Source: a virus. Taken from it: DNA of 64,000 nt. A program made the position numbers and the translations under genes. Location of the stretch: the IMG/VR virus record IMGVR_UViG_3300036820_000011, positions 18,853 through 82,852 of that record. One strand, 5' to 3'. The notes below the pieces were generated by a model. That model made no database searches and was not told where the DNA came from. It saw only the letters and a program-made list of their open reading frames with translations. Shown here in pieces: positions 1-64,000 of the stretch (positions within the stretch are counted from its first letter, which is position 1; every line of letters begins with the position of its first letter).

Positions 1-78
1 AGCCTCCCCGGGATGCCGCCTGCCCGGGAAGGCTGCCGCCACGTCCACCGACCGAACCGACCACCGAAGGGAACCGCC

Positions 79-285
79 ATGGCCGCCACCGTGCGCCAGG
101 AACTGGAGCAGCACCTGATCAACTGCGGCAACTGCCTCGGAGACATCGACGCCGGAGGCAACATCGTCCCGGTCAGCCTGTGCAGGACCGGGCGTCGGCT
201 GCACTTCGCCTACGCCTGGGACCTGGACGTCCAGGACGCCGTCCTGTCCGCCATGGAACGCGACCTGGCCGGGGGCACCGCATGA
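79..285 (+). CDS. hypothetical protein (CxxC)
   Basis: GAAGGG RBS then ATG79; stop overlaps next start (ATGA). Confidence 0.6.
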   Translation: MAATVRQELEQHLINCGNCLGDIDAGGNIVPVSLCRTGRRLHFAYAWDLDVQDAVLSAMERDLAGGTA

Positions 286-581
286 AGATCCTGATCAACA
301 TTGAGGTGCTGCTGCCGGACGACGAGGACAGCCTGGAGTTCTGGGCCGAGTTCGCCGACCGCCCGGTCCCCCGCGTGGGGGACGCCGTCCAGTTCGACCT
401 CGCCCATGACTTCGTGGTCGAGCGCGTCCAGTACGTGTTTCCGGCGGAAGGCGCGGCGGACGCCGGACCCGAAGTCTGGCTCTACTGCGTCCAGGGCGAG
501 GTCGAGTCCGGCATGGGCTGCACCGTCGCCACCTACCGCGAATACCTGGCCAGATTCGCTGCTGTCAGCTGGGAGCAGTGA
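282..581 (+). CDS. hypothetical protein
   Basis: ATGA overlap with the upstream gene; G/C-ending codons. Confidence 0.65.
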   Translation: MKILINIEVLLPDDEDSLEFWAEFADRPVPRVGDAVQFDLAHDFVVERVQYVFPAEGAADAGPEVWLYCVQGEVESGMGCTVATYREYLARFAAVSWEQ

Positions 582-582
582 C

Positions 583-819
583 ATGACCGTCTACTCGATC
601 CTGATGGGCCTGAACGGCATGTGGGGCGCGTACCTGGCCGGGAAGGCGAAGCCGCGCGGCTGGGCGATGCTCTTTCTCGGCCAGGTGCTCTGGCTCGGTT
701 ACGAGGTGATGGGCTGGGCCACGCTGAAGTGGCTGATCCCCAGCACGCTCGGCTACCTGGCTGTCTACATCGTCAATTACCGGCGGCTGCGCCGGTCCCG
801 AGCAGAAGAGGACACCTGA
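583..819 (+). CDS. small membrane protein (PnuC-like phage family possible)
   Basis: About 3 hydrophobic segments, GWAML..GQVLWL.Y pattern. Confidence 0.55.
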   Translation: MTVYSILMGLNGMWGAYLAGKAKPRGWAMLFLGQVLWLGYEVMGWATLKWLIPSTLGYLAVYIVNYRRLRRSRAEEDT

Positions 820-821
820 CC

Positions 822-1019
822 ATGCCCATCCGCTACAGCCACAAGACCACGATCATCCCTGGCCTGCTGGCCATGCACGTCAACAAGGAATCGCACAGCT
901 GGACCTGGGGCAACGCGCTGATCGGGCACCTGACCCTCTCCAGTAACGGCACCCGGACCTACTCCCACGTCCTGCTCGGCGGGGCCAGCTACCGCAGGAC
1001 GAGCCGGAGGCAGCCGTGA
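822..1019 (+). CDS. DUF4236-like protein
   Basis: MPIRY..K..IIPGLL..VNK.S.SWT.G...T.SS.G.RT.S...GG.SYR resembles DUF4236; GAGGA RBS. Confidence 0.55.
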   Translation: MPIRYSHKTTIIPGLLAMHVNKESHSWTWGNALIGHLTLSSNGTRTYSHVLLGGASYRRTSRRQP

Positions 1020-1147
1020 GCCACTACGCATACGCCTACGCCTACGTCGAGAACTGCTGAGCGCAGCACGGTGGGAGCCGTTTCACGTGAAACGGCTCCC
1101 GGCCACGGGTGCTCAGCCCGCACGACCAACGACCGAGAGGAACCGCC

Positions 1148-1387
1148 ATGTCCGACACTTACGCCATCCGCACCGATCGCCTCCGCCCGGGGGACGTCAT
1201 CGTGGAGCGGGAGCACACGTTCACCCGCCGTACCGAGGTCGTCATCCTTCCGGCCCCGGTCACGATCAACTACGGCCCGCTGACCGTGGACGTCTTCGAG
1301 GTCAGCGGATTCGACAACGCCCACGGCACGGACCGCAAGGTCCGGTTCGTCGCTCCCGGGTCGCGGCTGTGGTCCGTCGCCCGGTGA
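1148..1387 (+). CDS. hypothetical protein
   Basis: GAGAGGA RBS; LRPGDVIV beta-rich pattern. Confidence 0.6.
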   Translation: MSDTYAIRTDRLRPGDVIVEREHTFTRRTEVVILPAPVTINYGPLTVDVFEVSGFDNAHGTDRKVRFVAPGSRLWSVAR

Positions 1388-1722
1388 CCGGGCTCCCGCT
1401 GTCCGCCATGGAGCTGTTCATCCTCCAGCGCATGGCGCTGGGGGACACCTACACCGAATCGGGCAGGCGGTGGGGGACGACCGGGAGGAGTGCGGGATTC
1501 GCCGGGTACCGGGCCATCCACAAGCTCGGTGCCCGGAACATCGTGCACGCCGCAGTCATCGCCCTGACCACCGGTCTCATCCACCCTGAGGAGTGCGGGA
1601 CGGTCCGGACCTACTACTGGCACAAGGCGCACGGCGAGAAGCCGTGCACCGCCTGCAAGGCCGCGCGCGGGGACCACGACCGGCCACTCGCCTACTACCG
1701 CCGAAAGGACCAGCAGTCATGA
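1384..1722 (+). CDS. LuxR-type HTH protein with C-terminal Cys/His motif
   Basis: LS..E..ILQRMALG.T...KLGARN..HA; CGT...Y..H...GE.PC.AC. Confidence 0.65.
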   Translation: MTGLPLSAMELFILQRMALGDTYTESGRRWGTTGRSAGFAGYRAIHKLGARNIVHAAVIALTTGLIHPEECGTVRTYYWHKAHGEKPCTACKAARGDHDRPLAYYRRKDQQS

Positions 1723-1904
1723 CACGCAAGCCGAAGGACATGCCCGACCCGGTCACCGATCCCGAGGCGTTCGACGCCTGGGCCACGGAGCTGGCGAAGG
1801 AGACAGCGAAGTCGGCCCACAAGAGCCGCGTCGTGAACAACTCCGGGATCATCAACACCGGAACAATGATCAACGTCCAGAACGGCGGAGGTGACCAGCG
1901 GTGA
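1719..1904 (+). CDS. hypothetical protein
   Basis: ATGA/GTGA overlaps on both sides. Confidence 0.5.
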   Translation: MTRKPKDMPDPVTDPEAFDAWATELAKETAKSAHKSRVVNNSGIINTGTMINVQNGGGDQR

Positions 1905-2107
1905 GCTGCAAGCGCTGTCCGCACGGGTACGAGACCCTGGTCCGCCTGCCCTACCACGGGGCCCGCCGGGACAACGGCCCGGCCGCCGACGCCATCGCCG
2001 AGATGACGGGCGACGGCGCGCACGTCCACCACAACATGGACACCGACAACTTCGACGTCGTCCGGCCCCTGAGCGACCCCGGTCTCCGGCTGCGGGCGCA
2101 CCCGTGA
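1901..2107 (+). CDS. hypothetical protein
   Basis: GGAGG RBS; coupled overlaps. Confidence 0.5.
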   Translation: MSCKRCPHGYETLVRLPYHGARRDNGPAADAIAEMTGDGAHVHHNMDTDNFDVVRPLSDPGLRLRAHP

Positions 2108-2352
2108 GCAGGCCGGTCTGGACCCATCGCGTCCTCCTGGCCTATGAGCCGGGAGCCAGCCCTGTGCATCTGGCCAGGCAGCTGCCCGGCACGCGGTGGA
2201 TGGTCACCGCCTGCGCCGTCACCGCCTCGCGGATCAGTTGGCACGACTGGATCAGCGACGACACATCCGAGCCCGCCACCTACCGGGACTGCCTCGCCGT
2301 GCAGGCATCCCTGCAGAACGGCCGGGTCCGGGAGAACACACGCCGGAACTGA
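2104..2352 (+). CDS. hypothetical protein
   Basis: GTGA overlap with the upstream gene. Confidence 0.45.
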   Translation: MSRPVWTHRVLLAYEPGASPVHLARQLPGTRWMVTACAVTASRISWHDWISDDTSEPATYRDCLAVQASLQNGRVRENTRRN

Positions 2353-2379
2353 CCACCGACGAACAGAGAGGAAACGACC

Positions 2380-2781
2380 GTGCCGCACATCGACTCGTAC
2401 AGGATCAGGGAGGTAGGTACCCGGGCCGGTCTGCGGATCGGCCCCCACTACCGCACCCCGCAGGACGACACGGCGCTGGTCGCCGTGTCCCGCTCGGCCT
2501 CCGACACCGGGATATCGTTCCTGCTGGAGCGCGACCAGGTCGCCCCGCTGGCCGACTTCCTGGCCAGCGGCGGCCAAGTACTCGCCTGGGAGACCGCGTC
2601 CCGGACCCTGACCGTCCACCGCTCCGGCGGTTCCTGGCGGTGGTCCGTCGGGAGCAGCACCGTCGACGGGTCCTCGCGCAGCGTCTGCCTGGACCGGGCG
2701 CAGATGCTGGAGCTGGCCGACTGGCTCTCGCACATCGACGCCTTCGGCTGGGCCGGATGGAAGTCGGGTGTATCCGCATGA
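2380..2781 (+). CDS. hypothetical protein with internal duplication
   Basis: GAGAGG RBS; two similar halves (LERDQVAPLADFL / LDRAQMLELADWL). Confidence 0.6.
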   Translation: MPHIDSYRIREVGTRAGLRIGPHYRTPQDDTALVAVSRSASDTGISFLLERDQVAPLADFLASGGQVLAWETASRTLTVHRSGGSWRWSVGSSTVDGSSRSVCLDRAQMLELADWLSHIDAFGWAGWKSGVSA

Positions 2782-2824
2782 TCCAGGCGTACCCTGCGGC
2801 CAGGACCCCGCTGCAGGAGGCGCT

Positions 2825-3118
2825 GTGATCCACGACATCCTGATCTGGTTCGGTGTCACCAACGGCTCCGGCCACGCCTACCTCGCGTGGTCCGGTGCGG
2901 GGTCCGATATAGGGGAGATCACCATCATCGGTGGTCTCGCCATGGTCCTGCGGAAGCACAACTGCGAAGTGAGCGGCTGCTGGCGGCTCGGCCGCCACGA
3001 CACGGCAGCAGGGCACACGGTCTGCCGCAGGCACCATCCGGACGGAGCACCGACCCACGCGGACATCGTGGCCGCACACCATGCCGCCCTAGCGGCGGCG
3101 CGGGACTCCTCACAGTAA
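2825..3118 (+). CDS. membrane protein with Cys/His-rich C-terminus
   Basis: AGGAGG RBS; Y.AWSG.GSD + TM + HNC...GCWRLG.H...CRRHHP. Confidence 0.65.
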   Translation: MIHDILIWFGVTNGSGHAYLAWSGAGSDIGEITIIGGLAMVLRKHNCEVSGCWRLGRHDTAAGHTVCRRHHPDGAPTHADIVAAHHAALAAARDSSQ

Positions 3119-3218
3119 CCGCATCATCTCGAATCCCCCGGACCCCGGGATTCCCCGGCACCCCGCGAGCCAGCACACTCGTGCCAGGTGCACCTGTCCA
3201 CCGGCCCGAGGGGACCAC

Positions 3219-3671
3219 ATGACCATGGCCGCGCACGTCCCGCCCGTCCGCATCCCGGCCTGGGAGGACTCCGCGCTCTGCCGCAGAGCGACGCCGGAGC
3301 AGATCGAGGCCGATTTCTTCCCGCTCATGGAGACCGAACTCCGGGCCCAGCGCACCTACGACCGCTGGTGCGGCGAGTGCCCGGTGATACATGAATGCCT
3401 GACCAGGGCACTGCTGTGCCACTCCGAGGGCATCTATGCCGGGACGACCACCGGCACCCGCACCAAGCTGCTGAAGCGCCGCAGCCGGGCCAGGTGCCCG
3501 GTGCCGGGATGCCACGCGGCTGTCGACATAGAGATCACTGACCCGAGGGATGGAGAGATCATGCTGTCCGAGGTATGCCGCTGCTGCGGTGCGTCCTGGA
3601 AGGCCGACGGCCCGCCCGGCTCCAAGCCGGTGGCCCTGAGACTGAGCACATCCCCTGCGGTGGAGCCGTGA
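3219..3671 (+). CDS. whiB: WhiB-family transcription factor
   Basis: W..SALC...FFP...C.ECPV..EC...AL....GIYAG: four Cys plus the turn motif; extra CxxxC/CxxC tail. Confidence 0.85.
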   Translation: MTMAAHVPPVRIPAWEDSALCRRATPEQIEADFFPLMETELRAQRTYDRWCGECPVIHECLTRALLCHSEGIYAGTTTGTRTKLLKRRSRARCPVPGCHAAVDIEITDPRDGEIMLSEVCRCCGASWKADGPPGSKPVALRLSTSPAVEP

Positions 3672-3874
3672 GCGCGGCCTACACCGCCGCCGATCTGGCC
3701 GACCACGCCGACCGGCTGACCGAGCTGCTGGAGGCCAAGCGCGAGCAGTGCATCCAGGCCAGCCCGCAGTACACGATCTGGATCAACTGCCAGATCAAGG
3801 CGTTGTCCGAGCGGCTGGCAGAGATCGACCGCCAGTGCCGCGTCCTGCAGCGGAAGACCCCCCGCGCTGGATAG
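3668..3874 (+). CDS. hypothetical coiled-coil protein
   Basis: GTGA overlap with whiB; converges on the glycosyltransferase. Confidence 0.5.
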   Translation: MSAAYTAADLADHADRLTELLEAKREQCIQASPQYTIWINCQIKALSERLAEIDRQCRVLQRKTPRAG

Positions 3875-4925
3875 CCAGCGCTTCTGCCCAGACCTCAGCC
3901 CATCGCCACGCATGATCACTAATCCTGAGCCCGTCTGTGGCTGCCCGACCCTGGTCGGACAGCTCCAGGCGGGCTCTTTCATTTGTCCGCAGCAGATTGA
4001 TCTTGGAGTACCAGGTGCGCGGCCGATCGGCCAGCAGGCCCACCCCGAGTGCGTGCAGCCGGACGTAGTCCTCACGCGGGGACATCACACACGGCACACC
4101 AGTCACTGCCATCTCCATCGGCTTGAGCGCCGATTTTCCGGCGTTGAATTTCGTGTCCGCCAGCGGGGCGATGCCGATGCCGAGCCGGGCCACGGCGGCG
4201 GGCCACTCGGCCATGTCGATGATGTCCCCGCCGGGCGGGTCCTTCAGCAGCCCGAACGCCTCGCCGCATCCGGCCGGACCGCCCACGATGCGGAACTGCG
4301 CACCCTCGTTGACCAGCCGGGCCACGGCCCCGCCCAGGACCGAGGGGTCGTCCGGGTGGGAGACCAGGGTAGCGGGCCAGCCGATCACCTCGCTGTCGGT
4401 GCGCGGCAGGCCGTAGTAGTGGTCCGGCAGGAAGTTGGGGATCACCCGGCCCCGGCCGTGCTGGGCGTAGACCTTCAGCAGCGCGGGCGTGGTCGCCGTC
4501 ACCAGGGTTGCGTCCCGGCACGCTTGCGCGAGGTAGGTCCAGGAGTGCCGCTGCTGCCTGCCGCGCTGCTGCGGGACCCGGGTGTGCCGGGGATGCAACT
4601 GCTCGTACGCCGGGTTCCGGGGGTGGATCGAGGACAGGTCGTCGTCCACGTCCACCACCACGGCGACCCCCTTGCCCCGCAGGATCGAGACGGCCTGGCA
4701 CAGCCAGGGGTGGGTGAGCCGCTGGAAGACCACCACGTCGGTGTCGTCCGTGGTCATCAGGACGTCGGAGACGATGTTGTCCGCACCGACGATCAGTTTG
4801 ATGTCCCGGCCGCTGGGCTCGATCACCTCGACGTCCAGGCCCTGGGCCTGCAGCGCGCGGGCGGGCCAGGTCAGCCGGAAATGCCCACACGCGAAGACAT
4901 CCGCCGGGTAACAGGTGACACGCAT
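3795..4925 (-). CDS. glycosyltransferase (GT-B, GT4-like)
   Basis: ACGHFR..WP, DVVVFQR, VVDVDDDL, IGIAPLADTKFN.GKS.LK.ME motifs. Confidence 0.85.
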   Translation of the reverse strand: MRVTCYPADVFACGHFRLTWPARALQAQGLDVEVIEPSGRDIKLIVGADNIVSDVLMTTDDTDVVVFQRLTHPWLCQAVSILRGKGVAVVVDVDDDLSSIHPRNPAYEQLHPRHTRVPQQRGRQQRHSWTYLAQACRDATLVTATTPALLKVYAQHGRGRVIPNFLPDHYYGLPRTDSEVIGWPATLVSHPDDPSVLGGAVARLVNEGAQFRIVGGPAGCGEAFGLLKDPPGGDIIDMAEWPAAVARLGIGIAPLADTKFNAGKSALKPMEMAVTGVPCVMSPREDYVRLHALGVGLLADRPRTWYSKINLLRTNERARLELSDQGRAATDGLRISDHAWRWAEVWAEALAIQRGGSSAAGRGTGGRSLPAARTTP

Positions 4926-4934
4926 GTTCAGTCC

Positions 4935-5252
4935 TTACACGGCGGGGTTGGCAGTGGCGTGCCCGGCAGCGAGCCCGGCAGTGGCGACGACGACTGGCAC
5001 CGGCTGGGGGGCGACGACCGGCTCCGGCGGGTACCGACCGGCCAGTGCCGTGTCCAGCTCGGCCAGGAGTTCGCTGTCAGTGATCACGCCGCTGTCCACC
5101 AGCAGCTTGATCAGAATGGATACGATGAACAGCACGCTGACCACGGCGACCCGGATCGACTGGCTCTCCATCGCCAGGTCGACCCCGAGCGAGGCGGAGA
5201 ACTTCTCGACGGCGGGTCGCAGCACGCCGCCGTACTGCCCGATCGTGGTCAC
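4935..5252 (-). CDS. hypothetical protein
   Basis: GTG start overlapping the TGA of the upstream gene; one hydrophobic segment. Confidence 0.55.
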   Translation of the reverse strand: MTTIGQYGGVLRPAVEKFSASLGVDLAMESQSIRVAVVSVLFIVSILIKLLVDSGVITDSELLAELDTALAGRYPPEPVVAPQPVPVVVATAGLAAGHATANPAV

Positions 5253-5794
5253 AGCGGGATCACCGTGATCCACCGGTCGGAGAAGGTGCCGGTACCAGAG
5301 CCGACCCGGTAGGCAGCCGTGAACGTGTTGCTGCCCGCCGTCAGTCCGGTGAACAGGCCGAACCAGCCACTGCGCCCGCCCTGGGTACCGAAGTTGCCGC
5401 CTGCGCTGGTGTCGTCCACCGCACTGATCGAAGACGCGCCGGAGACCTCGAAGCTCATGACAGAGCTGACCGTTCCGGAGTTCTGGCTGGCGCAGTAGAC
5501 ACTCACCAGGGCGTGCTGACCGGTCGTGACGGTGACTACCGGTCCGCTGGTCGTCGTCAGATTCGTCGTGTAGGTGGCCGAGGTCGTGGTATCGCTGGTT
5601 GCCACTTCCTGGGCGGCGATGGTCCGGGCGGCCAGGGCGTTGGCCCCGGTGGCCACCAGGATCTGGGCCCCTGCGGAGACCAGGGCGTTGCAGGAGGCGT
5701 TGAAGTTGTCCCGGACGGAGGCGTTCCATTGCGCAGCCGTCAGGATGGCTCCGGAAACCGCAGTCAGCGGCGCGGTCCACGCAATCTTGATCAC
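5249..5794 (-). CDS. minor tail protein
   Basis: WTAP.T...G..LTAAQWN..VRDN N-terminus typical of actinophage tail proteins; GLTAGSNTFTAAYR. Confidence 0.7.
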   Translation of the reverse strand: MIKIAWTAPLTAVSGAILTAAQWNASVRDNFNASCNALVSAGAQILVATGANALAARTIAAQEVATSDTTTSATYTTNLTTTSGPVVTVTTGQHALVSVYCASQNSGTVSSVMSFEVSGASSISAVDDTSAGGNFGTQGGRSGWFGLFTGLTAGSNTFTAAYRVGSGTGTFSDRWITVIPL

Positions 5795-5815
5795 CTCCTT
5801 CCGGATAAGTCGGTC

Positions 5816-6079
5816 TCAGGGGTTGGCGGTACCGGACGCCTTCGCCGTTCCGGTCCTGACCGTGGCCGACCGGGACGCCGTCGGGGACGCCGTCGGGGAC
5901 GCCAGCCTCCCCTCCAGTTCGAGCAGCCGGGCCTCCAGTGCGGCGACCTGGGCGGCTAGCGCAGCGGTCTCCTGTGCGGCCCTGGCCCGTATCTTCTCCT
6001 CGGTGCTGGCGACCGCCGCCTCCAGGCGGGCCTCCATCGCCTGGACAGCTGCCTCGATCGTCTGTGCGTTCACGCCCAT
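5816..6079 (-). CDS. coiled-coil hypothetical protein
   Basis: GGAG RBS; heptad Ala/Glu-rich sequence. Confidence 0.55.
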   Translation of the reverse strand: MGVNAQTIEAAVQAMEARLEAAVASTEEKIRARAAQETAALAAQVAALEARLLELEGRLASPTASPTASRSATVRTGTAKASGTANP

Positions 6080-6119
6080 GTCTCCACTCCCCTGCCTCGT
6101 TCCGGACGGTGCCAGGATG

Positions 6120-6509
6120 TCACGTCCGCGCCCTCCTGCCGTCCGGGACGCCGTGCGCCTCGTTCTCGGCCCGCAGGTCGGCGATGCTCTGGCCGTGGGG
6201 AACATGAAATGCCACGGCTACCGGGTGGTCCGCCGGGTACCAGTTGCGGGTGCCGGGTACGGGCCGCTGATGCAGGACGGCCATCGCGGCAGTAGCGAAC
6301 CGCTGGGACGGCCAGCTGATCTCCGCCGAGGCGTTGCACTCCGAACAGCGGAACAGCAGTCGGGGAACGTCCCGGGGGTTGTCCGGTCCGACCGGCAGGT
6401 GTGGCCTGCGCAGAGCGAACAGGAACTCAGTGTCCGCGCAGTCCGGCCGTACGCAGTCGGCTACCCATTCACCCCGGTAGACGTAGGCGCGTGCTTCCAC
6501 GGTGCTCAC
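6120..6509 (-). CDS. hypothetical Cys-containing protein in tail module
   Basis: GEWVADC..PDC...F.CSEC...RNWYP...L.AEN..HG. Confidence 0.65.
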   Translation of the reverse strand: MSTVEARAYVYRGEWVADCVRPDCADTEFLFALRRPHLPVGPDNPRDVPRLLFRCSECNASAEISWPSQRFATAAMAVLHQRPVPGTRNWYPADHPVAVAFHVPHGQSIADLRAENEAHGVPDGRRART

Positions 6510-8632
6510 ATCCCGAAGACGTTGGTGTTGAACAGGCCGTTAGTGGCGCTGTTGAAGATGAACACGTTGGCCGGGTTGTTGTACAGGGGGTCCTCGTTCT
6601 GCTGCTCACAGGCGAGCACCACGGCATGGACCGGCGGGACCCCGAGCTGGTTCATGCGCTGGATCGTGTGGGCGACGTTCTCCACGTAGTAGGTGTTGTC
6701 GGAGCCCAGCTCGTCGTTCTGAATGGCCACCAGATCGGAGATCGTCCGGCTGATGACGTGGGTGTAGTGGCCCGGGTCGCCGCTCACCAGCCGCATGGAG
6801 ATCGTCGGCACCCGCTGCGCGTACCGGCGGACGATCAGTTCGGCGATGGCCTGGGCATCCCACAGCCCGGCCCACGGGCACGGGTTCTGGTAGTCCTGCT
6901 CGCCGTGTTCACCGATGCTGGTCAGGTCCTGGTAGACCACATTCAGGGTCTCGGTGACCGGGATCGGGTAGGCCTGCAACTGGAGTCCGGACAACTGGAC
7001 GACCGACCCGGTCGCCGTATAGGTGATACTGACCGCTGCACCGGATGTCTGGCTCAGGCTCACCGCCACGGTACCTGACCCGATCACGGTGTAGTCGACT
7101 CCCAGTTGCGGCACGACGGCTCCGGTGAACGGGTCGGACGTGGTGACGATGAGCACGTACGGCGTTCCCGGGGTGACCGTGATCGTGTCGGTAGACGACC
7201 AGACCGGGCCGAGGACCCCGGTCGGGGCCCGCTGGGTCACGCTGAACTGCACACTGTTCAGGATGGCCAGCCAGCCGTGGTCGTAGGTGAACGGTGGCGT
7301 GAAGGTCAGTGCCGTGACCGGCGGGGTTCCGCAGCCGGGCGGGTCCGTGATCTCGGGTGTGTAGAAGGAGCCCTGCACGTTCTGGCTCGCCGCGTACAGC
7401 GCCCGGTGGCTGCGGTCCCGGAAGGTGAAGGTCCCGTCGGGGGCCACGTAGGCGATCGACGGCGGTCCCTCGGACTGGATGATGTCGTTGATCGCGTTCC
7501 CGGCCGCGTAGGCGCTCAGCCACCAGTACGGGAGGTAGCTGACTCCCGGGTCGATCGACGTCGGACCCGTCCAGCCGACGGCGTCCAGTATGTAGTTGAT
7601 CGCGTCCCCGGTCCGCAGTCCGGTGTAGAGCGGTGTCGTAATCAGGTTGTTGGTCCAGAACTGCTCGTCGTCGCTGACCGTGAAGTCGACGGTGCGGTTG
7701 CCCCAGTCGACGTTCACCGTGTAGTTGTTGATCCGGCCGTGCAGGATGTCCGTGGTCGCACCGTTCCAGGTGGTCTGCAGGGACACAGTGCGGGCAGCGT
7801 CCAGGTTGCCGTACAGCGGGGAGTCGGACCGCTCGGGGGAGTAGGTCCGGGCGGTGTTGTTCAGCGAGAACGCACCCTGCCCGAGAGAGGCCGGAGTGGT
7901 CTGGCGGTAGGTGTCCCGGCCGTAGCTGTAGGTGATCCCGCCGCTGAGCAGGTCCGGCAGGGCGAAGTCGAGTGGCGGGACCGAGTTCATGTTCTCGGCC
8001 CCGGTGGGGTCCATGAGCATGAGCCCGTAGACATAGAAGACGTTGGACGGTCCCGGCGTACCGCTGGCGCGGGCGTACACCTCGGCCTGGGAGGAGGACG
8101 ACGGCGCGGTCAGTGGCGCGGTCAGCCGGGTCCATTGCCCGGCCGGAATCGCCGTGCTGCTCCCGGCACTCCCGGACAAGAGCGTTCCGGACGAGTTGTA
8201 CCAGTTGGTTCCTACCTGGATGCCTGCCGCCCACCCGCCGGGAGAGTAGACCCAGCAGTCGCCGGTGTAGGAGTTGGAGGGGACGATCGTACCGGTTGCC
8301 GTGTGTACTGCTCCGTTGACCCCGCAGGTACTGAACCCGCCGGTCGGCAGGACTTCGATGCACGGCACGGCGGGCTGCGTCGGAGCATTCTTCACCCAGT
8401 TGATTGAGCACTGGAAGGACTGCCAGCCGGAGGCGTCGAACAGCATGTAGGGATTGGCAGTGAGCACGTTCCCGGCGGCGGTGAACCCGGCCTGCTCCCA
8501 GTCGATGCCGAGCACGTAGGTCGGCATCGCGGAGGCGTTGCACAGGTTCCACTGCGGGACCAGGTACGGAGTCCCGCCCAGTACGGTCCCGGTGGCAGTG
8601 GCGACTCCGGGATGGGCGGTCGTGGACGGCAT
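6506..8632 (-). CDS. minor tail protein (hub/tip) with N-terminal carbohydrate-binding-like insert
   Basis: Directly downstream of tape measure; L.N..RTYSP...SPLYG, TFTFRDR motifs. Confidence 0.75.
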   Translation of the reverse strand: MPSTTAHPGVATATGTVLGGTPYLVPQWNLCNASAMPTYVLGIDWEQAGFTAAGNVLTANPYMLFDASGWQSFQCSINWVKNAPTQPAVPCIEVLPTGGFSTCGVNGAVHTATGTIVPSNSYTGDCWVYSPGGWAAGIQVGTNWYNSSGTLLSGSAGSSTAIPAGQWTRLTAPLTAPSSSSQAEVYARASGTPGPSNVFYVYGLMLMDPTGAENMNSVPPLDFALPDLLSGGITYSYGRDTYRQTTPASLGQGAFSLNNTARTYSPERSDSPLYGNLDAARTVSLQTTWNGATTDILHGRINNYTVNVDWGNRTVDFTVSDDEQFWTNNLITTPLYTGLRTGDAINYILDAVGWTGPTSIDPGVSYLPYWWLSAYAAGNAINDIIQSEGPPSIAYVAPDGTFTFRDRSHRALYAASQNVQGSFYTPEITDPPGCGTPPVTALTFTPPFTYDHGWLAILNSVQFSVTQRAPTGVLGPVWSSTDTITVTPGTPYVLIVTTSDPFTGAVVPQLGVDYTVIGSGTVAVSLSQTSGAAVSITYTATGSVVQLSGLQLQAYPIPVTETLNVVYQDLTSIGEHGEQDYQNPCPWAGLWDAQAIAELIVRRYAQRVPTISMRLVSGDPGHYTHVISRTISDLVAIQNDELGSDNTYYVENVAHTIQRMNQLGVPPVHAVVLACEQQNEDPLYNNPANVFIFNSATNGLFNTNVFGM

Positions 8633-8633
8633 G

Positions 8634-11600
8634 TCAGACCCCCGGGATCAGGCCACGGAGGCGGCCGTGCTGCTTGGCGTCCTGGAGCGCGGAGATCAGC
8701 CAGTTCTGCAGCTCGTGCCTGCTGCCGACCGGTCCGTGGAAGTGGGCGTGCACGTGCAGTTCCCCGCCGCCCGCCGACTGCCCGGGGCCGAGCACCCGCT
8801 CCGGCCGCCCGGTGCCGTTGTTGGCGATCGAGCGGCCGACGGGGAGGTAGCCGCCGGAGTCGTACCAGTTGTTGCTGTTCCCGGTCAGCATCGGCTGACG
8901 GTCCTGGCGCATGGTCCACGAGCCGAGTTCCGTGGTTGCGCACCACACGGACTCGGTCCCCGCGTCCCCGGTCCGGATGCTCTCACCGCCCAGGAACGGC
9001 TTCGCCTCCCGGATGGCCACACCGGTCCGAGGAGTTGTGCAGCCCAGATTGCTCCGGCCGCTGCGCTTCCACTCGGTCATGGCAGGGCGCTTCCCGCTGA
9101 GGTAGACCGCCAGGACGATGGCGTCCTGCTGCGCACCGTCCGCCTGCGAGTAGCTCTTCCCCCCGGAGTAGTGGCCCTTCCCCAGAATCGGCCCTTCCTG
9201 GATCTTCGTCACGCCTTCCGCCCCGAACACCCCGCGTAGGAAGGCTTCCCGCTGCGGCTCGGACAGCGATAGGACGAAGGGGACCGGATCGGCATGGTCG
9301 TACCCACTGCGCCTGAGCAGTTCCGCCGACCACGGCCGGTGAAACTCCCAGGTGGTCAACGGGAGTCCCGGCTCCCCACTGGGCTTTGTCATCGGGCGCA
9401 CGGTACGGGTGAACGGGAGTCCGGACACCAGCGACTCGATCGCCTTCACGTGTTCCGGCTTGGACTGACCGAGCCGAATGGACGGCCGGGACCCGCGAAG
9501 GGTCCGCCAGTGCGTGCTGTTCGGCGTACGACTCTTGGGCTTGATCACCCAGCCGTCGCCCAGGACCCATCCCAGCAGCTCGGCTTCCTGCAAACTGACC
9601 GAGGCGTTTTCACCGACATCCGACGGTGCGGCGAGTCGAAGGGTGTGCCGAGTGGTGATCTTCTGTGCTTCCACGAAGACGTCATCAGTCCGGAATTCGT
9701 TCTTGGTGCGTCCGCCAACACCCTTCCGGCCGACGTGCTTGCGGTGGACCGCCACCCATCGGTGGTGCGGAGTGCACACCGCGTGCCATGTCTTGTTGGT
9801 GAGTCGGACCACTGGGACGTCATCATACCGGTGAATGTCCGTGACCCGGGTCCACTCATTGCGTTCGGTCCCGGGGTTGTACCCGACCGTCATGTCTCCG
9901 ATCTGGACGTTCTCGTAGGTCAGCCATCCGCGCTGTGTCAGAATCTCTACACTCAACGGTACGCACATCTCGTGGGACCAGGCAGCACCCGGAGAGCCGT
10001 ACCTCCCGGCGATGTAGCCCAGGCCCCAGCGGATCTGGGTCTGGTAGTTGCTGTGCCAGTCGGGTCCGGCGGATGCCATCTTGTCGGCCGGAAGCGCCTG
10101 AGGAATCCCGTAGGCCCCACTGGATGCATTGAGTGCGTTCCAGCGCCAACCGCTTTCCTGGTTCCACAGCTTGATCAGCGGGCCCATCTGGTTGCTGCTC
10201 CAGTAGTACCGGCCGAGCAGGCTCTGGGCGTAGTTCTGCGCCGCGCCTGCCGCGACGCCGGAGAAGCCGCCGTTGTTGTTAAGTCCGGAGTTGGCCGATG
10301 CGGCTGCGGTGACCGCCGCGTAGATGCTGGCCGCGTTGCTCTGGGAGAACGCCTGCGTCCACGCGGCGATATCCCGGGTCACCGTGTTCGAGGTCGGCTC
10401 GGTCACGTGGACGCCGACCGCGCCGCCGACGGAGAACTTGCCGATCCTCCCGGCCTTCACCATCTGGCGCAGGGTCAGCATGGCCTGCTGACCGCCGAGC
10501 GCGTTGACCTCGTCCGCCGTCCAGACGTGCTCGCCCTTCGAGAGCCAGGTTAGGTTCGAGTCGGAGGTGGCCGTGCCGATCCCGCCGACAGGCCCGCCGA
10601 ACGCCAGGCCGGGCAACCCTTTCTTGTTGCCCGCCGTCGCCGCGTTGTTGAAATCGACGGAGAGGTTGACTGTCTTGTTCTGGATTCCGCCCAGCGAGGC
10701 GTTGACCGATGCCCGGAAGTTGTCGAACGCCTTCTCGGCGGACTTGAGCTTGCCGCCGACTCCGGGCACCCAGCCGAGCATGTCGGACGCACCGTGGAGT
10801 ACGTCGCCGACCATGGTCATGAAGCCGTTGACGATGAACCGCAGCGCAGGCTCGATGCCGTTGGTCCACAGCCACATGAACGCTGATTCGATCGGGTGGA
10901 TCACGTCGTTGAACAGGAAGTTGTATGCCCCCAGGGCAGCGCTCTGAATGACGTGCCATGCGCTGACAAAGAAATTGACGAACGGCCCGGCAAACCAGTT
11001 ACCGATATTCAGGAAGAAATTGACGAACGGCCCGGTGAACCACCGTCCAATACTCAGGAAGAACCCGACAAAGGGACCGGTGAACCAGTTACCAATACTC
11101 AGAAAGAAATTGACAAAAGGTCCCGTGAACCATCTTCCGATATTCAGAAAGAAATTGACAAAAGGTCCTGTGAACCAACGACCGATGTCCAGGAAGAACC
11201 CGACGAAGGGACCGGTGAACCAGTTCCCGATACTCAGGAAGAATCCGACGAAGGGTCCCGTGAACCATCTTCCGATATCGATGAAGAAGTTCACGAAAGG
11301 ACCGCTGAACCAGCGGCCGATATCCAGGAAGAAGTTGACGAACGGCCCCGCGAACCAGTTGCCGATGTCAATGAAGAAGTTGACGAAGGGCCCGGCGAAC
11401 CATTCGCCGATGCTCTCCATGATTGACCTGAACAACTGGCTGTGGGTCCACGCATACGCGAATCCTGCCGCCAGGGCGGTAAGCCCGAGCACCACCAACA
11501 TGATCGGGTTGGCGTCCATGACAAGATCCAGCGCGCCTTGGGCGATCGTCTGCAACTTGGTCGCCACTGTAACGATCCCGCACCACAGATTGTAGATCTT

Positions 11601-13448
11601 GAGGGCGATCCCACCAGCGATCATTTGGATATTGAGCAGTAGCAGGCCCGCAGTAAACACACCGATGGTGATGGCCAGCGAAGTGATCAGCGTCTTGTTC
11701 TGGGCCAGAAAACCAGTGAGCCCCCGGAACGCCGGACCGATCACATTGTTCAGGGTCACGCCTACCAAGGACAGTGCCGGGCCGAGAACATCTCCCACCA
11801 ACTGCGCCAGCGGGGAGATCATCTGAAGCAGCGGGTTGATGAAGATCGTCAGATTCCGGAACGAGGGGATCACAGTGTTGTCGATGAAATTCGCGGCGAT
11901 CTTGAACGCACCGGTCACGATCGGCATACCGACCGAGACGACAGTCTGAATCACGCCGAGCACGTTGGAGAAGACACCCCCCACGGCTGGGAGCCCCTTG
12001 GTCACGATCTCTTTGATCACCGTGACACCGGTGGACATGATCGACTCTACGCCTTTGAACGCTATGGACGCGATGGAGCCAATCGAGGCGAACGAGGAGC
12101 TGAACTCCTTCGTCAGCTGTGAACCCATGCTTGCCGCCGGATTGGCCACCGATGTCGTCGGCATGAGGGACTTGTTGACCCCGCCCCGGTTCAGGGTCAT
12201 GGCCGGAGCCATCTGCGCTTTGGTCGTCGTCCCGAAATTGCTCTTGAAAAACCCCCCCATGACCTGGGTCAGGGTGTTGAGCCCGGACTGGATCGCCTTG
12301 GTGGGGATCATGTTGACCATGGCAGTGGTGACCCGGCTCGCGGAGGGGATCAGGGTCGTGTTCAGGAAGGTCACGAACGCGGTGACCGGCGGGAGCAGCG
12401 CCTCACCGACCTTGATCCCGAAGTCCTCCAGATTGGTCTTCATCATCGCGAACTGAGCCGACAAGGTCTTCTGCTGCGCGGCCACAGCGGCGGGCAGGTC
12501 TCCAGCAGTCTTGTTGATCTGCACTAGCTTGCCCTGGAGCACACTGTAGTTCTGGACCAAGGCCTCGATGGTCGAGGCCGACTTACCGCCGCCGAACGCC
12601 TTGGACAACAGGATGCCCTGCTGGGACAAGGACAGGCCCGACTTGTCCAGTGCCGCCTTCAGCAGGCCGATGGTGCCGACCAGCCCGGCGGGGGAGCGCA
12701 TCTCGTTCGCCATCTGTAGCCCGGTCAGGCCGATCGTGGCCAGCTGCTTGGCCGCTGTCGCCGACGGAGCGGCCAATAGCGAGAATGAGGTCTTGAGCCG
12801 GGTGGCCGCCTCCTCCGCCCCCTGGCCGGAGTCGGTCATCAGCGCCAGGGCCGCACCTACCTGGTTGAGCCCGATACCGAAAGTTTTCGCCGCCGGAAGG
12901 ATGCCTGTGCCGACTGCGCCGACGAATTCGGTCATGGTCATGTTGCCTGCGCCGATGATGGCGTTGACCGTCCCGGCCGCTTCACCGAAGGTCTGTGCAC
13001 CCTTGATGCCGGAGCGCCAGGCACCGGCCAGAGCGTTGGTCGTCGCCTCCAGGTTCGACCCGCCGACCGAGGCCAGGTCGGATGCGACCTTCAGGTCCTT
13101 CATCGCCGTAGTGTTGTCGAGTCCGACCGACTTGAGGTGGTAGAGCGCTTCGGCCAGCTGGTCGGGCCCCTGTTGGGCCGTGGACAGATTCAGCACCGCG
13201 TTGCTCAGCACCTTGACGTCGGCCGCCGACCCGCCCGCCTGAGTCTGGATCTTCAGCATGGCGTTGTTGAAATCGTTGGCCATGTGCACGGTGACGGCCG
13301 CTGCCGCACCGACGGCCAGCACGGCGGTGGCGGCCCCGGCCAGGCCGATGCCCACCTTCCCCAGGGACGTCTCGGCGTCGGCGGTGTCCGCCGTGATCGC
13401 GATGTAGCCGATCCCGAGCAGGGTCCCCTTGCCGATGCCGAGCGCCAT
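8634..13448 (-). CDS. tape measure protein with C-terminal lytic transglycosylase domain interrupted by an intein
   Basis: 1604 aa, Ala/Gly helical; follows tail chaperones; LWNQESGW...SSGAYGIPQALP...QIRWGLGYI..RYGSP. Confidence 0.92.
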   Translation of the reverse strand: MALGIGKGTLLGIGYIAITADTADAETSLGKVGIGLAGAATAVLAVGAAAAVTVHMANDFNNAMLKIQTQAGGSAADVKVLSNAVLNLSTAQQGPDQLAEALYHLKSVGLDNTTAMKDLKVASDLASVGGSNLEATTNALAGAWRSGIKGAQTFGEAAGTVNAIIGAGNMTMTEFVGAVGTGILPAAKTFGIGLNQVGAALALMTDSGQGAEEAATRLKTSFSLLAAPSATAAKQLATIGLTGLQMANEMRSPAGLVGTIGLLKAALDKSGLSLSQQGILLSKAFGGGKSASTIEALVQNYSVLQGKLVQINKTAGDLPAAVAAQQKTLSAQFAMMKTNLEDFGIKVGEALLPPVTAFVTFLNTTLIPSASRVTTAMVNMIPTKAIQSGLNTLTQVMGGFFKSNFGTTTKAQMAPAMTLNRGGVNKSLMPTTSVANPAASMGSQLTKEFSSSFASIGSIASIAFKGVESIMSTGVTVIKEIVTKGLPAVGGVFSNVLGVIQTVVSVGMPIVTGAFKIAANFIDNTVIPSFRNLTIFINPLLQMISPLAQLVGDVLGPALSLVGVTLNNVIGPAFRGLTGFLAQNKTLITSLAITIGVFTAGLLLLNIQMIAGGIALKIYNLWCGIVTVATKLQTIAQGALDLVMDANPIMLVVLGLTALAAGFAYAWTHSQLFRSIMESIGEWFAGPFVNFFIDIGNWFAGPFVNFFLDIGRWFSGPFVNFFIDIGRWFTGPFVGFFLSIGNWFTGPFVGFFLDIGRWFTGPFVNFFLNIGRWFTGPFVNFFLSIGNWFTGPFVGFFLSIGRWFTGPFVNFFLNIGNWFAGPFVNFFVSAWHVIQSAALGAYNFLFNDVIHPIESAFMWLWTNGIEPALRFIVNGFMTMVGDVLHGASDMLGWVPGVGGKLKSAEKAFDNFRASVNASLGGIQNKTVNLSVDFNNAATAGNKKGLPGLAFGGPVGGIGTATSDSNLTWLSKGEHVWTADEVNALGGQQAMLTLRQMVKAGRIGKFSVGGAVGVHVTEPTSNTVTRDIAAWTQAFSQSNAASIYAAVTAAASANSGLNNNGGFSGVAAGAAQNYAQSLLGRYYWSSNQMGPLIKLWNQESGWRWNALNASSGAYGIPQALPADKMASAGPDWHSNYQTQIRWGLGYIAGRYGSPGAAWSHEMCVPLSVEILTQRGWLTYENVQIGDMTVGYNPGTERNEWTRVTDIHRYDDVPVVRLTNKTWHAVCTPHHRWVAVHRKHVGRKGVGGRTKNEFRTDDVFVEAQKITTRHTLRLAAPSDVGENASVSLQEAELLGWVLGDGWVIKPKSRTPNSTHWRTLRGSRPSIRLGQSKPEHVKAIESLVSGLPFTRTVRPMTKPSGEPGLPLTTWEFHRPWSAELLRRSGYDHADPVPFVLSLSEPQREAFLRGVFGAEGVTKIQEGPILGKGHYSGGKSYSQADGAQQDAIVLAVYLSGKRPAMTEWKRSGRSNLGCTTPRTGVAIREAKPFLGGESIRTGDAGTESVWCATTELGSWTMRQDRQPMLTGNSNNWYDSGGYLPVGRSIANNGTGRPERVLGPGQSAGGGELHVHAHFHGPVGSRHELQNWLISALQDAKQHGRLRGLIPGV
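8877..9965 (-). mobile_element. intein with LAGLIDADG homing endonuclease (363 aa) in tape measure
   Basis: HEM/CVPLSVEILTQRGW...CTPHHRW...VWCATT...MLTGN/S; LLGWVLGDG and FLRGVFGAEG blocks. Confidence 0.9.
10968..11402 (-). repeat. about ten tandem 45-nt coding repeats (WF[AST]GPFV[NG]FF[LI]xIG[NR]) in tape measure
   Basis: Directly readable in both protein and DNA. Confidence 0.9.
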
Positions 13449-13460
13449 CAGTCCACCGTC

Positions 13461-13838
13461 CTAGTCGAGCACGACGCCCATGGACGCCAGGAAGGAGTCG
13501 GACGCCTCCTCGTCGGAGACCCACCACGCCGGAGCGCTCGGGTCGCGCGTGTCGGCCTTCTGCTCCTGCTCCCGGCTGATCCGCCACACCGACACGGAGA
13601 GGCTGTTGTCAAACTCCTGGTGTACCGCGTCCAAGGTCTTCCCCTCCTCCGCCGACAGGCCCTCTTTGATCGTGAAGTAGACGACGTTCAGGAAGCGGTC
13701 GAAGGGGAGCTGACGGAGATCAACTCCAGCGGCGGAGTGCTTCCCGTCGAGCTGGTGCCAGATCCCGGGGCGGGTGGCCCATCCGAGGAGTTCCCGGATG
13801 GCGGCGTAGGGCGCAGCCCGTACTGCTCGAACAGCCAC
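13461..13838 (-). CDS. tail assembly chaperone, downstream frame (probably reached by -1 frameshift)
   Basis: Overlaps the upstream chaperone in the -1 frame; directly precedes tape measure. Confidence 0.65.
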   Translation of the reverse strand: MAVRAVRAAPYAAIRELLGWATRPGIWHQLDGKHSAAGVDLRQLPFDRFLNVVYFTIKEGLSAEEGKTLDAVHQEFDNSLSVSVWRISREQEQKADTRDPSAPAWWVSDEEASDSFLASMGVVLD

Positions 13839-14113
13839 CCGGAGACGTCGTCCAGCTGCTGCAGGTCGATGCCGTTGGTCTTGCTGGAGAGCCGGGCCAC
13901 GAACCGCTGGTAGGAGACCGGCTCCAGGGTCAGTTCCAGCAGTTCGCGGTATGCCCCGTACTGCGCCTTGGTGTCGGCACCCGCCAGCTCCTGGAGCTTG
14001 ACCGCAGCATCGATCAGGTCGTCAGCCGGGATGGTGTCGTACGCGGTGAACGTGTCGGGGTCGATCGTGAACTCGATCGGCTCCCGTGCCTTCGAGAAGT
14101 CCTTCTTCGCCAT
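13688..14113 (-). CDS. tail assembly chaperone
   Basis: Position; WLFEQYGLRPT followed by Ser/Pro-rich tail. Confidence 0.75.
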   Translation of the reverse strand: MAKKDFSKAREPIEFTIDPDTFTAYDTIPADDLIDAAVKLQELAGADTKAQYGAYRELLELTLEPVSYQRFVARLSSKTNGIDLQQLDDVSGWLFEQYGLRPTPPSGNSSDGPPAPGSGTSSTGSTPPLELISVSSPSTAS

Positions 14114-14155
14114 GCCGACCACGGTAGTTCCGAGTCGGTCATGATCCACCCGGAG

Positions 14156-14542
14156 CTACATCCCGCCGATCGTCATCGCCTTCGCCATGAAAAAATTCGG
14201 ATGCGTGCCTGGGTGGTTGACCCTCATCGCGAACACGGTGCCCCCGCCCATGACGAACCGCAGGGCTTTCTTGTTCGACGGCATGATCACGTGCGGCCGG
14301 GTGCCCTTGGACACGAAGATGATCGCCGGGTGGTCGCAGTACACCGTGACCGTGGTCCCGGTCAGCACAGACCCGGCCACCGTCAGATGCACGTAGCTGC
14401 CCATGGTCCCCGGGGCCAGTTTCTTGGCGGCCTCCTCGATCCGCTTCCCGCGCTCCGCCAGGTTGCGCCCGACCTCCCCGGTCGGTGAGCGGAACATCTT
14501 CCGGATCGCCACCCGGTCCCAGTCGATCTTTATGTCAGCCAC
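14156..14542 (-). CDS. HK97 gp10-like neck/tail completion protein
   Basis: GTRPHVI.P..KKALRF...V.HPGT..N.F motif. Confidence 0.75.
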   Translation of the reverse strand: MADIKIDWDRVAIRKMFRSPTGEVGRNLAERGKRIEEAAKKLAPGTMGSYVHLTVAGSVLTGTTVTVYCDHPAIIFVSKGTRPHVIMPSNKKALRFVMGGGTVFAMRVNHPGTHPNFFMAKAMTIGGM

Positions 14543-15050
14543 GGGGCATCGCCACCGCCACGCGCAGTTCCACGCCGACACATCCGCCCTCGGGACCCTG
14601 CGGCGACACTGGACCGACCACGTAGTCCCAGATCGCGTCGTCGCCCTTGAGCTGGCACATCAGGTTCGTGGTCCCGGACAGCACGGCGTAGGCGTCCGAC
14701 GCCAGGATCTGCGCCGCCGTCTGCTGCGCACCCTCGGACGGGTATATGGTGCTGCTCGCACCCGCGCTGGGTGAGGGGGCGCACCGGATGATCTGGATCA
14801 CGATCTCCGTGCCCTCCATGACCGGCGGGCAGTTGCCGTACGGCAGTCCCTCCGGCTCCGGGAAGTCGTTGGTCAGGTACACACTGCCGACCGAGACGGC
14901 CAGCATGCCGCAGTCGCAGGCGTCCCAGGGGATCGTGCCGGGCACGACGCAGGCTCGGTCCACATCCGAGGTGAGCAGGTCCTGGATGGTGGTCACCAGC
15001 GTGCTGGCGATGCTGTAGTACTTCATCGCCCCGTACAGCGGCAGCGTCAC
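14535..15050 (-). CDS. tail terminator-like protein
   Basis: PG.IPWD.C...IIRCAP...P.GP.GGCVG; GTGA overlap. Confidence 0.65.
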   Translation of the reverse strand: MTLPLYGAMKYYSIASTLVTTIQDLLTSDVDRACVVPGTIPWDACDCGMLAVSVGSVYLTNDFPEPEGLPYGNCPPVMEGTEIVIQIIRCAPSPSAGASSTIYPSEGAQQTAAQILASDAYAVLSGTTNLMCQLKGDDAIWDYVVGPVSPQGPEGGCVGVELRVAVAMPRG

Positions 15051-15853
15051 GTGTCGGTCCTCCGGACGAAGGGCCGGTCGATGTTGTAGACCCGGGCGCG
15101 GGCGGTGAGCCGGTTCGGGTTCTCCGCCGCCAGGAAAAGGTCGCACAGGTAGAGCCCGGTCCGGCCCTCGGTCAGGAGTTCGTTGATGTCCGGGAAAGTG
15201 ATCGACACACCCTGCCGGACGAGCCCGGTCACTGTCGACGGCAGGCCGCAGGAGTCGTCCCCGGTCGCTGCCTTCAGGATCTCGTAGGCCAGTTCCCCGA
15301 CCGCGAACTGCGCGCTGATCGGCACCGCGAGGCCCACGTCTGCGGTGACCGACCAGGTGCCGACCTCGGTGGCCGCTTTCGTCAGGTCGTTGCAGCGGGG
15401 CCAGTGCTGGCCGTCGGTCCGCACCAGGATGCGGGTGTTGTCGATCCGGTAAGACGAGGACGGCAGGACCGCGCCGTCGACCAGTACCTGGGTGACGTCG
15501 GCGACCGGGGCCGGGAGGATCGTCTCGGAGACGTACGAGCACGAGCAGCTGTCGGAGTTGCAGCCGCCGCACATGAACGGGAACCAGTAGGCGAAGTCCC
15601 AGGCGGCCGACGCCAGCGGAGCGCCGTAGCTGGACCACGGGTAGGCGTACGAGCCGCCCGGCCACATGTCGTAGCAGTCCTTGCGGCACGGCCGCCAGGT
15701 CACCTGGCAGGTGCCGAACCTCCGGCCGGACAGCGCCCACAGGAAGCGGGTGGCCGACTCGACCGCGTAGCCGGTGAGCACCGGTGAGAAGGTGCTGACG
15801 TCGGACGCCCAGTAGGGGGTCCAGCTGGAGCAGGGTCCCGCGTCGACCGTCAC
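15047..15853 (-). CDS. head-to-tail adaptor
   Basis: LWALSGRRFG.C....RPC...LVRTDG..WP.C.DL...C.LP..V..LVRQGV...GRTGL...D.F. Confidence 0.8.
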   Translation of the reverse strand: MTVDAGPCSSWTPYWASDVSTFSPVLTGYAVESATRFLWALSGRRFGTCQVTWRPCRKDCYDMWPGGSYAYPWSSYGAPLASAAWDFAYWFPFMCGGCNSDSCSCSYVSETILPAPVADVTQVLVDGAVLPSSSYRIDNTRILVRTDGQHWPRCNDLTKAATEVGTWSVTADVGLAVPISAQFAVGELAYEILKAATGDDSCGLPSTVTGLVRQGVSITFPDINELLTEGRTGLYLCDLFLAAENPNRLTARARVYNIDRPFVRRTDT

Positions 15854-15862
15854 AGCCGCCTC

Positions 15863-16201
15863 CTAGATCTCCGGTACCGCGCCGACGGGGAGCTGCACGG
15901 TGAACTGGATCGGCACCGAGGCGTAGCGCTGGGTCCCGTTCCCGCACCACAGGTACGCCGTGTACCGGCCCGCCGTGGCGAACTCCGCCCCGGTCCAGAT
16001 GTAGGTGACGACGCCGTTGGTGGGATCGCTCACTGAGGCGCTGCCGCCGAACGGTGAGCCGTCGTGCTCCTGGCAGGAGAAGTCGGCCTGGTACCCGAAC
16101 AGGTCGATGGCCGCCCCGGTCGAGTCCAGGAAGGTGTAGCTCAGCGGCGGCGGGATCTCACCGAGGGTGTAGGGCGTACTGATCACGACAGCGTTGCTCA
16201 C
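15863..16201 (-). CDS. BppU-like Ig-fold virion protein
   Basis: G.AIDL.G...DPTNGVV.Y.W...FATAG.Y.A. Confidence 0.55.
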   Translation of the reverse strand: MSNAVVISTPYTLGEIPPPLSYTFLDSTGAAIDLFGYQADFSCQEHDGSPFGGSASVSDPTNGVVTYIWTGAEFATAGRYTAYLWCGNGTQRYASVPIQFTVQLPVGAVPEI

Positions 16202-18447
16202 GGCTCACCTCCTGCCAGTGACGATACCGGTTCGCGCCCCTTGATCCCGGCGGTCTGCTCGGAGCCGGACGGCGTGGCGAACGGCTCCTTCCCCCGGAGT
16301 CCGGCGGTCTGCTCCGCTCCGGCGGCCACCGTCACGGGCTCGCGTCCCCTGATCCTCGTCCGGACAGTCGTCACCGGGTAGCGGGTGAGCACGCCGGACG
16401 CCGCACCCGTCGCCGGGGCGGTCCCGGCCACGGTGACCACGGCCACCGTGGCGAACTGCACGTACCCGGACGCGTAGGCCGACGCAGGCACCGCGTCCAG
16501 GGCGGGGGGCACGCCCAGAGCAGTACCGGCAGCCGCCGCTGTGCCCGCTGTCACCACCGCAGCCTGCACGGAGGCCACCTGGTAGCCGGTACCCGCTGCC
16601 GGGGCCGCAGACGGTAGCACAGTGATCCCGGTCTGGGCCGCCGGTGCGGTACCCGCAACCGCCGCCAGCCCGGCCACGGCCTGCGGGTCGAAAGTGATCG
16701 GCTCGCCGGTGCCCGTGGCAGCGGCTGCCCCGGCGACCGCTCCCGCGTCCGTGCCCGCAGGCCCGGCAGCGCCGTCGGCCGCAGCGGTCCCGGCGGTGGT
16801 GACGACGGCAGCCTGCGGTGCGGCAGCGGTTCCGGTGGCAGCCGCCGCACCGGCCGCAGCAGTGATCCCTGCTGCCGCAGGCAGCGCAGCACCCGTTGCC
16901 GCAGCGCTGCCTGCGGTGGCTTCGGGGTCGAACACCAGGGAACCGGCAGCTCCGGTTGCCGCAGCGGTGCCTGCCGTGAAGACGATCGACACAGACGGGT
17001 CCAGGGCCGCGCCAGCAACCGCCGCGCATCCGGGCTGGGCCGTGGCCGTGCTCTCGCTGGACACCGCAGGCGCGTACGCCTGGCCCACCACTGCGGCGGT
17101 GCCGGGCACAGCAGCGGTCCCGGCAGCAGCCTGCTCGCCGGTACCGGTGACGGACGCCGTACTGGGCACGGCAGCCGGGGAGGCGGTGACGGTGTAGGCC
17201 GTACTGGTGGCCGCAGCCGTCCCGGCGACGACGGCCACGGCGGCGGTCGGCGGCAGGCCGGTGCCCGCTGCGGCGGCGCATCCGGTGTTCGGTCCGGGCA
17301 CGGGTCCCAGGCCGGTACCGGTACCGGCGGCGGTATCCGCGACGGCTGCCGGGGACGCGAGCGGCTGCAGTGCGGCAGCAGTGGCGGTGGCAGTGGCCGG
17401 GACAGCTGCCACTGCTGCGGTAGCGGGAAGTGCGGCACCGGTTCCGGCCGCCGACCCGGCAGGGGCACCCGGACCCGCCGCAGGCGGTTCGCCCGTGCCG
17501 GTACCGGCAGCGGTGCCGGTGCCCTGGACGACTGCGGCCACCGACGGGGCCAGTGCCGTGCCTGTGCTCGCGGCGGTGGCCGGGACCGCTGCCGGAGCGG
17601 GCACCGGTGCGTACGCCGTCCCGGTCGCTGCCGCGAGTCCGGCGGGAGCAGCCACCCCGGCTACCGGCTGCCGGGCCGTCCCCGTGGCTGCCGCGCACCC
17701 GGTGTTCGGTCCGGGGACCGGCTGGAGCGCGGTGCCCGTGCCTGCCGCTGTCCCGGAGATCCCGGCCAGGGCAGCGACCGGAGGCAGCGCGGTGCCTGTC
17801 GCGGTCGCGACGCCCGCCAGCGCGATGGTGCCCGAGTAGACGGACGGCGGGTAGCCGGTCCCGGTCGCCGCAGCCGAGCCCGCCGGTACGGCGATGGCCG
17901 CTGCAGCGGCGTACGCCGTGCCGGTGGCTGCTGCCGATCCGGTCGGGACAGCGACCGCTGCGGCCGGTGCATAGCCCGTGCCGGTGGCTGCGGCGGTGCC
18001 CGGGATACCGGCGAGCCCGGCGAGGACGCCGTACGCGGTACCGGTGGTGTTCGCCACTCCGGCCGGGGCACCGGGTCCGGCGGGTGCGGCGTACGCCGTA
18101 CCGGTAGCGGCGGCCAGCCCGGCGGTGACGACTGCCTGGACGGCGGGGCTGTAGCCCGCGCCCGTCGCCGCTGCGGTGCCTGACAGAGCAGCCGGTGCCG
18201 GGACAGCGGTGTAGGCGGTCCCGGTCGCGGCAGCGAGTCCGGCCGTGGCAGTGACACCGGCCGCCGGGGCGTAACCGGTACCGGTGGCCGGTGCGGTGAC
18301 CGGCGCGGCCTCGGGGTCGAACACCGGGCCGTTGGCGGTACCGGTGGCGTTCGCTGCTCCGGCTGTCGCCGTCGTGCCGGTGACCAGCGTGTCGACCAGC
18401 AGGTTGTGCCGGGCCTGGATCGGGATCGCCCTGCCGAGGCGTGCCAT
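16198..18447 (-). CDS. Ala/Thr/Gly-rich repetitive fibre-like protein
   Basis: Many imperfect G[TS]AAATGT[AG]xxP units; GGGAGG RBS. Confidence 0.7.
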   Translation of the reverse strand: MARLGRAIPIQARHNLLVDTLVTGTTATAGAANATGTANGPVFDPEAAPVTAPATGTGYAPAAGVTATAGLAAATGTAYTAVPAPAALSGTAAATGAGYSPAVQAVVTAGLAAATGTAYAAPAGPGAPAGVANTTGTAYGVLAGLAGIPGTAAATGTGYAPAAAVAVPTGSAAATGTAYAAAAAIAVPAGSAAATGTGYPPSVYSGTIALAGVATATGTALPPVAALAGISGTAAGTGTALQPVPGPNTGCAAATGTARQPVAGVAAPAGLAAATGTAYAPVPAPAAVPATAASTGTALAPSVAAVVQGTGTAAGTGTGEPPAAGPGAPAGSAAGTGAALPATAAVAAVPATATATAAALQPLASPAAVADTAAGTGTGLGPVPGPNTGCAAAAGTGLPPTAAVAVVAGTAAATSTAYTVTASPAAVPSTASVTGTGEQAAAGTAAVPGTAAVVGQAYAPAVSSESTATAQPGCAAVAGAALDPSVSIVFTAGTAAATGAAGSLVFDPEATAGSAAATGAALPAAAGITAAAGAAAATGTAAAPQAAVVTTAGTAAADGAAGPAGTDAGAVAGAAAATGTGEPITFDPQAVAGLAAVAGTAPAAQTGITVLPSAAPAAGTGYQVASVQAAVVTAGTAAAAGTALGVPPALDAVPASAYASGYVQFATVAVVTVAGTAPATGAASGVLTRYPVTTVRTRIRGREPVTVAAGAEQTAGLRGKEPFATPSGSEQTAGIKGREPVSSLAGGEP

Positions 18448-18460
18448 GGCCTGCCTCCCG

Positions 18461-18973
18461 TCAGATCGTCTCGATCCAGCGGGCTCCGACCTTGAGGGTC
18501 ACCGTGGCGAAGGTCTGCACACGGAACTGGAGGTAGACGGCGCTGGACCCGCCGATGGGCGGATAGTCGGCCAGTGGCCAGATCTTGCCGTACGAACTGT
18601 AGACGTACTGGCTGTCCAGGGTCTTCAGCGTGGTGTTCGTCGTGATCAGTCCGGTGCCGTATCCGGTCGACGCGGTTCCCATGGTGAGGCGGGACGCCAG
18701 GAGGCCGGTGTCGTCCATGACCGGGAACACGGTCGTGGTCGTGTGCGCCGTGGACATGGTGGACGCCGACGCCGTGGTGGCGACCTCGAACAGCGCGCCC
18801 GCCGTCTGGATGGAGTTGAGCGAGCACCACCACTCGACCAGCTGGATCTGGCCGTTGGCGGGCACACCGAGCTGGAGCGTGCAGCCGGTGGCCGTGTTGA
18901 TGGCCTCGCCGCCGTTGATCGCCGTTCCGGTCGACACCCCGGCGTTGTACGTCTGGAACATGGAGCCGGGCAC
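18461..18973 (-). CDS. putative virion structural protein
   Basis: GAGG RBS; Thr-rich beta protein in the structural operon. Confidence 0.65.
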   Translation of the reverse strand: MPGSMFQTYNAGVSTGTAINGGEAINTATGCTLQLGVPANGQIQLVEWWCSLNSIQTAGALFEVATTASASTMSTAHTTTTVFPVMDDTGLLASRLTMGTASTGYGTGLITTNTTLKTLDSQYVYSSYGKIWPLADYPPIGGSSAVYLQFRVQTFATVTLKVGARWIETI

Positions 18974-18981
18974 AGATCACC

Positions 18982-19521
18982 TCACCAGACCGAAGCGCGC
19001 GAGACGGCCTCGTGCCGCTGGAACAGCGGGCCGACCGGGTCCTCTGTCGGCGTGCCGAAGAAGTGGACGTCCGTGTAGAAGATGTCCCCGCCGGTCGTGG
19101 CGATCGGCAGGAACATCGGGATGCAGGTGACCGACAGTGCCGCCGGGGCAGCCCGGAGGACGACATGCGTCCACGCGTTCTGTGCCAGGGGAATGGGGCT
19201 CCCGGACAGGTCGGTGTCCGAGATGTAGGTTCCCCCGGAGTTGTACCAGTCGATCTCCGCACTGCACGTCCGGCTGGCCAGTGCCGTGTACACCCAGCAG
19301 GACAGGGTGTAGGTCACGCCGATTGTGACGGCGATCTTCGCGTCGTTGTACTGCGGCCCGGTCGTCCCGGCAGCCGTGGCCGTGATCTTGATCGAGTGCG
19401 TGTCGCTGTAGGCAAAGGTCGTGGACGAGGCGACTGTCCCGTTCCCGGCGGTGACCCAGTCGCCGATGCCCCCCTCGACGTCCTCCGCCGCAGCCGAGAA
19501 CTTGTTCCCGTAGAGCGCCAC
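18982..19521 (-). CDS. carbohydrate-binding-module-like virion protein
   Basis: A..DVEG...W...AYS.THS.K.T...YTLSCWV...IDWYNSGG.YIS...WT. Confidence 0.65.
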   Translation of the reverse strand: MALYGNKFSAAAEDVEGGIGDWVTAGNGTVASSTTFAYSDTHSIKITATAAGTTGPQYNDAKIAVTIGVTYTLSCWVYTALASRTCSAEIDWYNSGGTYISDTDLSGSPIPLAQNAWTHVVLRAAPAALSVTCIPMFLPIATTGGDIFYTDVHFFGTPTEDPVGPLFQRHEAVSRASVW

Positions 19522-19539
19522 TGGGGACTCCCATCGGGA

Positions 19540-19803
19540 TTACCGGCTGCAGCCGTAGGCACAGAGGATCACTGAGTCGCCGCTGGCCCCGGTCGGGATA
19601 GTGACCACTGTGCCGGACACGGCGGCGCTTCCGGTGAACACGACGGTGACCCCGAGGATCGATGCCCGGCGCACGGACGAGAACTCGTTGGACAGATCAG
19701 CGGTGTCACCGCCGTTGACGTTCAGGAAGGCGTAGGCGGCAACCCGGTCGGTGTCACCGTTGAGCCACTTCAGCGGGTACTGCGACACGGGCAGGACGGC
19801 CAT
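19540..19803 (-). CDS. hypothetical protein
   Basis: GAGGAG RBS, ATG at 19803. Confidence 0.55.
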   Translation of the reverse strand: MAVLPVSQYPLKWLNGDTDRVAAYAFLNVNGGDTADLSNEFSSVRRASILGVTVVFTGSAAVSGTVVTIPTGASGDSVILCAYGCSR

Positions 19804-19842
19804 CGGTCTACTCCTCTCCGGGACGTTTCCGCAGGTCACATA

Positions 19843-20328
19843 CTAGACCGTGAAAGTAAAGATTCCGGAAGCGCTGAAATTGACAGAGAAAGTTCCTGCG
19901 GTGACTGTCTGTACACCGCCAAAATAATTGAAGCAGATGCCCTGCTTGGCCACAGTGCCACCGGTGATCGTGCTGTCGTAGACCAGGATTCCGTAGGCGG
20001 TGATCGTAGCCGTGGCTGAACTGGAGATGTTGGCTGCCGCGTACGTGAGCACCCCGGCGCTGACGGAGACCGCCGCACTGGCCAGTGCTATGCCGCCAGC
20101 GACCCAGTCAGTACCCGAGTTGACTTCGTTCCCAGTAGTCCAGGTACTGGTGTTGTACCCCGTAGACGTAACAGCTGCGGTCCGGTCCGGTGCGGTCGTG
20201 TTGTCGTAGAGCGTCACCTTGACCGTGTCGGCCACCAGTCCCGCATACGAGGTCGGCAGGCTCGCCTTTGGCCCGCACATCGGGTTGTTCACCCACTGCA
20301 CGAAGATATTGCTCGAAGACCATGCCAT
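19843..20328 (-). CDS. putative virion structural protein
   Basis: DTVKV.LY...NEV..G..W.AGG..L...GTF.V.F...GIF pattern typical of phage fibre clusters. Confidence 0.65.
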   Translation of the reverse strand: MAWSSSNIFVQWVNNPMCGPKASLPTSYAGLVADTVKVTLYDNTTAPDRTAAVTSTGYNTSTWTTGNEVNSGTDWVAGGIALASAAVSVSAGVLTYAAANISSSATATITAYGILVYDSTITGGTVAKQGICFNYFGGVQTVTAGTFSVNFSASGIFTFTV

Positions 20329-20329
20329 G

Positions 20330-20635
20330 TCAGGCCGCCCCTCCGCGTGCCGTCGGCACGTTCGACAGCAGATCGTTGGAACCGTCGGGCCGCTCGACGG
20401 ACACCGCCATGATCGGGCGTCCGTCGCCGTCGTAGTGGACGATCTCGTTGCCGACGTAGTCTTCGCGCTCGACCGCCCGGACCCGGCACACGGTACCCTC
20501 CAGGACCATCGGGGCGAGCAGGCCCTTCAGTCCACGGCACTGGTGGTACCTGTTCGTCTGGCCCCGGGCAGCTTCCCGGACCGGGCAGTTGGGGCACACC
20601 CAGACCTGGAGCACGGGAGTGAGAATCGGGATCAT
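20330..20635 (-). CDS. hypothetical protein (CPNC...H.C)
   Basis: In-operon, G/C-ending codons. Confidence 0.6.
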   Translation of the reverse strand: MIPILTPVLQVWVCPNCPVREAARGQTNRYHQCRGLKGLLAPMVLEGTVCRVRAVEREDYVGNEIVHYDGDGRPIMAVSVERPDGSNDLLSNVPTARGGAA

Positions 20636-20647
20636 GTCAGCCGCCCG

Positions 20648-21343
20648 TCAGTTCAGCGTGACCGGGTTGCACCCGGCCGCCGGTGGCTGGACGGTGGTCA
20701 CGGTCCACAGCCAGTGGTCCAGGCTGCTGACGACGTTGCTGCCCGGCAGCCAGGTCGTCCCGTTGCCGGGCCCGGCTCCCCACCCGGTCGTACTGACCAC
20801 GCCTGCCGCCCTGGTCTGGCCGATGATCTGGACCGAGGTGCGGGCGTTGGCGATCGTGTACTGCCCGATCTTGCCCATGCCCACGTTCGGCCACGCGTTG
20901 TAGATCCACCGCTGGAGTCCGGTGACCGGGTCGCACTGGGAGGTCCCGGCGACGCGCTGCCACACCTCCAGGGAGAAGTGGTTGGACATCAGGCCCTGCA
21001 TGGCCGCGAAGCCGTAGCCGGTGGTCGAGATGGCCAGTTCCCGGGCGCTCATCATATAGGCGATCGCAGTCTGGTTGACCTCGCAGAAGTCCATGGTCAG
21101 CTGGAAGCGCTTGAGGACCGGGTCGTCCATCTGGTTCACGCAGGGGCTGCCGTCGGCCGTCAGCTCCATGAACTCGACGCCGTCGTTGTACTGCGGGTCC
21201 ATCTGGACCTGGACGAAGCCCTGGGAGACGATCTGGATGCTGCTGGTTCCGGTTACCGGGTTGCCGCAGGCGTCGACCGCACACATGCGGTAGTAAGATC
21301 CTTTGATCGGAGTTACGCAGGTAGCTACAGCGGACATGGACAT
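20648..21343 (-). CDS. major tail protein
   Basis: IKG...R...VDACG.P...GFVQV...G.E....ADG..CV...FC.V...FSLEVW. Confidence 0.8.
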   Translation of the reverse strand: MSMSAVATCVTPIKGSYYRMCAVDACGNPVTGTSSIQIVSQGFVQVQMDPQYNDGVEFMELTADGSPCVNQMDDPVLKRFQLTMDFCEVNQTAIAYMMSARELAISTTGYGFAAMQGLMSNHFSLEVWQRVAGTSQCDPVTGLQRWIYNAWPNVGMGKIGQYTIANARTSVQIIGQTRAAGVVSTTGWGAGPGNGTTWLPGSNVVSSLDHWLWTVTTVQPPAAGCNPVTLN

Positions 21344-21350
21344 TCACCCC

Positions 21351-22265
21351 TTACGTGGGTACTCCGAGCAGGACGTTGGCGGCCAGGTGGGCGCACTCCC
21401 AGCCGAGGCAGTAGGTGCGCATGGCCAGGCGCTTGACCGTGTTCTTGCTCCGGTCGAAAGTGCCCGGCATCTGCATGATCTCGATGTCCGAGCGGTAGCC
21501 GAACACCGCCCCGGTGGCGTAGATCCACACCTGGACCGAGGTGGCGGCCGACCCGGCAGGAGAGCTGCCGGTGTAGCCGCCTCCGGCCACGACCAGGTTC
21601 CCGGCCGGAGTGTAGAGCTTGCCGTCGTCCGGGTTGAGCAGGACGAGCTTCCAGGCCCGGAAGGTGCTCAGGGCCTGGCGCGGGATGTGGATGACGCCCT
21701 GGCCGCCGTAGCTGGCCGCCAGCTGGGTCTCCAACTGGCCGAGCGCCGTGGCGGCGTCCACCCCGGTCCCGGTGACCGTCTGACTGGCAGCCGTCTGCAG
21801 GGTGATGCCGTTCGGGTCGCTGAGCGTGCCCGCCGAGGCCAGGTGCGGCCACACGGTGGGCTGGCCGCCTGCCTGCCCGGTCCAGAACGCCTGCTCGACC
21901 ACGAAGGACTCGACGCGCTGGAGGTTGGTCTCCGCCAGTGCCCGCAGGCCGAGCGAATCGAGACCGACCGGCGAGGCGTCGAACTCGGCGTAGACCGTGA
22001 ACGGCGTCGCACCCCGGTAGGTCTCGGTGACGTTGGATGACAGGGCGGAGTTGACCGGAGGGGAACCGCCGGTGCCGGTGACCGCGATGCAGTCGTCGTA
22101 GGCCGTGACCGAGGCGGACACCGTGGACGGGCAGAGGTCCACCCACGTGATGCCGTTCTGCCAGTGCGGGTCCCCGGAGGGCCGCTGCTGGACCCCGGTG
22201 TCCCACAGGCCGTAGGGGAGCGCGGTGAAGTCGGGACTGTCGACTACCTGACGGGCTCCGGCCAT
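21351..22265 (-). CDS. capsid pentamer/minor capsid protein
   Basis: Follows major capsid; YGL..., HWQNG, PFTVYA, E...VEQAFW, TP.GN.VV.GGGY, WIYATG.V. Confidence 0.7.
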   Translation of the reverse strand: MAGARQVVDSPDFTALPYGLWDTGVQQRPSGDPHWQNGITWVDLCPSTVSASVTAYDDCIAVTGTGGSPPVNSALSSNVTETYRGATPFTVYAEFDASPVGLDSLGLRALAETNLQRVESFVVEQAFWTGQAGGQPTVWPHLASAGTLSDPNGITLQTAASQTVTGTGVDAATALGQLETQLAASYGGQGVIHIPRQALSTFRAWKLVLLNPDDGKLYTPAGNLVVAGGGYTGSSPAGSAATSVQVWIYATGAVFGYRSDIEIMQMPGTFDRSKNTVKRLAMRTYCLGWECAHLAANVLLGVPT

Positions 22266-22301
22266 GACTCACACTCCCTTCGCGCCTACGGTACGGACGG
22301 T

Positions 22302-24086
22302 CTAGTACGCGGGAGTGATGGTGCCGGAACCGGCACCGCTGGTCTGGTAGGTCACGGTGTAGAGCCGCGACTCGTGCCCGACCTTGGCGATCAGGTGCGC
22401 CTCTTCTGCCCAGGCTGCCGTGAAATCGTTCTCCGCGTTCAGGATCGAGTCCCGGACGATGCCGAGGTCGAGGCTGAGCCCGGTGCCGTGCAGGAAGGTC
22501 CCGGCGGCGTAGAGCATGAACTTCGCCGTGGTCTGCCAGGCCGTGACGTTGGCGGCCGACTGGCCGAACTGCCCGGAGCCACGGACCTGCCAGTCCGAGA
22601 CGAACTGGACCGCGATGCCACGGTCGGCGAACATCCCGGTGATGACCGAGTCCGGCACCGACAGCATGCTGTCGTCACCGTAGGTGCGCCACGCGAGGTC
22701 GGCCCGGATGTTGGCGAGGACCCAGGTGGGCAGCACGCATTCCAGGACCGCCGTGTCCGACATGGCGAACTTGTTCCGGTAGTCCACCGCTGCCAGCTCG
22801 ACGCCGTTCATGATGCCGTTGAACGCGGTCATGGTGGAAGACCCACCGATACCGATCGAGTTCGTGGACGCCGTCTGCATCAGCGAGATCAGCCGGGCGT
22901 TCATGGCGTGCGCATAGGCGTTGCGCAGCAGCCGCAGGAAGTTCTGGGTCGCCTCGGGATAGGCCGAGTCGGTCAGGTTGCCTGCGGTGAGCGTGAGGCC
23001 GTACGCCTCAAGCCGGGTGGTGTTGAAGCTGGCACACGGTACCCGCAGGGTGGGCTTGTTGACCGAGCCGGTAACGGTGAGGATGTCGTCGGTCTCGGAC
23101 CACAGCCACGGGTCGGAGGCGTTGCTGAAGGCGAAGGCGAACCCGCCCATGCCGGACGCGGCGTTGGACGCCCCGGCGGTGTAGAACACGTCCGAGATCG
23201 CCGGGCTGGTCGGGTACATGATCCCGCCACGGGACACGCCCACGGTCGGCAGGTCGATCATCCCGGACGGCGTGTCGGAGATGTTGAACAGGTCGTACTT
23301 GATCTCGCTCGGGGCGCACCACCCACCACCGGCCAGCAGCGACTCCTGCCGGTCCTTGCTGGTGAGGTCCCGGACCAGGCGCTCGATCTGGGCCGGGGAG
23401 GTGCGGTCGTCCACCGTGTGGGAGAACTCGTTCTTGATCGACGCCACCTGGTAGCGCGGCGCGCCCTTGCCCATGGCGGTCGCCGGGATGGACTTGGCCC
23501 GGTCGATGAAGGCTTCGGCCAGCGCGTCGATGCCGGGCACGTTGGCCCCGGCGTGCAGGCTGCGTCCCGGCATGTCGACGGCGATGACCGTCTGGAGCGT
23601 GGAAGCGGTCTGGACCTTGGGGTCGGGAGCCGCTGCCTGGGTGGCGCTGAGTCCGGCCGCGCGGCGGACGACCTCGGCCGCGCCGTTGCTGCGCTGCGGT
23701 CCCATGGCTGCGATCAGGCCCTGGGTGACGCCGCGCGCCGCCGCTGCCGCGATGGCTTCCTCGTCCAGGGTGTGGGCCGGGGCCGCAGGCTCGCCCTCGT
23801 TCCCGTGCACCCGGGCCGCGAGGCGGGCCATGGTCTGAGCTGCCGCGTCCTGGGACGACTTGGCGTTGAGGTCGGCGCGGACCTTGCGGACTTCGAGTTC
23901 GGCCCGGAGGCGGTCCAGCGAGTCCGTCAGGACCATCGCGTACTGGATGACCGCCGTCGAGAGGTTCTCCGGGTCGTTGACGCGCTCGAACTCGGCCTCC
24001 GCCCGGTCACGAAGGGTCGACAGCTCCGCATCACTCACCAGGGTGAGGTCGTCGGGGCAAGAGAACTGTTCCTCAGGCACCGGCAC
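22302..24086 (-). CDS. major capsid (hexamer) protein with N-terminal scaffold-like region
   Basis: L.AGGGWCAPSE..YD, DLP.V...RGG..YP, QFV.DWQ, LDLG.VRDS.LN..ND; GGAGG RBS. Confidence 0.88.
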   Translation of the reverse strand: MPVPEEQFSCPDDLTLVSDAELSTLRDRAEAEFERVNDPENLSTAVIQYAMVLTDSLDRLRAELEVRKVRADLNAKSSQDAAAQTMARLAARVHGNEGEPAAPAHTLDEEAIAAAAARGVTQGLIAAMGPQRSNGAAEVVRRAAGLSATQAAAPDPKVQTASTLQTVIAVDMPGRSLHAGANVPGIDALAEAFIDRAKSIPATAMGKGAPRYQVASIKNEFSHTVDDRTSPAQIERLVRDLTSKDRQESLLAGGGWCAPSEIKYDLFNISDTPSGMIDLPTVGVSRGGIMYPTSPAISDVFYTAGASNAASGMGGFAFAFSNASDPWLWSETDDILTVTGSVNKPTLRVPCASFNTTRLEAYGLTLTAGNLTDSAYPEATQNFLRLLRNAYAHAMNARLISLMQTASTNSIGIGGSSTMTAFNGIMNGVELAAVDYRNKFAMSDTAVLECVLPTWVLANIRADLAWRTYGDDSMLSVPDSVITGMFADRGIAVQFVSDWQVRGSGQFGQSAANVTAWQTTAKFMLYAAGTFLHGTGLSLDLGIVRDSILNAENDFTAAWAEEAHLIAKVGHESRLYTVTYQTSGAGSGTITPAY

Positions 24087-24191
24087 GGTGTCCTCCCCAA
24101 GGCAGGTGGATGGTCTGGCGGAACCATACCACCGCACCTGCGATTCTCAGGGGATCTCGCTATTTCACTTAACCGATGCGGTTAAGTGAAG

Positions 24192-24326
24192 TCACTCCTC
24201 CATGGATTCCACGAACACCGGCTCGGGGATCTCTGCGTTCTCCAGCCCGGTCGCCTGCTGGATCGGCTGCGGTGCCTGGTAGGCGGGCGGGGGCGGGAAG
24301 TAGGGCTGCTGCGAACACCCACACAT
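24192..24326 (-). CDS. small MCGC-type protein
   Basis: GAGG RBS; between protease and capsid genes. Confidence 0.45.
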   Translation of the reverse strand: MCGCSQQPYFPPPPAYQAPQPIQQATGLENAEIPEPVFVESMEE

Positions 24327-24331
24327 GATCG

Positions 24332-27300
24332 TTACCTCTTCACCTTCCGGACCAGCATCGCCATCACACGCTGCATGGCCTGCTGGTCGAGGTCTTCCTC
24401 GGACAGTTCCACGGTACGCGGCGGCGGGGAGCCCGCAGCCACGAGCGACTGCAGGACGCCGCTGGCCACCCGGACGCGGGGGGACGGCGCGGCGAACCCG
24501 CCGACGTTGACACCCAGCAGACCGACCAGCCGGAGCTTGCCGCCGATGCGCCGCCAGTCGCCGGAGACGCGGCCGGACGCCCGGAGCGCCGCGACCTTCG
24601 CCGGGTCGGCGTCGGGCCGGATCGCGCCCGCCACCCAGATGCCGACGCTGTCGTTGCCGCAGGTGACGTCGGCGACCACGGCCCCGGTGTGGTCGTAGTG
24701 GTCCACCGCTGCCTGCGCCCCGGCGTTCGGGGAGGCGTGGCCGGTGGCGATGGTGATCTGCCCGACGGCCACGGTGGTGTCGTCGTCGCACAGGATCTCG
24801 CCGGTCAGGTAGTAGGCGTGCTGGTCCTCGACCGGCATCGTCACGCACTGGTTGGCGTAGCCGATGTGGCAGCTGCCCTTCGCGGCGGCGTGCCCGTACA
24901 CCCGGCCGTCGGCGGTCACCGTGATGTCCGTCCACAGGTTCAGGCCCGGGTTCTCGAACCACTCCGCAGGGGGCGCGTAGTCCATGACCGGCGCGGCGTA
25001 GGCCACCAGCGCCTCGGGTTCCGGCTGGGCGGCTTCCCACTCGGCCGGGTCCATCGCGCCTCCGGCGACGACCGATCCGGTGTCGGGGTCGGTCAGCTGG
25101 ATATAGGCTTCGGCGAACGCCGGGATGTCGCACAGTGTGGCGGCGGAGATCCGGCCACCGTGGTAGATCACCTTGTCCGGTGGGGCGAACAGCGCCAGGA
25201 ACGGGTCGGCGTCGGGGTCCTCACCGTCGACCTGCGGATAGATCATCTCGACGTCGGCGTCCTTGATCGAGTCGGCATCGATCGACACGCCCCGCAGCAT
25301 CTGGTTCTGGACCTTGCTGTAGGCGGTCTGGCCGTCCGGGGTGGACAGGTCGAAGACACCGGATGCCTTGATCAGTCCGCCGTCCCGGTTGATCGAGTCG
25401 ATCCGGCCGACGTTGACGGCTTCGGTCCTGGGCTCGCCGCCGTGGCTGTCCACCCGGTTCCAGCGCAGCGGGATCGGCAGGTCCCGCCAGGTCAGGGCAT
25501 CTGGTGCGAATTCCCGGCCGTCGCCGGAGGTCTTGCCCTCGGGAGCCAGTACGCCTTCCCACGGCGCGGTCTGGCCGCCTTCGGGCATCGCGACCGGGGC
25601 AGGCGCTGCGGGCTCGGGGACGAACAGGTGGCTGTGGCCGGTCGCCGAGAGGTTGTCCGGCACGGGCTCCCCGATGGCGTGGTAGTGCGCGACCAGGTGG
25701 GACTTCGCTGCAGCGACCGCCGCCGGGCTGTGGCCCTTGAGCCCGCTGAACCGGCCCGCCGCTGCTCCGAGCCCGGCCCGGCTCAGTTCGCCGTCCGGTT
25801 CGTGGTGCGGCAGGAAGCACGCCGTCTTCGGCGGCTCATCCCCGGGGTCGCAGGCCGCCGACGCGGTCTTGTACTGCTGGTCGGAGAACCGGGAAGCCGC
25901 GCCGTCCCAGGGCGCGTCGCTGACCGACGGCCCGGAGGCGAAGTGCGCCGCGTCGTCCGGGCAGTCCGCGCACGGCGCGCCGTTGATCTCGCTCATCTCG
26001 CTGCCCGGGGCGGTGCTGCCGTTCGGCTTGTTGGCCTTGAGCCGCTTGTCCTTGGCGGTGCCCGTGCTGGGCTTGCCGCCGAGTTCCTCTTCGGTGACGG
26101 TGGTCACAGTCGTTTCCTCCTCGGCGGATGCCAGCATCCCCTGGTCCCACACAGCGTAGATGGTGCCCCGGCAGTTGCCGCCGCCCAGGCAGTCGATGTA
26201 GCCGCCGCCAGGATAGGCGCTCTCCGCGTCGTCCAGGCTGGAGAACGCCTTGCCGTCGATCGCGGTGCAGTTGGAACAGGTGCGGTCGTCCATCAGTTCG
26301 GTGGCGTAGTACGTAGCCGCCGGAGCCGCTTCCAGCACCGCGATGCGCCCGGCGTTCTGGGCAGACGACATGGCGTTGCCGAGCCACTGCTTCTCGAATG
26401 CGTCGGTCAGGCTCTGCAGGAACTGCTCGATCTCGGAGGCGAGCCGGATGCCGGAGAACGTCCCGAGCAGGGACATGGCCCGCTGCACCGCCGACTGGAC
26501 CAGCCGGGTGCCCAGCGTGCGCGAGGTGAGCTGGGAGACGCTGCGCAGCAGGTCGAGTCCCTTGAGGGAGGCGGTCAGGCTCCAGTCGCCGACGGTGACG
26601 CCCTGCTGCTCGGCCTCCCGCTGCTGGGCCTTCCCGGCTGCCTGGGCCACGATGGTCATGCGCTGGTAGAGCACCTCGGCCGCCGCGCTGGTGTCGACGC
26701 TCAGGCTGCCCAGGTCGTCCGCGCCGCCGAGGGAGATCTGGTTGTAGATCTGGTTCCGCCAGTCGGCGGTGATCCCCTTCCAGTCGTGCAGCGCCCCGCT
26801 GACAGCCGTGTCCCAGGACCGCTGGTGCTGCGCGAAGTCGACTTTCGCCGCCTGCTCGGTAGCGTTCGGCAGCCTCCGGAACTCGCCCGGGTGCTTGGGC
26901 GGCTTCACTTTCGCGGCGGCCGTGACCCCGGAGCTACCGCTCAGCGGGATGTCCGTGTCCTCGCTGCCGAAGGAGACCCGGACCCGGTCGAAGGTCACCG
27001 GACCCAGCGCCTTCTCCAGGGTCGGGGCCAGGGTCAGGTCATCGGTGTAGGCGGCACAGATATGGGCTGCCCAAGGCGTGTGCTGGTCCGGTGCGTTGAC
27101 GTCGTCCGGATCACTGCCGAGTACAGCATCCAGGACGGCGTCCACAGTGCCGTGGATGTGCTCCAGATCCGGGCAGTCCACCGCCGGGTCGTCGCCGATG
27201 TTCCAGATCCAGGACGGAGAAGACCCGGTGCCGTTCCAGTGCCCGATCCCGAAGATGTTCGCCTGGACCGGAGCGAGCCCGCCCAGCATGTCCGTGGCGG

Positions 27301-27553
27301 CAGCGATGATCCCCGCTCGCAGGTCGGCGGAGTAGATCGATGCGTTCGGGCCCAGGTAGTAGAGCGTGCAGTGCAGTTCGGCTGCCGCCTCGCCTCCCTT
27401 GACCGCCAGCCGCTTGGCATCGGCAGGCGTTGGCATCAGCGCGATCATGCAGCCGGTGTGGGCGACGGCACTGGCGTCACCGTTCGCCAGCGCGGTCCGG
27501 CGGCCGTGGGCGGACTGCACGTGGTGGCCGCGCTGGTGGAAGTCCTCAGGCAT
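24332..27553 (-). CDS. 2H-phosphoesterase + MuF-like + capsid maturation protease fusion
   Basis: LHCTL..LG and AHICAAY; D.RTC..C...DG...C.GG.NCRG; EG..SGDGR.F...L.WR.LP.PL, GVSID, AATLC.IPAF, SGDWR. Confidence 0.85.
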   Translation of the reverse strand: MPEDFHQRGHHVQSAHGRRTALANGDASAVAHTGCMIALMPTPADAKRLAVKGGEAAAELHCTLYYLGPNASIYSADLRAGIIAAATDMLGGLAPVQANIFGIGHWNGTGSSPSWIWNIGDDPAVDCPDLEHIHGTVDAVLDAVLGSDPDDVNAPDQHTPWAAHICAAYTDDLTLAPTLEKALGPVTFDRVRVSFGSEDTDIPLSGSSGVTAAAKVKPPKHPGEFRRLPNATEQAAKVDFAQHQRSWDTAVSGALHDWKGITADWRNQIYNQISLGGADDLGSLSVDTSAAAEVLYQRMTIVAQAAGKAQQREAEQQGVTVGDWSLTASLKGLDLLRSVSQLTSRTLGTRLVQSAVQRAMSLLGTFSGIRLASEIEQFLQSLTDAFEKQWLGNAMSSAQNAGRIAVLEAAPAATYYATELMDDRTCSNCTAIDGKAFSSLDDAESAYPGGGYIDCLGGGNCRGTIYAVWDQGMLASAEEETTVTTVTEEELGGKPSTGTAKDKRLKANKPNGSTAPGSEMSEINGAPCADCPDDAAHFASGPSVSDAPWDGAASRFSDQQYKTASAACDPGDEPPKTACFLPHHEPDGELSRAGLGAAAGRFSGLKGHSPAAVAAAKSHLVAHYHAIGEPVPDNLSATGHSHLFVPEPAAPAPVAMPEGGQTAPWEGVLAPEGKTSGDGREFAPDALTWRDLPIPLRWNRVDSHGGEPRTEAVNVGRIDSINRDGGLIKASGVFDLSTPDGQTAYSKVQNQMLRGVSIDADSIKDADVEMIYPQVDGEDPDADPFLALFAPPDKVIYHGGRISAATLCDIPAFAEAYIQLTDPDTGSVVAGGAMDPAEWEAAQPEPEALVAYAAPVMDYAPPAEWFENPGLNLWTDITVTADGRVYGHAAAKGSCHIGYANQCVTMPVEDQHAYYLTGEILCDDDTTVAVGQITIATGHASPNAGAQAAVDHYDHTGAVVADVTCGNDSVGIWVAGAIRPDADPAKVAALRASGRVSGDWRRIGGKLRLVGLLGVNVGGFAAPSPRVRVASGVLQSLVAAGSPPPRTVELSEEDLDQQAMQRVMAMLVRKVKR

Positions 27554-29840
27554 GGCTGGTGCCGTTCACCCGGGGCACCGACGGCTGGAGCACGGTGGAG
27601 ACCATGTGCGTGGTGTCCAGGTAGGGGTTCATGCCGTCGATCCGCAGCAGTCCGAAGGCGTCCAGGTGGCAGACGTACGTGCCCGGCGCGCCGGGCCGGG
27701 CCACAGGCGCGTCGGTGACCACCGCGTGGGTGAACGGGCAGCTGTAGGCGTACTCGGTGCACACCGCCGGGTGCTTGAGGTCCCAGCGGCCGTCAGTCCG
27801 GAAGACCAGCGCGTGCTGGGTGCTGGACTGCTGGGCGCGCAGTTCGGCCGACGCCGTCTTGGACGGCGGCGTACCTCCGGACGGTGGCGGACTGCTGCCT
27901 GCCTGCGGCGGGCCGCCCGGAGGCGCGCCCGCGACCGGCGGCCCCTCGTCCACGGGCTCCGGCTGACCGGGCTCGGGAACGGGCCCGGCGATCTCGGACA
28001 CCGCACCGGGGCCCGCCGTGGCGGGCACCATCAGGTCTTCGCCGATCAGCAGGTCGAACGCTGCCGGGGTCGCCCCGTGGGTGAGCCGGATCATGGACTT
28101 CAGACCCATGTTCTTCAGATCCTCGGTCGTCGGCGCGTCGTCCTCATCGAACCCGGCCTCGCGCCGGTACGCCTTCGGGGACAACTCCATCCGGTCGAAC
28201 GCCTCCATGGCGTTCTGCGACCGGTCGGGGCGCAGGGTCAGCTCCGACATGTCGTACCAGGTCACGATGTCCGTGGCGTCCACGCCGGGCGTGGCCGTCA
28301 GTCGGGGGGTGAGGTAGCCCTTGGTCAGTGAGTCGCAGATGATCTCAGCATAGGGGGCAATATGGACTTTGAGACCACTCTCCTCAACTGCCCATGCGCT
28401 GTTCCCGGTGTAGAAGACGTGGCCGTTGTCCTCAGCCAGCCAGGTGCCGTTCCCCGTGGTGGGGCACCAGACCGTTCCGGTGTACGGCTCACTGGAAATG
28501 ACCGCTGCTGCCAGGTCTCCGTCATCCGCGTTCCACGTCAGCAGATGACGATCAGAAATGTCGTATGCATCACGGAGATCTGCGCTCGTCATCCACGTAC
28601 GCGCACCACTCCGGGTAACCACCGGCCAACGGTGCGCCTCAGTGGACAGGGATTCGTGACCCGGGGTCTTGATCCGCACCATGGTCTCGGCGGTGACATC
28701 CCAGGTGTTGATCGCCTCAAGCGGCTGCCACTCGGACAGTCCGGTGGCGTGGTTGAGCGTCAGTACTGCATCCCCGACCGCGAGATCCTTCCGGTACGCC
28801 CAGCCGGTCTGGGTCCAGATACGGACATGATCCGGCACGCACCAGTGATTCGCATCAGCAAGCCCCAGCATCACGTCCGAGGGAATGTCCAGCTTGGTGG
28901 CCAGACGCCGGATCACCTGGTCCCGCTTCTCCAGGATCTGGTCATCGATCTTGAGTGTGAAATCGATCAGCTTGATGTCGCCGATGAACTCGGCGGGCAC
29001 CCGCAGCGGGATCGGCACGACCGAGGACGCGGTGCCCGGCTTCTTGATCGCGGTGGCAGCGATCTCGATCCACTCGGACATGAACGGGTCCTCCTGGTCC
29101 GCGAACTCCTCGCGCACCGGGAACGTGATCTCGTCCGGGAGGATCAGCACTCCGGCGGAGGCCAGCCGGGACAGGTACTGGGCGGTGATGTGCCGGTTGA
29201 CCAGCTCCAGCTCCTGCATGATCGTCAGTGCGGAGCGGGCCGGGCTGTCGGCCAGGTGGTAGAACCGGGCGTGCGGCTGCCAGACCCGGATCACGGCGGA
29301 ATCGGGGGCCAGGTTGCGCCACTTGTTGCCCAGCAGCGGGTTGTACTCCTCGGTGACCTGGTACTGGCCGCCCATGGCGCGGACCTCGTCCACGGCCCGG
29401 ACCATCCAGTTCTCGGTGCCGTCCGGCTGTGTCTCGCCGATCAGGTAGCACTCGCCCGGGACGGCCAGGTGGACCGTGAGCCGACGCATGATCTCGGACT
29501 TGCCGCCGATCCCCTTGCCCAGTTTCTGGATCAGCTCAGCAGGGAGACCGGTGTCCAGCACGGTGGGCTCGTCGTTGTCCGGTGCGAGCTGCCCGGCGCG
29601 GAGCCGGACCCGGCTCATCATGTTCGCCAGCCAGGTCACGGCGTAGTTGAACTCGCCCAGGGTGTCGTAGTAGCCCCAGCACTCGTTCTGCCAGCGGTCG
29701 GTGTGCCGCAGGTACTGCGCGAGCGGTGCCTCGGCCGGAACGGCGGCGGCCGTGAGCGACCTGGCCCGGAAGGCGGCAGGTACCGCTGGTCCGGCCGGGG
29801 CGGGCAGCGTGCGGTTGAACTTGAAGTTGTACCAAGCCAC
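27546..29840 (-). CDS. portal protein, intein-containing
   Basis: WQ.E.W.YYD.LGE, HL.VPGE.YL, ADSP.RS.L..L.EL, SRLASAGVL, RLA..LD.P...LG...NHW|SAW. Confidence 0.9.
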   Translation of the reverse strand: MAWYNFKFNRTLPAPAGPAVPAAFRARSLTAAAVPAEAPLAQYLRHTDRWQNECWGYYDTLGEFNYAVTWLANMMSRVRLRAGQLAPDNDEPTVLDTGLPAELIQKLGKGIGGKSEIMRRLTVHLAVPGECYLIGETQPDGTENWMVRAVDEVRAMGGQYQVTEEYNPLLGNKWRNLAPDSAVIRVWQPHARFYHLADSPARSALTIMQELELVNRHITAQYLSRLASAGVLILPDEITFPVREEFADQEDPFMSEWIEIAATAIKKPGTASSVVPIPLRVPAEFIGDIKLIDFTLKIDDQILEKRDQVIRRLATKLDIPSDVMLGLADANHWCVPDHVRIWTQTGWAYRKDLAVGDAVLTLNHATGLSEWQPLEAINTWDVTAETMVRIKTPGHESLSTEAHRWPVVTRSGARTWMTSADLRDAYDISDRHLLTWNADDGDLAAAVISSEPYTGTVWCPTTGNGTWLAEDNGHVFYTGNSAWAVEESGLKVHIAPYAEIICDSLTKGYLTPRLTATPGVDATDIVTWYDMSELTLRPDRSQNAMEAFDRMELSPKAYRREAGFDEDDAPTTEDLKNMGLKSMIRLTHGATPAAFDLLIGEDLMVPATAGPGAVSEIAGPVPEPGQPEPVDEGPPVAGAPPGGPPQAGSSPPPSGGTPPSKTASAELRAQQSSTQHALVFRTDGRWDLKHPAVCTEYAYSCPFTHAVVTDAPVARPGAPGTYVCHLDAFGLLRIDGMNPYLDTTHMVSTVLQPSVPRVNGTSHA
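28401..28841 (-). mobile_element. mini-intein (147 aa) in portal
   Basis: NHW/CVPDHVRIWTQTGW...STEAHRW...VWCPTTGNGTW...FYTGN/SAW. Confidence 0.88.
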
Positions 29841-29913
29841 GGTGTACGCCTCCCTGCCTGTCGGCTGGGAGCAGCGTACCGTCTGGCAGCCCGGCAGCAT
29901 CCCGGGAAGGCCG

Positions 29914-30189
29914 TCAGTGCGGCAGGATCAGCCCGTTCATCTCGCTGATCTTCTTACTGATCACGTCCCGCCAGTTCATCGCGTCGTCCTTGGCCAGCGG
30001 GACCGACAGCGTGGTGTTGGCCACCCGGAAGGTCAGCATCAGCCGCTGGCCCTTGGGGCTGTCCACCAGCTCGGCGTCCAGCATGGCCGGGTAGTCGCTG
30101 ATGTAGGGGTTGCTCGGGTCCATCAGGAAGTGCGGGGCCTGCGGCGGGGCGGGCACCGCCTGCGGCGGCATACCGTTCGGCGGCGTCAT
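29914..30189 (-). CDS. hypothetical protein
   Basis: In-operon ATGA overlap. Confidence 0.65.
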   Translation of the reverse strand: MTPPNGMPPQAVPAPPQAPHFLMDPSNPYISDYPAMLDAELVDSPKGQRLMLTFRVANTTLSVPLAKDDAMNWRDVISKKISEMNGLILPH

Positions 30190-30782
30190 CGGGCCAGCAC
30201 CACCTGGAACAGGCCCACCTGCTCATGGCGCTCGATCTCCCAGCCCGCTCTGCTGATCATGTTCGCGTACCCCTCCGTGTCCCACGCCCAGGCGTGCTCC
30301 GGGCAGTGGTTGCCCGGTCCCTCGTTCCAGGGGCTGGAGCAGACCAGCCGCTGCGCCCCTGCCGCTCTGGCCCAGCCGAGTGCGGTCAGCGGTTCGGCGA
30401 TGTGCTCCAGCACCTCGGTCATGACCACGATGTCCCCGAGCACCGACCGCTGGCGGTCGGCCCCGAAGACGTCGCGCTGCCAGGCCCGGACACCGCGCTC
30501 CTTCCAGCCCGCCGCGTTCGTCGGCTGGAAGTCGTACCCCCAGGCGTCCAGACCCGGCAGGCCCTGCACCAGCGACAGCAGGCCGCCGTCACCGCAGCCC
30601 AGGTCGGACAGCGTCGCCAAGTTGTCCAGCTCGGCGAACGCCTGCCGGATGAAGTCGGCGGCCCGCTCCAGCCGGGGACGGTGGCCCTCCTGCTCCAGGT
30701 GCGGAGCCCTGGGCCGGTCGGCGTGGAAGGCGGCCGTCGAGACGTACGGCACGTCCTCGGTGGTCAGTCGGTGCTCGGTCAC
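30186..30782 (-). CDS. class I SAM-dependent methyltransferase
   Basis: DLGCGDG motif I, GYD motif II, VVMTEVLEH. Confidence 0.85.
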   Translation of the reverse strand: MTEHRLTTEDVPYVSTAAFHADRPRAPHLEQEGHRPRLERAADFIRQAFAELDNLATLSDLGCGDGGLLSLVQGLPGLDAWGYDFQPTNAAGWKERGVRAWQRDVFGADRQRSVLGDIVVMTEVLEHIAEPLTALGWARAAGAQRLVCSSPWNEGPGNHCPEHAWAWDTEGYANMISRAGWEIERHEQVGLFQVVLAR

Positions 30783-30979
30783 GGGGCACGGTCCTCTATC
30801 GGGTCGGGCACGCCGCCGGGGCAGTCGGCGGGGCCCTTGGCGGTGTTGCGCCGGTGCGGCTGCACCCGGAATCCGGCGGTGCCGACCATGCGGCTGCCGA
30901 TCCGGCGCACCTCGTGGCAGCTCGGGCAGTAGTAGCGGGGCACGCTCTCCCAGCGCCGCCGGGCCCTGGTGTCGGACAT
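30779..30979 (-). CDS. small Cys/His protein
   Basis: CPSC...H...CPG; start uncertain. Confidence 0.45.
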   Translation of the reverse strand: MSDTRARRRWESVPRYYCPSCHEVRRIGSRMVGTAGFRVQPHRRNTAKGPADCPGGVPDPIEDRAP

Positions 30980-31004
30980 CGACGGCGGATTGTTGGCGGT
31001 GTCC

Positions 31005-31526
31005 TCAAGCAGACTGGGCACGGGTCTGCTCCTGCTGGTCGTAGAGCTTGTGAAGATCACCAGGTGTGATCGACCCCACCCACCGGTTGTCGGTGAACAG
31101 GTGCCAGCCTCCGGCCTGGGCGGCGGCGTCGGCCAACTGGCTGCAGATCATGTGTCCCGTGCTGGCGATGTACGCCTTGAGCTGCGGATACGGGATGTGC
31201 ACCCGGTGCGCGGCGATGGCGGCGTAGTCCAGGAAGCTGTACGGCGTGCCCAGATAGGTGATCGCGGCAGCGGCCACCGCCGGGCCGAACTCCGGCGGGC
31301 AGCGCAGCCACTCGATCGTGTCCGTGGCGTACTCCCGGATGTCCGCCTTCCGTGCACCGCCCGGCTCGGCCTCGATCAGCAGGCCACTGCCGATGAAGAC
31401 GAAAGCGTGCTCGTAGTCGGCGAAGCCGTCCCCGTTGAGCCACTGCCCGAACCGGATGCCGAAGCCGACCTCTCCGCCGATCTGAGTCAGCCCGATGTCC
31501 CCGGGCTGCGGGATGTAAGGGCTCAT
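31005..31526 (-). CDS. permuted papain-like (NlpC/P60 superfamily) amidase
   Basis: PGD.GL, HAFV, IEAEPGG, GTPYSFLDY, ICSQL.D, TPGDL. Confidence 0.8.
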   Translation of the reverse strand: MSPYIPQPGDIGLTQIGGEVGFGIRFGQWLNGDGFADYEHAFVFIGSGLLIEAEPGGARKADIREYATDTIEWLRCPPEFGPAVAAAAITYLGTPYSFLDYAAIAAHRVHIPYPQLKAYIASTGHMICSQLADAAAQAGGWHLFTDNRWVGSITPGDLHKLYDQQEQTRAQSA

Positions 31527-31527
31527 A

Positions 31528-31773
31528 TCACAGGTCTGCCGGGTCGATCACACCGAGAACCAGGGCCAGCTTTCCGAGCAGCACGGTGGCGTCCGCTTCG
31601 GTCATCGTGCCGGATGTGGCGAACACCGGCGAGGCAAAGCCTCCCGCAGCTGCGGTGTCCGGGATGTTCCCCTGAACCACGTAGTACGTGCCGTCGTTCG
31701 GATTGGCCGCCACATACAGGCTGAGCAGGGTGCCCGTGTTGATCGGGGTACCGTTCCAATCCTTGAACCACAT
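31528..31773 (-). CDS. hypothetical protein
   Basis: AAGGAG RBS, ATG at 31773. Confidence 0.55.
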   Translation of the reverse strand: MWFKDWNGTPINTGTLLSLYVAANPNDGTYYVVQGNIPDTAAAGGFASPVFATSGTMTEADATVLLGKLALVLGVIDPADL

Positions 31774-31849
31774 AGCGCTCTCCTTCGAGTCGGTCATGCC
31801 ATCTTCCTCGATCCGATCGGTACGGCTCCGGCCCACACGGCGAAACCGC

Positions 31850-31981
31850 TCACGACCCGGCCCCCGTGGTCCCGGACCGGCGCGCTGCCTTGCGCAGACG
31901 GCGTGCCTGCGCCGGGGTCGGCCGGAACTCCTCCTGGCGGTTCTGCCTGTGGTAGGCGCTGACGCGCGCTGCCGTGGTCAT
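31850..31981 (-). CDS. small basic protein (TPAQARRLRK)
   Basis: 43-codon ORF read by eye, below the ORF-track cutoff. Confidence 0.35.
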   Translation of the reverse strand: MTTAARVSAYHRQNRQEEFRPTPAQARRLRKAARRSGTTGAGS

Positions 31982-32112
31982 CTTTTTCGGTACCCTGCTC
32001 ACTCTCGCTCCTTCTCTCGACATCGGCAGGGAGGCGGCTTGCGCACGTCACGGCTGTCCGTCGGCCTGTCCCCTGCACGGAGGGGCGGATATCGACGGAG
32101 GTGCCGTTCAGC

Positions 32113-32529
32113 TCACGCGCCCGTCCTCCATGACGCCAGCAGTGCCGCAGCCCCCCACACGGCGGGTCCCGCCAGCCAGGGTGCGGGCAGACTGGTGGTC
32201 AGTGCGGTGGCGGCCGTCACGGCTCCGGCGAGCCATCCGGATGTGCACCACGGACAGGTAATCAGTTCGGCGAGCCAGTGCGGTGACCAGGCCGCCCGGA
32301 CCACGAACCGGTTCTCCACCTTGTTGATGTCCCGGTGGGCGAACGGCTCCGGCGCACCCGCGTCCCTCGGCTTCGCCAGGAGCAGCCACTCCGGTTCCGT
32401 CATCGGACGCCAGCCCCCGGCCAGGTGATCGCGTAGCGCGAGCACGGGCGGGAAGTCGTCCGTGGTGACCAAGCGGGTCAGCCGGAAGACCGTGAACACC
32501 ATCAGGACCAGCAGGAGCCATGCGGGCAT
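32113..32529 (-). CDS. DUF1360-like membrane protein
   Basis: FRLTRLVT.D....LR...ELITCPWC.S.W. Confidence 0.75.
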   Translation of the reverse strand: MPAWLLLVLMVFTVFRLTRLVTTDDFPPVLALRDHLAGGWRPMTEPEWLLLAKPRDAGAPEPFAHRDINKVENRFVVRAAWSPHWLAELITCPWCTSGWLAGAVTAATALTTSLPAPWLAGPAVWGAAALLASWRTGA

Positions 32530-32711
32530 CAGTGCTTCGGCCTCCAGCGCATGGAGCCCGGAGGGGTCTCGTTCCGCAGATGGGTGCCGTGCTCCCGGTT
32601 CCAGCGGGCCAGTTCCTGCTCGGCGATGTGCCAGTCGGAGGGCACGACCTCGGTCCAGGCATCGGGAGTGGGCCGCAGCGCCTTCCGCATCCGGTCCCAG
32701 AACCTGATCAC
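32529..32711 (-). CDS. hypothetical protein
   Basis: Coupled overlaps on both sides. Confidence 0.5.
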   Translation of the reverse strand: MIRFWDRMRKALRPTPDAWTEVVPSDWHIAEQELARWNREHGTHLRNETPPGSMRWRPKH

Positions 32712-33049
32712 TGGCCGCTCTTGGCGGTCGGCGTGACACCGTGGCGGGTGATCAGCATCAGGACGGCGAGGACCAGCATGTTGACCGCGCCCACCGTGGC
32801 GGTGCTCACGTGCAGGTTGAACGCGGCCACCAGGTCGGCGACGGCTGTCACCAGTCCGGTGAAGGCGGCCGGGGCGATCGGCCTGGTGGCGACGGCAGCG
32901 ACCACGGCGAAGACAGCGGTGATCACTGCGGTGATCGCACCCGCCTTGTCGGTGGTGAGATGGAACGCACCCAGGGTGACCAGCAGTCCGAGTGCAGAGC
33001 TGATGACCGTGGTGAGCAGGACGGGCTCGTCGCCCAGGTTCAGCCGCAT
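32708..33049 (-). CDS. holin-like membrane protein
   Basis: EPV start, about 4 hydrophobic segments, R..VTP end; AAGGA RBS. Confidence 0.6.
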   Translation of the reverse strand: MRLNLGDEPVLLTTVISSALGLLVTLGAFHLTTDKAGAITAVITAVFAVVAAVATRPIAPAAFTGLVTAVADLVAAFNLHVSTATVGAVNMLVLAVLMLITRHGVTPTAKSGQ

Positions 33050-33079
33050 GGAGTTCCTTCGATCGACGGAATGTCCCGG

Positions 33080-34936
33080 TCAGAGTATGACACTGCGCAG
33101 GTTCACTTCACCGATCTGCCGCGAGGCCGCCTCACCGCCGCCGAGACGGCCCATGCCCGCCGACGTGGTGTGCGCCAGTTTCAGTGCCCATGCTGCCCAG
33201 ACACTGTTGTGCACCAGAATCCCGTTGGCGAAGAACTCCGGCACTTCCTCCACCGTCAGGTCATAGACCGGCTGCCTTGTTCCGAGCGCGCAGATACGCT
33301 CCACAGGAGCTGGAGCAAGTAGCGGGTACCGGTCTGAAGGTGATGCCGTTGGAGACAACTGACTCAATTCCGGGTGCCATGCCCCCGGGCTGTCGCCCCA
33401 GACTATTGCGTCCAGTCTTACGAACCCCTTTCCGAGCACCCATACCCGGTGGTTGGCCGTCCCGGTGAGAGACCCGCCCGGGGTGTCCACCCGGAGGACT
33501 TCAGCGCTGGGCGACGTCATCCAGGAGCGCAGGACGCACCGCCATCCCTGCCGTGTCATCACCTGGTCGTCCGTGGTCACCGCTTCGATCGGGACTTGCC
33601 CTCGGCGAGTGGTGACCAGAGTCCCCGCTACCAGGCAGGCGTCCACACGGTCCGGGCTCCAGTTGAGTTCCGGATGCCAAGTGACCATCTGGTCCTCCAG
33701 CGCCTCGAAGGTGCCCGCGTGGTGCCAGCGGCCCTGGGCCGTCATCGCGCTGACCGGCTGCGCCCGGATCACCTTGCCCCGGGACGCGGTGACCTTGCGC
33801 ACCGGGATGCTGACGCCCAGCGCCTCGGCTGCGGATCTCAGTGTTGACACGCACATATCACCTCCGAAGTTCACCTCGCAGACCACCTCGTGCGCCTGCC
33901 AGTCGACAGCAGCCTGGATAGCCCGCTTGCCCCAGCCGTCCGGAGACAGGTGGCAGGTGCGATCGTCCAGGACGTAGCCCTGGTGCTGCGGGCGGGTCGA
34001 CACCGGCAGGTCGATGTCCGGGTCCACCGGCATGGCAGAGGACGGGAGCAGCAGTTTCGACCGACCGGCGACCACGATGCCCTGCTCGCCCGCACCGCCG
34101 GACGGGTCGACACCGACCACGATCCGGCTGAGGTCCGGCAGACCGGCAGCAGGCACCCGGGCCGCGTCGATCGTGGCCATCTTCCACAGGGCGTTGACGT
34201 CCTCGCCGATCAGCTGGCCCATGAGTTCCTGGCGGCCGAGCTGGGTCCCGCCGTAGGCGTCCTCCAGTGCCTCGCGGACCTCCAGCGGCAGGTGCGGGTT
34301 GTCGTAGGTGGACGCCCGGGTGACGACCGTGTTCGGGATCTCGCCGCGTTCCAGCCGCTTGATCAGCGGACGGGACTTCGGAGTGGTCGACGCCACCCAG
34401 TGCGGATGCGGTCCCGTACGCAACCCGAATCGCATGTGGTCCCAGCAGTCATCCAAATACCTCCAGGCTGCTAGCTCCTCAAGCCAATTCAAGCATCGAT
34501 TTCCGCCACTCCTTAGTCGTTCTACATCTTCCGGGTTATTCGTACCGAACAGCTTCGCCTCACTGCCGTTGGGCCACAGGATCGACAGCCCGCCGGGGCG
34601 CTGCACCATCCGGGCGTCGGGGGAGTGCACCCGGATGCCGGACGGCCCGGAGAAGCAGGACGTGGCCGCGTCACCGAGGGTCGGTGCGATGATCCCGATC
34701 CAGTGCGGGACAGGGCCGGGCAGGCAGGGCGGTCCCTTGACGTGCTGGGAGATGTAGTTGGCGCATACATCAGTTTTTCCAGCCCCCCGGCCTGCAAGGG
34801 TTACCCAGCCAGCGAAGCCGGGCGGTGGCGGGACCTGGTGCGGCAGCGGTGTCCAGCGCGGCGACGACAGCTGGCTGATCTGCTGCGCCAGCTTGTCCGC
34901 TGCCTTGGCCGCTACCTCCTGCGGACCGCCCGCCAT
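33080..34936 (-). CDS. terL: terminase large subunit, intein-containing
   Basis: Walker A AGRGAGKT, WLEELAAW, STTPK, STYDNPHL, VGVDP, EVNFGG, SPDRVDA|SVWA. Confidence 0.93.
   Translation of the reverse strand: MAGGPQEVAAKAADKLAQQISQLSSPRWTPLPHQVPPPPGFAGWVTLAGRGAGKTDVCANYISQHVKGPPCLPGPVPHWIGIIAPTLGDAATSCFSGPSGIRVHSPDARMVQRPGGLSILWPNGSEAKLFGTNNPEDVERLRSGGNRCLNWLEELAAWRYLDDCWDHMRFGLRTGPHPHWVASTTPKSRPLIKRLERGEIPNTVVTRASTYDNPHLPLEVREALEDAYGGTQLGRQELMGQLIGEDVNALWKMATIDAARVPAAGLPDLSRIVVGVDPSGGAGEQGIVVAGRSKLLLPSSAMPVDPDIDLPVSTRPQHQGYVLDDRTCHLSPDGWGKRAIQAAVDWQAHEVVCEVNFGGDMCVSTLRSAAEALGVSIPVRKVTASRGKVIRAQPVSAMTAQGRWHHAGTFEALEDQMVTWHPELNWSPDRVDACLVAGTLVTTRRGQVPIEAVTTDDQVMTRQGWRCVLRSWMTSPSAEVLRVDTPGGSLTGTANHRVWVLGKGFVRLDAIVWGDSPGAWHPELSQLSPTASPSDRYPLLAPAPVERICALGTRQPVYDLTVEEVPEFFANGILVHNSVWAAWALKLAHTTSAGMGRLGGGEAASRQIGEVNLRSVIL
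33206..33637 (-). mobile_element. mini-intein (144 aa) in terminase nuclease domain
   Basis: RVDA/CLVAGTLVTTRRG...GTANHRV...VYDLTVE..PEFFANGILVHN/S. Confidence 0.9.
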
Positions 34937-34938
34937 GG

Positions 34939-35994
34939 CTAGGCAGCCGCCCAGACCCGGGCGTAGTCCACCAGCATGGTCGTCGGCGTGACGTGCGGTC
35001 CGCCGTAGGTGCCCGAGGTGTTGTTCAAGATCATAAACATCGGGGCGTCGGTGATGCCCTGGGACACATTGCCGACCTTGACGCCGTCGTACCAGTAGTC
35101 GACGTTGCCCTCGGTCCAGTGGGCCGCGAACGTGTGCCAGCCGCTGCCGGTGTTCGAGCAGTTGCCGCTGGCACCGTTGTCCTGCGGGGACTGGAAGTGA
35201 CAGCCGGTACCGCCGGACAGCCCCTCCATGACGTCCATCTCGCCAGTGGCTGGCCAGGCTCCGAGCCCGTCACACCAGGCCGCAGGCCAGTTGTAGACCG
35301 TCTCACCGCTGCCGGGCAGGAACACCCGGAATTCGACCACGCCGTAGGTGAAGGAGAACTGCTTGGACGACTCGACCAGCGCGCCGTACGCGGAGGTGAG
35401 AACCAGGTTCAGGCTGCCGCCGGACACCGAGACGTTCTTGGAGTCGTAGCCCTGGTCCTCCGCACCGTTGACGGGCCCGGTGAACTCGTTGCTCGACAGC
35501 CAGCCGTTGTTCCACTTGGTGGTGTCCAGCGCGGTGCCGTCGAACTCGTCACTGAAGACCAGGTCCCAGATGCCCGGGATGCCGGTCGGCACCGGGTTGT
35601 CCGGCACCGGCGGAGTAGGCGTCGGCGGCACTGGTACGGGCGGCACCGGCGGCACAGGCGGCGTGACGGACGCCGGAGTGACCACCAGGGTCCCGGACGG
35701 CTGCGGATGCCAGGTGCCGTTGATCTCGTACGAGCCGAAGATCTCATAGACCCCGGTCGGGAGCGACCGCATCCCGGACAGGTAGGTGGTCCCGGCCGGA
35801 ATGATTGTAGCGGCGACCGCACCCGGGAAATCGAAGTTGTTCCCCAGGGCGTCCCGCACCGCGACTGTGACCCGGTCGGCGTGCAGGGAGGCCGTGGCCG
35901 ACAGCCGCAGCATGGCCTGGGCCTGGACTCCGGCGGTCATGGCGGCGGGGCCGACGCTGTCCTGGGTGACGATGACAGGCGTGCTGCGTGACAT
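34939..35994 (-). CDS. glycoside hydrolase family 16 with N-terminal Ig-like domain and Pro-rich linker
   Basis: WDLVFSDEFDG, WPAAW, catalytic GEMDVMEG, WHTF...W, MLVDYARVW. Confidence 0.85.
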   Translation of the reverse strand: MSRSTPVIVTQDSVGPAAMTAGVQAQAMLRLSATASLHADRVTVAVRDALGNNFDFPGAVAATIIPAGTTYLSGMRSLPTGVYEIFGSYEINGTWHPQPSGTLVVTPASVTPPVPPVPPVPVPPTPTPPVPDNPVPTGIPGIWDLVFSDEFDGTALDTTKWNNGWLSSNEFTGPVNGAEDQGYDSKNVSVSGGSLNLVLTSAYGALVESSKQFSFTYGVVEFRVFLPGSGETVYNWPAAWCDGLGAWPATGEMDVMEGLSGGTGCHFQSPQDNGASGNCSNTGSGWHTFAAHWTEGNVDYWYDGVKVGNVSQGITDAPMFMILNNTSGTYGGPHVTPTTMLVDYARVWAAA

Positions 35995-36010
35995 GGCGCT
36001 CCGATCCAGC

Positions 36011-36277
36011 TCAGGTATGCATCGTGATCGTGGTCTTACCGATGTTCCGGTGCTTCAGTGCCTTGGTCTTGTGCGGCCGGTGGCGACCGGCAGCGGCACG
36101 GGCATCCATCGCCTTGATCTCGGCCCGCCTCGCCAGGACGGCCTTGCTCGGCGGCTTCCGCTTACGCGGCTTCTCGTGCCTCTTGACCTTGTGCGTGGCC
36201 TTGGGCTTGGCCGTGATCTTTTTGACCTTGTGGTGCTTGACGGCCTTCCGTTTCTTGGCAGGCTTCCGAACGGTCAC
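36011..36277 (-). CDS. highly basic Lys/His/Arg-rich protein
   Basis: GGAGG RBS, GTGA overlap; histone-H1-like composition. Confidence 0.55.
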   Translation of the reverse strand: MTVRKPAKKRKAVKHHKVKKITAKPKATHKVKRHEKPRKRKPPSKAVLARRAEIKAMDARAAAGRHRPHKTKALKHRNIGKTTITMHT

Positions 36278-36867
36278 GCCGGACCCTCCTCGATCTCGCC
36301 GACCACTTCGCCGTCCACCACGCCCGACAGCTTGACCTGCGCCGCCTCCAGCGCCTTCATCCGCAGCGCAGGCGACAGTCCGGCGGCATCGAACCCGGCC
36401 AGGATCGCCTCGACCACGATGGTCGACTCCAGGTCGGTCCGCTGCGCGAAGGCGATCTCCAGCTTCTCGTTGGCGTCCAGGCCGTGCAGCCGGGCGTACT
36501 GCCGGGAGATCGTCAGCAGCCGGTCCATGGCCTTGAGCGCGGGTTCGTCGTCCACCAGCGGATTGCCGTCCAGGCCGGTGACGACCTTGCCGCCCTGGAC
36601 CACGTAGTGCGGCCTGGTCATGATCGCATAGGCCCGCCGCCGGTAGCTGTCGTACCGCTCGTCCTCCATCTGGATCAGGTCTTCGAGACTGGCGTCGATC
36701 TCCCGCCGGGACTGCTTGAGTGCGGCCTGCACGTCCTTCCAGACGGCCGACTTGGCACCGTGGTAGTCGTCGTACATCTGATCGGCGATCTGCTGCCAGG
36801 TCATGCCGGTGTTCTTGAGCTGGATCGCCTTGGACCGGCGCGCGGCGTCCTCGGCCGCGTCGCCCAT
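36274..36867 (-). CDS. putative terminase small subunit (HTH)
   Basis: A.QL..TG.TW.QIA..M HTH; L.A.DRLL.I....ARL.GLD; upstream of terL. Confidence 0.65.
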   Translation of the reverse strand: MGDAAEDAARRSKAIQLKNTGMTWQQIADQMYDDYHGAKSAVWKDVQAALKQSRREIDASLEDLIQMEDERYDSYRRRAYAIMTRPHYVVQGGKVVTGLDGNPLVDDEPALKAMDRLLTISRQYARLHGLDANEKLEIAFAQRTDLESTIVVEAILAGFDAAGLSPALRMKALEAAQVKLSGVVDGEVVGEIEEGPA

Positions 36868-36956
36868 CGGTACACGCCCCACGGCAACCACCTCCAGGTC
36901 AGGACTGTCCCTAGACTAAGGGACGGGAACCACCGCACCAGCCCGAGGGGGCGTAC

Positions 36957-37910
36957 GTGACAGGAATCTACGGTCAGGACTGGTCAGCCTACTCACCCGG
37001 TCAGCCGGGCACGGCCGGTCTGGCGTTCGCGTTCGTCAAGGCCACTGAGGGTGTCGGCTGGATCAACCCGCTCTACACCGAGCAGAAGGCGCACGCCGAA
37101 GCCGCCGGGCTGATCACCGGGTCCTACCACTACCCGCACATGGCGAACAGCGCCGTGGCAGAGGCCGAGTACTTCCTGGCGCACGCCGACACCTCGCCCG
37201 GGCAGTTCCTCTGGCTGGACTGGGAGGGCAACGGTCAGGGCGAGGCCAGCTACGGGCTTTCGAACGCCGAACTGGAGTCGTTCAAGAACAACTTCCTGGC
37301 CTACGTCAAGGCCCGGTTCCCGCTCACCGTGGTCGGGGTCTACTGCGACAAGGACTTCTGGCTCAACATCGACACCACGTCCTACTGCCAGGACGCGCTG
37401 TGGATCGCCACCGCCGGACTGCCCGCAGGCGAGCCCGGGATCTCCTACCCGTACCTGATCCACCAGTACGGCACCGGAAGTGGTGTCGATCTGGACTTCT
37501 GTCCGCTGCCCGACAAGGCGACCCTCGCCCAGTGGGTCGTCAACACCATCGGAGGAACCGTGTCCACTCCCGCAGAGATCGCCACTGCCACCGTCAACCT
37601 GATGAACACCGACCGGGACACGCTGGCGTTCGCCGGGCTGTACTGGCTCCGGCTCGGTCTCGACCCGGCCACCGTGTTCACCCCGAGCCAGCTGGCGCTG
37701 CCCGTCGGTCAGCAGGCGTCCCTGCTCCAGGTCCTGGTGCTCGACCAGATCGATACCATCTCCGCGCTGACCGACAAGGTCGACGCACTGGCTGCCGCCG
37801 TGGCCGCAGCGGGCACCCTGTCCGACGCCCAGGCCCAGCTCGCCGGGACGGCGGGCGCGACCGCCGCGCTGGCGATCCTGGGCAAGGATCTCGAAGGCCC
37901 GGCCAGCTGA
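36957..37910 (+). CDS. GH25 muramidase (endolysin)
   Basis: G.DWS.Y, FAFVKATEG, G.YHY, LWLDWE, LWIA, HQY, VDLD. Confidence 0.88.
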   Translation: MTGIYGQDWSAYSPGQPGTAGLAFAFVKATEGVGWINPLYTEQKAHAEAAGLITGSYHYPHMANSAVAEAEYFLAHADTSPGQFLWLDWEGNGQGEASYGLSNAELESFKNNFLAYVKARFPLTVVGVYCDKDFWLNIDTTSYCQDALWIATAGLPAGEPGISYPYLIHQYGTGSGVDLDFCPLPDKATLAQWVVNTIGGTVSTPAEIATATVNLMNTDRDTLAFAGLYWLRLGLDPATVFTPSQLALPVGQQASLLQVLVLDQIDTISALTDKVDALAAAVAAAGTLSDAQAQLAGTAGATAALAILGKDLEGPAS

Positions 37911-37921
37911 TCCCGAACGCA

Positions 37922-37963
37922 CGAGGACCCCGCCGTGAGCGCCATTCTCCGGCGGGGTCCTCG
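37922..37963. terminator. GC-rich stem-loop after the endolysin
   Basis: cgaggaccccgcc ... ggcggggtcctcg inverted repeat. Confidence 0.6.
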
Positions 37964-37981
37964 CGTTGCAGCGTACATGCA

Positions 37982-38021
37982 GAAGCCCCTGCGCCGGTCG
38001 CCGCACAGGCGCAGGGGCTTC
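37982..38021. terminator. second stem-loop between convergent genes
   Basis: gaagcccctgcgcc ... ggcgcaggggcttc inverted repeat. Confidence 0.6.
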
Positions 38022-38055
38022 ACCGTGCTCCGAGGAGCGGGAACGGACCACGGGT

Positions 38056-38553
38056 CTAGGGGGAGGCCAGCGCACCGATCTGGGTGGACGCCGACTCCAG
38101 TGCAAGGGTTCCGCTGTCCAGCTCGGCGACGGCCTTCGCCAGGTCGGCGGTGTTCTGCCCCGTGCTGCCCGCTGTGCAGTCCGACGCGGCACTGCCGTAG
38201 TCGGACATCGCCGCCGACCAGCTGGCCTGAACAGCGGCATCGGGGACCGGGCCGTAGGCGACCATACCGGACACGTCGGTGCCGAGCTTCGCGCAGTCGG
38301 TGCCCAGCTTGGCGTAGTCCAGGCTGCTCGCATCGTTGCCTGCGGCCGTCAGGTCGGTCTCCAGCACGCCGACCTGTGCGGACATGCCGCCGGTCCACCA
38401 GGCGGCCACCTGCTGCGCGGTGGTCTGGCTGCTGGTCGTCGTGGCCGCGACCGGACTGGGCACCGGCGCTGGCGCGGACGGCGAGGACGAGCACGCGGCC
38501 ACGGAGAGCAGACCTGCCGCCAGAGCCAGGGCTGCCTCTACAGCGCGCCTCAT
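38056..38553 (-). CDS. lipoprotein
   Basis: MRR + hydrophobic stretch + SVAAC lipobox + Ser/Pro linker. Confidence 0.7.
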   Translation of the reverse strand: MRRAVEAALALAAGLLSVAACSSSPSAPAPVPSPVAATTTSSQTTAQQVAAWWTGGMSAQVGVLETDLTAAGNDASSLDYAKLGTDCAKLGTDVSGMVAYGPVPDAAVQASWSAAMSDYGSAASDCTAGSTGQNTADLAKAVAELDSGTLALESASTQIGALASP

Positions 38554-38783
38554 CCGAGTCCGTCCTGGCAGAACCCGGCGTGCACCACGAACGAGTTCTT
38601 GGCCTCCCACAACCTGCGGAGTCCTGCGGTCAGCTCCGGGCCGTCCGGCGTGTGGTCGATCACGTGCTGCGCCAGATCGCTGCACGGCTTGCTGACCAGT
38701 TGCAGGTGCTCCGGCAGGTGCTCATAGGCGAACAGCGGTGCGAAGTGCACGGTGGCCGGGTGGCGGCCCTCGACGTCGAGCAC
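38550..38783 (-). CDS. small helical protein, possibly Acb2/Tad1-hairpin-like
   Basis: FAYEHLPEHLQ.VSKP..DLA...PDGPELTAGLRRL.EAKN. Confidence 0.6.
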   Translation of the reverse strand: MLDVEGRHPATVHFAPLFAYEHLPEHLQLVSKPCSDLAQHVIDHTPDGPELTAGLRRLWEAKNSFVVHAGFCQDGLG

Positions 38784-39724
38784 TACAGCCCCTGGGAGGT
38801 CAGGTAGGCACGGACACCGGTGGCCACCTGCTCAGCCGTGACGGTACCCGGCACCGGCGGCACGGGGACAGGCGGAGGCGTCGGCGCGGGCGGGGTGACC
38901 GCCGGGAACGGGTCCCCGGTGATGTCCGTCCAGTCGGCCTCGAAGGTGGTCAGGTTGACCCCCGCCAGGAACGCGGGATCAGTCAGCATCTCGGGCCACA
39001 GGACGACCCACGCCTCCTCGATCTCGTGCTTCCAGAAGGTGTCGGTGAAGCTCGTCTCCTCGGCCCAGGTGATGAACCGCTCGTCACCGCCCAGCTGTCC
39101 GGCACCGGCCGGACCGTAGCCGCCGACCACGACCGAGTGGCCGCCGTCGACCGGGCTGCCCTTGACGTAGTTCCACGGCTGGCCCTCATCGAACTCGGTC
39201 ATGTTCGCGTCCAGGACGTTGAGCCCGACCCAGATGCTGCCGAAGATCGCGATGGCAGCCTGGACCTCGGCCGCGTTGGTGTAGTCAAGACTGGCGTAGC
39301 CGAGCGACTTGACACCGTCCGGGCCACCGGTTTTGACCAGGTAGTCGAGCAGGGTCTGGATGTCCATGCCGTTGTCGTACGAGGACCCGGGGCCGTTGGT
39401 GTCGGCGGAGCCGTTCGGGTCGAAGCCGGGGTTCTGGGTCTCGTAGACCGCCCAGACCTGGCTGATCGGCGGGTAGTTCTCGACAGCGAGAACGGCGGTG
39501 ACCAGGCGGCGGACGTTGGCCCAGGTGACTGCCACACAGTCACCGGCGGTGTCATTGCCCAACATTTGCCACTCTGACAACCTGGAGAGGTAGTCGGCGG
39601 CAGCAGGGTGGATGGGCACGACACCTGTGAGGTGCCGACCGAGCTGGACGGCGGGCTTGCGCGTCGGAGGCTTGCGACCGTAGCGGCGATCCGGGTGGTC
39701 CCGGTGGTGGCGGTTGAGGCTCAT
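38783..39724 (-). CDS. papain-like cysteine peptidase
   Basis: MLGND..GDCV, GGHSV.VGGY, FITW. Confidence 0.75.
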   Translation of the reverse strand: MSLNRHHRDHPDRRYGRKPPTRKPAVQLGRHLTGVVPIHPAAADYLSRLSEWQMLGNDTAGDCVAVTWANVRRLVTAVLAVENYPPISQVWAVYETQNPGFDPNGSADTNGPGSSYDNGMDIQTLLDYLVKTGGPDGVKSLGYASLDYTNAAEVQAAIAIFGSIWVGLNVLDANMTEFDEGQPWNYVKGSPVDGGHSVVVGGYGPAGAGQLGGDERFITWAEETSFTDTFWKHEIEEAWVVLWPEMLTDPAFLAGVNLTTFEADWTDITGDPFPAVTPPAPTPPPVPVPPVPGTVTAEQVATGVRAYLTSQGL

Positions 39725-39887
39725 GCGCGCACTCTACCCGAGCGGCCCGGACAGACCGCTCCTGGCGTGGACGACCGTGCATCTGCACGTGCAACAACTG
39801 GGATATGGGGCCCGGGAATGATCCCTGACAGCCCGGACATCGGGCATCATGTGCGCAGTGAACGTACGTACGGGGACGGAGGACGGC

Positions 39888-40211
39888 ATGGGCACCGCAA
39901 CCGGAGTCCTCCTGCAGTACGGGGCCGTCGGTCTGATCGCCATTCTGGCGCTGATCGTCGCCAAGATGATGTACGACCGCTGGTGCGACGACAGGGACCA
40001 GGAGGTGCAGCGGCTGACCACGACGATCGAGCGCGAGCAGCAGCGGGCCGACCGGGCTGAGGAACGGGCTGACCGCATTCAGGCAGAACTGGGTAGGCTC
40101 AACGAAACGGTACGCAATGACTACGTACACACGCTCAGTGCCGCCAACCTGGCCATGGCCGAGTCCAGCCGGGCCGTTGCAGATGCCCTCGCCGCCGTGC
40201 GCAGGAGATGA
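39888..40211 (+). CDS. membrane protein (holin-like: 1 TM + coiled coil)
   Basis: GGAGG RBS; LQYGAVG TM segment. Confidence 0.65.
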   Translation: MGTATGVLLQYGAVGLIAILALIVAKMMYDRWCDDRDQEVQRLTTTIEREQQRADRAEERADRIQAELGRLNETVRNDYVHTLSAANLAMAESSRAVADALAAVRRR

Positions 40212-40215
40212 CCCC

Positions 40216-40410
40216 ATGGCCAAGCCCAGCCCGGTGGACAGGCTGCTGGCGGAATCCGAGCGGCTCCGTGAGGAGCTGCGCCGGACCATCGACGGCCTCC
40301 GGGAGTTCTCCACCGAGCTGCTGGCCGAGTCCCGGCTGCTGCGGCACGAGGCGGCACCGCCGAACGTGAGCCTGGTCAAGGACGACGACAAGGGAAGTGA
40401 TCAGCCGTGA
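40216..40410 (+). CDS. coiled-coil hypothetical protein
   Basis: AGGAG RBS. Confidence 0.55.
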   Translation: MAKPSPVDRLLAESERLREELRRTIDGLREFSTELLAESRLLRHEAAPPNVSLVKDDDKGSDQP

Positions 40411-40880
40411 GCGACGACCCTCCGGCTTCCGCACCCGACCGGCTGGCTCAGCTGGCCGAACTGGCGTCCGGCCTGATGGGCGAGGTCGAGGAGCTGACCG
40501 AGGCCAGCGGCAACCAGTTCGTCTCCCTGGCCGAGCGCTCCGCCGCCAACCTGCGGCTGACCCAGCGGGTACGCAGGTTCGCCCGGTGGCTGGCCGTGAG
40601 CGTCGCCGTGGACATCGCCCTGTCCGGTGCGCTGGCGTACAGCCTCGCCCAGGTCAGCGACAACACCCACAAGGTCAACGAGCTGACCCAGCGGCTCAAC
40701 ATCTCCCAGACGGTCACCCGGCAGGACACGCTCTGTCCGCTCTACACCCTCTTGCTGGCCGGAGACACGGCCGCCAACCGGGCGAAGGCCCCCGACAAGG
40801 CTGCGTTCGACCACTCCTACACGGTGATCACTGCTGGGTACAAGGCACTCGACTGCACAGCGGTGACCGCCAAGAACTGA
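40407..40880 (+). CDS. membrane protein (coiled coil, TM, two C-terminal Cys)
   Basis: GTGA overlap; TM near residues 59-80. Confidence 0.65.
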   Translation: MSDDPPASAPDRLAQLAELASGLMGEVEELTEASGNQFVSLAERSAANLRLTQRVRRFARWLAVSVAVDIALSGALAYSLAQVSDNTHKVNELTQRLNISQTVTRQDTLCPLYTLLLAGDTAANRAKAPDKAAFDHSYTVITAGYKALDCTAVTAKN

Positions 40881-40901
40881 TCAGCCGGACGCCTCGTCCT
40901 G

Positions 40902-40932
40902 GGCCCGGTGCCAGTCGATATGCACCGGGGCC
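40902..40932. terminator. stem-loop between convergent genes
   Basis: ggcccggtgc ... gcaccggggcc imperfect inverted repeat. Confidence 0.4.
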
Positions 40933-41038
40933 GTGGTGTCCAGGGTCAGGCAGCCGCAGTCCCGGCAGACCAGGACCGTGGCCCGGTTGTCGGCGGGGCC
41001 GATGTCCACGACCGGGTCGAACCTCGGGATACCGGCCA

Positions 41039-41599
41039 TCAGGAGCGGGGCACCCGGGTGGCGCTGACCGTCTGGTAGTGGGCCACGACCCAGGCGTGGA
41101 TGGCGTCGATCCGGGCGGTCGCCTCGGCGGCGACGCCTGCGTCCATGATCACAGTCAGCTCGTTGTCCTGCTTGGCCTCGCCGCCCGCCGACCAGTTGGT
41201 CGAGCCGCTGACGCGGATCGCCCCGTCGATCACGAACTCCTTGAGATGGATGATCGCTCCCTTCTCGGACCGGCCGATGGCGATGTCCGAGTTCGGGTAC
41301 TCTTCGTGCTCCAGGATGCGGCGCTCGGTCGCGCCGCCCGCCTGGCTGGAGTCCAGTGTCAGGCTCACGGCGATGGCCGGGTTCTGGAGCGCCGCTTCGA
41401 TCGCGTTCGCCAGTTCGAGGTCATCGAATCCGTACATCGCGATGTCCAGGCTCACCGTGGCGGAGGAGACCAGCGCCACCAGGGCGGCGTGCACCTGGTC
41501 CACCGGGCTGTAGAGCGTGCGCACACCCGGCAGGTCCCAGGTGGCGGGCAGCGGGACGGCGCGGTACTGGTCGAGCACGGTCAGATCGGTGAAAGTCAC
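41039..41599 (-). CDS. phospholipase D / Nuc-like HKD nuclease
   Basis: IAMYGF, H.K..VIDG....SGSTNWS, Q.NEL; AGGAGG RBS. Confidence 0.85.
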   Translation of the reverse strand: MTFTDLTVLDQYRAVPLPATWDLPGVRTLYSPVDQVHAALVALVSSATVSLDIAMYGFDDLELANAIEAALQNPAIAVSLTLDSSQAGGATERRILEHEEYPNSDIAIGRSEKGAIIHLKEFVIDGAIRVSGSTNWSAGGEAKQDNELTVIMDAGVAAEATARIDAIHAWVVAHYQTVSATRVPRS

Positions 41600-41654
41600 G
41601 CTTGCCTCCTGGGCCGGATCGGCAGCAGCCGCCGCCGTGAGGGATGCTACCCGC

Positions 41655-42425
41655 ATGACACAATTCGCCGTCCAGCTCCGCAAAGCGCCCCGGTGGCAAC
41701 GGGCCACCGTGTACGGCCTGGGCAGTCTCGCCCTGGCACCGGTCGTGTTCATGAGCCGCGTGATCGTCACTGGCAACTTCGCCGGGATGGCCGACGTGGT
41801 CGCCGACGTCCTCGGCAGCGGGGCACTGATCGTGTTTCTGGCGATGCTGACCGTCACCCCGGCCATGACCGTCACCGGGCAGCGCTGGTTCGTCCCGCTC
41901 CGCTGGTGGTTCGGGATCATGTTCTTCGCCATCGCGCTGACCGACCTGGTGATCGCCTCCATCACCACCGGCGGCGACTTCAAGGGCGGCTTCGTCTCCC
42001 GGCTCGCCGGGCACACCTTCCTGCTGGTCGGCACCGCGATGGTGCTGCTCTCCGCCGTGCTCGCCGCCACCGCCTCGCACCGGGCCCAGCGCTGGCTGGG
42101 CCGGTACTGGAAGCCGCTGCAGCGGACCACCTACGCGGTCTGGGCCCTGGTCCTGCTGCACCTGGCCCTGCTGTTCGGTGTCGGACCGGCGAGCAGGTTC
42201 ACCGAGGCCCTGGCCGCGTCGGTGCCCCTCGCCGTGCTGCGGGTCCCGGTCGTACGCCGGTGGTGGGAGCACGAGCGCCGCAGAGCGGGCTGGCGCAGCC
42301 CGTGGCTGTGGACCGCCGGACTGGTACTGGCGGCCCTGTTCGTCTTCGGCATGGCGCACCTGGTCGGCGAAGAGGTCAACCGGGGCGTGGACGCCCTGTC
42401 GAACACTCCGGACAACCCCGCGTGA
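41655..42425 (+). CDS. MsrQ/ferric-reductase-like transmembrane protein
   Basis: L.VTP, LR.WFGI..F, LAAT...AQRWLGR.WK.LQR..Y. Confidence 0.75.
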   Translation: MTQFAVQLRKAPRWQRATVYGLGSLALAPVVFMSRVIVTGNFAGMADVVADVLGSGALIVFLAMLTVTPAMTVTGQRWFVPLRWWFGIMFFAIALTDLVIASITTGGDFKGGFVSRLAGHTFLLVGTAMVLLSAVLAATASHRAQRWLGRYWKPLQRTTYAVWALVLLHLALLFGVGPASRFTEALAASVPLAVLRVPVVRRWWEHERRRAGWRSPWLWTAGLVLAALFVFGMAHLVGEEVNRGVDALSNTPDNPA

Positions 42426-42682
42426 CGCCCGTACACCACGCCGCGCCGCGCCGTCCGAAGCCGAGGCACGCGAAGCCGACCCGACGCCAGGTGCTGGCCC
42501 GCCGCAGGACGGCCGCAGCCGTGGCCGCAGCCGTCCTGGTCGTCCTGGGTGCGGGCACCGAGCAGCTGGCCGTCCACGGAGCCCGGTTCTTCGTCACCCG
42601 ACCGCCGGGAGTGGGCAGCGAACCCGCCGCGCCTACCTCGGCAGGTGCAGGAACGCTGCGGCCACCGGCCAGTAGTGGCTGA
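42422..42682 (+). CDS. small membrane protein with basic N-terminus
   Basis: GTGA overlap; RHAKP...RRR + TM. Confidence 0.45.
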   Translation: MTPVHHAAPRRPKPRHAKPTRRQVLARRRTAAAVAAAVLVVLGAGTEQLAVHGARFFVTRPPGVGSEPAAPTSAGAGTLRPPASSG

Positions 42683-42800
42683 ACCGGTAGCCGACGGCGA
42701 AGGCGAGGACGGCGATCAGCATCCCCATCCGGTGGCCACGGTTCTCGACCACGAGCACGACCAGGATGGCAGCGAGGATCAGCCAGATGGCGAAGGTCAT
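42633..42800 (-). CDS. small 2-TM membrane protein
   Basis: 55-codon ORF MTFAIWLILAAIL..., ATGA overlap with the upstream gene. Confidence 0.45.
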   Translation of the reverse strand: MTFAIWLILAAILVVLVVENRGHRMGMLIAVLAFAVGYRFSHYWPVAAAFLHLPR

Positions 42801-43495
42801 AGCGGAAGGCAGATCCCTAGAATGCAGACCGGCTTGTGTGTCGGCCGCTGGGTGGGAGTGCTGGACGGTGCCGACGATACCGGAGCAGCACTGGACGAGG
42901 ACGGCGCGGGCGGCTCGAACGGTGCCGCACTGGTACTGGTCGGCTCCGTGGTCGTCGGTGCCACAGTCACCGGAGCGGTGGTCGTCGGCTGCTGGGTCGG
43001 CTGCTCTGTGGGCGTAGTGGTCGGCTGCTCCGTGGGCGGCGTGTAGACAGGCGCGGACACCGGAGTGGTCGGTACGGTGTCTGTCGGCTCAGCAGGTGTC
43101 CCCGCGACCGTGGTCGGTGCGGTCACCGGGGCACTCGTCAGCACCCCCGCAGCCGATGACTGCACCCGCACGAGCACCGGTACGGAGCTGACCGCGCGAC
43201 TGGCCGAGGACGCCGACGCCAGGGCGATCGTCATCGCCTCCCCGGCCGTGAACGGGATCGTGACCGGCTCGGCCGGGACCGTGGCGAACGGCAGGGTGGA
43301 CGCGGCCGTGGTCGACAGCGGTGCACCGCGCGACTGCAGCGGGGACGGCTGACCGGCCGCAGCCGGGGGAGGCGTGCTGGACCCCGTGTCCAGCTGGGCG
43401 AGGGCGACGCCTCCCCCAGCTGCGGAGAACAGGACGACCAGAGCGAGGCGGGCACGCCACGGCTCGGGCCGTCGGTGCTGGGCGGTGCTGCGCAT
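42797..43495 (-). CDS. secreted or anchored Pro/Thr-rich protein
   Basis: Signal/TM then PTEQPT repeats; ends CILGICLPL. Confidence 0.6.
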   Translation of the reverse strand: MRSTAQHRRPEPWRARLALVVLFSAAGGGVALAQLDTGSSTPPPAAAGQPSPLQSRGAPLSTTAASTLPFATVPAEPVTIPFTAGEAMTIALASASSASRAVSSVPVLVRVQSSAAGVLTSAPVTAPTTVAGTPAEPTDTVPTTPVSAPVYTPPTEQPTTTPTEQPTQQPTTTAPVTVAPTTTEPTSTSAAPFEPPAPSSSSAAPVSSAPSSTPTQRPTHKPVCILGICLPL

Positions 43496-43513
43496 GCTGC
43501 CACCGTAGCGCCG

Positions 43514-44488
43514 CTACGCCGGGCGTACAGCGAACCAGCCCATCCCCTGGGCGTCGTAGCCGACCGTGCGCACCCGGATGCCGGTCAGCGGGTTCTCCGC
43601 CACCACCACGTCCCCGTGGCCGATGTAGAGCCCGACGTGGCTGCCGCCGTAGTAGACGATGATGTCTCCGGGCCGCACCTCGCTGTCCGGCACCCGGCGC
43701 AGCCCGGACGCCTGGGCCTCGCTGGTGCGGGGCACGCTCACCCCGGCGTGCTTCCACGCCTCCATGGTCAGTCCCGAGCAGTCGAACACGTTCGGTCCCG
43801 TACCGCCGAAGACGTACGGCTTGCCGACCTGGTCCAGCGCGAAGGCCACGGCCCGCGACGCTGCGGATGCCGTGGCCTGGTGGACGACTGCCTTGTGCAC
43901 TGCCCTGCGTACCGCTGGCCTGGTCACGGCCTTCACAGCGGGCTTCACCGCCAGCGGCTTCTGGACCGGGTGGACGACCGCCGTCGCCACCCGCTTGACC
44001 GCCGTCCTGGCCTTCGGCTTCACCACGGCCTTCGGCTTCGGCTTCGGCTTGGCCGCAGGCTTCGGTGTGATCGCGAACTGCGGCACCGGACCGCCCTCGG
44101 TGAGCCCGGCACGCGGTCCGCAGACCGGCCACGCTCCCGGTCCCTGGGCGGCGGCACGGCCCGGCCAGCCGTTGAGCACCCGCTGCCCGATGATGATCTG
44201 ATCGTCCTTCGTGGCCCGGTTCGCCGTTTCAGCGAACACCCCGCCGCCGTAGGCAAGCCAGGTAGACCCGCTGAACTGCAGTCCGCCGAAGAACCCGTTG
44301 CCGGTATTGATCGACCAGTTCCCGGACGACTCGCACGCCGCGACACGGTCCCAGACGGATACCGTTGCGGCCTCCGATACCGGTACACTCACCAGCGTCG
44401 ATCCGGTGCCGATCACCCCGGTCATCGCCGCTGCAACCATCCCTCGACGCAGTCGCGTCGTCTCCTTCGGCCGCCTGTGCATGCCCAT
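43514..44488 (-). CDS. secreted resuscitation-promoting factor (Rpf) + NlpC/P60 peptidase
   Basis: WDRVAACESSGNWSINTGNGFFGGLQFS..TW...QG.GAWP.C; GKPYVFGG.GP..FDCSGL...HVGLYIG. Confidence 0.9.
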   Translation of the reverse strand: MGMHRRPKETTRLRRGMVAAAMTGVIGTGSTLVSVPVSEAATVSVWDRVAACESSGNWSINTGNGFFGGLQFSGSTWLAYGGGVFAETANRATKDDQIIIGQRVLNGWPGRAAAQGPGAWPVCGPRAGLTEGGPVPQFAITPKPAAKPKPKPKAVVKPKARTAVKRVATAVVHPVQKPLAVKPAVKAVTRPAVRRAVHKAVVHQATASAASRAVAFALDQVGKPYVFGGTGPNVFDCSGLTMEAWKHAGVSVPRTSEAQASGLRRVPDSEVRPGDIIVYYGGSHVGLYIGHGDVVVAENPLTGIRVRTVGYDAQGMGWFAVRPA

Positions 44489-44615
44489 GTTGTGCCCTCT
44501 AGATTCCTGTCGCCCCACGACGGATGTCCTGACCGGGACACAATAACGGAGCACAGGCGGCTGTCCAGCAGGCCCGGCCCTGGCGAATTCAGCAACCAAC
44601 GGGGATGACAGATCG

Positions 44616-45308
44616 TCAGATCTCGTACCGGCCATCCTTGTTGCGCAGGTTCGACCGACGCCAGGCGTCGTCCCGGAACGGCTCGGAGACGGTCTCACCC
44701 CGGTACTCGACCCGCACTCCCGCACCCGCCCTGCCATAGGTGCCGGGAGCGTCCCAGGGCGGTGCCACACCGTCCCGGACAGCGGGGACGACCGCCTCCC
44801 CCTCGACCAGCTTCGCCAGTGCAGCGGCCTGCCGGACGACGAAGTGGCCCGGCTCGGTCCCTGCGAGGGCCTTGAAGGCGAGCCAGAGTCTGGCGGCGGT
44901 GTCACCGATGTAGACCGGTATGTAGCCGGTATGGTCGCCCCAGGCCCGTGCCTGTGCCACAGCGTCGAACGACCGGCCGTCGAAGTCGTCCCGCAGGGAC
45001 ACCCAGCGGACCCCGAGCCGGACCGCCTCGGCCGCCGGGTCGACTCCCCAGGACTGCCAGGTCTGCGCCCGGATGTTGTCCACCACCACGTCGTACCGGC
45101 CCGGTTCCAGGTCTGCAACATCCCGGGCATGCCGGAAGGTCACCGACTTGTCCCAGTTGAGCCAGTCCCACAGGAGGCTGCCGTCGGCGAGTTCCTGCAC
45201 CGGGTCGGGCCGACCGCTGACCCATTTGTCGACCGTGTGGCCCTGCTCCGCCAGGATCATCCCACAGTAGGCGGGAGCCAGGTACACACCGAGTTCCAGG
45301 ATATTCAC
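44616..45308 (-). CDS. CoA-transferase family III (CaiB/BaiF-like), compact
   Basis: ILELG.YLA..YCG.ILAE.G..V.K, DP, W.N..KSV, DVVVDNIR, D.VAQA, IGD. Confidence 0.8.
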   Translation of the reverse strand: MNILELGVYLAPAYCGMILAEQGHTVDKWVSGRPDPVQELADGSLLWDWLNWDKSVTFRHARDVADLEPGRYDVVVDNIRAQTWQSWGVDPAAEAVRLGVRWVSLRDDFDGRSFDAVAQARAWGDHTGYIPVYIGDTAARLWLAFKALAGTEPGHFVVRQAAALAKLVEGEAVVPAVRDGVAPPWDAPGTYGRAGAGVRVEYRGETVSEPFRDDAWRRSNLRNKDGRYEI

Positions 45309-46387
45309 GCTTCCGCCTTGGGTGCGATGTACTCGAACGACCTGGTCCCCAGCCGCCGGGCGGCCGTCTGGGGCCGGTTCATGGGGGTCCTAAGTCGGTC
45401 GGACCCAGGCGTGGTGTCCCGCCACCTGGGCGACGCCTGGTAGTAGTGGATCAGCGCAGGATGGGACGTGACCGCCCGGAACCGGTATTCCTGATCCCAG
45501 AGGTACTGGCCCAGCCAGTCATTCATCCGGCCGCCGATGCCCAGGCCCTGGTAATCGGGCAGCACGACCAGCCGGTGATTCATCTTGATGTTGCGGGTGT
45601 GAGCATGCGGGAAGTGCCGGTAGGAGTCGAAGGCCACCAGATCGTCTCCGATGAACCCGCCGAAGCAGACCGCCGCCGTGGCCAGATCACCGCTCAAATA
45701 ATGATGATCTTTAAAGAGGGGCCAGACGGAACGATCGACCTGGTGGACGCGGAGGTCCAGTGCTGGCCGGGCTGGAACCGACCCCCAGGTGAGCGTATCC
45801 GTGGCGACCTCGTAGACCCAGTCCGGCTGCAGCCACTCGGCGATGTCGTAGTGGCAGGTCACAGCGACAAACCGGCGTCCACTGCGCCGTACGGACTTCT
45901 GGACGGTGTGCGAGGCGACCTTGGCGACCTGGCGGTCCACGACCGAGGTGAACTCGTCCACCACGGTCAGGCCCGGCGACTCGGCCAGGGAGCGGGCGAT
46001 GTCCGCCCGAAACTGCTCGCCGTTGGACAGGGTCCGGTACGGGCGGAGCCACACCGGCACCGAGCCGAGACCGACCGCCCCGAGCAGGCCCGTGATTTCC
46101 TTGATGCCCATCCCGGCCGGGAAGTCGTCCACCAGGGAGCGATCGGGGGACCAGCGGTGACCGTGGCTGTAGGCGTCCGGCCACAGGGCCCTAGCGACGG
46201 ACGACTTGCCGGAGCCGGACGGGCCGACCACCATGCCGACCGACCAGTCCTTCTCCTCGACCGGGAGGTGGACGTCCCAGGAGTTGGACGCCTTCTCCTC
46301 GACGGAGACATCCATCAGGGAGCTGATCTGCGCCAGCCGCGAGGTCGCCTGGACCGGTGTGCTGACCTCGACCCTCAGCTCAGGCAC
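45305..46387 (-). CDS. ABC-type ATPase fused to GNAT acyltransferase
   Basis: GPSGSGKS, LSNGEQFR, VVDEF, TCH; HHYL and RLVVLPDYQGLGIG. Confidence 0.85.
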   Translation of the reverse strand: MPELRVEVSTPVQATSRLAQISSLMDVSVEEKASNSWDVHLPVEEKDWSVGMVVGPSGSGKSSVARALWPDAYSHGHRWSPDRSLVDDFPAGMGIKEITGLLGAVGLGSVPVWLRPYRTLSNGEQFRADIARSLAESPGLTVVDEFTSVVDRQVAKVASHTVQKSVRRSGRRFVAVTCHYDIAEWLQPDWVYEVATDTLTWGSVPARPALDLRVHQVDRSVWPLFKDHHYLSGDLATAAVCFGGFIGDDLVAFDSYRHFPHAHTRNIKMNHRLVVLPDYQGLGIGGRMNDWLGQYLWDQEYRFRAVTSHPALIHYYQASPRWRDTTPGSDRLRTPMNRPQTAARRLGTRSFEYIAPKAEA

Positions 46388-46396
46388 GGGGGCACC

Positions 46397-46966
46397 TCAC
46401 GTGATCAGCGCCTTGACGTCCAGGCCCTCGGCCGTGAACCGCTCCAGCAGGGACGTCTGCTCGGCCTCGTCCGCGCAGTGGACCACCAGGGCCCATGCCT
46501 CCTGGATGGCCTCGGTGTCGGCGTCCCCCGCCTCCGGCATGACCTCGTCATGGCCGAGCAGCTTTACCAGGTCGGCGTCGGTGTAGCCGGTGCCGTACAG
46601 GAGTGCGCCCTCGGACCCGGCGTCGTTCTCCGCCGCCTCGGTGAGCAGGGCGACCAGGGCCTGTTCGTCGTACTCGCCCAGGTCTGCGGTGCGGTTCGCG
46701 GCCAGCAGGATCTTCACCGCCCTGGCGTCGTCCACGTCCACATACACCACGTCGATGGTGTCCCACTCCAGGTTCCGCGCCGCCCGCAGGGTGTGGTTCC
46801 CGGACAGGACGTGGCCCGTGCTGCGCTGGACCACGATCGGGGCGAACAGGCCGTTCGCCCGCAGCGACTCCTGGATGGCCCGCACGTCACCCCGCCGGGC
46901 GTTCCTCGGATGGAGGGTCACCGAGCCGATCGGCACCCGTTCCACCTTGTTGACCAAAGATCCCAT
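46397..46966 (-). CDS. ParB/Srx-like domain protein
   Basis: HPRNARRGDV.AI.ESL...G...PIVV...VLSGNH...AA, LAANRT.DL. Confidence 0.85.
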   Translation of the reverse strand: MGSLVNKVERVPIGSVTLHPRNARRGDVRAIQESLRANGLFAPIVVQRSTGHVLSGNHTLRAARNLEWDTIDVVYVDVDDARAVKILLAANRTADLGEYDEQALVALLTEAAENDAGSEGALLYGTGYTDADLVKLLGHDEVMPEAGDADTEAIQEAWALVVHCADEAEQTSLLERFTAEGLDVKALIT

Positions 46967-47008
46967 TACCGCTCCCTGCCCGTCGTGGCCTGCTGGCCAT
47001 TGTGCCGC

Positions 47009-47305
47009 CTACAGCGAGGGGGTCATCCCCAGCGCCAGCCCGCTCCCGGGCATCTGCCTATCGACCCACTCCGCGCAGCCGCCGTGGGCGACCGCCGGAG
47101 CGACCAGGTCGTCCATCCCGCAGACGCAGCAGGTGCCGGGCGCGGGATACGGGCACCTGATGACCGGGCGCAGGCCCTGGGCGGCGGCGAGGCGGTACGG
47201 TCGCTCCCGGCGGTAGGCGGCGTACATGAGCAGCAGTCGGAGACCGGCCACGAGGCAGGCAGTGGCGGTCAGGTCACCGATCAGCCAGACAGCTATGATC
47301 ATCAC
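47009..47305 (-). CDS. membrane-anchored Cys-rich hypothetical protein
   Basis: TM + CCVC...H.GC. Confidence 0.5.
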   Translation of the reverse strand: MMIIAVWLIGDLTATACLVAGLRLLLMYAAYRRERPYRLAAAQGLRPVIRCPYPAPGTCCVCGMDDLVAPAVAHGGCAEWVDRQMPGSGLALGMTPSL

Positions 47306-47817
47306 GGCTCCCAGTCGTCGTCATCGGTGTACGCCGGGTCCAGCAGTTCAGGGAACCACCGCGCGGCGTCGCTGCTGTCCGACCAGTCATACCCGGTACC
47401 ACTGATCCGTTCAATGGTGTCAGGAACCTCCGGTAGCCGGTAGGCAGAGCAGGCACGGAGCAGCGTGACCAGATGCTCCGACACCCGGCCACCGAGGGAG
47501 TGGGCCATGTTCTCGGCCGCGTGCCGCATCGCGTTGCGCTGGTCTCCGGGCACAGCTCCCAGAAGACCGGTGATCAGTGTCTGCTCCAGCCCCTCGGCCA
47601 GTCTCCGCTGCCGCACCGCAGCGGCGAGCACGGTCTGAACCCCGAACGCACCCGACGAAGCAGCGGCACACCACAGGGCGTCCGGGAAGTCCCTGCCGCC
47701 GTCGGCGTATCCGTCGTGCGGCACCGGCACCTGGGCCCAGATCTCCGCGCTTTGTGTCCGCAAGCGCTGGATCGCGGCCTCGCGCCAGTCCGGGTCGTCC
47801 ACTGACCTGTTCACCAT
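47302..47817 (-). CDS. hypothetical protein
   Basis: GAGAGG RBS. Confidence 0.55.
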   Translation of the reverse strand: MVNRSVDDPDWREAAIQRLRTQSAEIWAQVPVPHDGYADGGRDFPDALWCAAASSGAFGVQTVLAAAVRQRRLAEGLEQTLITGLLGAVPGDQRNAMRHAAENMAHSLGGRVSEHLVTLLRACSAYRLPEVPDTIERISGTGYDWSDSSDAARWFPELLDPAYTDDDDWEP

Positions 47818-47917
47818 GTGTTCCTCTCTGCGCACTTGCCGTAGAAGATCCGCATCGCCAGGTGCCACGGGGTGAACCGCAGTCTCAGGCAGTGGCCGCA
47901 CACGGGCCAGTTCAGGA

Positions 47918-48205
47918 TCATCCCCATCCCCAGACGTCGTTGACCGCCGTCATCAGCCGCTGGAGCGTCGGCTCCGCCACGTGGGCCCTCACCTCGCCGT
48001 AGCGCCACACCTGCTCGTGGAACAGGCCGTCCTCGAACCAGACCCGGCCGTTGAACTCCCGCCCCGCGTGGTGGCCCCAGACACGCCCGGTCCGCAGGCG
48101 GTCCTCGAAGCCGTCATCGATCGTGTACATGAAGTTCGACATGCCTGTCCAGTCCGGCAGCTCCGCGTAGCCCTCCGGCACTCCCCTGATCTCCTGCCGG
48201 TTCAC
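47918..48205 (-). CDS. hypothetical protein
   Basis: GTGA overlap; AAGGGG RBS. Confidence 0.6.
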   Translation of the reverse strand: MNRQEIRGVPEGYAELPDWTGMSNFMYTIDDGFEDRLRTGRVWGHHAGREFNGRVWFEDGLFHEQVWRYGEVRAHVAEPTLQRLMTAVNDVWGWG

Positions 48206-48417
48206 AGCTCGATCCCCTTGCTCCGGAGCCATTCGATGGTCAGTTGCCTGGTCTGCGCTTCACTGACGGCCGACCAGATCACTGCCTGCGGGTCGAGCCC
48301 GGCGACCAGGATCGCCTGCTCCAGAATCTCATGATCGCCAGGCTCATCCGGCAGCTGCCCTTCGTCGTATGCTGTACCGGCCAGCCGAACGATCAGTGAC
48401 GCCTCGCGCTCGTTCAC
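48202..48417 (-). CDS. hypothetical protein
   Basis: Coupled overlaps. Confidence 0.5.
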   Translation of the reverse strand: MNEREASLIVRLAGTAYDEGQLPDEPGDHEILEQAILVAGLDPQAVIWSAVSEAQTRQLTIEWLRSKGIEL

Positions 48418-48824
48418 CGGAACGTCCACCACCCGTCGTAGCCGTCCGGGATCTCCGGGAAGTTCTCCAGCATCGGCCGGAGCAGCGCCATCTGCTGTGC
48501 GACCGTCTCCGGCCTCTCCGCGCCCCAGTACCCGGTGCCGTCCCAGCGTGCCCAGCAGTCGCCGCCGTACCGACTGTCCAGGTCGGCCGACAGGACGGCG
48601 ACCGGGTCCAGCGGATCGACCGGCTCCTTCAGGTTCTGACTCCAGAGCCCGAGAACGCCGACACAGGCCCGGGTCTCGCCATCCTTGCGGCGGTACCAGA
48701 CAGCATCGATCTTCGCGTGGACGGAGAACCGGCCGCCGTGGTCGTACAGCTCGCCGTCCCGGAAGGTAGCCAGGTCGACTGCGAACGGCTTGTGCGACAT
48801 GACGAACTTCTCTTCCCGCTTCAT
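48414..48824 (-). CDS. hypothetical protein
   Basis: GAGGG RBS; G/C-ending codons. Confidence 0.6.
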   Translation of the reverse strand: MKREEKFVMSHKPFAVDLATFRDGELYDHGGRFSVHAKIDAVWYRRKDGETRACVGVLGLWSQNLKEPVDPLDPVAVLSADLDSRYGGDCWARWDGTGYWGAERPETVAQQMALLRPMLENFPEIPDGYDGWWTFR

Positions 48825-49201
48825 CGGTCTGTTCCCCTCTGTCCGTCATCGGCCGTACTGTCCGTACCGGTCCCGCTACCGGATGGTTCGCCCAGTAATG
48901 CATCGGCGATTTCCGGCCACTGGTGACCGGCCCTGCGGTGCGCCCTCAGGTGGCGGCGCATCCGCGAATCGCTCCAGGGGCCCTGTACGGGCCTCGCAGC
49001 CCCTCGCCGGTACCGGAGCCCGGGACGCAGCCCGCAGGCCGTACAGAGCCACCCTGAGGCCGTCTCACGGTGCACGGTGACCCGGACCTCCGCCGCCGGT
49101 CGGTCGGCGCGGCGGTCCAGCCGGACGGCGGCCACGACCAGGACGATCTCCACGAGGACGGCGGCCGTGGTGCCGGTGATGATCCAGACGGCGCTGCTCA
49201 C
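48821..49201 (-). CDS. membrane-anchored hypothetical protein
   Basis: N-terminal TM; CxxC...H...H. Confidence 0.45.
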   Translation of the reverse strand: MSSAVWIITGTTAAVLVEIVLVVAAVRLDRRADRPAAEVRVTVHRETASGWLCTACGLRPGLRYRRGAARPVQGPWSDSRMRRHLRAHRRAGHQWPEIADALLGEPSGSGTGTDSTADDGQRGTDR

Positions 49202-49629
49202 TGATCCAATTCCCTTCTAAAACCAATGGTCATTGGTCCGCTGCTTTTGTGTTTCCGGGAAGAACGGCCACGTCAACGGGGTTCCCGGCTTGATCCATGC
49301 GGGCGGCTCTCACAGCCCGCGCCTCCGTTCCGTGACTGTGACCGCCAGGTCGCCCGCCGCGCTGCGCCTGCTCCGCCAGGTGGCCACGGCCCGGCTGAAG
49401 CGGTCCTCCCGCCTCAGGTGGCTGCGCCGCCCATACTTCGCGAGGATCTTGCACTCCTGCCCGGCGGCGGCACCGCACTCCCAGCAGGGCACCGCGACCG
49501 CGTCGGCAGGCTTCGGGTGCTTGCGCTCCCAGTCGTCCCGGGCCCGCCGACCGATCTCCGCCGGGCTGTCCGTGCTGCTGTCCATCGATCTTCCTTTCCG
49601 TGGTCTTTGATCTTCCTTAACGATCGTTC

Positions 49630-49715
49630 AGTGTATAGTTGTGTAGGGTTCTCCGCTGACCCACACGCACGCACTAATTGCTGGTTCAGCGGAGAACCCT
49701 ACACAACTATACACT
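49630..49715. repeat. perfect 30-bp inverted repeat with 26-nt spacer (candidate replication origin)
   Basis: agtgtatagttgtgtagggttctccgctga (49630-49659) / tcagcggagaaccctacacaactatacact (49686-49715). Confidence 0.85.
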
Positions 49716-49723
49716 TTTGCAGG

Positions 49724-52054
49724 TCACAGCGTTTCGCCCTCTTCGGGATCTTGCAGTGAAAGTCCCATGTAACGGTTCCCCGACGACCCCCGGCGGCGTT
49801 CGTGCCCCTTGGTGACCATCGCCTCCCCGAAGGTGGTCGAATTGCCCGCATATTCGTTGTTCGCCGAGCACCACACCGCCCACGCCTGGAACAGCTCCGA
49901 CGCCTTCACCGACTGCCGGGGGACGGAGACCGTGCACTCGCCCAGGAACCGCCCCAGGGCGTCCGTGTCGGCCCGGTAGGCGGCCGTGCGCTCCGCCACC
50001 GCCCCCGGGGCCCGCAGACCCATCCTCCGGAACTCCTGGAGCCCTTCCAGGGCCCAGGCCAGGACCGCCCCGCCGTCCCGGCACAGCCGCTGCGGGAGGT
50101 CGTGGTCCTGCTCGTCCTCGGTGAAGACCCGTTCGAAGGGCACCACCCGGAGCCGCCGCCAGCAGGCCGGGTCGTCGCTCACGCGCGGCAGCTTGTTCGT
50201 GATCATGACGAGGGTGTGGGTGGGGGCGAACTCGACCGGGTCCATCCGCATCCGCCGGGCCCGGATGTCCTCACCGCCGGTCAGCCGCTTCATCGTGGAC
50301 TCATCGAACCGCCGACCTGCCTCGGTCTCCGAGATGAAGACCATGCGCGCGCCCATCAGGTCCATCCGCTCGGTGCTGTGGCCCTCGTGCTTGCTGGCGA
50401 TCAGCATCTCCGGGTCGACCTCGATCGAGTAGTCGCCGAACGCGGCCTTGACCGCGTCCCGCAAGGTGCTCTTGCCGTTCGCGCCCTCGCCGGTGAAGAT
50501 CGGCATCACGTGCTCGGTGACCCGCCCCAGCATCGCGTAGCCGACCAGGCGCTGGACGAACCGGCGGACGGCGTCGTCGGGCAGCACCTCCGCCACGAAG
50601 GCCCGGAACTCGGTGCCGTCCCCGCCCGGCGTGAACGGTGCCAGCTTCGTAATGAGGTCGTCGGGGTCCGGTGGCCGGATCTCGCCTGTGGTCAGGTCCA
50701 GCGTGCCGCCCGCCGTGTTGAACAGGTCCCCGTCGGCGTCGAGGCGCTCGGCAGCCACGGAGAACACCTCCAGCGAGGAAGCGATCTTCAGGATGCCCTC
50801 GATCCCGCCCGCCGACTCGCACTTGCGGACGTCCTGGTACAGGGCGTCCCGGGCGCGGGTCTCCAGCTCCTCCAGTCCCCGCAGGGAGGTCTTGAGGACG
50901 TCGACCACGGCCCGCACCGCGAACCGGTCCTTGTCCTCGGTCCACCGCTGGCCGTCCCACACGTGCCAGCCGACCCCGTGGGCGTGCAGCAGCCTCCCGG
51001 TGTACTGCACCGCCAGGCGCTCCGCCATCCTCAGCTGGCCCCGGTGCATCTCGTTGACGGCGTCGGGGTCCTCGTCCGCGACGGGCGGCTCGTACGGTGC
51101 GGCGGTCCCCTCGTCCAGGGAGCGCCGGATCGTCCAGGCGATCCGGGGGTCGTCGGTGCCGCGCTCCCGCACGGCCGCCAGCAGCTGCTCCTCGGCGGAC
51201 TCCCGGGAGATCCAGCCGCGCGGGATGTACTGGCCGATCATGTAGGCCATGCGGTTGGTGGTCGCGTTGCCGGTCCCCGGTGCGGCGTCGCGCACGGCCG
51301 CGACCTTCTCGGCGACCGACGCGGCGAGCCATCCCGGGACCGCGCGCCGGACTGCGGGAGCAGGTGGTGGCTGGCCGGGCTCCGGCGGCCCGGCGATGTC
51401 CTCGATGATCCCGAACTCCCGCAGCAGGCCGGTCAGCCAGCCGGGGGGCACGGCCACGGCCGCGTCCCGGACGGTCCGGTAGGCCCCCTTGCCGGAGACC
51501 GAGGGCGGGGCCACCACCTGGCCGCCGTCGCCCTTGACGTCGATGTCCGGGTAGCGGTCGCCGAACACCCGGCTGTCGCTCTTGACCGTCGTCCCGGGCG
51601 GCATCCGGAAGTAGTACTGGGTGCCGCCGCCGCCGGTCCGGACCGTGTGGGTGTCCGGCAGGTCCCCGTACTCGGTGGTCAGCGCGACCAGCGAGTCCAG
51701 GCCCTGCTTGTAGGTGCCGTCCGGGCGCAGGCCCTCGTCCACGTCCAGAACCCAGAACCCGGAGGCGGCTCCGGTGGCGATCCCGATGTTGGCGCTCCGG
51801 TGCTCTGCCCAGACGGCGGCGATCGTCTGCGGGTCGCCGGTGGCCTGCCGGGTCCAGTCGCCCAGCATCGGGTGCTTGCCCGCCGACGCGCACGCGGCCG
51901 TCCAGCTCACCCCCAGGCAGCTGCACTGTCCACGGTCGGTGATCCAGTGGACCGGCAGTACCTTCCAGCCGCGCTCCCCGTAGCCCAGTGCCGCGTACGC
52001 GCGCGGGAACTCCCGGGCGAACGCCTCCTCGTCGGTGTCGACGTCTGTGGTCAC
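49724..52054 (-). CDS. bifunctional primase-polymerase fused to D5/P4-type SF3 helicase
   Basis: GKHP, NIGIATG, VLDVD, RTGGGG, IDVKG.GG.VVAPPS; GEGANGKST, KRLTGG, WRRL..VPF. Confidence 0.92.
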   Translation of the reverse strand: MTTDVDTDEEAFAREFPRAYAALGYGERGWKVLPVHWITDRGQCSCLGVSWTAACASAGKHPMLGDWTRQATGDPQTIAAVWAEHRSANIGIATGAASGFWVLDVDEGLRPDGTYKQGLDSLVALTTEYGDLPDTHTVRTGGGGTQYYFRMPPGTTVKSDSRVFGDRYPDIDVKGDGGQVVAPPSVSGKGAYRTVRDAAVAVPPGWLTGLLREFGIIEDIAGPPEPGQPPPAPAVRRAVPGWLAASVAEKVAAVRDAAPGTGNATTNRMAYMIGQYIPRGWISRESAEEQLLAAVRERGTDDPRIAWTIRRSLDEGTAAPYEPPVADEDPDAVNEMHRGQLRMAERLAVQYTGRLLHAHGVGWHVWDGQRWTEDKDRFAVRAVVDVLKTSLRGLEELETRARDALYQDVRKCESAGGIEGILKIASSLEVFSVAAERLDADGDLFNTAGGTLDLTTGEIRPPDPDDLITKLAPFTPGGDGTEFRAFVAEVLPDDAVRRFVQRLVGYAMLGRVTEHVMPIFTGEGANGKSTLRDAVKAAFGDYSIEVDPEMLIASKHEGHSTERMDLMGARMVFISETEAGRRFDESTMKRLTGGEDIRARRMRMDPVEFAPTHTLVMITNKLPRVSDDPACWRRLRVVPFERVFTEDEQDHDLPQRLCRDGGAVLAWALEGLQEFRRMGLRAPGAVAERTAAYRADTDALGRFLGECTVSVPRQSVKASELFQAWAVWCSANNEYAGNSTTFGEAMVTKGHERRRGSSGNRYMGLSLQDPEEGETL

Positions 52055-52093
52055 GTGTCCCCCTCCTTCGGTCGGTGGTCGGTGTTCGGGAGA

Positions 52094-52660
52094 CTACGCG
52101 GAGCGGGAGGCGTCGTCTGCGGTGTGCGGCGCGATCAGTGCGTCCAGTTCAGGGATGGAGACGAATACTTGATCAAGACCGTTCACGTACCTGGTCAGTT
52201 GTTTCGTACGGAGCCAGGTATTGATGCGGCACAGGGGCACTCCTGCACGCCGCGCGGCAGCAGTTCTGCGCAGGAACGGTCGCTCCGGCGGCACGTAAAC
52301 CGCTTCGGGTTCACGTACCTGACGGCGTGATCGGTACGGGATGGACCGCTGGGTGTTGACCTGCGGAGTGACAGGATCGCCGTGCCAGGGGTTCCAGCAG
52401 GCATGGACCCGGCACAGGTGGTCTATATCCAGTTCCTGTGGGAGGTCTCCACGGAGCAGGTGCCATGAAACCCGGTGCGCAGAATACACATGGCCCCAAC
52501 CAGTGCTGCACGCAGAGTAATTGGTGCGCTTCGTGTTTTTCGGTACCCAGCAGTACGGGTGCAACCCCCTGACCAGGCAGGGGACCTCGATGGACCGCAC
52601 AGTCAGGCGTTCGATCATCTGGAACGCGGTGTCGGGGATCGGACGGCCAAGGCGGCTCAC
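52094..52660 (-). CDS. HNH endonuclease with C-terminal HTH
   Basis: CW, AHRVSW, IDHLCR...C.NP.H...VT...N. Confidence 0.85.
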   Translation of the reverse strand: MSRLGRPIPDTAFQMIERLTVRSIEVPCLVRGLHPYCWVPKNTKRTNYSACSTGWGHVYSAHRVSWHLLRGDLPQELDIDHLCRVHACWNPWHGDPVTPQVNTQRSIPYRSRRQVREPEAVYVPPERPFLRRTAAARRAGVPLCRINTWLRTKQLTRYVNGLDQVFVSIPELDALIAPHTADDASRSA

Positions 52661-52878
52661 GGCGTGACGCTCTTCTCTTCGTCGGTCACCGGAATGTCCC
52701 GGCCGGTGATCCGGTCCAGCTCCAGTGTCTGGATCACGACCCGTGCACGTCGTGATCCGCGTCGGGTGTGCTTGGTCAATGTGCCGTCCGCCAGCCATCG
52801 GGCCACCGTGCGGATGTGCACCCCGGCACGTTCGGCCGCCTGCTTCTGGGTGAGGTATTGCGGGGTGTCAGGAGTCAT
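52657..52878 (-). CDS. excisionase/MerR-like HTH DNA-binding protein
   Basis: YLTQKQAAERAGVHIRTVARWLADG.L. Confidence 0.8.
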   Translation of the reverse strand: MTPDTPQYLTQKQAAERAGVHIRTVARWLADGTLTKHTRRGSRRARVVIQTLELDRITGRDIPVTDEEKSVTP

Positions 52879-52907
52879 GGGTCCACCATAGCAGTTCTCG
52901 CCAGTTA

Positions 52908-52936
52908 TTGACAGATACCGTCATGCCGAATATTCT
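52908..52936 (+). promoter_or_regulatory. sigma70/HrdB-type promoter
   Basis: TTGACA-17 nt-TATTCT at the divergence point. Confidence 0.75.
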
Positions 52937-52974
52937 GGAGGGGACGCACCGACCAACGACCGAAGGACTGCCCC

Positions 52975-53175
52975 ATGACCGCCCAGAGGATCACCATCGC
53001 CGACCTGGCCACGGAACTCGGCCACACGCACACCCACTACGTGACCACTGCGGTCTCCGCCCTGGCGAAGCGGCACGGACCCACCCGGGTGATCGCCGAG
53101 GCCCACGGCTTCCGGCTCACCGTGCTGACCGGCTGGGGAGCCGACCAGGTGCGCAGCGCGCTGGCGACGCCGTGA
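52975..53175 (+). CDS. hypothetical protein (paralogue 1)
   Basis: GAAGGA RBS. Confidence 0.6.
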   Translation: MTAQRITIADLATELGHTHTHYVTTAVSALAKRHGPTRVIAEAHGFRLTVLTGWGADQVRSALATP

Positions 53176-53381
53176 GCGCCCCGCTGACCGTGGGCGCGCT
53201 CGCCCGGGAGCTGCGCCCCGCCGACGTCCGGGACATCGGGCTGATCGTGAGGCGGCTGGTCTTCGTGTTCGGGGCGGCGGACGTGATCGCCGAACCGGGG
53301 CCCGTCCGGACCGCTGTCCTGACCGACTGGGGCGCGCAGCAGGTGCGCCAGTACTTCGACCGGAAAGGGAACGGATCATGA
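53172..53381 (+). CDS. hypothetical protein (paralogue 2)
   Basis: Shares T..DLA.EL and VIAE...VLT.WGA.QVR with the upstream gene. Confidence 0.6.
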   Translation: MSAPLTVGALARELRPADVRDIGLIVRRLVFVFGAADVIAEPGPVRTAVLTDWGAQQVRQYFDRKGNGS

Positions 53382-53698
53382 ACGACTACGAGCGGGCACG
53401 GGACGGCCTGGTAGCGCAGCTCCCGACTCAGATCCTGAGCAGGGACTACGTGGCCGAGTTCGAGATCGCCGTTCGTGCCGATCAGCGGGAGCAGGATATC
53501 CCGGAGATGGCAGGTGCTCGTCTCGTTACCGGGATCTACCGGGTTGAGCCGGACGAGATTGCCGGTGTCCAGGGCTCTGTCTCGCTTCGGGTTCTCGGCG
53601 GTCCGAAGAGGTACGTCCGGATCTTCGACGGCTCAGACCGCTTGGAGAACGGCTGGACCCTCTACGGGTCGGCCCTGACGCTGTGGGAGGTGTCATGA
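53378..53698 (+). CDS. hypothetical protein
   Basis: ATGA overlaps; atypical codon usage. Confidence 0.55.
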   Translation: MNDYERARDGLVAQLPTQILSRDYVAEFEIAVRADQREQDIPEMAGARLVTGIYRVEPDEIAGVQGSVSLRVLGGPKRYVRIFDGSDRLENGWTLYGSALTLWEVS

Positions 53699-53949
53699 AG
53701 TTCACCATGACCCAACCGGCAGACCCGGGTACGGAGTTCGCACCGGACTGCTTCGCTGGCGACGTCGGCAGGCAGATACCGATGGACCTCGGTGGCCGCA
53801 CCGTGACGGCCACGATCACCGCTGTGAAGATCAGTGACAGCGGTCGATCGGCGGACATCACCTACGAGATCCCGGACGACGATCCGTTCGCCCGCCGACT
53901 CACCGGGTTCGGACTGCAGGGCATCAGCATCGACGGTGACCAGTCGTGA
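53695..53949 (+). CDS. hypothetical protein
   Basis: GGAGG RBS. Confidence 0.55.
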   Translation: MKFTMTQPADPGTEFAPDCFAGDVGRQIPMDLGGRTVTATITAVKISDSGRSADITYEIPDDDPFARRLTGFGLQGISIDGDQS

Positions 53950-54082
53950 AGTCGATGCTCGGCACCGCTCTGGCGGTCGCCGTCGTCCTCGCCGCCATCT
54001 GGTGCTTCGGCAAGGCCAGCGACCCGGCCGGGATGACCGCGCCCGCACCCTCCGTGCACGTGACCGCTCCGGCGGTGCAGCG

Positions 54083-54328
54083 ATGACGTACGCGGACATC
54101 GTCCGCGCAGCCCTGCTGACGGACGACAGCCGGGTGTGCCGCTGCTGGCCGCACGGACCGGACGACCCGTGCCTGTGCAACGGCCGGTACGCCAGCGGCG
54201 CATCCGGCTGCTGCGCCGGGCACGAGCCTGGATGCTGCTGCGACATCGGCTGGGACTGCGAACACGCTGCCGGACAGCGCGCCGCTGGTGCGAAGTTCTG
54301 GACAGAGCTGAAGGAGGGCAGCCCGTGA
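54083..54328 (+). CDS. Cys-rich (metallothionein-like) small protein
   Basis: CRC, CLC, CC, CCC, C.H clusters. Confidence 0.5.
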   Translation: MTYADIVRAALLTDDSRVCRCWPHGPDDPCLCNGRYASGASGCCAGHEPGCCCDIGWDCEHAAGQRAAGAKFWTELKEGSP

Positions 54329-54549
54329 GCACCGGCCTGGACGAGACGCTGACCGCGAAGCAGAACGCGTTCCGGCGCACGCTCTGGACCCGCGAAGAGG
54401 TGCTGGGCCTGCTGCTGCTCCAGCGCCGGGACGACGCGGCTGCGATCCGTGCGCACGTCGTGACACCCGGCCACTGCGCGGGCTGTGACATGGCGAACGT
54501 CATCGCTGATGAGATCGACCCGACGACCAACGGAGGAACCGGTGCCTGA
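54325..54549 (+). CDS. hypothetical protein
   Basis: AAGGAGG RBS, GTGA overlap. Confidence 0.55.
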   Translation: MSTGLDETLTAKQNAFRRTLWTREEVLGLLLLQRRDDAAAIRAHVVTPGHCAGCDMANVIADEIDPTTNGGTGA

Positions 54550-54922
54550 CACCCGCTACCTGCCCCGTCCCGCCGACCCGCCGGACACGGAGTTCCGCGA
54601 GACCGAGGGCGGCGGCCACGCCCTGGTCCTGGAGTACGCTCCCGGCCACGCCCTGATGATCGAGTACGGGGACTGCTCGTTCTCCATGGTCTGCCAGTGC
54701 TTCCAGGTCATCGCCCGGGACCTGCGGCCGGACCGGTCCTGGTTCGGGCCGGTGAACCGGTGGCTGGCGCATGCGCCCGGGACTCCTACGGGTGCGGTCA
54801 TGAGCGGCCACTGCCAGTGCGGCCGGACTCTGGCCATGGCGGGTTCGACCATAGAGGTCCGGTTGGCCGCCGTCTGCCGGGCCTGGGAGCACCACACGAT
54901 AACAGGAGGAACCGATGCCTGA
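54542..54922 (+). CDS. hypothetical protein with two CQC...W..H motifs
   Basis: GGAGG RBS. Confidence 0.55.
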   Translation: MPDTRYLPRPADPPDTEFRETEGGGHALVLEYAPGHALMIEYGDCSFSMVCQCFQVIARDLRPDRSWFGPVNRWLAHAPGTPTGAVMSGHCQCGRTLAMAGSTIEVRLAAVCRAWEHHTITGGTDA

Positions 54923-55397
54923 GCAGCGGGAACTGACCGCCGAGGACATCGAGCTCCTGACCGCGCTCATGCTCCCGGTCAGAGAGGCGCTTGAGGAGTG
55001 GACCCGGGTGGTGCACACAGCCGCCGAGGCGTTCGCCACCGCAGTCACCATGGTCACAATCGAGTGGAGCCGGTTCGTCCAGGAGAACCAGGCTGTGCTG
55101 GCGGCGGTCTCCCCCGCTCCGGAGGAGCGGTACTGCCCGTCCCGGATGCGGCACCTCTCGCACGTGTGGACCGACAGCACCGGTACCTACGGCTGTCCCG
55201 GCTGGTCGAGCCCCGGCAGCGATGCCATGCACTGGACCCCGCCGGAGGGCCCTGAGGCCGTGTCGATGGACTTCCCGTCCGTGCGCGACTGCCTGGAGCC
55301 GTACGACCACGACGCCCACACCTGGACGTCCCGGGGTACCGAGTACTGGTGCACCAGTCGGTCGCGGCCTTCGGACGGTATCCGTGAACGAGGCTGA
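54915..55397 (+). CDS. hypothetical protein with repeated C...H..H.W...C motif
   Basis: AGGAGG RBS. Confidence 0.55.
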   Translation: MPEQRELTAEDIELLTALMLPVREALEEWTRVVHTAAEAFATAVTMVTIEWSRFVQENQAVLAAVSPAPEERYCPSRMRHLSHVWTDSTGTYGCPGWSSPGSDAMHWTPPEGPEAVSMDFPSVRDCLEPYDHDAHTWTSRGTEYWCTSRSRPSDGIRERG

Positions 55398-55683
55398 TCC
55401 CAAGGAACTGCTGCCGCTGCGGCAGCTGGTCTACCACGAGATCCGGTCCCGGCCGGTCATGCTGACCGATCCGGGCATCGCCGACCTGGCGGCCCGGATC
55501 GCCGTGGCGACCGCCGTCTGGATGGGGAAGGTCGTCGGCAGGACCGAGGACCTCGCCCCGGGCGACCCGGTGCCGGACCCGCACCGCTGCGCCGGGTGCG
55601 GGGAGCCCTACACGGAGACGAAGCACGGCCGGGCCTGCCTGCACCTGGCCGCCTGCGCCCGGCTGGCCGGACGGACGCTGTGA
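55384..55683 (+). CDS. hypothetical protein (CxxC...C.H...C)
   Basis: G/C-ending codons. Confidence 0.5.
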   Translation: MNEADPKELLPLRQLVYHEIRSRPVMLTDPGIADLAARIAVATAVWMGKVVGRTEDLAPGDPVPDPHRCAGCGEPYTETKHGRACLHLAACARLAGRTL

Positions 55684-55871
55684 GGTCCGGCGGTCCGGAA
55701 CGGGACGACCTGGTGGCGGCCCTGGCCGCCCGCCGCCACCGGGACAGCGCACTGCTTGAGGCGGTCGGTGTGCTGGAGCGGCTGATCGCCGATCCGTTCT
55801 TCGCCGAGGACGTGAAGGGACTGCGGATCGCCGTGTCCGCCGTGAAACGGATGCGGGAGAACGACGTCTGA
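55680..55871 (+). CDS. hypothetical protein
   Basis: GTGA overlap. Confidence 0.45.
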   Translation: MRSGGPERDDLVAALAARRHRDSALLEAVGVLERLIADPFFAEDVKGLRIAVSAVKRMRENDV

Positions 55872-55952
55872 TCAGCGTTCGGAGTCTGCCCGATCGGGTA
55901 GACTCTGAATTAGTTAATTAACGATACGACCACTGACCTGGGAGAACATCGC

Positions 55953-57797
55953 ATGAGCCTGGACGAGGTCACCGCACTCCACCTGGTGGAGAACACCGAG
56001 GACGCCATGGCGTGCCTGCGCTGGCTGTCCACCAGGGATCGGATCGGGTTCGACACCGAGGGCACCGGCCTGAAACCGGAGACCGACCGGGTCCGCCTGG
56101 TGCAGATCGGGGACCGGCACGAGGGCTGGGCCATCCCGTACGAGATCAATCAGATGCTGGTCCAGGACATCGTCAAGCGGTTCGAGGGACAGTACGTGAT
56201 GTTCAACGCCCCCTACGACGTGGCCATGACGCGGTCATCCGGCATTCAGCTGCCGGTTGAGCGGATCGAAGACACCCGGCTCAAGGCCCACGTCCTGTCC
56301 TCGACCGGGCCACTGGCGCTGAAGCCCCTGGCGGCCCAGCACGTCGACCCGGGTGCTGCCGGGCTCCAGGACGACCTGAAGTCCGTGTTCGCGCAGCACG
56401 GCTGGAACTGGGCCACCATCCCGTGGAACTTCCGGCAGTACTGGCAGTACGGTGCGCTGGACCCGGTTCTCACCATGCAGCTGGACGACGCCCTGGACCC
56501 GGTCGTCCGTCGGGTCTCGCCCAAGTCCTACGACCTGGAGATGGCCGCCGCCTGGTCCTGCGAGAAGATGATGCGCAACGGCGCGGCCGTCGACCGGCCG
56601 TACGTCACCGGCTTCCTGGCCGACCTGGAGGGCCAGGTCGCCGAGCTGCTGGCCGCCTGCCGGTCCGCCTACGGGATCAATCCCGGCTCCTCCGACCAGG
56701 TGGCCGACGCACTGGTCCGGGACGGTGTCCAGATGCGGCACCTCACCTCCGGCGGCAGGTTCAAGACCGACAAGAACGTCCTGGGCGCGATCGACCACCC
56801 GCTCGCCAGACTGGTACTGGAGTACCGCACCACGACCCGGCTGGCCAACACCTACCTGGCGTCCTACCTGCCGCTGTCCGAGCGGGACGGCCGCATCCAC
56901 CCGTCGATCAACACGGTCGGCGGCATCGCCAAGAACCCGTTCGAGAACGGCGGCGAGGCCGGGGTGCGCACGGGCCGGATGTCCGCCAGCGATCCCAACG
57001 TCCAGAACGTGCCGATGCGCACCGAGCAGGGCAAGCTGATCCGCCGGTCCTTCACCGCCCGGTGCTCGGATCGCTGCGGCTGCGGCGGCCCGCACACCTG
57101 GGTCAAGTGCGACTTCGACCAGATCGAGCAGCGGGTGATGGCCCACATGTCCGGTGACCGGGGTATGCGCGAGGCGTTCCTGGGCCCCGACGACTTCTTC
57201 GTGGCACTCGGCCGTCGGCTGTACAACGACCCGACCATGCAGAAGTCAGATCCGCGCCGGACCCCGGTCAAGAACGCGGCCTACGGGAAAATCTACGGAG
57301 CTGGACCTGACAAGTTCGCCCTGATGACCGGCATGCTGCTGGACAGCGGCGAGCCCGACGTAGCTCAGGCTCAGGCGTTCCTGAAGTCCATGGATGACAT
57401 GTACCCGGGCCCGCAGCGGTTCACCAAGGCCGTGATCAGGCAGGGCAACAAGCGGTTCCGGGAGGAGGGCGCGGCCTACGTCCGCTCCCCGCTGACCGGC
57501 CGCCGGGTGGTCGCCGAGCGGGGCCGCTTCTACGCCCTGGTGAACTACATCATCCAGATGATGGCCGGGGAGATCCTCAAGATGAAGATCGTGGAAGCCG
57601 ATGCCGCCGGGCTCGGCCAGTACATGGTCATGCCGGTGCACGACGAGATCGACCTGGACGTGCCGACAGCCGACCTGCCCGAGGTCGTGGCCACCCTGCA
57701 CGAGGTGTTCAACGACAGCGACCTGCTGACCGTCCCGGTCACCGCGTCGGTCGAGACAGGCCCCAACTGGGGCGAAGTGAAGGAGTGGCAGGAATGA
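55953..57797 (+). CDS. DNA polymerase I (family A; 3'-5' exonuclease + polymerase)
   Basis: FDTEGTGL, FNAPYD, YGALD, RTGRMS..DPN.QN.P, DFDQIE.R, K...YG..YG, VHDEI. Confidence 0.93.
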   Translation: MSLDEVTALHLVENTEDAMACLRWLSTRDRIGFDTEGTGLKPETDRVRLVQIGDRHEGWAIPYEINQMLVQDIVKRFEGQYVMFNAPYDVAMTRSSGIQLPVERIEDTRLKAHVLSSTGPLALKPLAAQHVDPGAAGLQDDLKSVFAQHGWNWATIPWNFRQYWQYGALDPVLTMQLDDALDPVVRRVSPKSYDLEMAAAWSCEKMMRNGAAVDRPYVTGFLADLEGQVAELLAACRSAYGINPGSSDQVADALVRDGVQMRHLTSGGRFKTDKNVLGAIDHPLARLVLEYRTTTRLANTYLASYLPLSERDGRIHPSINTVGGIAKNPFENGGEAGVRTGRMSASDPNVQNVPMRTEQGKLIRRSFTARCSDRCGCGGPHTWVKCDFDQIEQRVMAHMSGDRGMREAFLGPDDFFVALGRRLYNDPTMQKSDPRRTPVKNAAYGKIYGAGPDKFALMTGMLLDSGEPDVAQAQAFLKSMDDMYPGPQRFTKAVIRQGNKRFREEGAAYVRSPLTGRRVVAERGRFYALVNYIIQMMAGEILKMKIVEADAAGLGQYMVMPVHDEIDLDVPTADLPEVVATLHEVFNDSDLLTVPVTASVETGPNWGEVKEWQE

Positions 57798-58282
57798 CCG
57801 TCGTGATCATCGGAGTGGACCCCGGACTCAGCACGGGAGTGTCCGTGCTGGCGGACGCCAGGCTCTCCAGTGCCTTCCAGGGCATGCCGGAGGACGCCCT
57901 GAACGAACTGGACGGCGTTCTCCGGCGCTGGACGGACCACTGCACCGACACCGGCACGGGCACCGTCCTGGTGGCCTGCGAGCGGTTCCAGGCCGCAGGC
58001 CGGTCGACCCACAGCCACCAGCCCGACGCGGAGCGCGTGTTCGCCCGCACGGCCGCGCTCGCTTCGCTCTACGGCGTGGACTTCGTGGAGCAGACCCCGG
58101 CCGACGCCAAGCGGATCGCCTCGGACGCGCTGCTCCGCCGCAACGGCCTGTGGACGCTGCCGCGCGACGTAGGCTGCCGGGACGCGAACGACGCGAACGA
58201 CGCCATGCGCCATGCTGTCCTGCTGCTCGCCCGCCGCCGGGCCACGATGTTCAATGCCCTGTTGACACAGGGTGCCAGCTAG
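57794..58282 (+). CDS. RuvC-like Holliday junction resolvase
   Basis: IIGVDPG..TG, ACE.F, DA.DA.RH. Confidence 0.8.
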   Translation: MTVVIIGVDPGLSTGVSVLADARLSSAFQGMPEDALNELDGVLRRWTDHCTDTGTGTVLVACERFQAAGRSTHSHQPDAERVFARTAALASLYGVDFVEQTPADAKRIASDALLRRNGLWTLPRDVGCRDANDANDAMRHAVLLLARRRATMFNALLTQGAS

Positions 58283-58291
58283 ATTTACATT
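58262..58291 (+). promoter_or_regulatory. sigma70/HrdB-type promoter upstream of the helicase
   Basis: TTGACA-18 nt-TACATT in an AT-rich patch. Confidence 0.6.
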
Positions 58292-58319
58292 AATCAAAGA
58301 ACCACCGACCAGAGGACCA

Positions 58320-61300
58320 ATGACCATGGCGACAGCCGAACGGACAGGCGACCGCATCACCGTCACGCTGTCCTGGAACGAGAAGACCCAGGCGGAGAAG
58401 ATCCCCGGCGGCCGGTTCCGCCGGATGGACCTGGAACTGCCGCTGTCCTGGGGCTCGTGCCAGGCGCTGCGCGGCGTCTTCGGCAAGAACCTGGTGGTCG
58501 GCCCCGAGCTGACGGCCTGGTCCCGGGCCGAGAGCACCCGCCGGATCAAGCCGTCGCTGGCGCTGCGCCCGATGCTCGCCCCGCAGACGGTGGCCGGACT
58601 GGTCGAGCCGTCCTGGGGCATCCTGCACCCGCTCCGGCCCTACCAGAAGGCCGGGGTCATGTGGATGCTGGCCACCGGCTCCGGACTGTTGGCAGATGAG
58701 CCGGGCACGGGCAAGACCGTGCACACCCTGGAGTTCCTGCGGCAGCACACCGTGGACGCCAAGGACTTCGACTCCAATGCGACCAGCACCGCGCTGCCCG
58801 CTCTGGTGATCGTCCCCAACTCGACCAAGTACCACTGGCGCAGCCTGGCGCAGAAGTTCCTGCCGGAGGCCCGTACCTATGTGGTCGACGGCAGCGCCAC
58901 CCAGCGCGCCAAGACCGTCAGGGAGGCGGCGGAGGACCCGATGGCCCTGGTCATCATGTCGATCGAGTCCGCCCGGCTGCTGTCCCGCCTCGCGCCCTAC
59001 GGCTCGACCCGGCTCAAGCGCTGCCAGGAGTGCGACCCGCACCACGGCGACGACCTCAAGCCCGCGCAGTGCGAGGTGCACCCGAAGCCGTTGAACGCCA
59101 TCGTGTTCCGCACGGTCGTCGTGGACGAGGCCCACCGGATCAAGGACCCGGCCTCCAAGCAGACCCGGGCCATCTGGCACCTGATGCACACCGACGGCGT
59201 GCGCTACCGCTGGGCGCTGACCGGGACGCCGATCGCCGACCACCCGGGCGACCTGTGGTCGCTCATGCACGCCGTGGCCCCCGAGGACTTCCCGGTCCGC
59301 ACCAAGTTCCTGGAGCGCTTCTGCCTCGCGGACTGGAACCCCTTCGGCGGCATGGACGTGGTCGGGCTCGACCCGGCCACCAGGGACGAGTTCTTCCGGG
59401 TCTTCGATCCGCGCTTCCGCCGGATGCTCAAGTCCGTGGTCCTGCCGCAGCTGCCCCCGGTCGTCCGTGAGGTCCGCACCTGCGAGCTGACCCCGGCCAT
59501 GCGCCGCACCTACACCGAGATGCACGCGGGGCTGGCCACCAGGCTGGAGGACGGCACCCTGTTCATCACCTGGAACGACATGGTCAAGCAGGGCCGCCTG
59601 CAACAGCTGGCCTCCGCCTCGGTCGAGGTGGAGAAGCCGGACGAGGACGACATCCTGACCTGGAAGGTCACGCTCAAGGACCCCTCCCCGAAGCTCGACG
59701 TGATGGAGGAGATCCTGGACGATCTCGGCTACCTCGACGGGCAGGGCCCGGCCACGGTGATCGCCGCCGAGAGCCGCCAGCTGATCCGGCTCGCCGCCGC
59801 CCGGCTGGAGAAGCGGGGCATCCCGCACGCGGTGATCGCCGGTGACGTCGCCGCCTTCGAGCGGGAGAACGCCCTGGACGCGCTGCGGCAGGGCGACGTC
59901 AAGATCGTGCTGTTCACCATCCGGGCGGGCGGGGCCGGACTCGACATGTCGGCCGCCGACACTCTGGTCATGTTGCAGCAGCCATGGTCGATGGTTGACC
60001 GGCTACAGACCGAGGGGCGCGTCCACCGCTTCGGCTCCGAGGTCCACGCCAGTGTCCGGATCATCGACGTGGTGACGCGGGACACGGTCGAGGAGGAGCA
60101 GATCGCCCGGGTCAACCAGAAGCTGCTCCGGCTGGAGGAGATCACCCGGGACCGGGAGCAGCGGCCGGACACCGTCGAGTGGCTGGACGCAGAGGAGACC
60201 GCGATCTACCGTGAACCGCTGCTGGCTCCCGTGTCCTGCGCTGTGCTGCTCGATGCGGACCAGAACGAATCAGTTGTCGATGCGCCCGTATCTCCAGTGG
60301 CTGCTCCGCACGACGTGTCGAAATTCTGTGTTCTCTGCCGGAGCGGCGAACATGATCACACGGTCCACGCTTCGCCGGAGTCCGACGCCGCCCGCGCCCG
60401 AATCGTGGCCGGACCGTCTGCCGGACCCAATCCGTGTCGGCCGCCGCTGCCGACGGACACGGTGAAGCCGTCCTGGACCGGTGTCGATCCCTGGCACCGC
60501 GATCAGCTGCCGACGTCAGTGCAGGGACTACTGGCCACGGAACCATCCGGCGACCTTCACGATCCGAGACTGTGCGACGTGTGCGGGCTCACGCTTCCGA
60601 GCCATGACGAGGAGTGCTCAGAACGCCATTCCGTCTCTGCACCTGCGGGCATTGATCGTGTCCTGCACACGGACGCGACCGGCGTCCAGTGGTCGATGCC
60701 CCGGGACGCGCCCGACCTGCGGCCGTCGCCGACCGTCCAGAAGGTCAGCAACTCCAAGATCGGTACCTGGAACCGGTGCCGCCGCCAGTGGTGGCTCACC
60801 TGGTACCGGCAGCTGGAGCTGCCCGAGGACCCCTACAACCTGCGGGCGGTCGGCCACCGGGTGCACCGGGCCCTGGCCGGGTGGTACGTGCCGGACGCCG
60901 ACAGCCCGGTCCCGCTGATGGACGGTCTGGAGACCGCGATCCGCGAGGACTGGGAGAAGATCGCCGCCGGGCTGACCGGCGACGACCTGGAGGTCCAGGC
61001 GGCCCGGTTCCAGTCGGCTGTCTCCCTGGAACGGGCCATGGTCGAGGGCTACGCCGACTGGCTCCGGGAGAGCGGCGCGGACTCGGGACTCGTCTTCGTG
61101 GCCTCCGAGGCGGAGCTGTCCGTCGACATCCCGGCCACGGGCCACGACGGCAGGCCGCTGCTGGTCCAGGCCGTCGGCAGGCTCGACGCCCGGGTGGTCC
61201 GCGAGGTGGACGGGGCCCGGCTGATCATCGACCACAAGACGGTGGCGAGTCTGACCGAGCCGCTCAAGATCCTGCACATCAACCCGCAGATGAAGCACTA

Positions 61301-61697
61301 CGGCCTCCTGGAGTGGCTGAGCACCCGGGACGGCGAGGCCCGCTGCGACGGCGCGCTCTACAACATGCTGCGCCGCGTCAAGCGCACCGCTGCCGCCAAG
61401 CCGCCGTTCTACGCCCGGGAGGAGGTCCGCAACACCGACCTGGAACTCCAGACCTACCAGCGCCGGATGCTCGCGGCGGCCCGGGACATGGCCGAGGCCG
61501 AACGGCGGCTGGACGCCGGGGAGGACCCGATCGACGTGGCCTACCCGTCGCCGGACAGCGACTGCTCCTGGAAGTGTGATTTCTTCCTGGTGTGCCCGAT
61601 GTTCGAGGACGGCTCACGGGCCGAGGACATGCTTGCTGCGCTCTACCGCCCGGACGACCCCTGGGCGCGCTACGACCGAATCGAGGGAGGCAAGTGA
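58320..61697 (+). CDS. SNF2-like helicase fused to PD-(D/E)XK (Cas4/RecB-like) exonuclease
   Basis: LRPYQ, LADEPGTGKT, VVDEAH, LTGTP, Q.EGRVHR.G; then C.R.WW, G..VH.AL, GRLD, IIDHKT, C.WKC.F..VC. Confidence 0.88.
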   Translation: MTMATAERTGDRITVTLSWNEKTQAEKIPGGRFRRMDLELPLSWGSCQALRGVFGKNLVVGPELTAWSRAESTRRIKPSLALRPMLAPQTVAGLVEPSWGILHPLRPYQKAGVMWMLATGSGLLADEPGTGKTVHTLEFLRQHTVDAKDFDSNATSTALPALVIVPNSTKYHWRSLAQKFLPEARTYVVDGSATQRAKTVREAAEDPMALVIMSIESARLLSRLAPYGSTRLKRCQECDPHHGDDLKPAQCEVHPKPLNAIVFRTVVVDEAHRIKDPASKQTRAIWHLMHTDGVRYRWALTGTPIADHPGDLWSLMHAVAPEDFPVRTKFLERFCLADWNPFGGMDVVGLDPATRDEFFRVFDPRFRRMLKSVVLPQLPPVVREVRTCELTPAMRRTYTEMHAGLATRLEDGTLFITWNDMVKQGRLQQLASASVEVEKPDEDDILTWKVTLKDPSPKLDVMEEILDDLGYLDGQGPATVIAAESRQLIRLAAARLEKRGIPHAVIAGDVAAFERENALDALRQGDVKIVLFTIRAGGAGLDMSAADTLVMLQQPWSMVDRLQTEGRVHRFGSEVHASVRIIDVVTRDTVEEEQIARVNQKLLRLEEITRDREQRPDTVEWLDAEETAIYREPLLAPVSCAVLLDADQNESVVDAPVSPVAAPHDVSKFCVLCRSGEHDHTVHASPESDAARARIVAGPSAGPNPCRPPLPTDTVKPSWTGVDPWHRDQLPTSVQGLLATEPSGDLHDPRLCDVCGLTLPSHDEECSERHSVSAPAGIDRVLHTDATGVQWSMPRDAPDLRPSPTVQKVSNSKIGTWNRCRRQWWLTWYRQLELPEDPYNLRAVGHRVHRALAGWYVPDADSPVPLMDGLETAIREDWEKIAAGLTGDDLEVQAARFQSAVSLERAMVEGYADWLRESGADSGLVFVASEAELSVDIPATGHDGRPLLVQAVGRLDARVVREVDGARLIIDHKTVASLTEPLKILHINPQMKHYGLLEWLSTRDGEARCDGALYNMLRRVKRTAAAKPPFYAREEVRNTDLELQTYQRRMLAAARDMAEAERRLDAGEDPIDVAYPSPDSDCSWKCDFFLVCPMFEDGSRAEDMLAALYRPDDPWARYDRIEGGK

Positions 61698-62464
61698 CCA
61701 CGATCTTCGACACCCACCAGCGGCTGTCCATCCTGGTGCACGGGGACACCAAGCTGGGGAAGTCCACCCTGTCGGGCACCGTCCCGGCCCCGGTCATCGT
61801 CCTGGACGCCGAGGGCAGCTGGCGGTTCACCTCCGGCCGCAAGGTGTACTGGGACCCGGCCACCGAGGAGCTGCCCGCGTACGACGGCACCTGGGACATG
61901 TGCATCGTCCACGTCCGGGACTGGGCCACGGTCAAGACCGTGTTCGACTACATCACCACCGGGCAGACCGTCTTCGTCTCCGTGGTGCTGGACTCGATCA
62001 CCGAGCTCCAGCGCCGCCTCAAGCGGAGCCTGAAGCCGAACCTGGACCCGTTCAAGATCCAGGACTGGGGTGAGCTGCTGGCCCGCATGGACGCCGCGAT
62101 CCGGGACTTCCGCGACCTGGCGATGATCGCCGACATCACCGTGCGGTGCGTCGTGTTCATCGCCGAGACCACGGAGAAGAACGGAAAGTGGCGGCCCCAC
62201 ATGCAGGGGCAGATCGCCAACAGCCTGCCGTACGCGGTGGACCTGTGCGGCTACATGTACCGCTACCAGGAGCTGGACGACGACGGCAGCCCGGTCCGGG
62301 ACACCCGCCAGCTCTGGATCGCCCCGCACGACGACTTCATCGCCGGATCGCGTGTGATGGAGACCCTCGGGTCCTCCGTCGAGATCCCGGCACCGACCCC
62401 CGGCAACCCGGGAACGGTCATCCAGGACTGGATGACCGCGATCTTCAAGACCGAAGGAGCATGA
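61694..62464 (+). CDS. AAA-24/Sak4-like ATPase (recombinase)
   Basis: LVHG..KLGKST, LDAEG, VVLDSITE, DWG. Confidence 0.8.
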   Translation: MTTIFDTHQRLSILVHGDTKLGKSTLSGTVPAPVIVLDAEGSWRFTSGRKVYWDPATEELPAYDGTWDMCIVHVRDWATVKTVFDYITTGQTVFVSVVLDSITELQRRLKRSLKPNLDPFKIQDWGELLARMDAAIRDFRDLAMIADITVRCVVFIAETTEKNGKWRPHMQGQIANSLPYAVDLCGYMYRYQELDDDGSPVRDTRQLWIAPHDDFIAGSRVMETLGSSVEIPAPTPGNPGTVIQDWMTAIFKTEGA

Positions 62465-63045
62465 CCATGGACATCGACTTCAAGGCCCTGCTGGCCGACG
62501 CCAAGTCGGCCAGCGCGCTGATCCCCGACGGCGACCACCAGTTCGAGTGCGTGGCCGCCGAGGCGCGGCTGTCCAGCACCGGCAGCCCGCAGATCCAGGC
62601 GGACTTCCTGTGCCAGACCGAGCGCTACAGCAAGCGGACCGTCCGCAACTGGTTCACCCTGACCATGGACAACCCGGTCGCCCTGGCCATGTTCTTCCGG
62701 CACATGAAGGCGCTGGGCATGGACGAGGCGTTCTTCCTCAAGAGCGGCGACCGGATCGCCGCCGCCGCCGTCCAGATGATCGGGACCCGGGTCACCTGCA
62801 CGATCAAGACCGAGGCGTGGAACGGCGAGGACCGCAACAAGATCGCCGGGTTCAAGGGCGTCAACGGCGCGGCCCGCAAGGCGTCCGGCGGCGGTCCCGC
62901 AGCGCCTGGACGGCCCGCTCCGGCTCCCGCTCCGCGCGCTGCGGCTCCTGCCCCGGCACCGGCGCGGGCAGCCGCTCCGGCCCCCGTGCAGGACGCTGCG
63001 GACGACGCCGGGGACAACGGGTACGACGAAGAGCCGCCGTTCTAG
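62461..63045 (+). CDS. single-stranded DNA-binding protein (DUF669-like)
   Basis: IPDG...., SSTG.PQI, W.GE.RNKI, Pro/Ala linker and acidic DEEPPF tail. Confidence 0.75.
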   Translation: MTMDIDFKALLADAKSASALIPDGDHQFECVAAEARLSSTGSPQIQADFLCQTERYSKRTVRNWFTLTMDNPVALAMFFRHMKALGMDEAFFLKSGDRIAAAAVQMIGTRVTCTIKTEAWNGEDRNKIAGFKGVNGAARKASGGGPAAPGRPAPAPAPRAAAPAPAPARAAAPAPVQDAADDAGDNGYDEEPPF

Positions 63046-63102
63046 TTCCCCGGTGCCTGTTTGAGTAATTCACGCGAACGGGTACCGTAGAGACAGCACC
63101 GA

Positions 63103-63147
63103 CGGCCCCGCCAGGGCTCCCATCCCCCGAGGGCCCTGGCGGGGCCC
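63103..63147 (+). terminator. GC-rich stem-loop after the SSB-like gene
   Basis: ggccccgccagggc ... gccctggcggggcc inverted repeat. Confidence 0.55.
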
Positions 63148-63199
63148 GCTTATGATGATCGCAGGAAACCGACCACCGACCTAGGAGACGACGACGACG

Positions 63200-63661
63200 A
63201 TGGACACCGTATGGCCGACCGGCACCGGGGCCGGGCGCGACGGCCACTGGGTCTTCACCGACCGGCGGGGCCGCGAGACCCGGTGGACCGGGACCTTCCT
63301 GGGCATGGGGACCTCGTTCAAGACCGACCACATGCACCACGACGATAAGCCGTTCGCCGGGCACGGCCAGGGCTGCTCCCGCTGCCGGTGGATCGAGATC
63401 CGGCTGTTCCGGGAGCAGGGGGCGGGCGGGTTCGCGCGCTACCTGGTGGTCCGCCGGGGCGTCTCGGTCGTCCCGGGCGAGACCGACCGGATCACCTGCA
63501 CGGAGGTCGACGGCCCGTTCCAGGCGGTCGAGACCGTGACCAGCCGTCCGGAGGACGGCACCGTCCCGTTCATGATCCGACCTGCTGCCTTCATGCTCGC
63601 CCAGGCAGCCCAGCACGACACCGGCATCCGGGACGCGTACGTGAACCGTGCCGTCGCCTAG
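63200..63661 (+). CDS. hypothetical protein (H.H...CxxC RW.E motif)
   Basis: AGGAG upstream; G/C-ending codons. Confidence 0.65.
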   Translation: MDTVWPTGTGAGRDGHWVFTDRRGRETRWTGTFLGMGTSFKTDHMHHDDKPFAGHGQGCSRCRWIEIRLFREQGAGGFARYLVVRRGVSVVPGETDRITCTEVDGPFQAVETVTSRPEDGTVPFMIRPAAFMLAQAAQHDTGIRDAYVNRAVA

Positions 63662-63681
63662 ACCCGAGAGGAACCCCGTCC

Positions 63682-63942
63682 ATGAGCACCATCACTGATC
63701 CGGGCCTGCGGCGGCACCGGGGGCGACCGCGCCCGAAGGAGACCATCGCGCGGGATGTCAACATTATCCGGCAGCTGACCACGGGCGGCCCGCAGACCCG
63801 GAACCAGATCGCCAGCGCCCTGCACCTCAAGCAGTCGCTGGTCTACCTGGCGCTCAACCGACTCCGCAACCAGGGAAGCGTGCGCAAATGCGCCGGTGAG
63901 GGTCCGTACACTATCTGGGCTGCCGGGCAGGACTGCCCGTGA
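63682..63942 (+). CDS. winged-helix DNA-binding protein
   Basis: RGRPRP + TRNQIA..L......VY.AL.RL...G.V. Confidence 0.7.
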   Translation: MSTITDPGLRRHRGRPRPKETIARDVNIIRQLTTGGPQTRNQIASALHLKQSLVYLALNRLRNQGSVRKCAGEGPYTIWAAGQDCP

Positions 63943-64000
63943 CCCGGCTCACCGTCACCGTGGCCATCCCCACCATCCCGGGCCGGGCCGGGTTGCTGGC
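63939..64000 (+). CDS. possible GT2 glycosyltransferase, 5' fragment (runs off the window)
   Basis: VTVAIPTIPGR..LL matches the GT-A N-terminal strand; only 20 codons visible. Confidence 0.5.
   Translation, partial: MTRLTVTVAIPTIPGRAGLL

Follow-up and report, generated by a model that had tools for sequence, protein, structure and literature searches.

Theory predicts the existence of alleles that resist homing endonucleases. Exonic co-conversion tracts left by the homing intron of plant mitochondrial cox1 reportedly match the donor and persist after the intron has been lost through an RNA intermediate. Short non-native tracts flanking a conserved site are treated as footprints of homing in the part of the cox1 source available to us (PMC3192709). 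In phages, the homing endonucleases SegF and SegG of T4 and the intron-encoded HNH enzymes of SPO1 and SP82 cut the related phage, and a short conversion centred on the cleavage site results, as given in the available part of PMC2988022. In the yeast Torulaspora, a third of the synonymous single changes in FBA1 gave resistance to the WHO homing endonucleases, and selection for escape from cleavage diversifies a short target in this conserved gene, according to the accessible sections of a preprint (bioRxiv 10.64898/2026.08.13.744650). The large terminase subunit (TerL) is the main intein host of actinobacteriophages, with inteins on record in the P-loop and at Walker B (PMC5050341, in part), and a 2025 survey of actinophage inteins describes out-of-frame endonuclease genes inside inteins, raises resistance via mutation of the endonuclease target site merely as a possibility and names resistant alleles as an open point (bioRxiv 10.1101/2025.01.02.630785, in part). 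The portions of these last two sources at hand cover inteins and do not treat codon composition at empty sites. Homing-endonuclease-resistant alleles in phage populations were not found described in the literature searched; supplements of intein papers, which lay outside this search, may list relevant sites or targets.

The locus studied here lies in a window of 64,000 nucleotides, part of an 82.9-kb soil phage contig of 68% GC with relatives of Streptomyces type. Its TerL gene (33080..34936, minus strand) encodes 618 aa including an intein and matches Pfam Terminase_6N (E 1.3e-13) and Terminase_6C (E 3.9e-9). Codons ending in A or T constitute 19% of the whole gene, and 11% of the extein outside three patches. 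Patch A (34766..34813, minus strand, codons 42-57, AGWVTLAGRGAGKTDV) has 10 of 16 codons A/T-ending and covers Walker A together with an empty intein site, site A (G51/A52, the slash marking the junction, at nt 34783/34784). Patch B (34451..34546, minus strand, codons 131-162, GTNNPEDVERLRSGGNRCLNWLEELAAWRYLD), with 18 of 32 such codons, covers the empty site B (R147/C148, junction at nt 34495/34496); E153-E154, just downstream of this site, is the probable Walker B acidic pair. The third patch (33830..33865, minus strand, codons 358-369, GGDMCVSTLRSA; 7 of 12 codons A/T-ending) falls in the nuclease domain, and a census of 268 TerL relatives revealed no intein site or insertion at its position.

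As in T4 and SPO1, the sequence around insertion sites in a conserved gene appears reshaped, and some of the enzymes described there are of HNH type (PMC2988022, in part). Those systems were demonstrated by crosses, with the tract coming from the endonuclease-carrying phage, whereas the TerL islands are known from sequence alone and sit in intein-less alleles, and their sequence does not match the flanks of intein-bearing ones. The WHO/FBA1 system is eukaryotic and experimentally tested, and involves LAGLIDADG enzymes, a 28-bp target and replacement of half of the gene (bioRxiv 10.64898/2026.08.13.744650, in part); the present case concerns a phage, inteins with nested HNH genes, islands of 48-96 nt and a dip in GC3, and draws on comparison of sequences. 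In contrast to cox1, inteins have no route of loss through an RNA intermediate, and the TerL patches matched no donor in the searches made.

The preliminary description of this DNA took the genome to use mostly G/C-ending codons, and this is borne out, as only 2147 of 19358 codons (11.1%) across the 83 genes called in the window end in A or T. These codons are also patchily distributed, beyond what synonymous shuffling gives. With a cluster defined as at least 6 of 10 codons A/T-ending, the window contains 25 clusters, against a mean of 14.2 and a maximum of 23 in 500 shuffles among codons for the same amino acid within each gene. Among the 71 genes of at least 100 codons, clustering reached p<=0.05 in 20, p<=0.01 in 14 and p<=0.001 in 9. 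The same description had proposed that the patches recur genome-wide at conserved protein motifs, and had named a lack of enrichment there as the outcome that would speak against it. Nineteen genes, with 5208 codons in all, could be aligned to three related contigs. Within them conserved residues are not enriched in A/T-ending codons, which make up 9.5% there and 9.9% at the remaining positions (Mantel-Haenszel odds ratio 0.87). Patches across the genome are not more conserved than the genes that hold them, and several of them are located in insertions that do not align, at termini or within inteins. The genome-wide part of the proposal therefore falls by its own test.

Ten sites had been singled out. 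The two sequences quoted for TerL, at 34765-34812 and 34450-34545, are both there, read in frame with the 618-aa protein on the minus strand. Judged by pointwise P values from amino-acid-specific expectations, the Walker A site has 10 of 17 codons A/T-ending where 2.3 are expected (P 5e-6), and the Walker B region has 18 of 33 where 3.7 are expected, a count reached in none of 200000 simulations. The FKDHHYL site of a GNAT protein has 6 of 8 (P 5e-6), and the NFGGDMC site of TerL 6 of 13 (P 1e-3). The other six are weak, namely the peptidase Cys (6/23, P 0.023), PolA motif B (5/11, P 0.008), helicase motif I (3/6, P 0.029), helicase motifs V-VI (4/17, P 0.011), the neck HPGT motif (4/15, P 0.038) and the glycosyltransferase motif (7/25, P 0.008), and since the values are pointwise amid some 19000 codons, none of these is significant. 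Apart from patches A and B, the list is mostly ordinary codon heterogeneity, which was noticed because the motifs are easy to recognise. The case is a caution against over-reading odd codon usage at recognisable motifs, which is easily done; the genome-wide pattern dissolves. The accompanying statement that the amino-acid motifs remain intact is roughly true, except that the pair V45 and T46 in patch A is absent from all 268 relatives.

The mapping of known intein sites, which had been suggested as a check, succeeds for TerL, since patches A and B each straddle a junction at which relatives carry inteins. Seventeen long relatives were fetched from the best 120, and the position of the intein in these is RSGGNR/C in 10 and a few residues downstream in one, the other sites being GRG/(S)GKT (2), EDQM/C (2) and D.DA/C (4). 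At site A, inteins occur at the exact junction in P0064 and P0111, and at site B also in ten loci with DNA (L016-L024 and L031). The census of 268 relatives counted 35 insertions of at least 100 aa in 31 proteins, with 17 in the bin of residues 145-149, 5 in 150-154 and 3 in 50-54; R147/C148 is thus the main intein site of the TerL family (22 of 35 large insertions in bins 145-154). The +1 residue C148 is present in the window and invariant in alignment A1, while at site A the window has A52 and the intein-bearing alleles have S. Three of the site-B inteins (L016, L018 and L024) contain an open reading frame in the +2 frame that matches HNH_3 (E 3e-13 to 6e-15), and a similar +2-frame reading frame, seen without profile scanning, occurs in that of L017. 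These nested reading frames are 180-240 aa long, so the site-A intein of P0064, at about 160 aa, is too short to hold one of the kind present at site B. A site-D intein, that of L185, also has a nested +2-frame HNH_3 reading frame (E 6e-13).

Patches recur at site B in other alleles. In a survey of 67 other non-redundant high-GC TerL alleles, 12 of the 17 low-GC3 segments (score at least 7) overlap residues 126-171, and 11 of the 17 are no more than 3 codons from the site-B junction, where random placement put 0.88 on average and never more than 6 in 20000 trials. About 12 of the 67 alleles carry a site-B patch, with varied extents and codons, and the patch sequences are only 61-79% identical at the nucleotide level, L122/L123 excepted. 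No such hotspot is seen at sites C and D in empty alleles, even though site-D inteins bear HNH genes, which is a point against homing as the cause. Bacterial genome assemblies yielded 11 TerL loci, two with site-B inteins and nine intein-less (seven from Streptomyces); none of the nine has a strong site-B patch (at most 7 of 32 codons), a sample too small to weigh.

Rare codons are known to cluster, and they could in principle have been selected at the ATPase motifs to slow translation or to open mRNA structure. Across the family, the smoothed A/T-ending excess does peak near residue 142 (+0.11, z 2.8). Yet a patch is present in just about a fifth of the alleles and missing at site B from the closest relatives of the window's TerL, its extent and codons vary in a way that fails the expectation of a conserved pause, and the patches hold no common k-mer beyond chance. 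Neither a promoter nor a terminator nor a known RNA (Rfam) was found within TerL, and overall we regard this explanation as highly improbable. The related idea of a shared DNA-binding motif was rejected, as 13 patches have no 7- to 9-mer in common beyond the level of random segments.

Other host defences that recognise sequence could have been escaped, by removal of CRISPR targets or of restriction sites in G/C-rich palindromes, and this idea has its own points in favour. The consensus Walker A written in G/C-ending codons would, on reading the sequence, be dense in G/C palindromes, and in 37 of 59 empty alleles the R50 codon is CGT or CGA. Escape from CRISPR is usually achieved by a single change or very few; codons for K, T, D, V, L, N and Y, which form no G/C palindrome, are recoded too, and neither CRISPR nor restriction accounts for a hotspot at one junction. 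Such escape is therefore very unlikely as the source of the patches.

Synonymous divergence, another check that the preliminary description had called for, is raised at the TerL patches. Between the window and L185, the closest relative with DNA at hand, the synonymous third-position identity is 0.08 in patch A, 0.41 in patch B and 0.20 in the third patch, compared with 0.50-0.66 elsewhere. Among 69 moderately related allele pairs, which are non-independent, site-B synonymous identity falls below that of the remaining gene in 48 and exceeds it in 17. A tract boundary is also visible. Alleles L117 and L118 show no difference in codons 1-60, 161-200 and 341-433, but an island of differences separates them, the last at codon 149. 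Contigs of a second soil study match both sides of patch B but skip 34412-34544, while the segment 34547-35300, which includes patch A, recurs in that study at 98.5% identity. On this recurrence, and because the patches are in frame, an assembly artefact was rejected. The third patch lies inside a 106-nt island of the same length but diverged sequence (33793-33898) relative to a closer relative (runs X2 and X3), whose TerL pieces on either side of the island are about 88-92% identical to the window.

Such a pattern could also arise by ordinary mosaic recombination, with short tracts from lower-GC TerL homologues acquired without any endonuclease and their position at intein sites being coincidental or due to a joint preference for conserved sequence. 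Lower-GC donors exist, the A/T-ending fraction ranging from 4% to 64% across the family, and co-occurring strains show diverged islands and contig breaks. The amino-acid changes in the patches and a switch of serine codon family (AGT versus TCC) suggest import over stepwise change, and L122 and L123 are 91% identical in nucleotides over the site-B region and 74% in the rest of the gene. What this explanation leaves unaccounted for is the concentration of 11 of 17 patches within 3 codons of one junction and the tract end at codon 149 between near-identical alleles; moreover, the patches across the genome show no preference for conserved sequence. A donor is also missing from the alleles, IMG/VR and JGI metagenomes searched. 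For patch B the best synonymous match among 76 alleles was 12 of 20 (0.60), and it has just short strings in common with L024, L127 and L142. Scans of IMG/VR and JGI metagenomes for the exact pattern returned nothing beyond two known contigs, L104 (the L024 contig) and L191 (the L142 contig), and among 50,697 phage records the sole blastn match to TerL was a G/C-rich one of 37-60 nt in Gordonia phages. We consider mosaic recombination without an endonuclease rather unlikely.

Another possibility is that sites A and B were once occupied, so that donor flanks were co-converted and the intein was later lost precisely. Flank co-conversion is standard in homing (PMC2988022, in the part available), close relatives vary in the presence of inteins, and adjacent insertion sites (bins 125-155) could permit intein-free recombinants. 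The codons on either side of the window's own resident intein lean mildly towards A/T at the third position (4 of 16 and 5 of 18), but in the intein-bearing alleles examined the flanks are mostly G/C-ending, and the patches are thus not simple copies of those donors. In a co-conversion test, patch B matched no intein-bearing allele's flank better than the rest of the gene did. The window and L185 have an intein in common (87-96% identity) but not its flanks (70-73% nucleotide identity), which indicates that co-conversion tracts are very short here, and it would be difficult for homologous recombination to remove an intein precisely and leave donor sequence flanking the site left and right. Past occupancy is thus quite improbable.

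The explanation that we favour, at about an even chance, is that patches A and B may be products of endonuclease-provoked local gene conversion, or of escape, at two empty homing sites. Inteins insert at G51/A52 and, far oftener, at R147/C148, where they bear an out-of-frame HNH gene; the endonuclease would cleave intein-less alleles at or near the site, short gene conversion from any homologue at hand would mend the break, and versions no longer matching the target of the enzyme would survive. Because about 90% of codons are G/C-ending, a replaced or repeatedly changed stretch appears as an A/T-ending island; the sole synonymous alternative to a G/C-ending two-fold degenerate codon is A/T-ending. 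The comparisons above establish that the patches colocalise with the site, recur in independent alleles and show raised divergence at synonymous positions, and that a tract ends at the site; the co-location with intein sites of relatives suggests scars of intein conflict. The window mismatches the bases of intein-bearing flanks at 7 of 42 positions, joint highest among 68 empty alleles. The original reading of the patches as nuclease escape or local recombination hence retains its footing at the TerL intein sites, through the HNH genes of site B, recurrence and divergence, and loses the genome-wide link to motifs as well as the GNAT site.

Against endonuclease footprints, the patches span 48-96 nt, longer than the usual endonuclease sites of 14-40 bp. 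For positional coincidence alone, with one hotspot and four sites, we estimate roughly p 0.1, and inteins and any other site-specific process alike could prefer the most conserved motif. The broader proposal, that recoded islands at empty homing sites of high-GC phage terminases form an independent and recurrent record of an arms race with HNH enzymes, is put forward tentatively, as something short of probable. If this were true, a local GC3 dip at a conserved motif would serve as a sequence-only detector of homing pressure and of cleavage-resistant alleles. If the islands are scars of resistance or repair, metagenomes could be screened cheaply for resistant alleles and active homing sites, and the islands would offer ready pairs of sensitive and resistant targets on which to test the nested HNH enzymes, and a concrete case of selfish elements shaping the synonymous sites of an essential phage gene.

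Two further mechanisms were considered and set aside. Deaminase-type hypermutation does not suit the many transversions seen by eye among the differences from relatives, and a diversity-generating retroelement appears to be a poor fit in targets and pattern. The patch in the ATPase-GNAT protein (FKDHHYLSGD; 45686..45715, minus strand) has 8 of 10 codons A/T-ending and residues conserved among close homologues. Its best 120 relatives are all 343-406 aa long, with none of intein length among them, which speaks against an intein site there. The window also contains a free-standing HNH_3-like reading frame, unrelated by BLASTP to the HNH reading frames nested in inteins.

The resident intein of TerL occupies codons 434-577 (33206..33637, minus strand; 144 aa) at site D (A433/C434). 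It begins with C434 and ends in VHN followed by S578 (C...HN/S), matches Pfam Hint_2 and Intein_splicing below the cut-off, contains no endonuclease and has 26% A/T-ending codons. The alleles G001-G003 and the close relative in runs X2 and X3 (joint 33151->33637) lack it, and the alignment to relatives continues on both sides of the gap. From its terminal residues, the weak Hint matches and this clean absence in relatives, it is predicted to be a class 1 mini-intein. Its identity to the full-length intein of L185 exceeds that of the extein (71-79%). A stretch inside it (33278..33370, minus strand, codons 523-553) has 17 of 31 codons A/T-ending, and the same A/T-ending codons occur in L185, whose intein has its nested HNH_3 reading frame there; this stretch is a remnant around the deleted endonuclease region.

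Gene calling with a self-trained codon-usage model gave 118 genes on the IMG/VR phage contig (82,852 bases, 68 % GC, CheckV completeness 91 %) and 83 in the window (bases 18853-82852), in whose genes 2147 of 19358 codons (11.1 %) end in A or T (AT3). The codons quoted in the preliminary description do occur, within a 618-residue large terminase encoded on the minus strand (TerL, window 33080-34936), where patch A (codons 42-57, minus strand, AT3 10/16) and patch B (codons 131-162, minus strand, AT3 18/32) lie far above amino-acid-specific expectation. Clustering of such codons is real across the genome, with 25 clusters against a mean of 14.2 (SD 3.1, maximum 23) in 500 same-amino-acid shuffles and, among 71 genes of at least 100 codons, p ≤ 0.05 in 20 and p ≤ 0.001 in 9. 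It had also been claimed that the patches mark conserved motifs genome-wide; this fails because, among 5208 codons of 19 genes alignable to related contigs G001-G003 (40-67 % amino-acid identity in shared genes), residues identical in the relatives are not enriched in AT3 (9.5 % versus 9.9 % elsewhere; stratified odds ratio 0.87), and patches scoring at least 7 are no more conserved against these contigs than their genes. Several of these patches fall in unaligned insertions, termini or inteins. Of the ten sites put forward, TerL A, TerL B, TerL NFGGDMC and GNAT FKDHHYL stand out at least moderately, and the other six are weak (pointwise P 0.008-0.04, among ~19000 codons). The genome-wide generalisation is not supported, and the impression behind it is attributed to recognition bias.

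Within TerL, the patches can be compared with intein insertion sites. A protein search with TerL returned 2750 relatives, and Streptomyces genomes hold relatives too; among the best 120, the 17 much longer ones were fetched and carry inteins at five junctions, namely site A (GRG|(S)GKT, inside Walker A; window G51|A52) in 2 of the 17, site B (RSGGNR|C; R147|C148) in 10, a position a few residues downstream of B in 1, site C (EDQM|C; M417|V418) in 2 and site D (D.DA|C, the window's own site; A433|C434) in 4. Site A lies inside the span of patch A and site B inside that of patch B, which bears out, for the flagged TerL region, the proposed mapping of intein sites onto patches. Intein insertion into the P-loop and Walker B of TerL has been described before (PMC5050341). 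A phmmer census of 268 relatives (119 other proteins among the best 120 and 149 new ones) found 35 insertions of at least 100 residues in 31 proteins, 17 of them at residues 145-149, 5 at 150-154, 3 each at 50-54 and 410-414 and 7 elsewhere; these counts rest on approximate domain boundaries, and the short C-extein of site D leads to its under-counting.

Low-GC3 segments were sought by a likelihood-ratio scan (score ≥7) among 95 TerL alleles with DNA from IMG/VR, reduced to 76 non-redundant ones (<95 % amino-acid identity), 67 of which have AT3 <0.25. These 67 hold 17 segments; 12 overlap window residues 126-171, and 11 lie at most 3 codons from the site-B junction, as against a mean of 0.88 and a maximum of 6 in 20000 random placements. 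One allele, L170, has its segment at site A (residues 50-57). The family-wide AT3 excess has its sole internal peak near residue 142 (z 2.8), is weak at site A (z 1.1) and is absent at sites C and D. Patchy alleles are 61-79 % identical among themselves in the region, L122/L123 being the exception (91 % there, 74 % elsewhere). The flanks of intein-bearing alleles are mostly G/C-ending, and simple co-conversion from these known alleles is therefore ruled out. When mismatches to the bases seen in such flanks were counted across the 7 codons before and the 7 after the junction, 40 empty alleles (without an intein there) had 0-2 and 22 had 4-7, the window's 7 being joint highest. A history of intein occupancy that ended in precise loss is difficult to square with the foreign sequence on both sides of the junction.

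The patches are also diverged at synonymous positions, as had been anticipated. Synonymous third-position identity to L185, the closest relative with DNA (74 % amino-acid identity), drops from 0.50-0.66 in the bulk extein to 0.08 in patch A, 0.41 in patch B and 0.20 in patch 3 (codons 358-369, nuclease domain, window 33830-33865, minus strand). Among 69 non-independent allele pairs whose synonymous identity in the rest of the gene is 0.70-0.97, identity at site B falls below that of the rest in 48 and exceeds it in 17 (mean difference -0.09). L117 and L118, the TerL of related contigs G001 and G004, share long identical stretches with two differing islands, of which the first (codons 61-149) peaks at codons 121-149 and closes with a difference at codon 149, two codons beyond the site-B junction; the second (codons 241-340) covers a variable linker. 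A second soil study (runs X2 and X3) yields contigs of a closer relative in which the resident intein is missing, window 33151 being joined to 33637 with 53 other letters between, which replace those of the C-extein flank (33152-33205). This relative also has a 106-nt island of the same length but diverged (33793-33898, nuclease domain) that contains patch 3. Strain-level mosaicism within TerL is therefore ongoing. The assembly of this relative breaks at 34547-34576, adjoining patch B, and other contigs of these runs align either side of patch B, omitting 34412-34544 or 34367-34633. For patch A, an artefact confined to a single assembly is ruled out by the recurrence of 34547-35300, which includes it, in the second study at 98.5 % identity.

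The pattern calls for a site-specific cause, for which intein-borne endonucleases are the obvious candidate. In site-B inteins with DNA, GC3 of the central part is highest in the +2 frame, with open frames of 179-238 residues, three of which match Pfam HNH_3 (E 3e-13 to 6e-15; L016:2130-2714, L018:1917-2630 and L024:2133-2720); the 325-residue site-D intein of L185 likewise nests one (L185:2249-2917, E 6e-13). The in-frame intein reading across the nested ORF is of low complexity, and the ORF is conserved among sites B and D. This architecture resembles the actinophage inteins with endonuclease genes in another frame described in a 2025 preprint (bioRxiv 10.1101/2025.01.02.630785). The window's TerL holds a 144-residue mini-intein (C434 ... 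HN|S578; Pfam Hint_2 and Intein_splicing matches below cut-off), not present in the relatives G001-G003; it is a deletion derivative of an L185-type intein (nucleotide identity to L185 0.87-0.96 in the intein, 0.71-0.79 in the extein). An AT3 stretch inside it (codons 523-553), common to L185, is a remnant around the lost endonuclease region.

That the flagged TerL region is the footprint of homing-endonuclease traffic is a reading we hold at about even confidence, and the preliminary observation is confirmed in part, as is its interpretation supported in part, for the TerL patches at intein sites and not for a genome-wide pattern at conserved motifs. The endonucleases could act by either of two routes, import of a short tract from a divergent homologue after a break or stepwise selection for a changed target. 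Of these, tract import gains weight from the unique patch residues V45 and T46 and from a switch of serine codon family. No donor was found by blastn against phage records, exact-pattern scans of IMG/VR and JGI metagenomes, or among the 76 alleles. Against the endonuclease reading stand the lack of any known intein site at patch 3, the lack of a patch hotspot at sites C and D, the length of the patches, which exceeds that of usual recognition sites, and nine intein-less TerL alleles of bacterial genome assemblies, none of which has a strong patch. The nearest described phenomena come from phage homing endonucleases, which cause localised gene conversion and marker exclusion (PMC2988022), from yeast WHO elements, with their arms race between endonuclease and target (bioRxiv 10.64898/2026.08.13.744650), and from the cox1 intron, with its co-conversion tracts (PMC3192709); the actinophage preprint (bioRxiv 10.1101/2025.01.02.630785) raises target-site resistance as no more than a possibility. 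Islands of depressed GC3 at empty intein sites did not turn up in the literature searched, which left aside subscription journals and supplements. Related work reportedly includes Goddard and Burt 1999, Goodrich-Blair and Shub 1996 and studies of rare-codon clustering.

Elsewhere, the tape measure protein carries a probable second intein, a 363-residue insertion (window 8877-9965, minus strand; AWSHEM|CVPL ... LTGN|SNNWY) with a LAGLIDADG-like LLGWVLGDG, weak Pfam support (LAGLIDADG_3, E 0.25) and AT3 of 19 % versus 15 % in the rest of the gene. A free-standing 234-residue ORF upstream of the primase-polymerase gene (52094-52798, minus strand), not picked by the gene caller, has a sub-threshold HNH_3 match (21-24 bits) and no relation by BLASTP to the intein-nested HNH ORFs. 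The strongest low-GC3 segment of the contig (11046-11183, minus strand; 24/46 codons), which also belongs to the tape measure protein, consists of three tandem copies of GRWFTGPFVNFFL(N/S)IG, and its score is inflated by repetition. In a 784-residue virion protein (27546-29900, minus strand), codons 424-470 form a low-GC3 segment (21/47 A/T-ending) within a part that has no alignment in the three related contigs and may be a lineage-specific insertion. Before the window, at contig bases 974-2892, two genes with uniformly low GC3 (AT3 25-29 %) and no internal clustering give the impression of DNA with a different composition, possibly acquired, and not of patches.

What the first reader, a model, noticed from the sequence alone, without database searches (positions are those of the whole stretch)
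44616..46966. ParB-like + ABC-ATPase/GNAT + CoA-transferase III cassette: candidate acyl-CoA-dependent phage DNA-modification system
Seen: three tightly packed co-oriented genes (9-nt gap, then a 4-nt overlap). They encode a ParB/Srx domain; an ABC ATPase without a membrane partner fused to a GNAT (HHYL and RLVVLPDYQGLGIG); and a compact CaiB/BaiF-like enzyme that keeps a GD motif where the catalytic Asp is expected. Known: ParB-like domains often accompany phage DNA-modification genes, Mu Mom is a GNAT-fold DNA modifier with an HY motif, and family III CoA-transferases generate acyl-CoAs. Inference: the CoA-transferase makes a non-acetyl acyl-CoA that the GNAT transfers to DNA or to a protein, giving an uncharacterised anti-restriction modification.
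Basis: partly seen in the sequence, partly recalled or inferred. Interest (0 to 1): 0.85.

Follow-up and report, generated by a model that had tools for sequence, protein, structure and literature searches.

The report
Phage acylation cassette with mini CoA-transferase
An actinobacterial phage carries a widespread but never-tested gene pair thought to put acyl marks on phage DNA, joined to a stripped-down CoA-transferase that most likely prepares an amino-acid-type donor for it, so the chemistry can now be tested.

Summary
Three co-oriented minus-strand genes (9-nt gap, then a GTGA overlap) encode a ParB/Srx protein, an ABC-ATPase::GNAT fusion and a 230-aa protein. That protein has the family III CoA-transferase fold, and its invariant Asp136 aligns with the catalytic Asp169 of CaiB.

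The ParB + ABC-GNAT pair is not new. It is a very large phage family (phrog_11143) already predicted in print to acylate a DNA nucleobase, and it has never been tested.

The mini CoA-transferase sits beside ABC-GNAT in 29 of 29 evaluable viral loci, and an aspartate decarboxylase (PanD) lies there too in 25 of them. This 82.9-kb phage record has no PanD, one of at least three independent losses, yet the transferase stays under purifying selection.

A related chromosomal clade lies between a glutamate-decarboxylase homologue and a gamma-aminobutyraldehyde-dehydrogenase homologue. One phage locus has a family I CoA-transferase in the same position. Both point to an omega-amino-acyl-CoA donor (beta-alanyl or GABA-type).

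A DNA target and anti-restriction function remain inference. Kinship with Mom is not supported, and Mom is now known to use Gly-tRNA.

This scan found the same module on other DNA before (e1-5849362, e1-5935648, e1-5935657).

Verdict: new variant of a known, uncharacterised kind.

The parts
46397..46966 (-). ParB/Srx N-terminal-domain protein (189 aa), the predicted partner or activator of the acyltransferase
   Evidence: PF02195 scores 30.1 bits, above the 26.3 cut-off. phrog_723 matches at E 4e-40. The same domain type matches the N-termini of DNA methyltransferase models: phrog_498 and PADLOC MTase_II at E 9e-12. A ParB gene is detectable upstream of ABC-GNAT in 56 of 80 viral loci.
45758..46387 (-). 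ABC-type ATPase domain (residues 1-210) of the 360-aa fusion protein
   Evidence: Walker A GPSGSGKS, signature LSNGE, Walker B VVDEF and H-loop CH179 are all invariant in 20 of 20 sequences. VIA-align gives Z 15.8, rmsd 2.8 over 182 residues to ABC nucleotide-binding domains for model residues 1-210. ABC_tran scores 31.2 bits.
45320..45757 (-). GNAT acyltransferase domain (residues 211-356) of the same protein, with HHY and the Q-x-x-G-x-G acyl-CoA motif
   Evidence: VIA-align gives Z 14.5 (1y9k), 13.9 (RimI, 5isv) and 13.5 (PA4794 with AcCoA, 3pgp) for model residues 210-356. Acetyltransf_1 scores 20.9 bits against a 20.7 cut-off. The whole protein matches phrog_11143 at E 8e-104.
44616..45308 (-). 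Compact (230 aa) family III CoA-transferase-like protein, the predicted omega-amino-acid:CoA transferase that supplies the acyl donor
   Evidence: Foldseek top hits are all family III enzymes (Rv3272 E 7.6e-7, Mct, BbsEF, Frc, CaiB; 73 hits at E<=0.001). The family comprises 238 clusters and 30 representatives at E<=1e-30. It is adjacent to ABC-GNAT in 29 of 29 evaluable viral loci.
44901..44903 (-). Codon of Asp136, the predicted catalytic (acyl-anhydride-forming) aspartate
   Evidence: It aligns with CaiB Asp169 and the equivalent Asp of E. coli Frc and YfdE. PDB titles name the D169A (CaiB) and Asp169 (Frc) mutants. It is invariant in 20 of 20 homologues and in all 25 loci compared.
45305..45308 (-). 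GTGA stop/start overlap joining ABC-GNAT to the CoA-transferase (translational coupling)
   Evidence: Read directly from the DNA.

Best explanation
This is a phage nucleic-acid acylation cassette.

The core pair is ParB plus an ABC-ATPase::GNAT fusion. It is the widespread, published-but-untested module predicted to acylate a nucleobase of phage DNA. In that model ATP binding dimerises the ABC heads on DNA, the ParB-like protein helps or licenses action on double-stranded DNA, and the GNAT transfers an acyl group from an acyl-CoA to an exocyclic amine.

The third gene is an accessory donor-supply enzyme. It is a minimal family III CoA-transferase that moves CoA from a host acyl-CoA onto an omega-amino acid. 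Beta-alanine is the likely substrate in most relatives, which carry their own PanD. The product, an omega-amino-acyl-CoA, is used by the GNAT.

This phage has lost PanD, so it must take the amino acid (beta-alanine or GABA) from the host.

Shown here: gene order, domains, folds, the catalytic Asp, co-occurrence, purifying selection.
Inferred: the substrate class, the hand-over to the GNAT, DNA as the target, and protection from host nucleases as the benefit.
For: 1. Unit. A 9-nt gap and a GTGA overlap link the genes. The closest relative, L004, has the same order.

2. Core pair. The fusion matches phrog_11143 over its full length at E 8e-104. It occurs in 71 phage records and in at least 7376 protein clusters. 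[quoted passage not shown]

3. Link to DNA. This type of ParB domain matches the N-termini of DNA methyltransferase models. A phage ParB has been shown by experiment to activate a DNA-modifying dioxygenase on dsDNA (PMC13229309 abstract and passages). ASCH genes are the commonest named neighbour of ABC-GNAT: 7 of 109 neighbour ORFs.

4. Acyl-CoA donor. The GNAT keeps Q280-G281-x-G283-x-G, and its nearest structures are CoA-using GNATs.

5. The CoA-transferase looks active. It has the family III fold, Asp136 matches CaiB D169, and dN/dS is 0.27 against L004, equal to ABC-GNAT at 0.28.

6. Coupling. The transferase is adjacent to ABC-GNAT in 29 of 29 evaluable viral loci: 28 upstream and 1 downstream (L014). 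PanD is present in 25 of the 29.

7. Independent support for the substrate class.
- Six of 12 bacterial-genome loci place the compact transferase between a glutamate-decarboxylase homologue (PDB GadA/B, E 5e-77) and a gamma-aminobutyraldehyde-dehydrogenase homologue (E 9e-136).
- One phage locus (L068) has a family I CoA-transferase (PF01144, E 2e-34) overlapping the ABC-GNAT stop.
- phiE255 has a formyltransferase in that position. That would fit a free amine on the adduct.

8. PanD loss. The 82,852-bp record, estimated 91% complete, has no PF02261 match. One search scanned 45 ORFs outside, mostly non-structural, and returned no decarboxylase family at all. At least 3 independent losses are forced by supported branches. 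Of 73 columns conserved in PanD-linked copies, 63 are unchanged in all five PanD-less copies.
Against: - No experiment exists for any member. The acceptor (DNA, RNA, protein or small molecule) is unknown.
- The GNAT's nearest solved folds are small-molecule and protein acetyltransferases (IAA acetyltransferase, RimI, glyphosate acetyltransferase).
- The only DNA-acylating GNAT that has been studied, Mom, uses Gly-tRNA rather than CoA. It is not detectably related beyond the fold.
- The window protein misses Pfam's CoA_transf_3 threshold.
- The protein lacks roughly 170 residues of a normal family III enzyme. Its C-terminal 70 residues are modelled poorly (pLDDT below 50 in four stretches), so catalytic competence is not assured.
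- The transferase is not confined to the module: only 4 of 12 bacterial-genome loci have ABC-GNAT nearby.
- Most ABC-GNAT genes have no CoA-transferase. It is present in 12 of the 80 best viral loci and in 2 of 71 phage records, both the same phage. The core therefore works with ordinary cellular donors in most phages.
- In this phage the cassette is about 10 kb from the terminase, not beside it.
Confidence: 0.45

Rival explanations
1. The same cassette and the same donor supply, but the acceptor is a protein. The target could be a host or phage DNA-bound protein, ParB itself, RNA polymerase or a ribosomal protein. This would be a host-takeover or regulatory acylation, not a DNA mark.
For: The best GNAT structural neighbours include RimI, a ribosomal-protein acetyltransferase (Z 13.9), and other protein or small-molecule GNATs. 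PMC7824862 passages describe phage GNATs that acetylate RNA polymerase. There is no significant similarity to Mom.
Against: ParB partners and ASCH neighbours are hallmarks of nucleic-acid-directed systems. An ABC ATPase head is not needed for ordinary protein acetylation. The published prediction favours a nucleobase.
Confidence: 0.22
2. The acceptor is RNA. This would be an ATP-driven N-acylation of a base in tRNA or rRNA, analogous to TmcA, which joins an ATPase to a GNAT to make N4-acetylcytidine.
For: A PMC13219725 passage cites TmcA as a GNAT that acylates the aromatic amine of cytosine in tRNA using acetyl-CoA. The ATPase-plus-GNAT logic is shared. ASCH neighbours would fit, since E. coli YqfB hydrolyses N4-acetyl-2'-deoxycytidine (PMC8618960 passages). 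That YqfB is an ASCH protein is recalled, not from a call.
Against: The ATPase here is an ABC head, not a helicase, and no tRNA-binding domain is seen. The ParB partner points to DNA.
Confidence: 0.1
3. The CoA-transferase (with PanD where present) is an auxiliary metabolic gene for beta-alanine and CoA metabolism. It merely travels with the module and does not feed the GNAT.
For: The same compact transferase works in a purely metabolic-looking chromosomal operon without ABC-GNAT in 6 of 12 genome loci. PanD is a CoA-pathway enzyme (established biochemistry).
Against: It is adjacent on the same strand in 29 of 29 evaluable viral loci, often with overlapping stop and start. It is retained under purifying selection after PanD loss. 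A different CoA-transferase superfamily was recruited independently to the same position.
Confidence: 0.12
4. ParB plus the ABC ATPase act in DNA partition, condensation or packaging. The GNAT and transferase would be regulatory add-ons and no nucleic-acid modification would occur.
For: ParB and ABC (SMC-like) ATPases are classic DNA-handling partners. In many phages the pair lies just before the terminase genes: neighbour ORFs with terminase hits, Gordonia phages genes 1-2, MismyG.
Against: The GNAT catalytic and CoA motifs are invariant. Donor-supply enzymes co-evolve with the pair. The ABC domain is of the compact transporter-NBD type with no coiled coil. In this phage the cassette is not next to the terminase.
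Confidence: 0.05

Closest known systems
Phage 'GNAT coupled with an ABC ATPase' system, predicted to acylate a DNA nucleobase. It is cited in Iyer et al., Viruses 2021 (PMC7824862) to their reference 136. I recall that reference as Iyer, Zhang, Burroughs and Aravind, NAR 2013, which I could not read. phrog_11143.
   Same: Same fusion protein (full-length phrog_11143 match, E 8e-104). Same ParB partner. Same phage setting.
   Different: Here the pair is joined by a translationally coupled compact CoA-transferase. I found no mention of this in print. The 2013 paper and its supplements were not available to me and may list such neighbours.
Phage Mu Mom (PF25680), a GNAT-fold enzyme that modifies adenine N6 in dsDNA
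   Same: GNAT fold acting on a nucleobase amine. In a non-significant hhalign alignment, W222, H229 and Y230 of the phage protein fall on Mom W48, H58 and Y59. Those residues are reported as important for Mom activity (PMC13219725 passage).
   Different: No significant sequence relation: E 0.47 and E 0.1, and no PF25680 hit. Mom uses Gly-tRNA(Gly) and works alone. This protein keeps the acyl-CoA Q-x-x-G-x-G motif, has an ABC ATPase head, and has ParB and CoA-transferase partners.
Family III CoA-transferases (CaiB, Frc/YfdW, YfdE, Rv3272, BbsEF, Mct; PF02515)
   Same: Same fold over the N-terminal Rossmann-like part (Foldseek E 8e-7 to 4e-4). The catalytic Asp and the AQA motif align.
   Different: It has 230 aa instead of roughly 350-430. 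Full-length enzymes match only about the first 150 residues. The Gly-rich loop region of Frc has no counterpart in alignment A2. The window protein is below Pfam's threshold. Activity and oligomeric state are unknown.
ParB-dependent phage thymine dioxygenases (5mYOX176 with ParB176; PMC13229309)
   Same: A short phage ParB-like protein without an obvious DNA-binding domain is encoded beside a post-replicative DNA-modifying enzyme and is needed for activity on dsDNA.
   Different: The enzyme class differs (Fe/2-oxoglutarate dioxygenase against ABC-GNAT). No test of ParB dependence exists for ABC-GNAT.
TmcA-type ATP-dependent cytidine N4-acetyltransferase
   Same: An NTPase joined to a GNAT that acylates an aromatic exocyclic amine of a base with an acyl-CoA (PMC13219725 passage).
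   Different: That TmcA's ATPase is a helicase-type domain and its substrate is tRNA is recalled. No homology test was run here.
Actinobacterial operon found here: glutamate-decarboxylase homologue, compact CoA-transferase, gamma-aminobutyraldehyde-dehydrogenase homologue
   Same: It has the same compact transferase family, 57-62% identical. These copies form one clade nested among the phage copies (SH-aLRT 100). Here too the transferase is paired with an amino-acid decarboxylase.
   Different: No ParB or ABC-GNAT lies within 6 kb. The decarboxylase is PLP-dependent rather than pyruvoyl PanD. The setting is chromosomal and probably metabolic.

Membership tests
ParB + ABC-ATPase::GNAT phage module (phrog_11143; predicted DNA-nucleobase acylation system) | One polypeptide with an N-terminal ABC ATPase (Walker A, signature, Walker B, H-loop) and a C-terminal GNAT | tested here: met
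   Pfam ABC_tran and Acetyltransf_1 are above their cut-offs. The motifs are invariant in 20 of 20 sequences. Both folds are recovered. The phrog_11143 match is full length at E 8e-104.
ParB + ABC-ATPase::GNAT phage module (phrog_11143; predicted DNA-nucleobase acylation system) | A ParB/Srx-domain gene directly beside it on the same strand | tested here: met
   There is a 9-nt gap. PF02195 is above its cut-off. ParB is found upstream in 56 of 80 viral loci by tblastn.
ParB + ABC-ATPase::GNAT phage module (phrog_11143; predicted DNA-nucleobase acylation system) | It acylates a DNA base | not testable with these tools
   This is only a published prediction (PMC7824862 passage). I found no experiment.
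Family III CoA-transferase (PF02515) | Sequence match above Pfam's gathering score | tested here: not met
   The window protein scores 16.2 bits against 23.3. Most homologues carry a precomputed PF02515 hit, and 7 of 7 chromosomal relatives match at E<=0.001.
Family III CoA-transferase (PF02515) | Family III fold | tested here: met
   Foldseek against PDB gives 73 hits at E<=0.001, and every listed top hit is a family III transferase or racemase. TM-score by query is 0.44-0.58. The Atlas structure row is BbsE-like at TM 0.69.
Family III CoA-transferase (PF02515) | Catalytic aspartate at the start of the active-site helix | tested here: met
   Asp136 aligns with CaiB D169 and the equivalent Asp of E. 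coli Frc and YfdE. It is invariant.
Family III CoA-transferase (PF02515) | Full two-domain chain of about 350-430 aa forming an interlocked dimer | tested here: not met
   The chain is 230 aa. Full-length relatives match only query residues 1 to about 150.
Mom family (PF25680) | Sequence or profile similarity to Mom | tested here: not met
   There is no PF25680 hit at E<=1. hhalign against Mu Mom gives E 0.47. Against a 22-sequence Mom profile it gives E 0.1, probability 0.57%.
Mom family (PF25680) | Structural similarity of the GNAT domain to the Mom crystal structure | tested here: inconclusive
   Mom is not among the 50 rows of the VIA-align search, which ABC domains dominate.
ParB/Srx superfamily (PF02195) | ParB N-terminal domain above Pfam's threshold | tested here: met
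   30.1 bits against 26.3, residues 20-89.

The most novel reading that the evidence does not exclude
Phage DNA carries a previously unseen class of cationic marks: omega-amino-acyl groups (beta-alanyl or gamma-aminobutyryl) on exocyclic base amines. They would be written after replication by an ATP-driven ABC-GNAT enzyme with a ParB activator. The donor would be an acyl-CoA made by a phage-encoded 230-aa minimal CoA-transferase. This would be the first CoA-thioester-dependent acylation of DNA bases and the first phage pathway that builds its own acyl-CoA donor.
Probability: 0.3. Interest if true: 0.85.

Novelty: new variant of a known kind. Interest (0 to 1): 0.6.

Why it matters
The ParB + ABC-GNAT pair is one of the largest phage gene families with a published functional prediction and no experiment. 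The family has at least 7376 protein clusters.

The accessory enzymes narrow the unknown chemistry to a concrete, measurable hypothesis. The adduct would be +71 Da (beta-alanyl) or +85 Da (GABA-type) on a nucleoside.

A cultured phage, Jace, carries the full four-gene version.

If the hypothesis holds, it adds a new branch of DNA hypermodification chemistry that depends on acyl-CoA, in contrast with the tRNA-dependent Mom. It would give a second case of ParB-assisted DNA modification. It would also define a minimal omega-amino-acid CoA-transferase of possible use in biocatalysis and DNA labelling.

If the acceptor proves to be a protein or RNA, the family's published annotation would need revision.

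Tried and rejected
1. Mom kinship. hhalign of the ABC-GNAT alignment against Mu Mom and against a 22-sequence Mom profile was not significant. A phmmer search of the GNAT part alone against PDB sequences found nothing at E<=10. I therefore do not call the GNAT Mom-like.

2. Sequence route to the catalytic Asp. hhalign of the transferase alignment against CaiB alone aligned only 29 N-terminal columns. The HMM search against PDB sequences reached only E 0.069. The Asp assignment rests on the MAFFT alignment with three E. coli enzymes.

3. Defence-system reading. PADLOC gave only a ParB-domain match to an MTase model, weak ABC matches (mad3, mad8) and nothing for the transferase. No defence system is claimed.

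4. A hidden substitute for PanD in this phage. The whole record has no PF02261 match. One search scanned 45 further ORFs, mostly non-structural, and returned 18 families, none a decarboxylase. There is no homologue of the chromosomal PLP decarboxylase or aldehyde dehydrogenase in the window or any viral locus.

5. Substrate switch after PanD loss. Ten of 73 conserved columns differ in some PanD-less copy. Two of them (positions 53 and 223) change in both the window/L004 lineage and L010. The sample is too small to claim a specificity change.

7. Literature. I found no paper linking a CoA-transferase or PanD to ParB/GNAT phage modules. The 2013 NAR paper and the 2020 ABC-ATPase classification paper were not held. 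I did not ask for supplementary files. These unseen texts may already mention such neighbours.

8. Terminator scan. None was found between the genes or after the cassette. One promoter-like site was found downstream, which is weak evidence only.


Full report
WHAT IS THERE

The window is bases 18853-82852 of an 82,852-bp IMG/VR virus record with an estimated completeness of 91%. GC content is about 68%. A WhiB gene and actinobacterial relatives of its genes point to an actinobacterial phage.

The finding covers three minus-strand ORFs:
- 46397-46966, 189 aa
- 45305-46387, 360 aa
- 44616-45308, 230 aa

All three have the third-position GC bias of real genes. A 9-nt gap separates the first two. 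A GTGA stop/start overlap joins the last two.

Upstream lies a PrimPol/D5 primase-helicase gene followed by four small ORFs without family matches. Downstream, after a 127-nt spacer with one promoter-like site, lies a secreted Rpf-NlpC/P60 gene. The large terminase is about 10 kb further on.

THE CORE PAIR

Gene 1 is a ParB/Srx N-terminal-domain protein: PF02195 above threshold and phrog_723 at E 4e-40. Its domain also matches the N-termini of DNA methyltransferase models, phrog_498 and PADLOC MTase_II.

Gene 2 is an ABC ATPase fused to a GNAT.
- Walker A, the LSNGE signature, Walker B with the catalytic Glu, and the H-loop are invariant in 20 of 20 homologues. So are HHY and the Q-G-x-G-x-G acyl-CoA motif.
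- The AlphaFold model has mean pLDDT 81.6.
- Residues 1-210 superpose on ABC nucleotide-binding domains (Z 15.8). Residues 210-356 superpose on ordinary GNATs (1y9k Z 14.5, RimI Z 13.9, PA4794 with AcCoA Z 13.5).
- The whole protein matches phrog_11143 ('unknown function') end to end at E 8e-104.

The family is very large and broad. It has at least 7376 clusters at 90% identity in a capped search. It occurs in 71 phage records from Gordonia, Streptococcus, Lactococcus, Burkholderia, Porphyromonas, Aeromonas and others. In the 80 best viral loci a ParB gene is detectable upstream in 56.

The pair is not new. A passage in Iyer et al. [quoted passage not shown] I recall the cited source as the 2013 NAR paper, but neither it nor the 2020 ABC-ATPase classification was held. 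I found no experimental test.

THE THIRD GENE

Pfam gives only a sub-threshold CoA_transf_3 hit on residues 2-92. NCBIfam and PHROGs give nothing.

The protein belongs to a well-populated compact family. There are 238 clusters at E<=0.001, with the best 120 hits spanning 208-251 aa and almost all near 230 aa. In an exhaustive search 30 representatives reach E<=1e-30. Scores then drop sharply to ordinary 350-800-aa family III enzymes, which match only about the first 150 residues.

The model has mean pLDDT 71. It is high for residues 1-110 and poor for much of 115-135 and 162-203. Foldseek finds only family III CoA-transferases and racemases at the top: Rv3272 at E 7.6e-7, then Mct, BbsEF, Frc/YfdW, YfdE and CaiB, with 73 hits at E<=0.001. 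The ESM Atlas look-up agrees.

In a MAFFT alignment with E. coli CaiB, Frc and YfdE, the invariant Asp136 (motif Y-x-G-D-T) falls on CaiB Asp169 and the equivalent Asp of Frc and YfdE. The F-D-x-x-A-Q-A motif falls on their A-Q-A. PDB entry titles name D169 as the residue mutated in CaiB and Frc.

The protein is nevertheless a stripped-down form that lacks about 170 residues of the usual chain.

The public gene call begins at Met17. Residues 1-16 are conserved and include invariant E5, G7, Y9 and G16. The GTG start that overlaps the upstream stop is therefore the better call.

DOES THE TRANSFERASE BELONG TO THE MODULE?

Viral contigs. A scan found 31 loci with the compact transferase. Two are cut at the contig edge. 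In the other 29 an ABC-GNAT gene lies directly beside it on the same strand, 28 upstream and one (L014) downstream. ParB is detectable in 26 of the 29. A PanD aspartate decarboxylase lies in the cassette in 25, next to the transferase. PanD identity was checked on phage Jace gp87 (PF02261, E 2e-33). Several of these loci are near-copies of each other (L012, L013, L015, L016, L017 and L020; L027 and L028; L029 and L030), so there are roughly 22 independent lineages.

Seen from the other side, the transferase is present in 12 of the 80 best ABC-GNAT viral loci, all 12 with PanD. Among 71 phage records it is present in 2, which are two accessions of the same phage, Jace.

The transferase is thus an accessory of a minority of modules, but within viruses it is always with the module.

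Bacterial genomes. The result is different and needs telling in full. Of 12 loci, 4 have ABC-GNAT nearby (2 with PanD). In one of the four a LAGLIDADG-like ORF lies in between. Six loci have no ParB, ABC-GNAT or PanD within 6 kb, and two have unclear context.

The six share a conserved three-gene arrangement:
- A PLP-dependent decarboxylase. Its best PDB relatives are glutamate decarboxylases GadA/B, E 5e-77.
- The compact transferase.
- An aldehyde dehydrogenase. Among its best PDB relatives is gamma-aminobutyraldehyde dehydrogenase at E 9e-136, third after two entries titled 'putative aldehyde dehydrogenase' and 'putative betaine aldehyde dehydrogenase'.

These chromosomal copies form one clade (SH-aLRT 100) nested inside a supported clade of phage-module copies that includes the window. 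The tree has no outgroup, so the direction of transfer is not proven.

WHAT THE NEIGHBOURS SAY ABOUT CHEMISTRY

The compact transferase is paired with an amino-acid decarboxylase of one fold in phages. That enzyme is pyruvoyl PanD, whose product is beta-alanine by established biochemistry. In actinobacterial chromosomes it is paired with a decarboxylase of another fold, a PLP-dependent Gad-like enzyme whose expected product is GABA. There it also sits beside a homologue of a second enzyme that in known cases forms GABA.

The simplest reading is that the family activates omega-amino acids to their CoA thioesters.

Other genes occupy the same position next to ABC-GNAT in other phages:
- A family I CoA-transferase (PF01144, E 2e-34) overlaps the ABC-GNAT stop in locus L068.
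- A formyltransferase (PF00551) follows it in Burkholderia phage phiE255. That could act on a free amine.
- ASCH domains are the commonest named neighbour, 7 of 109 neighbour ORFs scanned from 66 loci. Several terminase genes also appear.

Independent recruitment of a second CoA-transferase superfamily is the strongest single argument that the GNAT draws on a special acyl-CoA.

On ASCH: E. coli YqfB hydrolyses N4-acetyl-2'-deoxycytidine (PMC8618960 passages). That YqfB is an ASCH protein, and that ASCH was proposed as a reader of modified bases, is recalled and comes from no call.

THIS PHAGE LACKS PanD

The whole record has no PF02261 match. One search scanned 45 ORFs outside, mostly non-structural; the structural region was not scanned in full. 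It found DNA polymerase A, an SNF2 helicase, a PD-(D/E)XK nuclease, WhiB, DUF932, two GT2 glycosyltransferases and an epimerase, but no decarboxylase.

I built a tree of 26 transferase sequences: the window plus 25 loci. I left out the near-copies L013-L017, L020, L028 and L030, and the partial L033. On this tree the five PanD-less copies need four changes, and supported branches force at least three. The window and L004 form one PanD-less pair (100/97) next to the PanD-bearing L007 (98/93).

Between the window and L004, dN/dS is 0.27 for the transferase, 0.28 for ABC-GNAT and 0.61 for ParB. Of 73 columns conserved in 20 PanD-linked copies, 63 are unchanged in all five PanD-less copies, including D115, Q119, A120 and D136.

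The transferase therefore stays functional without a phage PanD. The phage presumably uses host beta-alanine or GABA; this is inference.

HOW IT MOST LIKELY WORKS

Shown: the three genes form a coupled unit, and the ATPase, GNAT and transferase catalytic motifs are intact and conserved.

Inferred, in order of decreasing support:
1. The transferase makes an omega-amino-acyl-CoA from a host acyl-CoA and an omega-amino acid.
2. The GNAT uses it as donor.
3. The acceptor is an exocyclic amine of a base in phage dsDNA. ATP-driven dimerisation of the ABC heads and the ParB partner give access to the duplex.
4. The mark shields DNA from host nucleases.

Step 3 has two supports. One is the published prediction. 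[quoted passage not shown]

Against step 3: the only DNA-acylating GNAT that has been characterised, Mom, works alone and takes glycine from Gly-tRNA(Gly) (PMC13219725). It also shows no significant relation to this GNAT. In the non-significant alignment, W222, H229 and Y230 do fall on Mom W48, H58 and Y59, which that paper reports as important. This is a lead, not evidence.

COMPARISON AND NOVELTY

The core is a typical member of a known, uncharacterised kind. I did not find the compact-transferase add-on in print. Earlier agents of this scan described it on other DNA, usually with PanD.

- The PanD-less state as a repeated, selected condition.
- The family I CoA-transferase at the same position in another phage.
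- The chromosomal operon of Gad-like decarboxylase, transferase and aminobutyraldehyde-dehydrogenase homologue, which points to omega-amino acids.
- The residue-level match of Asp136 to CaiB Asp169.
- The negative Mom test, in the light of the tRNA-dependent mechanism of Mom.

I rate it a new variant of a known kind, with interest 0.6. The joint mechanism gets a confidence of 0.45. My rough estimates for the parts are 0.85 for the three genes forming a functional unit, 0.55 for donor supply by the transferase, and 0.45-0.5 for DNA as the acceptor.

Noticed in passing
window 44616-45308 (-), residues 1-16: The public gene call for the transferase (P0001, 214 aa) starts at Met17. The first 16 residues are conserved across the family, so the GTG start at 45308 is the better call.
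   Followed up: yes
L116, L117, L118, L120, L122, L123 (actinobacterial genome contigs), about 4.5-8.2 kb in each locus: A conserved chromosomal three-gene arrangement: a glutamate-decarboxylase homologue, the compact CoA-transferase and a gamma-aminobutyraldehyde-dehydrogenase homologue. It has no phage genes around it and may be an uncharacterised GABA-CoA pathway.
   Followed up: partly
L068:4708-5274 (+), IMG/VR contig, GC 45%: A family I CoA-transferase (PF01144, E 2e-34) overlaps the stop of an ABC-GNAT gene. A different CoA-transferase superfamily sits in the same position as the compact family III enzyme.
   Followed up: partly
protein P0364 (404 aa, from the representative search): The first 180 residues are the ABC ATPase part, up to the H-loop. 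They join directly to the compact transferase at its residue 5, with no GNAT. It may be a deletion product or an assembly chimera.
   Followed up: partly
L124:5016-5987 (+), Hyphomicrobium MAG: A 323-aa ORF lies between ABC-GNAT and the transferase. Its only PDB match is an engineered single-chain protein (scV3V2, E 1e-5). I recall that protein as derived from a LAGLIDADG homing endonuclease, so this may be a homing-endonuclease insertion.
   Followed up: no
L003 (Burkholderia phage phiE255) 3956-5688: The ABC-GNAT gene gp29 is followed by a formyltransferase, gp30 (PF00551). Both lie just after the tail-fibre genes of this Mu-like phage. No ParB is annotated beside them.
   Followed up: partly
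L115 (first 18.9 kb of the same phage record): Among the ORFs scanned, two match GT2 glycosyltransferase (one of them is L115:102-725) and one matches NAD-dependent epimerase/dehydratase. The tally does not say where the other two lie. They may modify a glycan of the virion or the host surface.
   Followed up: no
window 44540-44567 (-): One sigma-70-like promoter match (TGGACA, 16 nt, TATTGT) lies in the 127-nt spacer between the cassette and the Rpf-NlpC/P60 gene. It suggests the cassette ends as a transcription unit there.
   Followed up: no
window 44616-45308 (-), residues 53 and 223: Two positions conserved in PanD-linked transferases (G53, H223) are changed in both the window/L004 lineage and the separate PanD-less locus L010. 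This could hint at altered substrate use, but the sample is too small to judge.
   Followed up: partly
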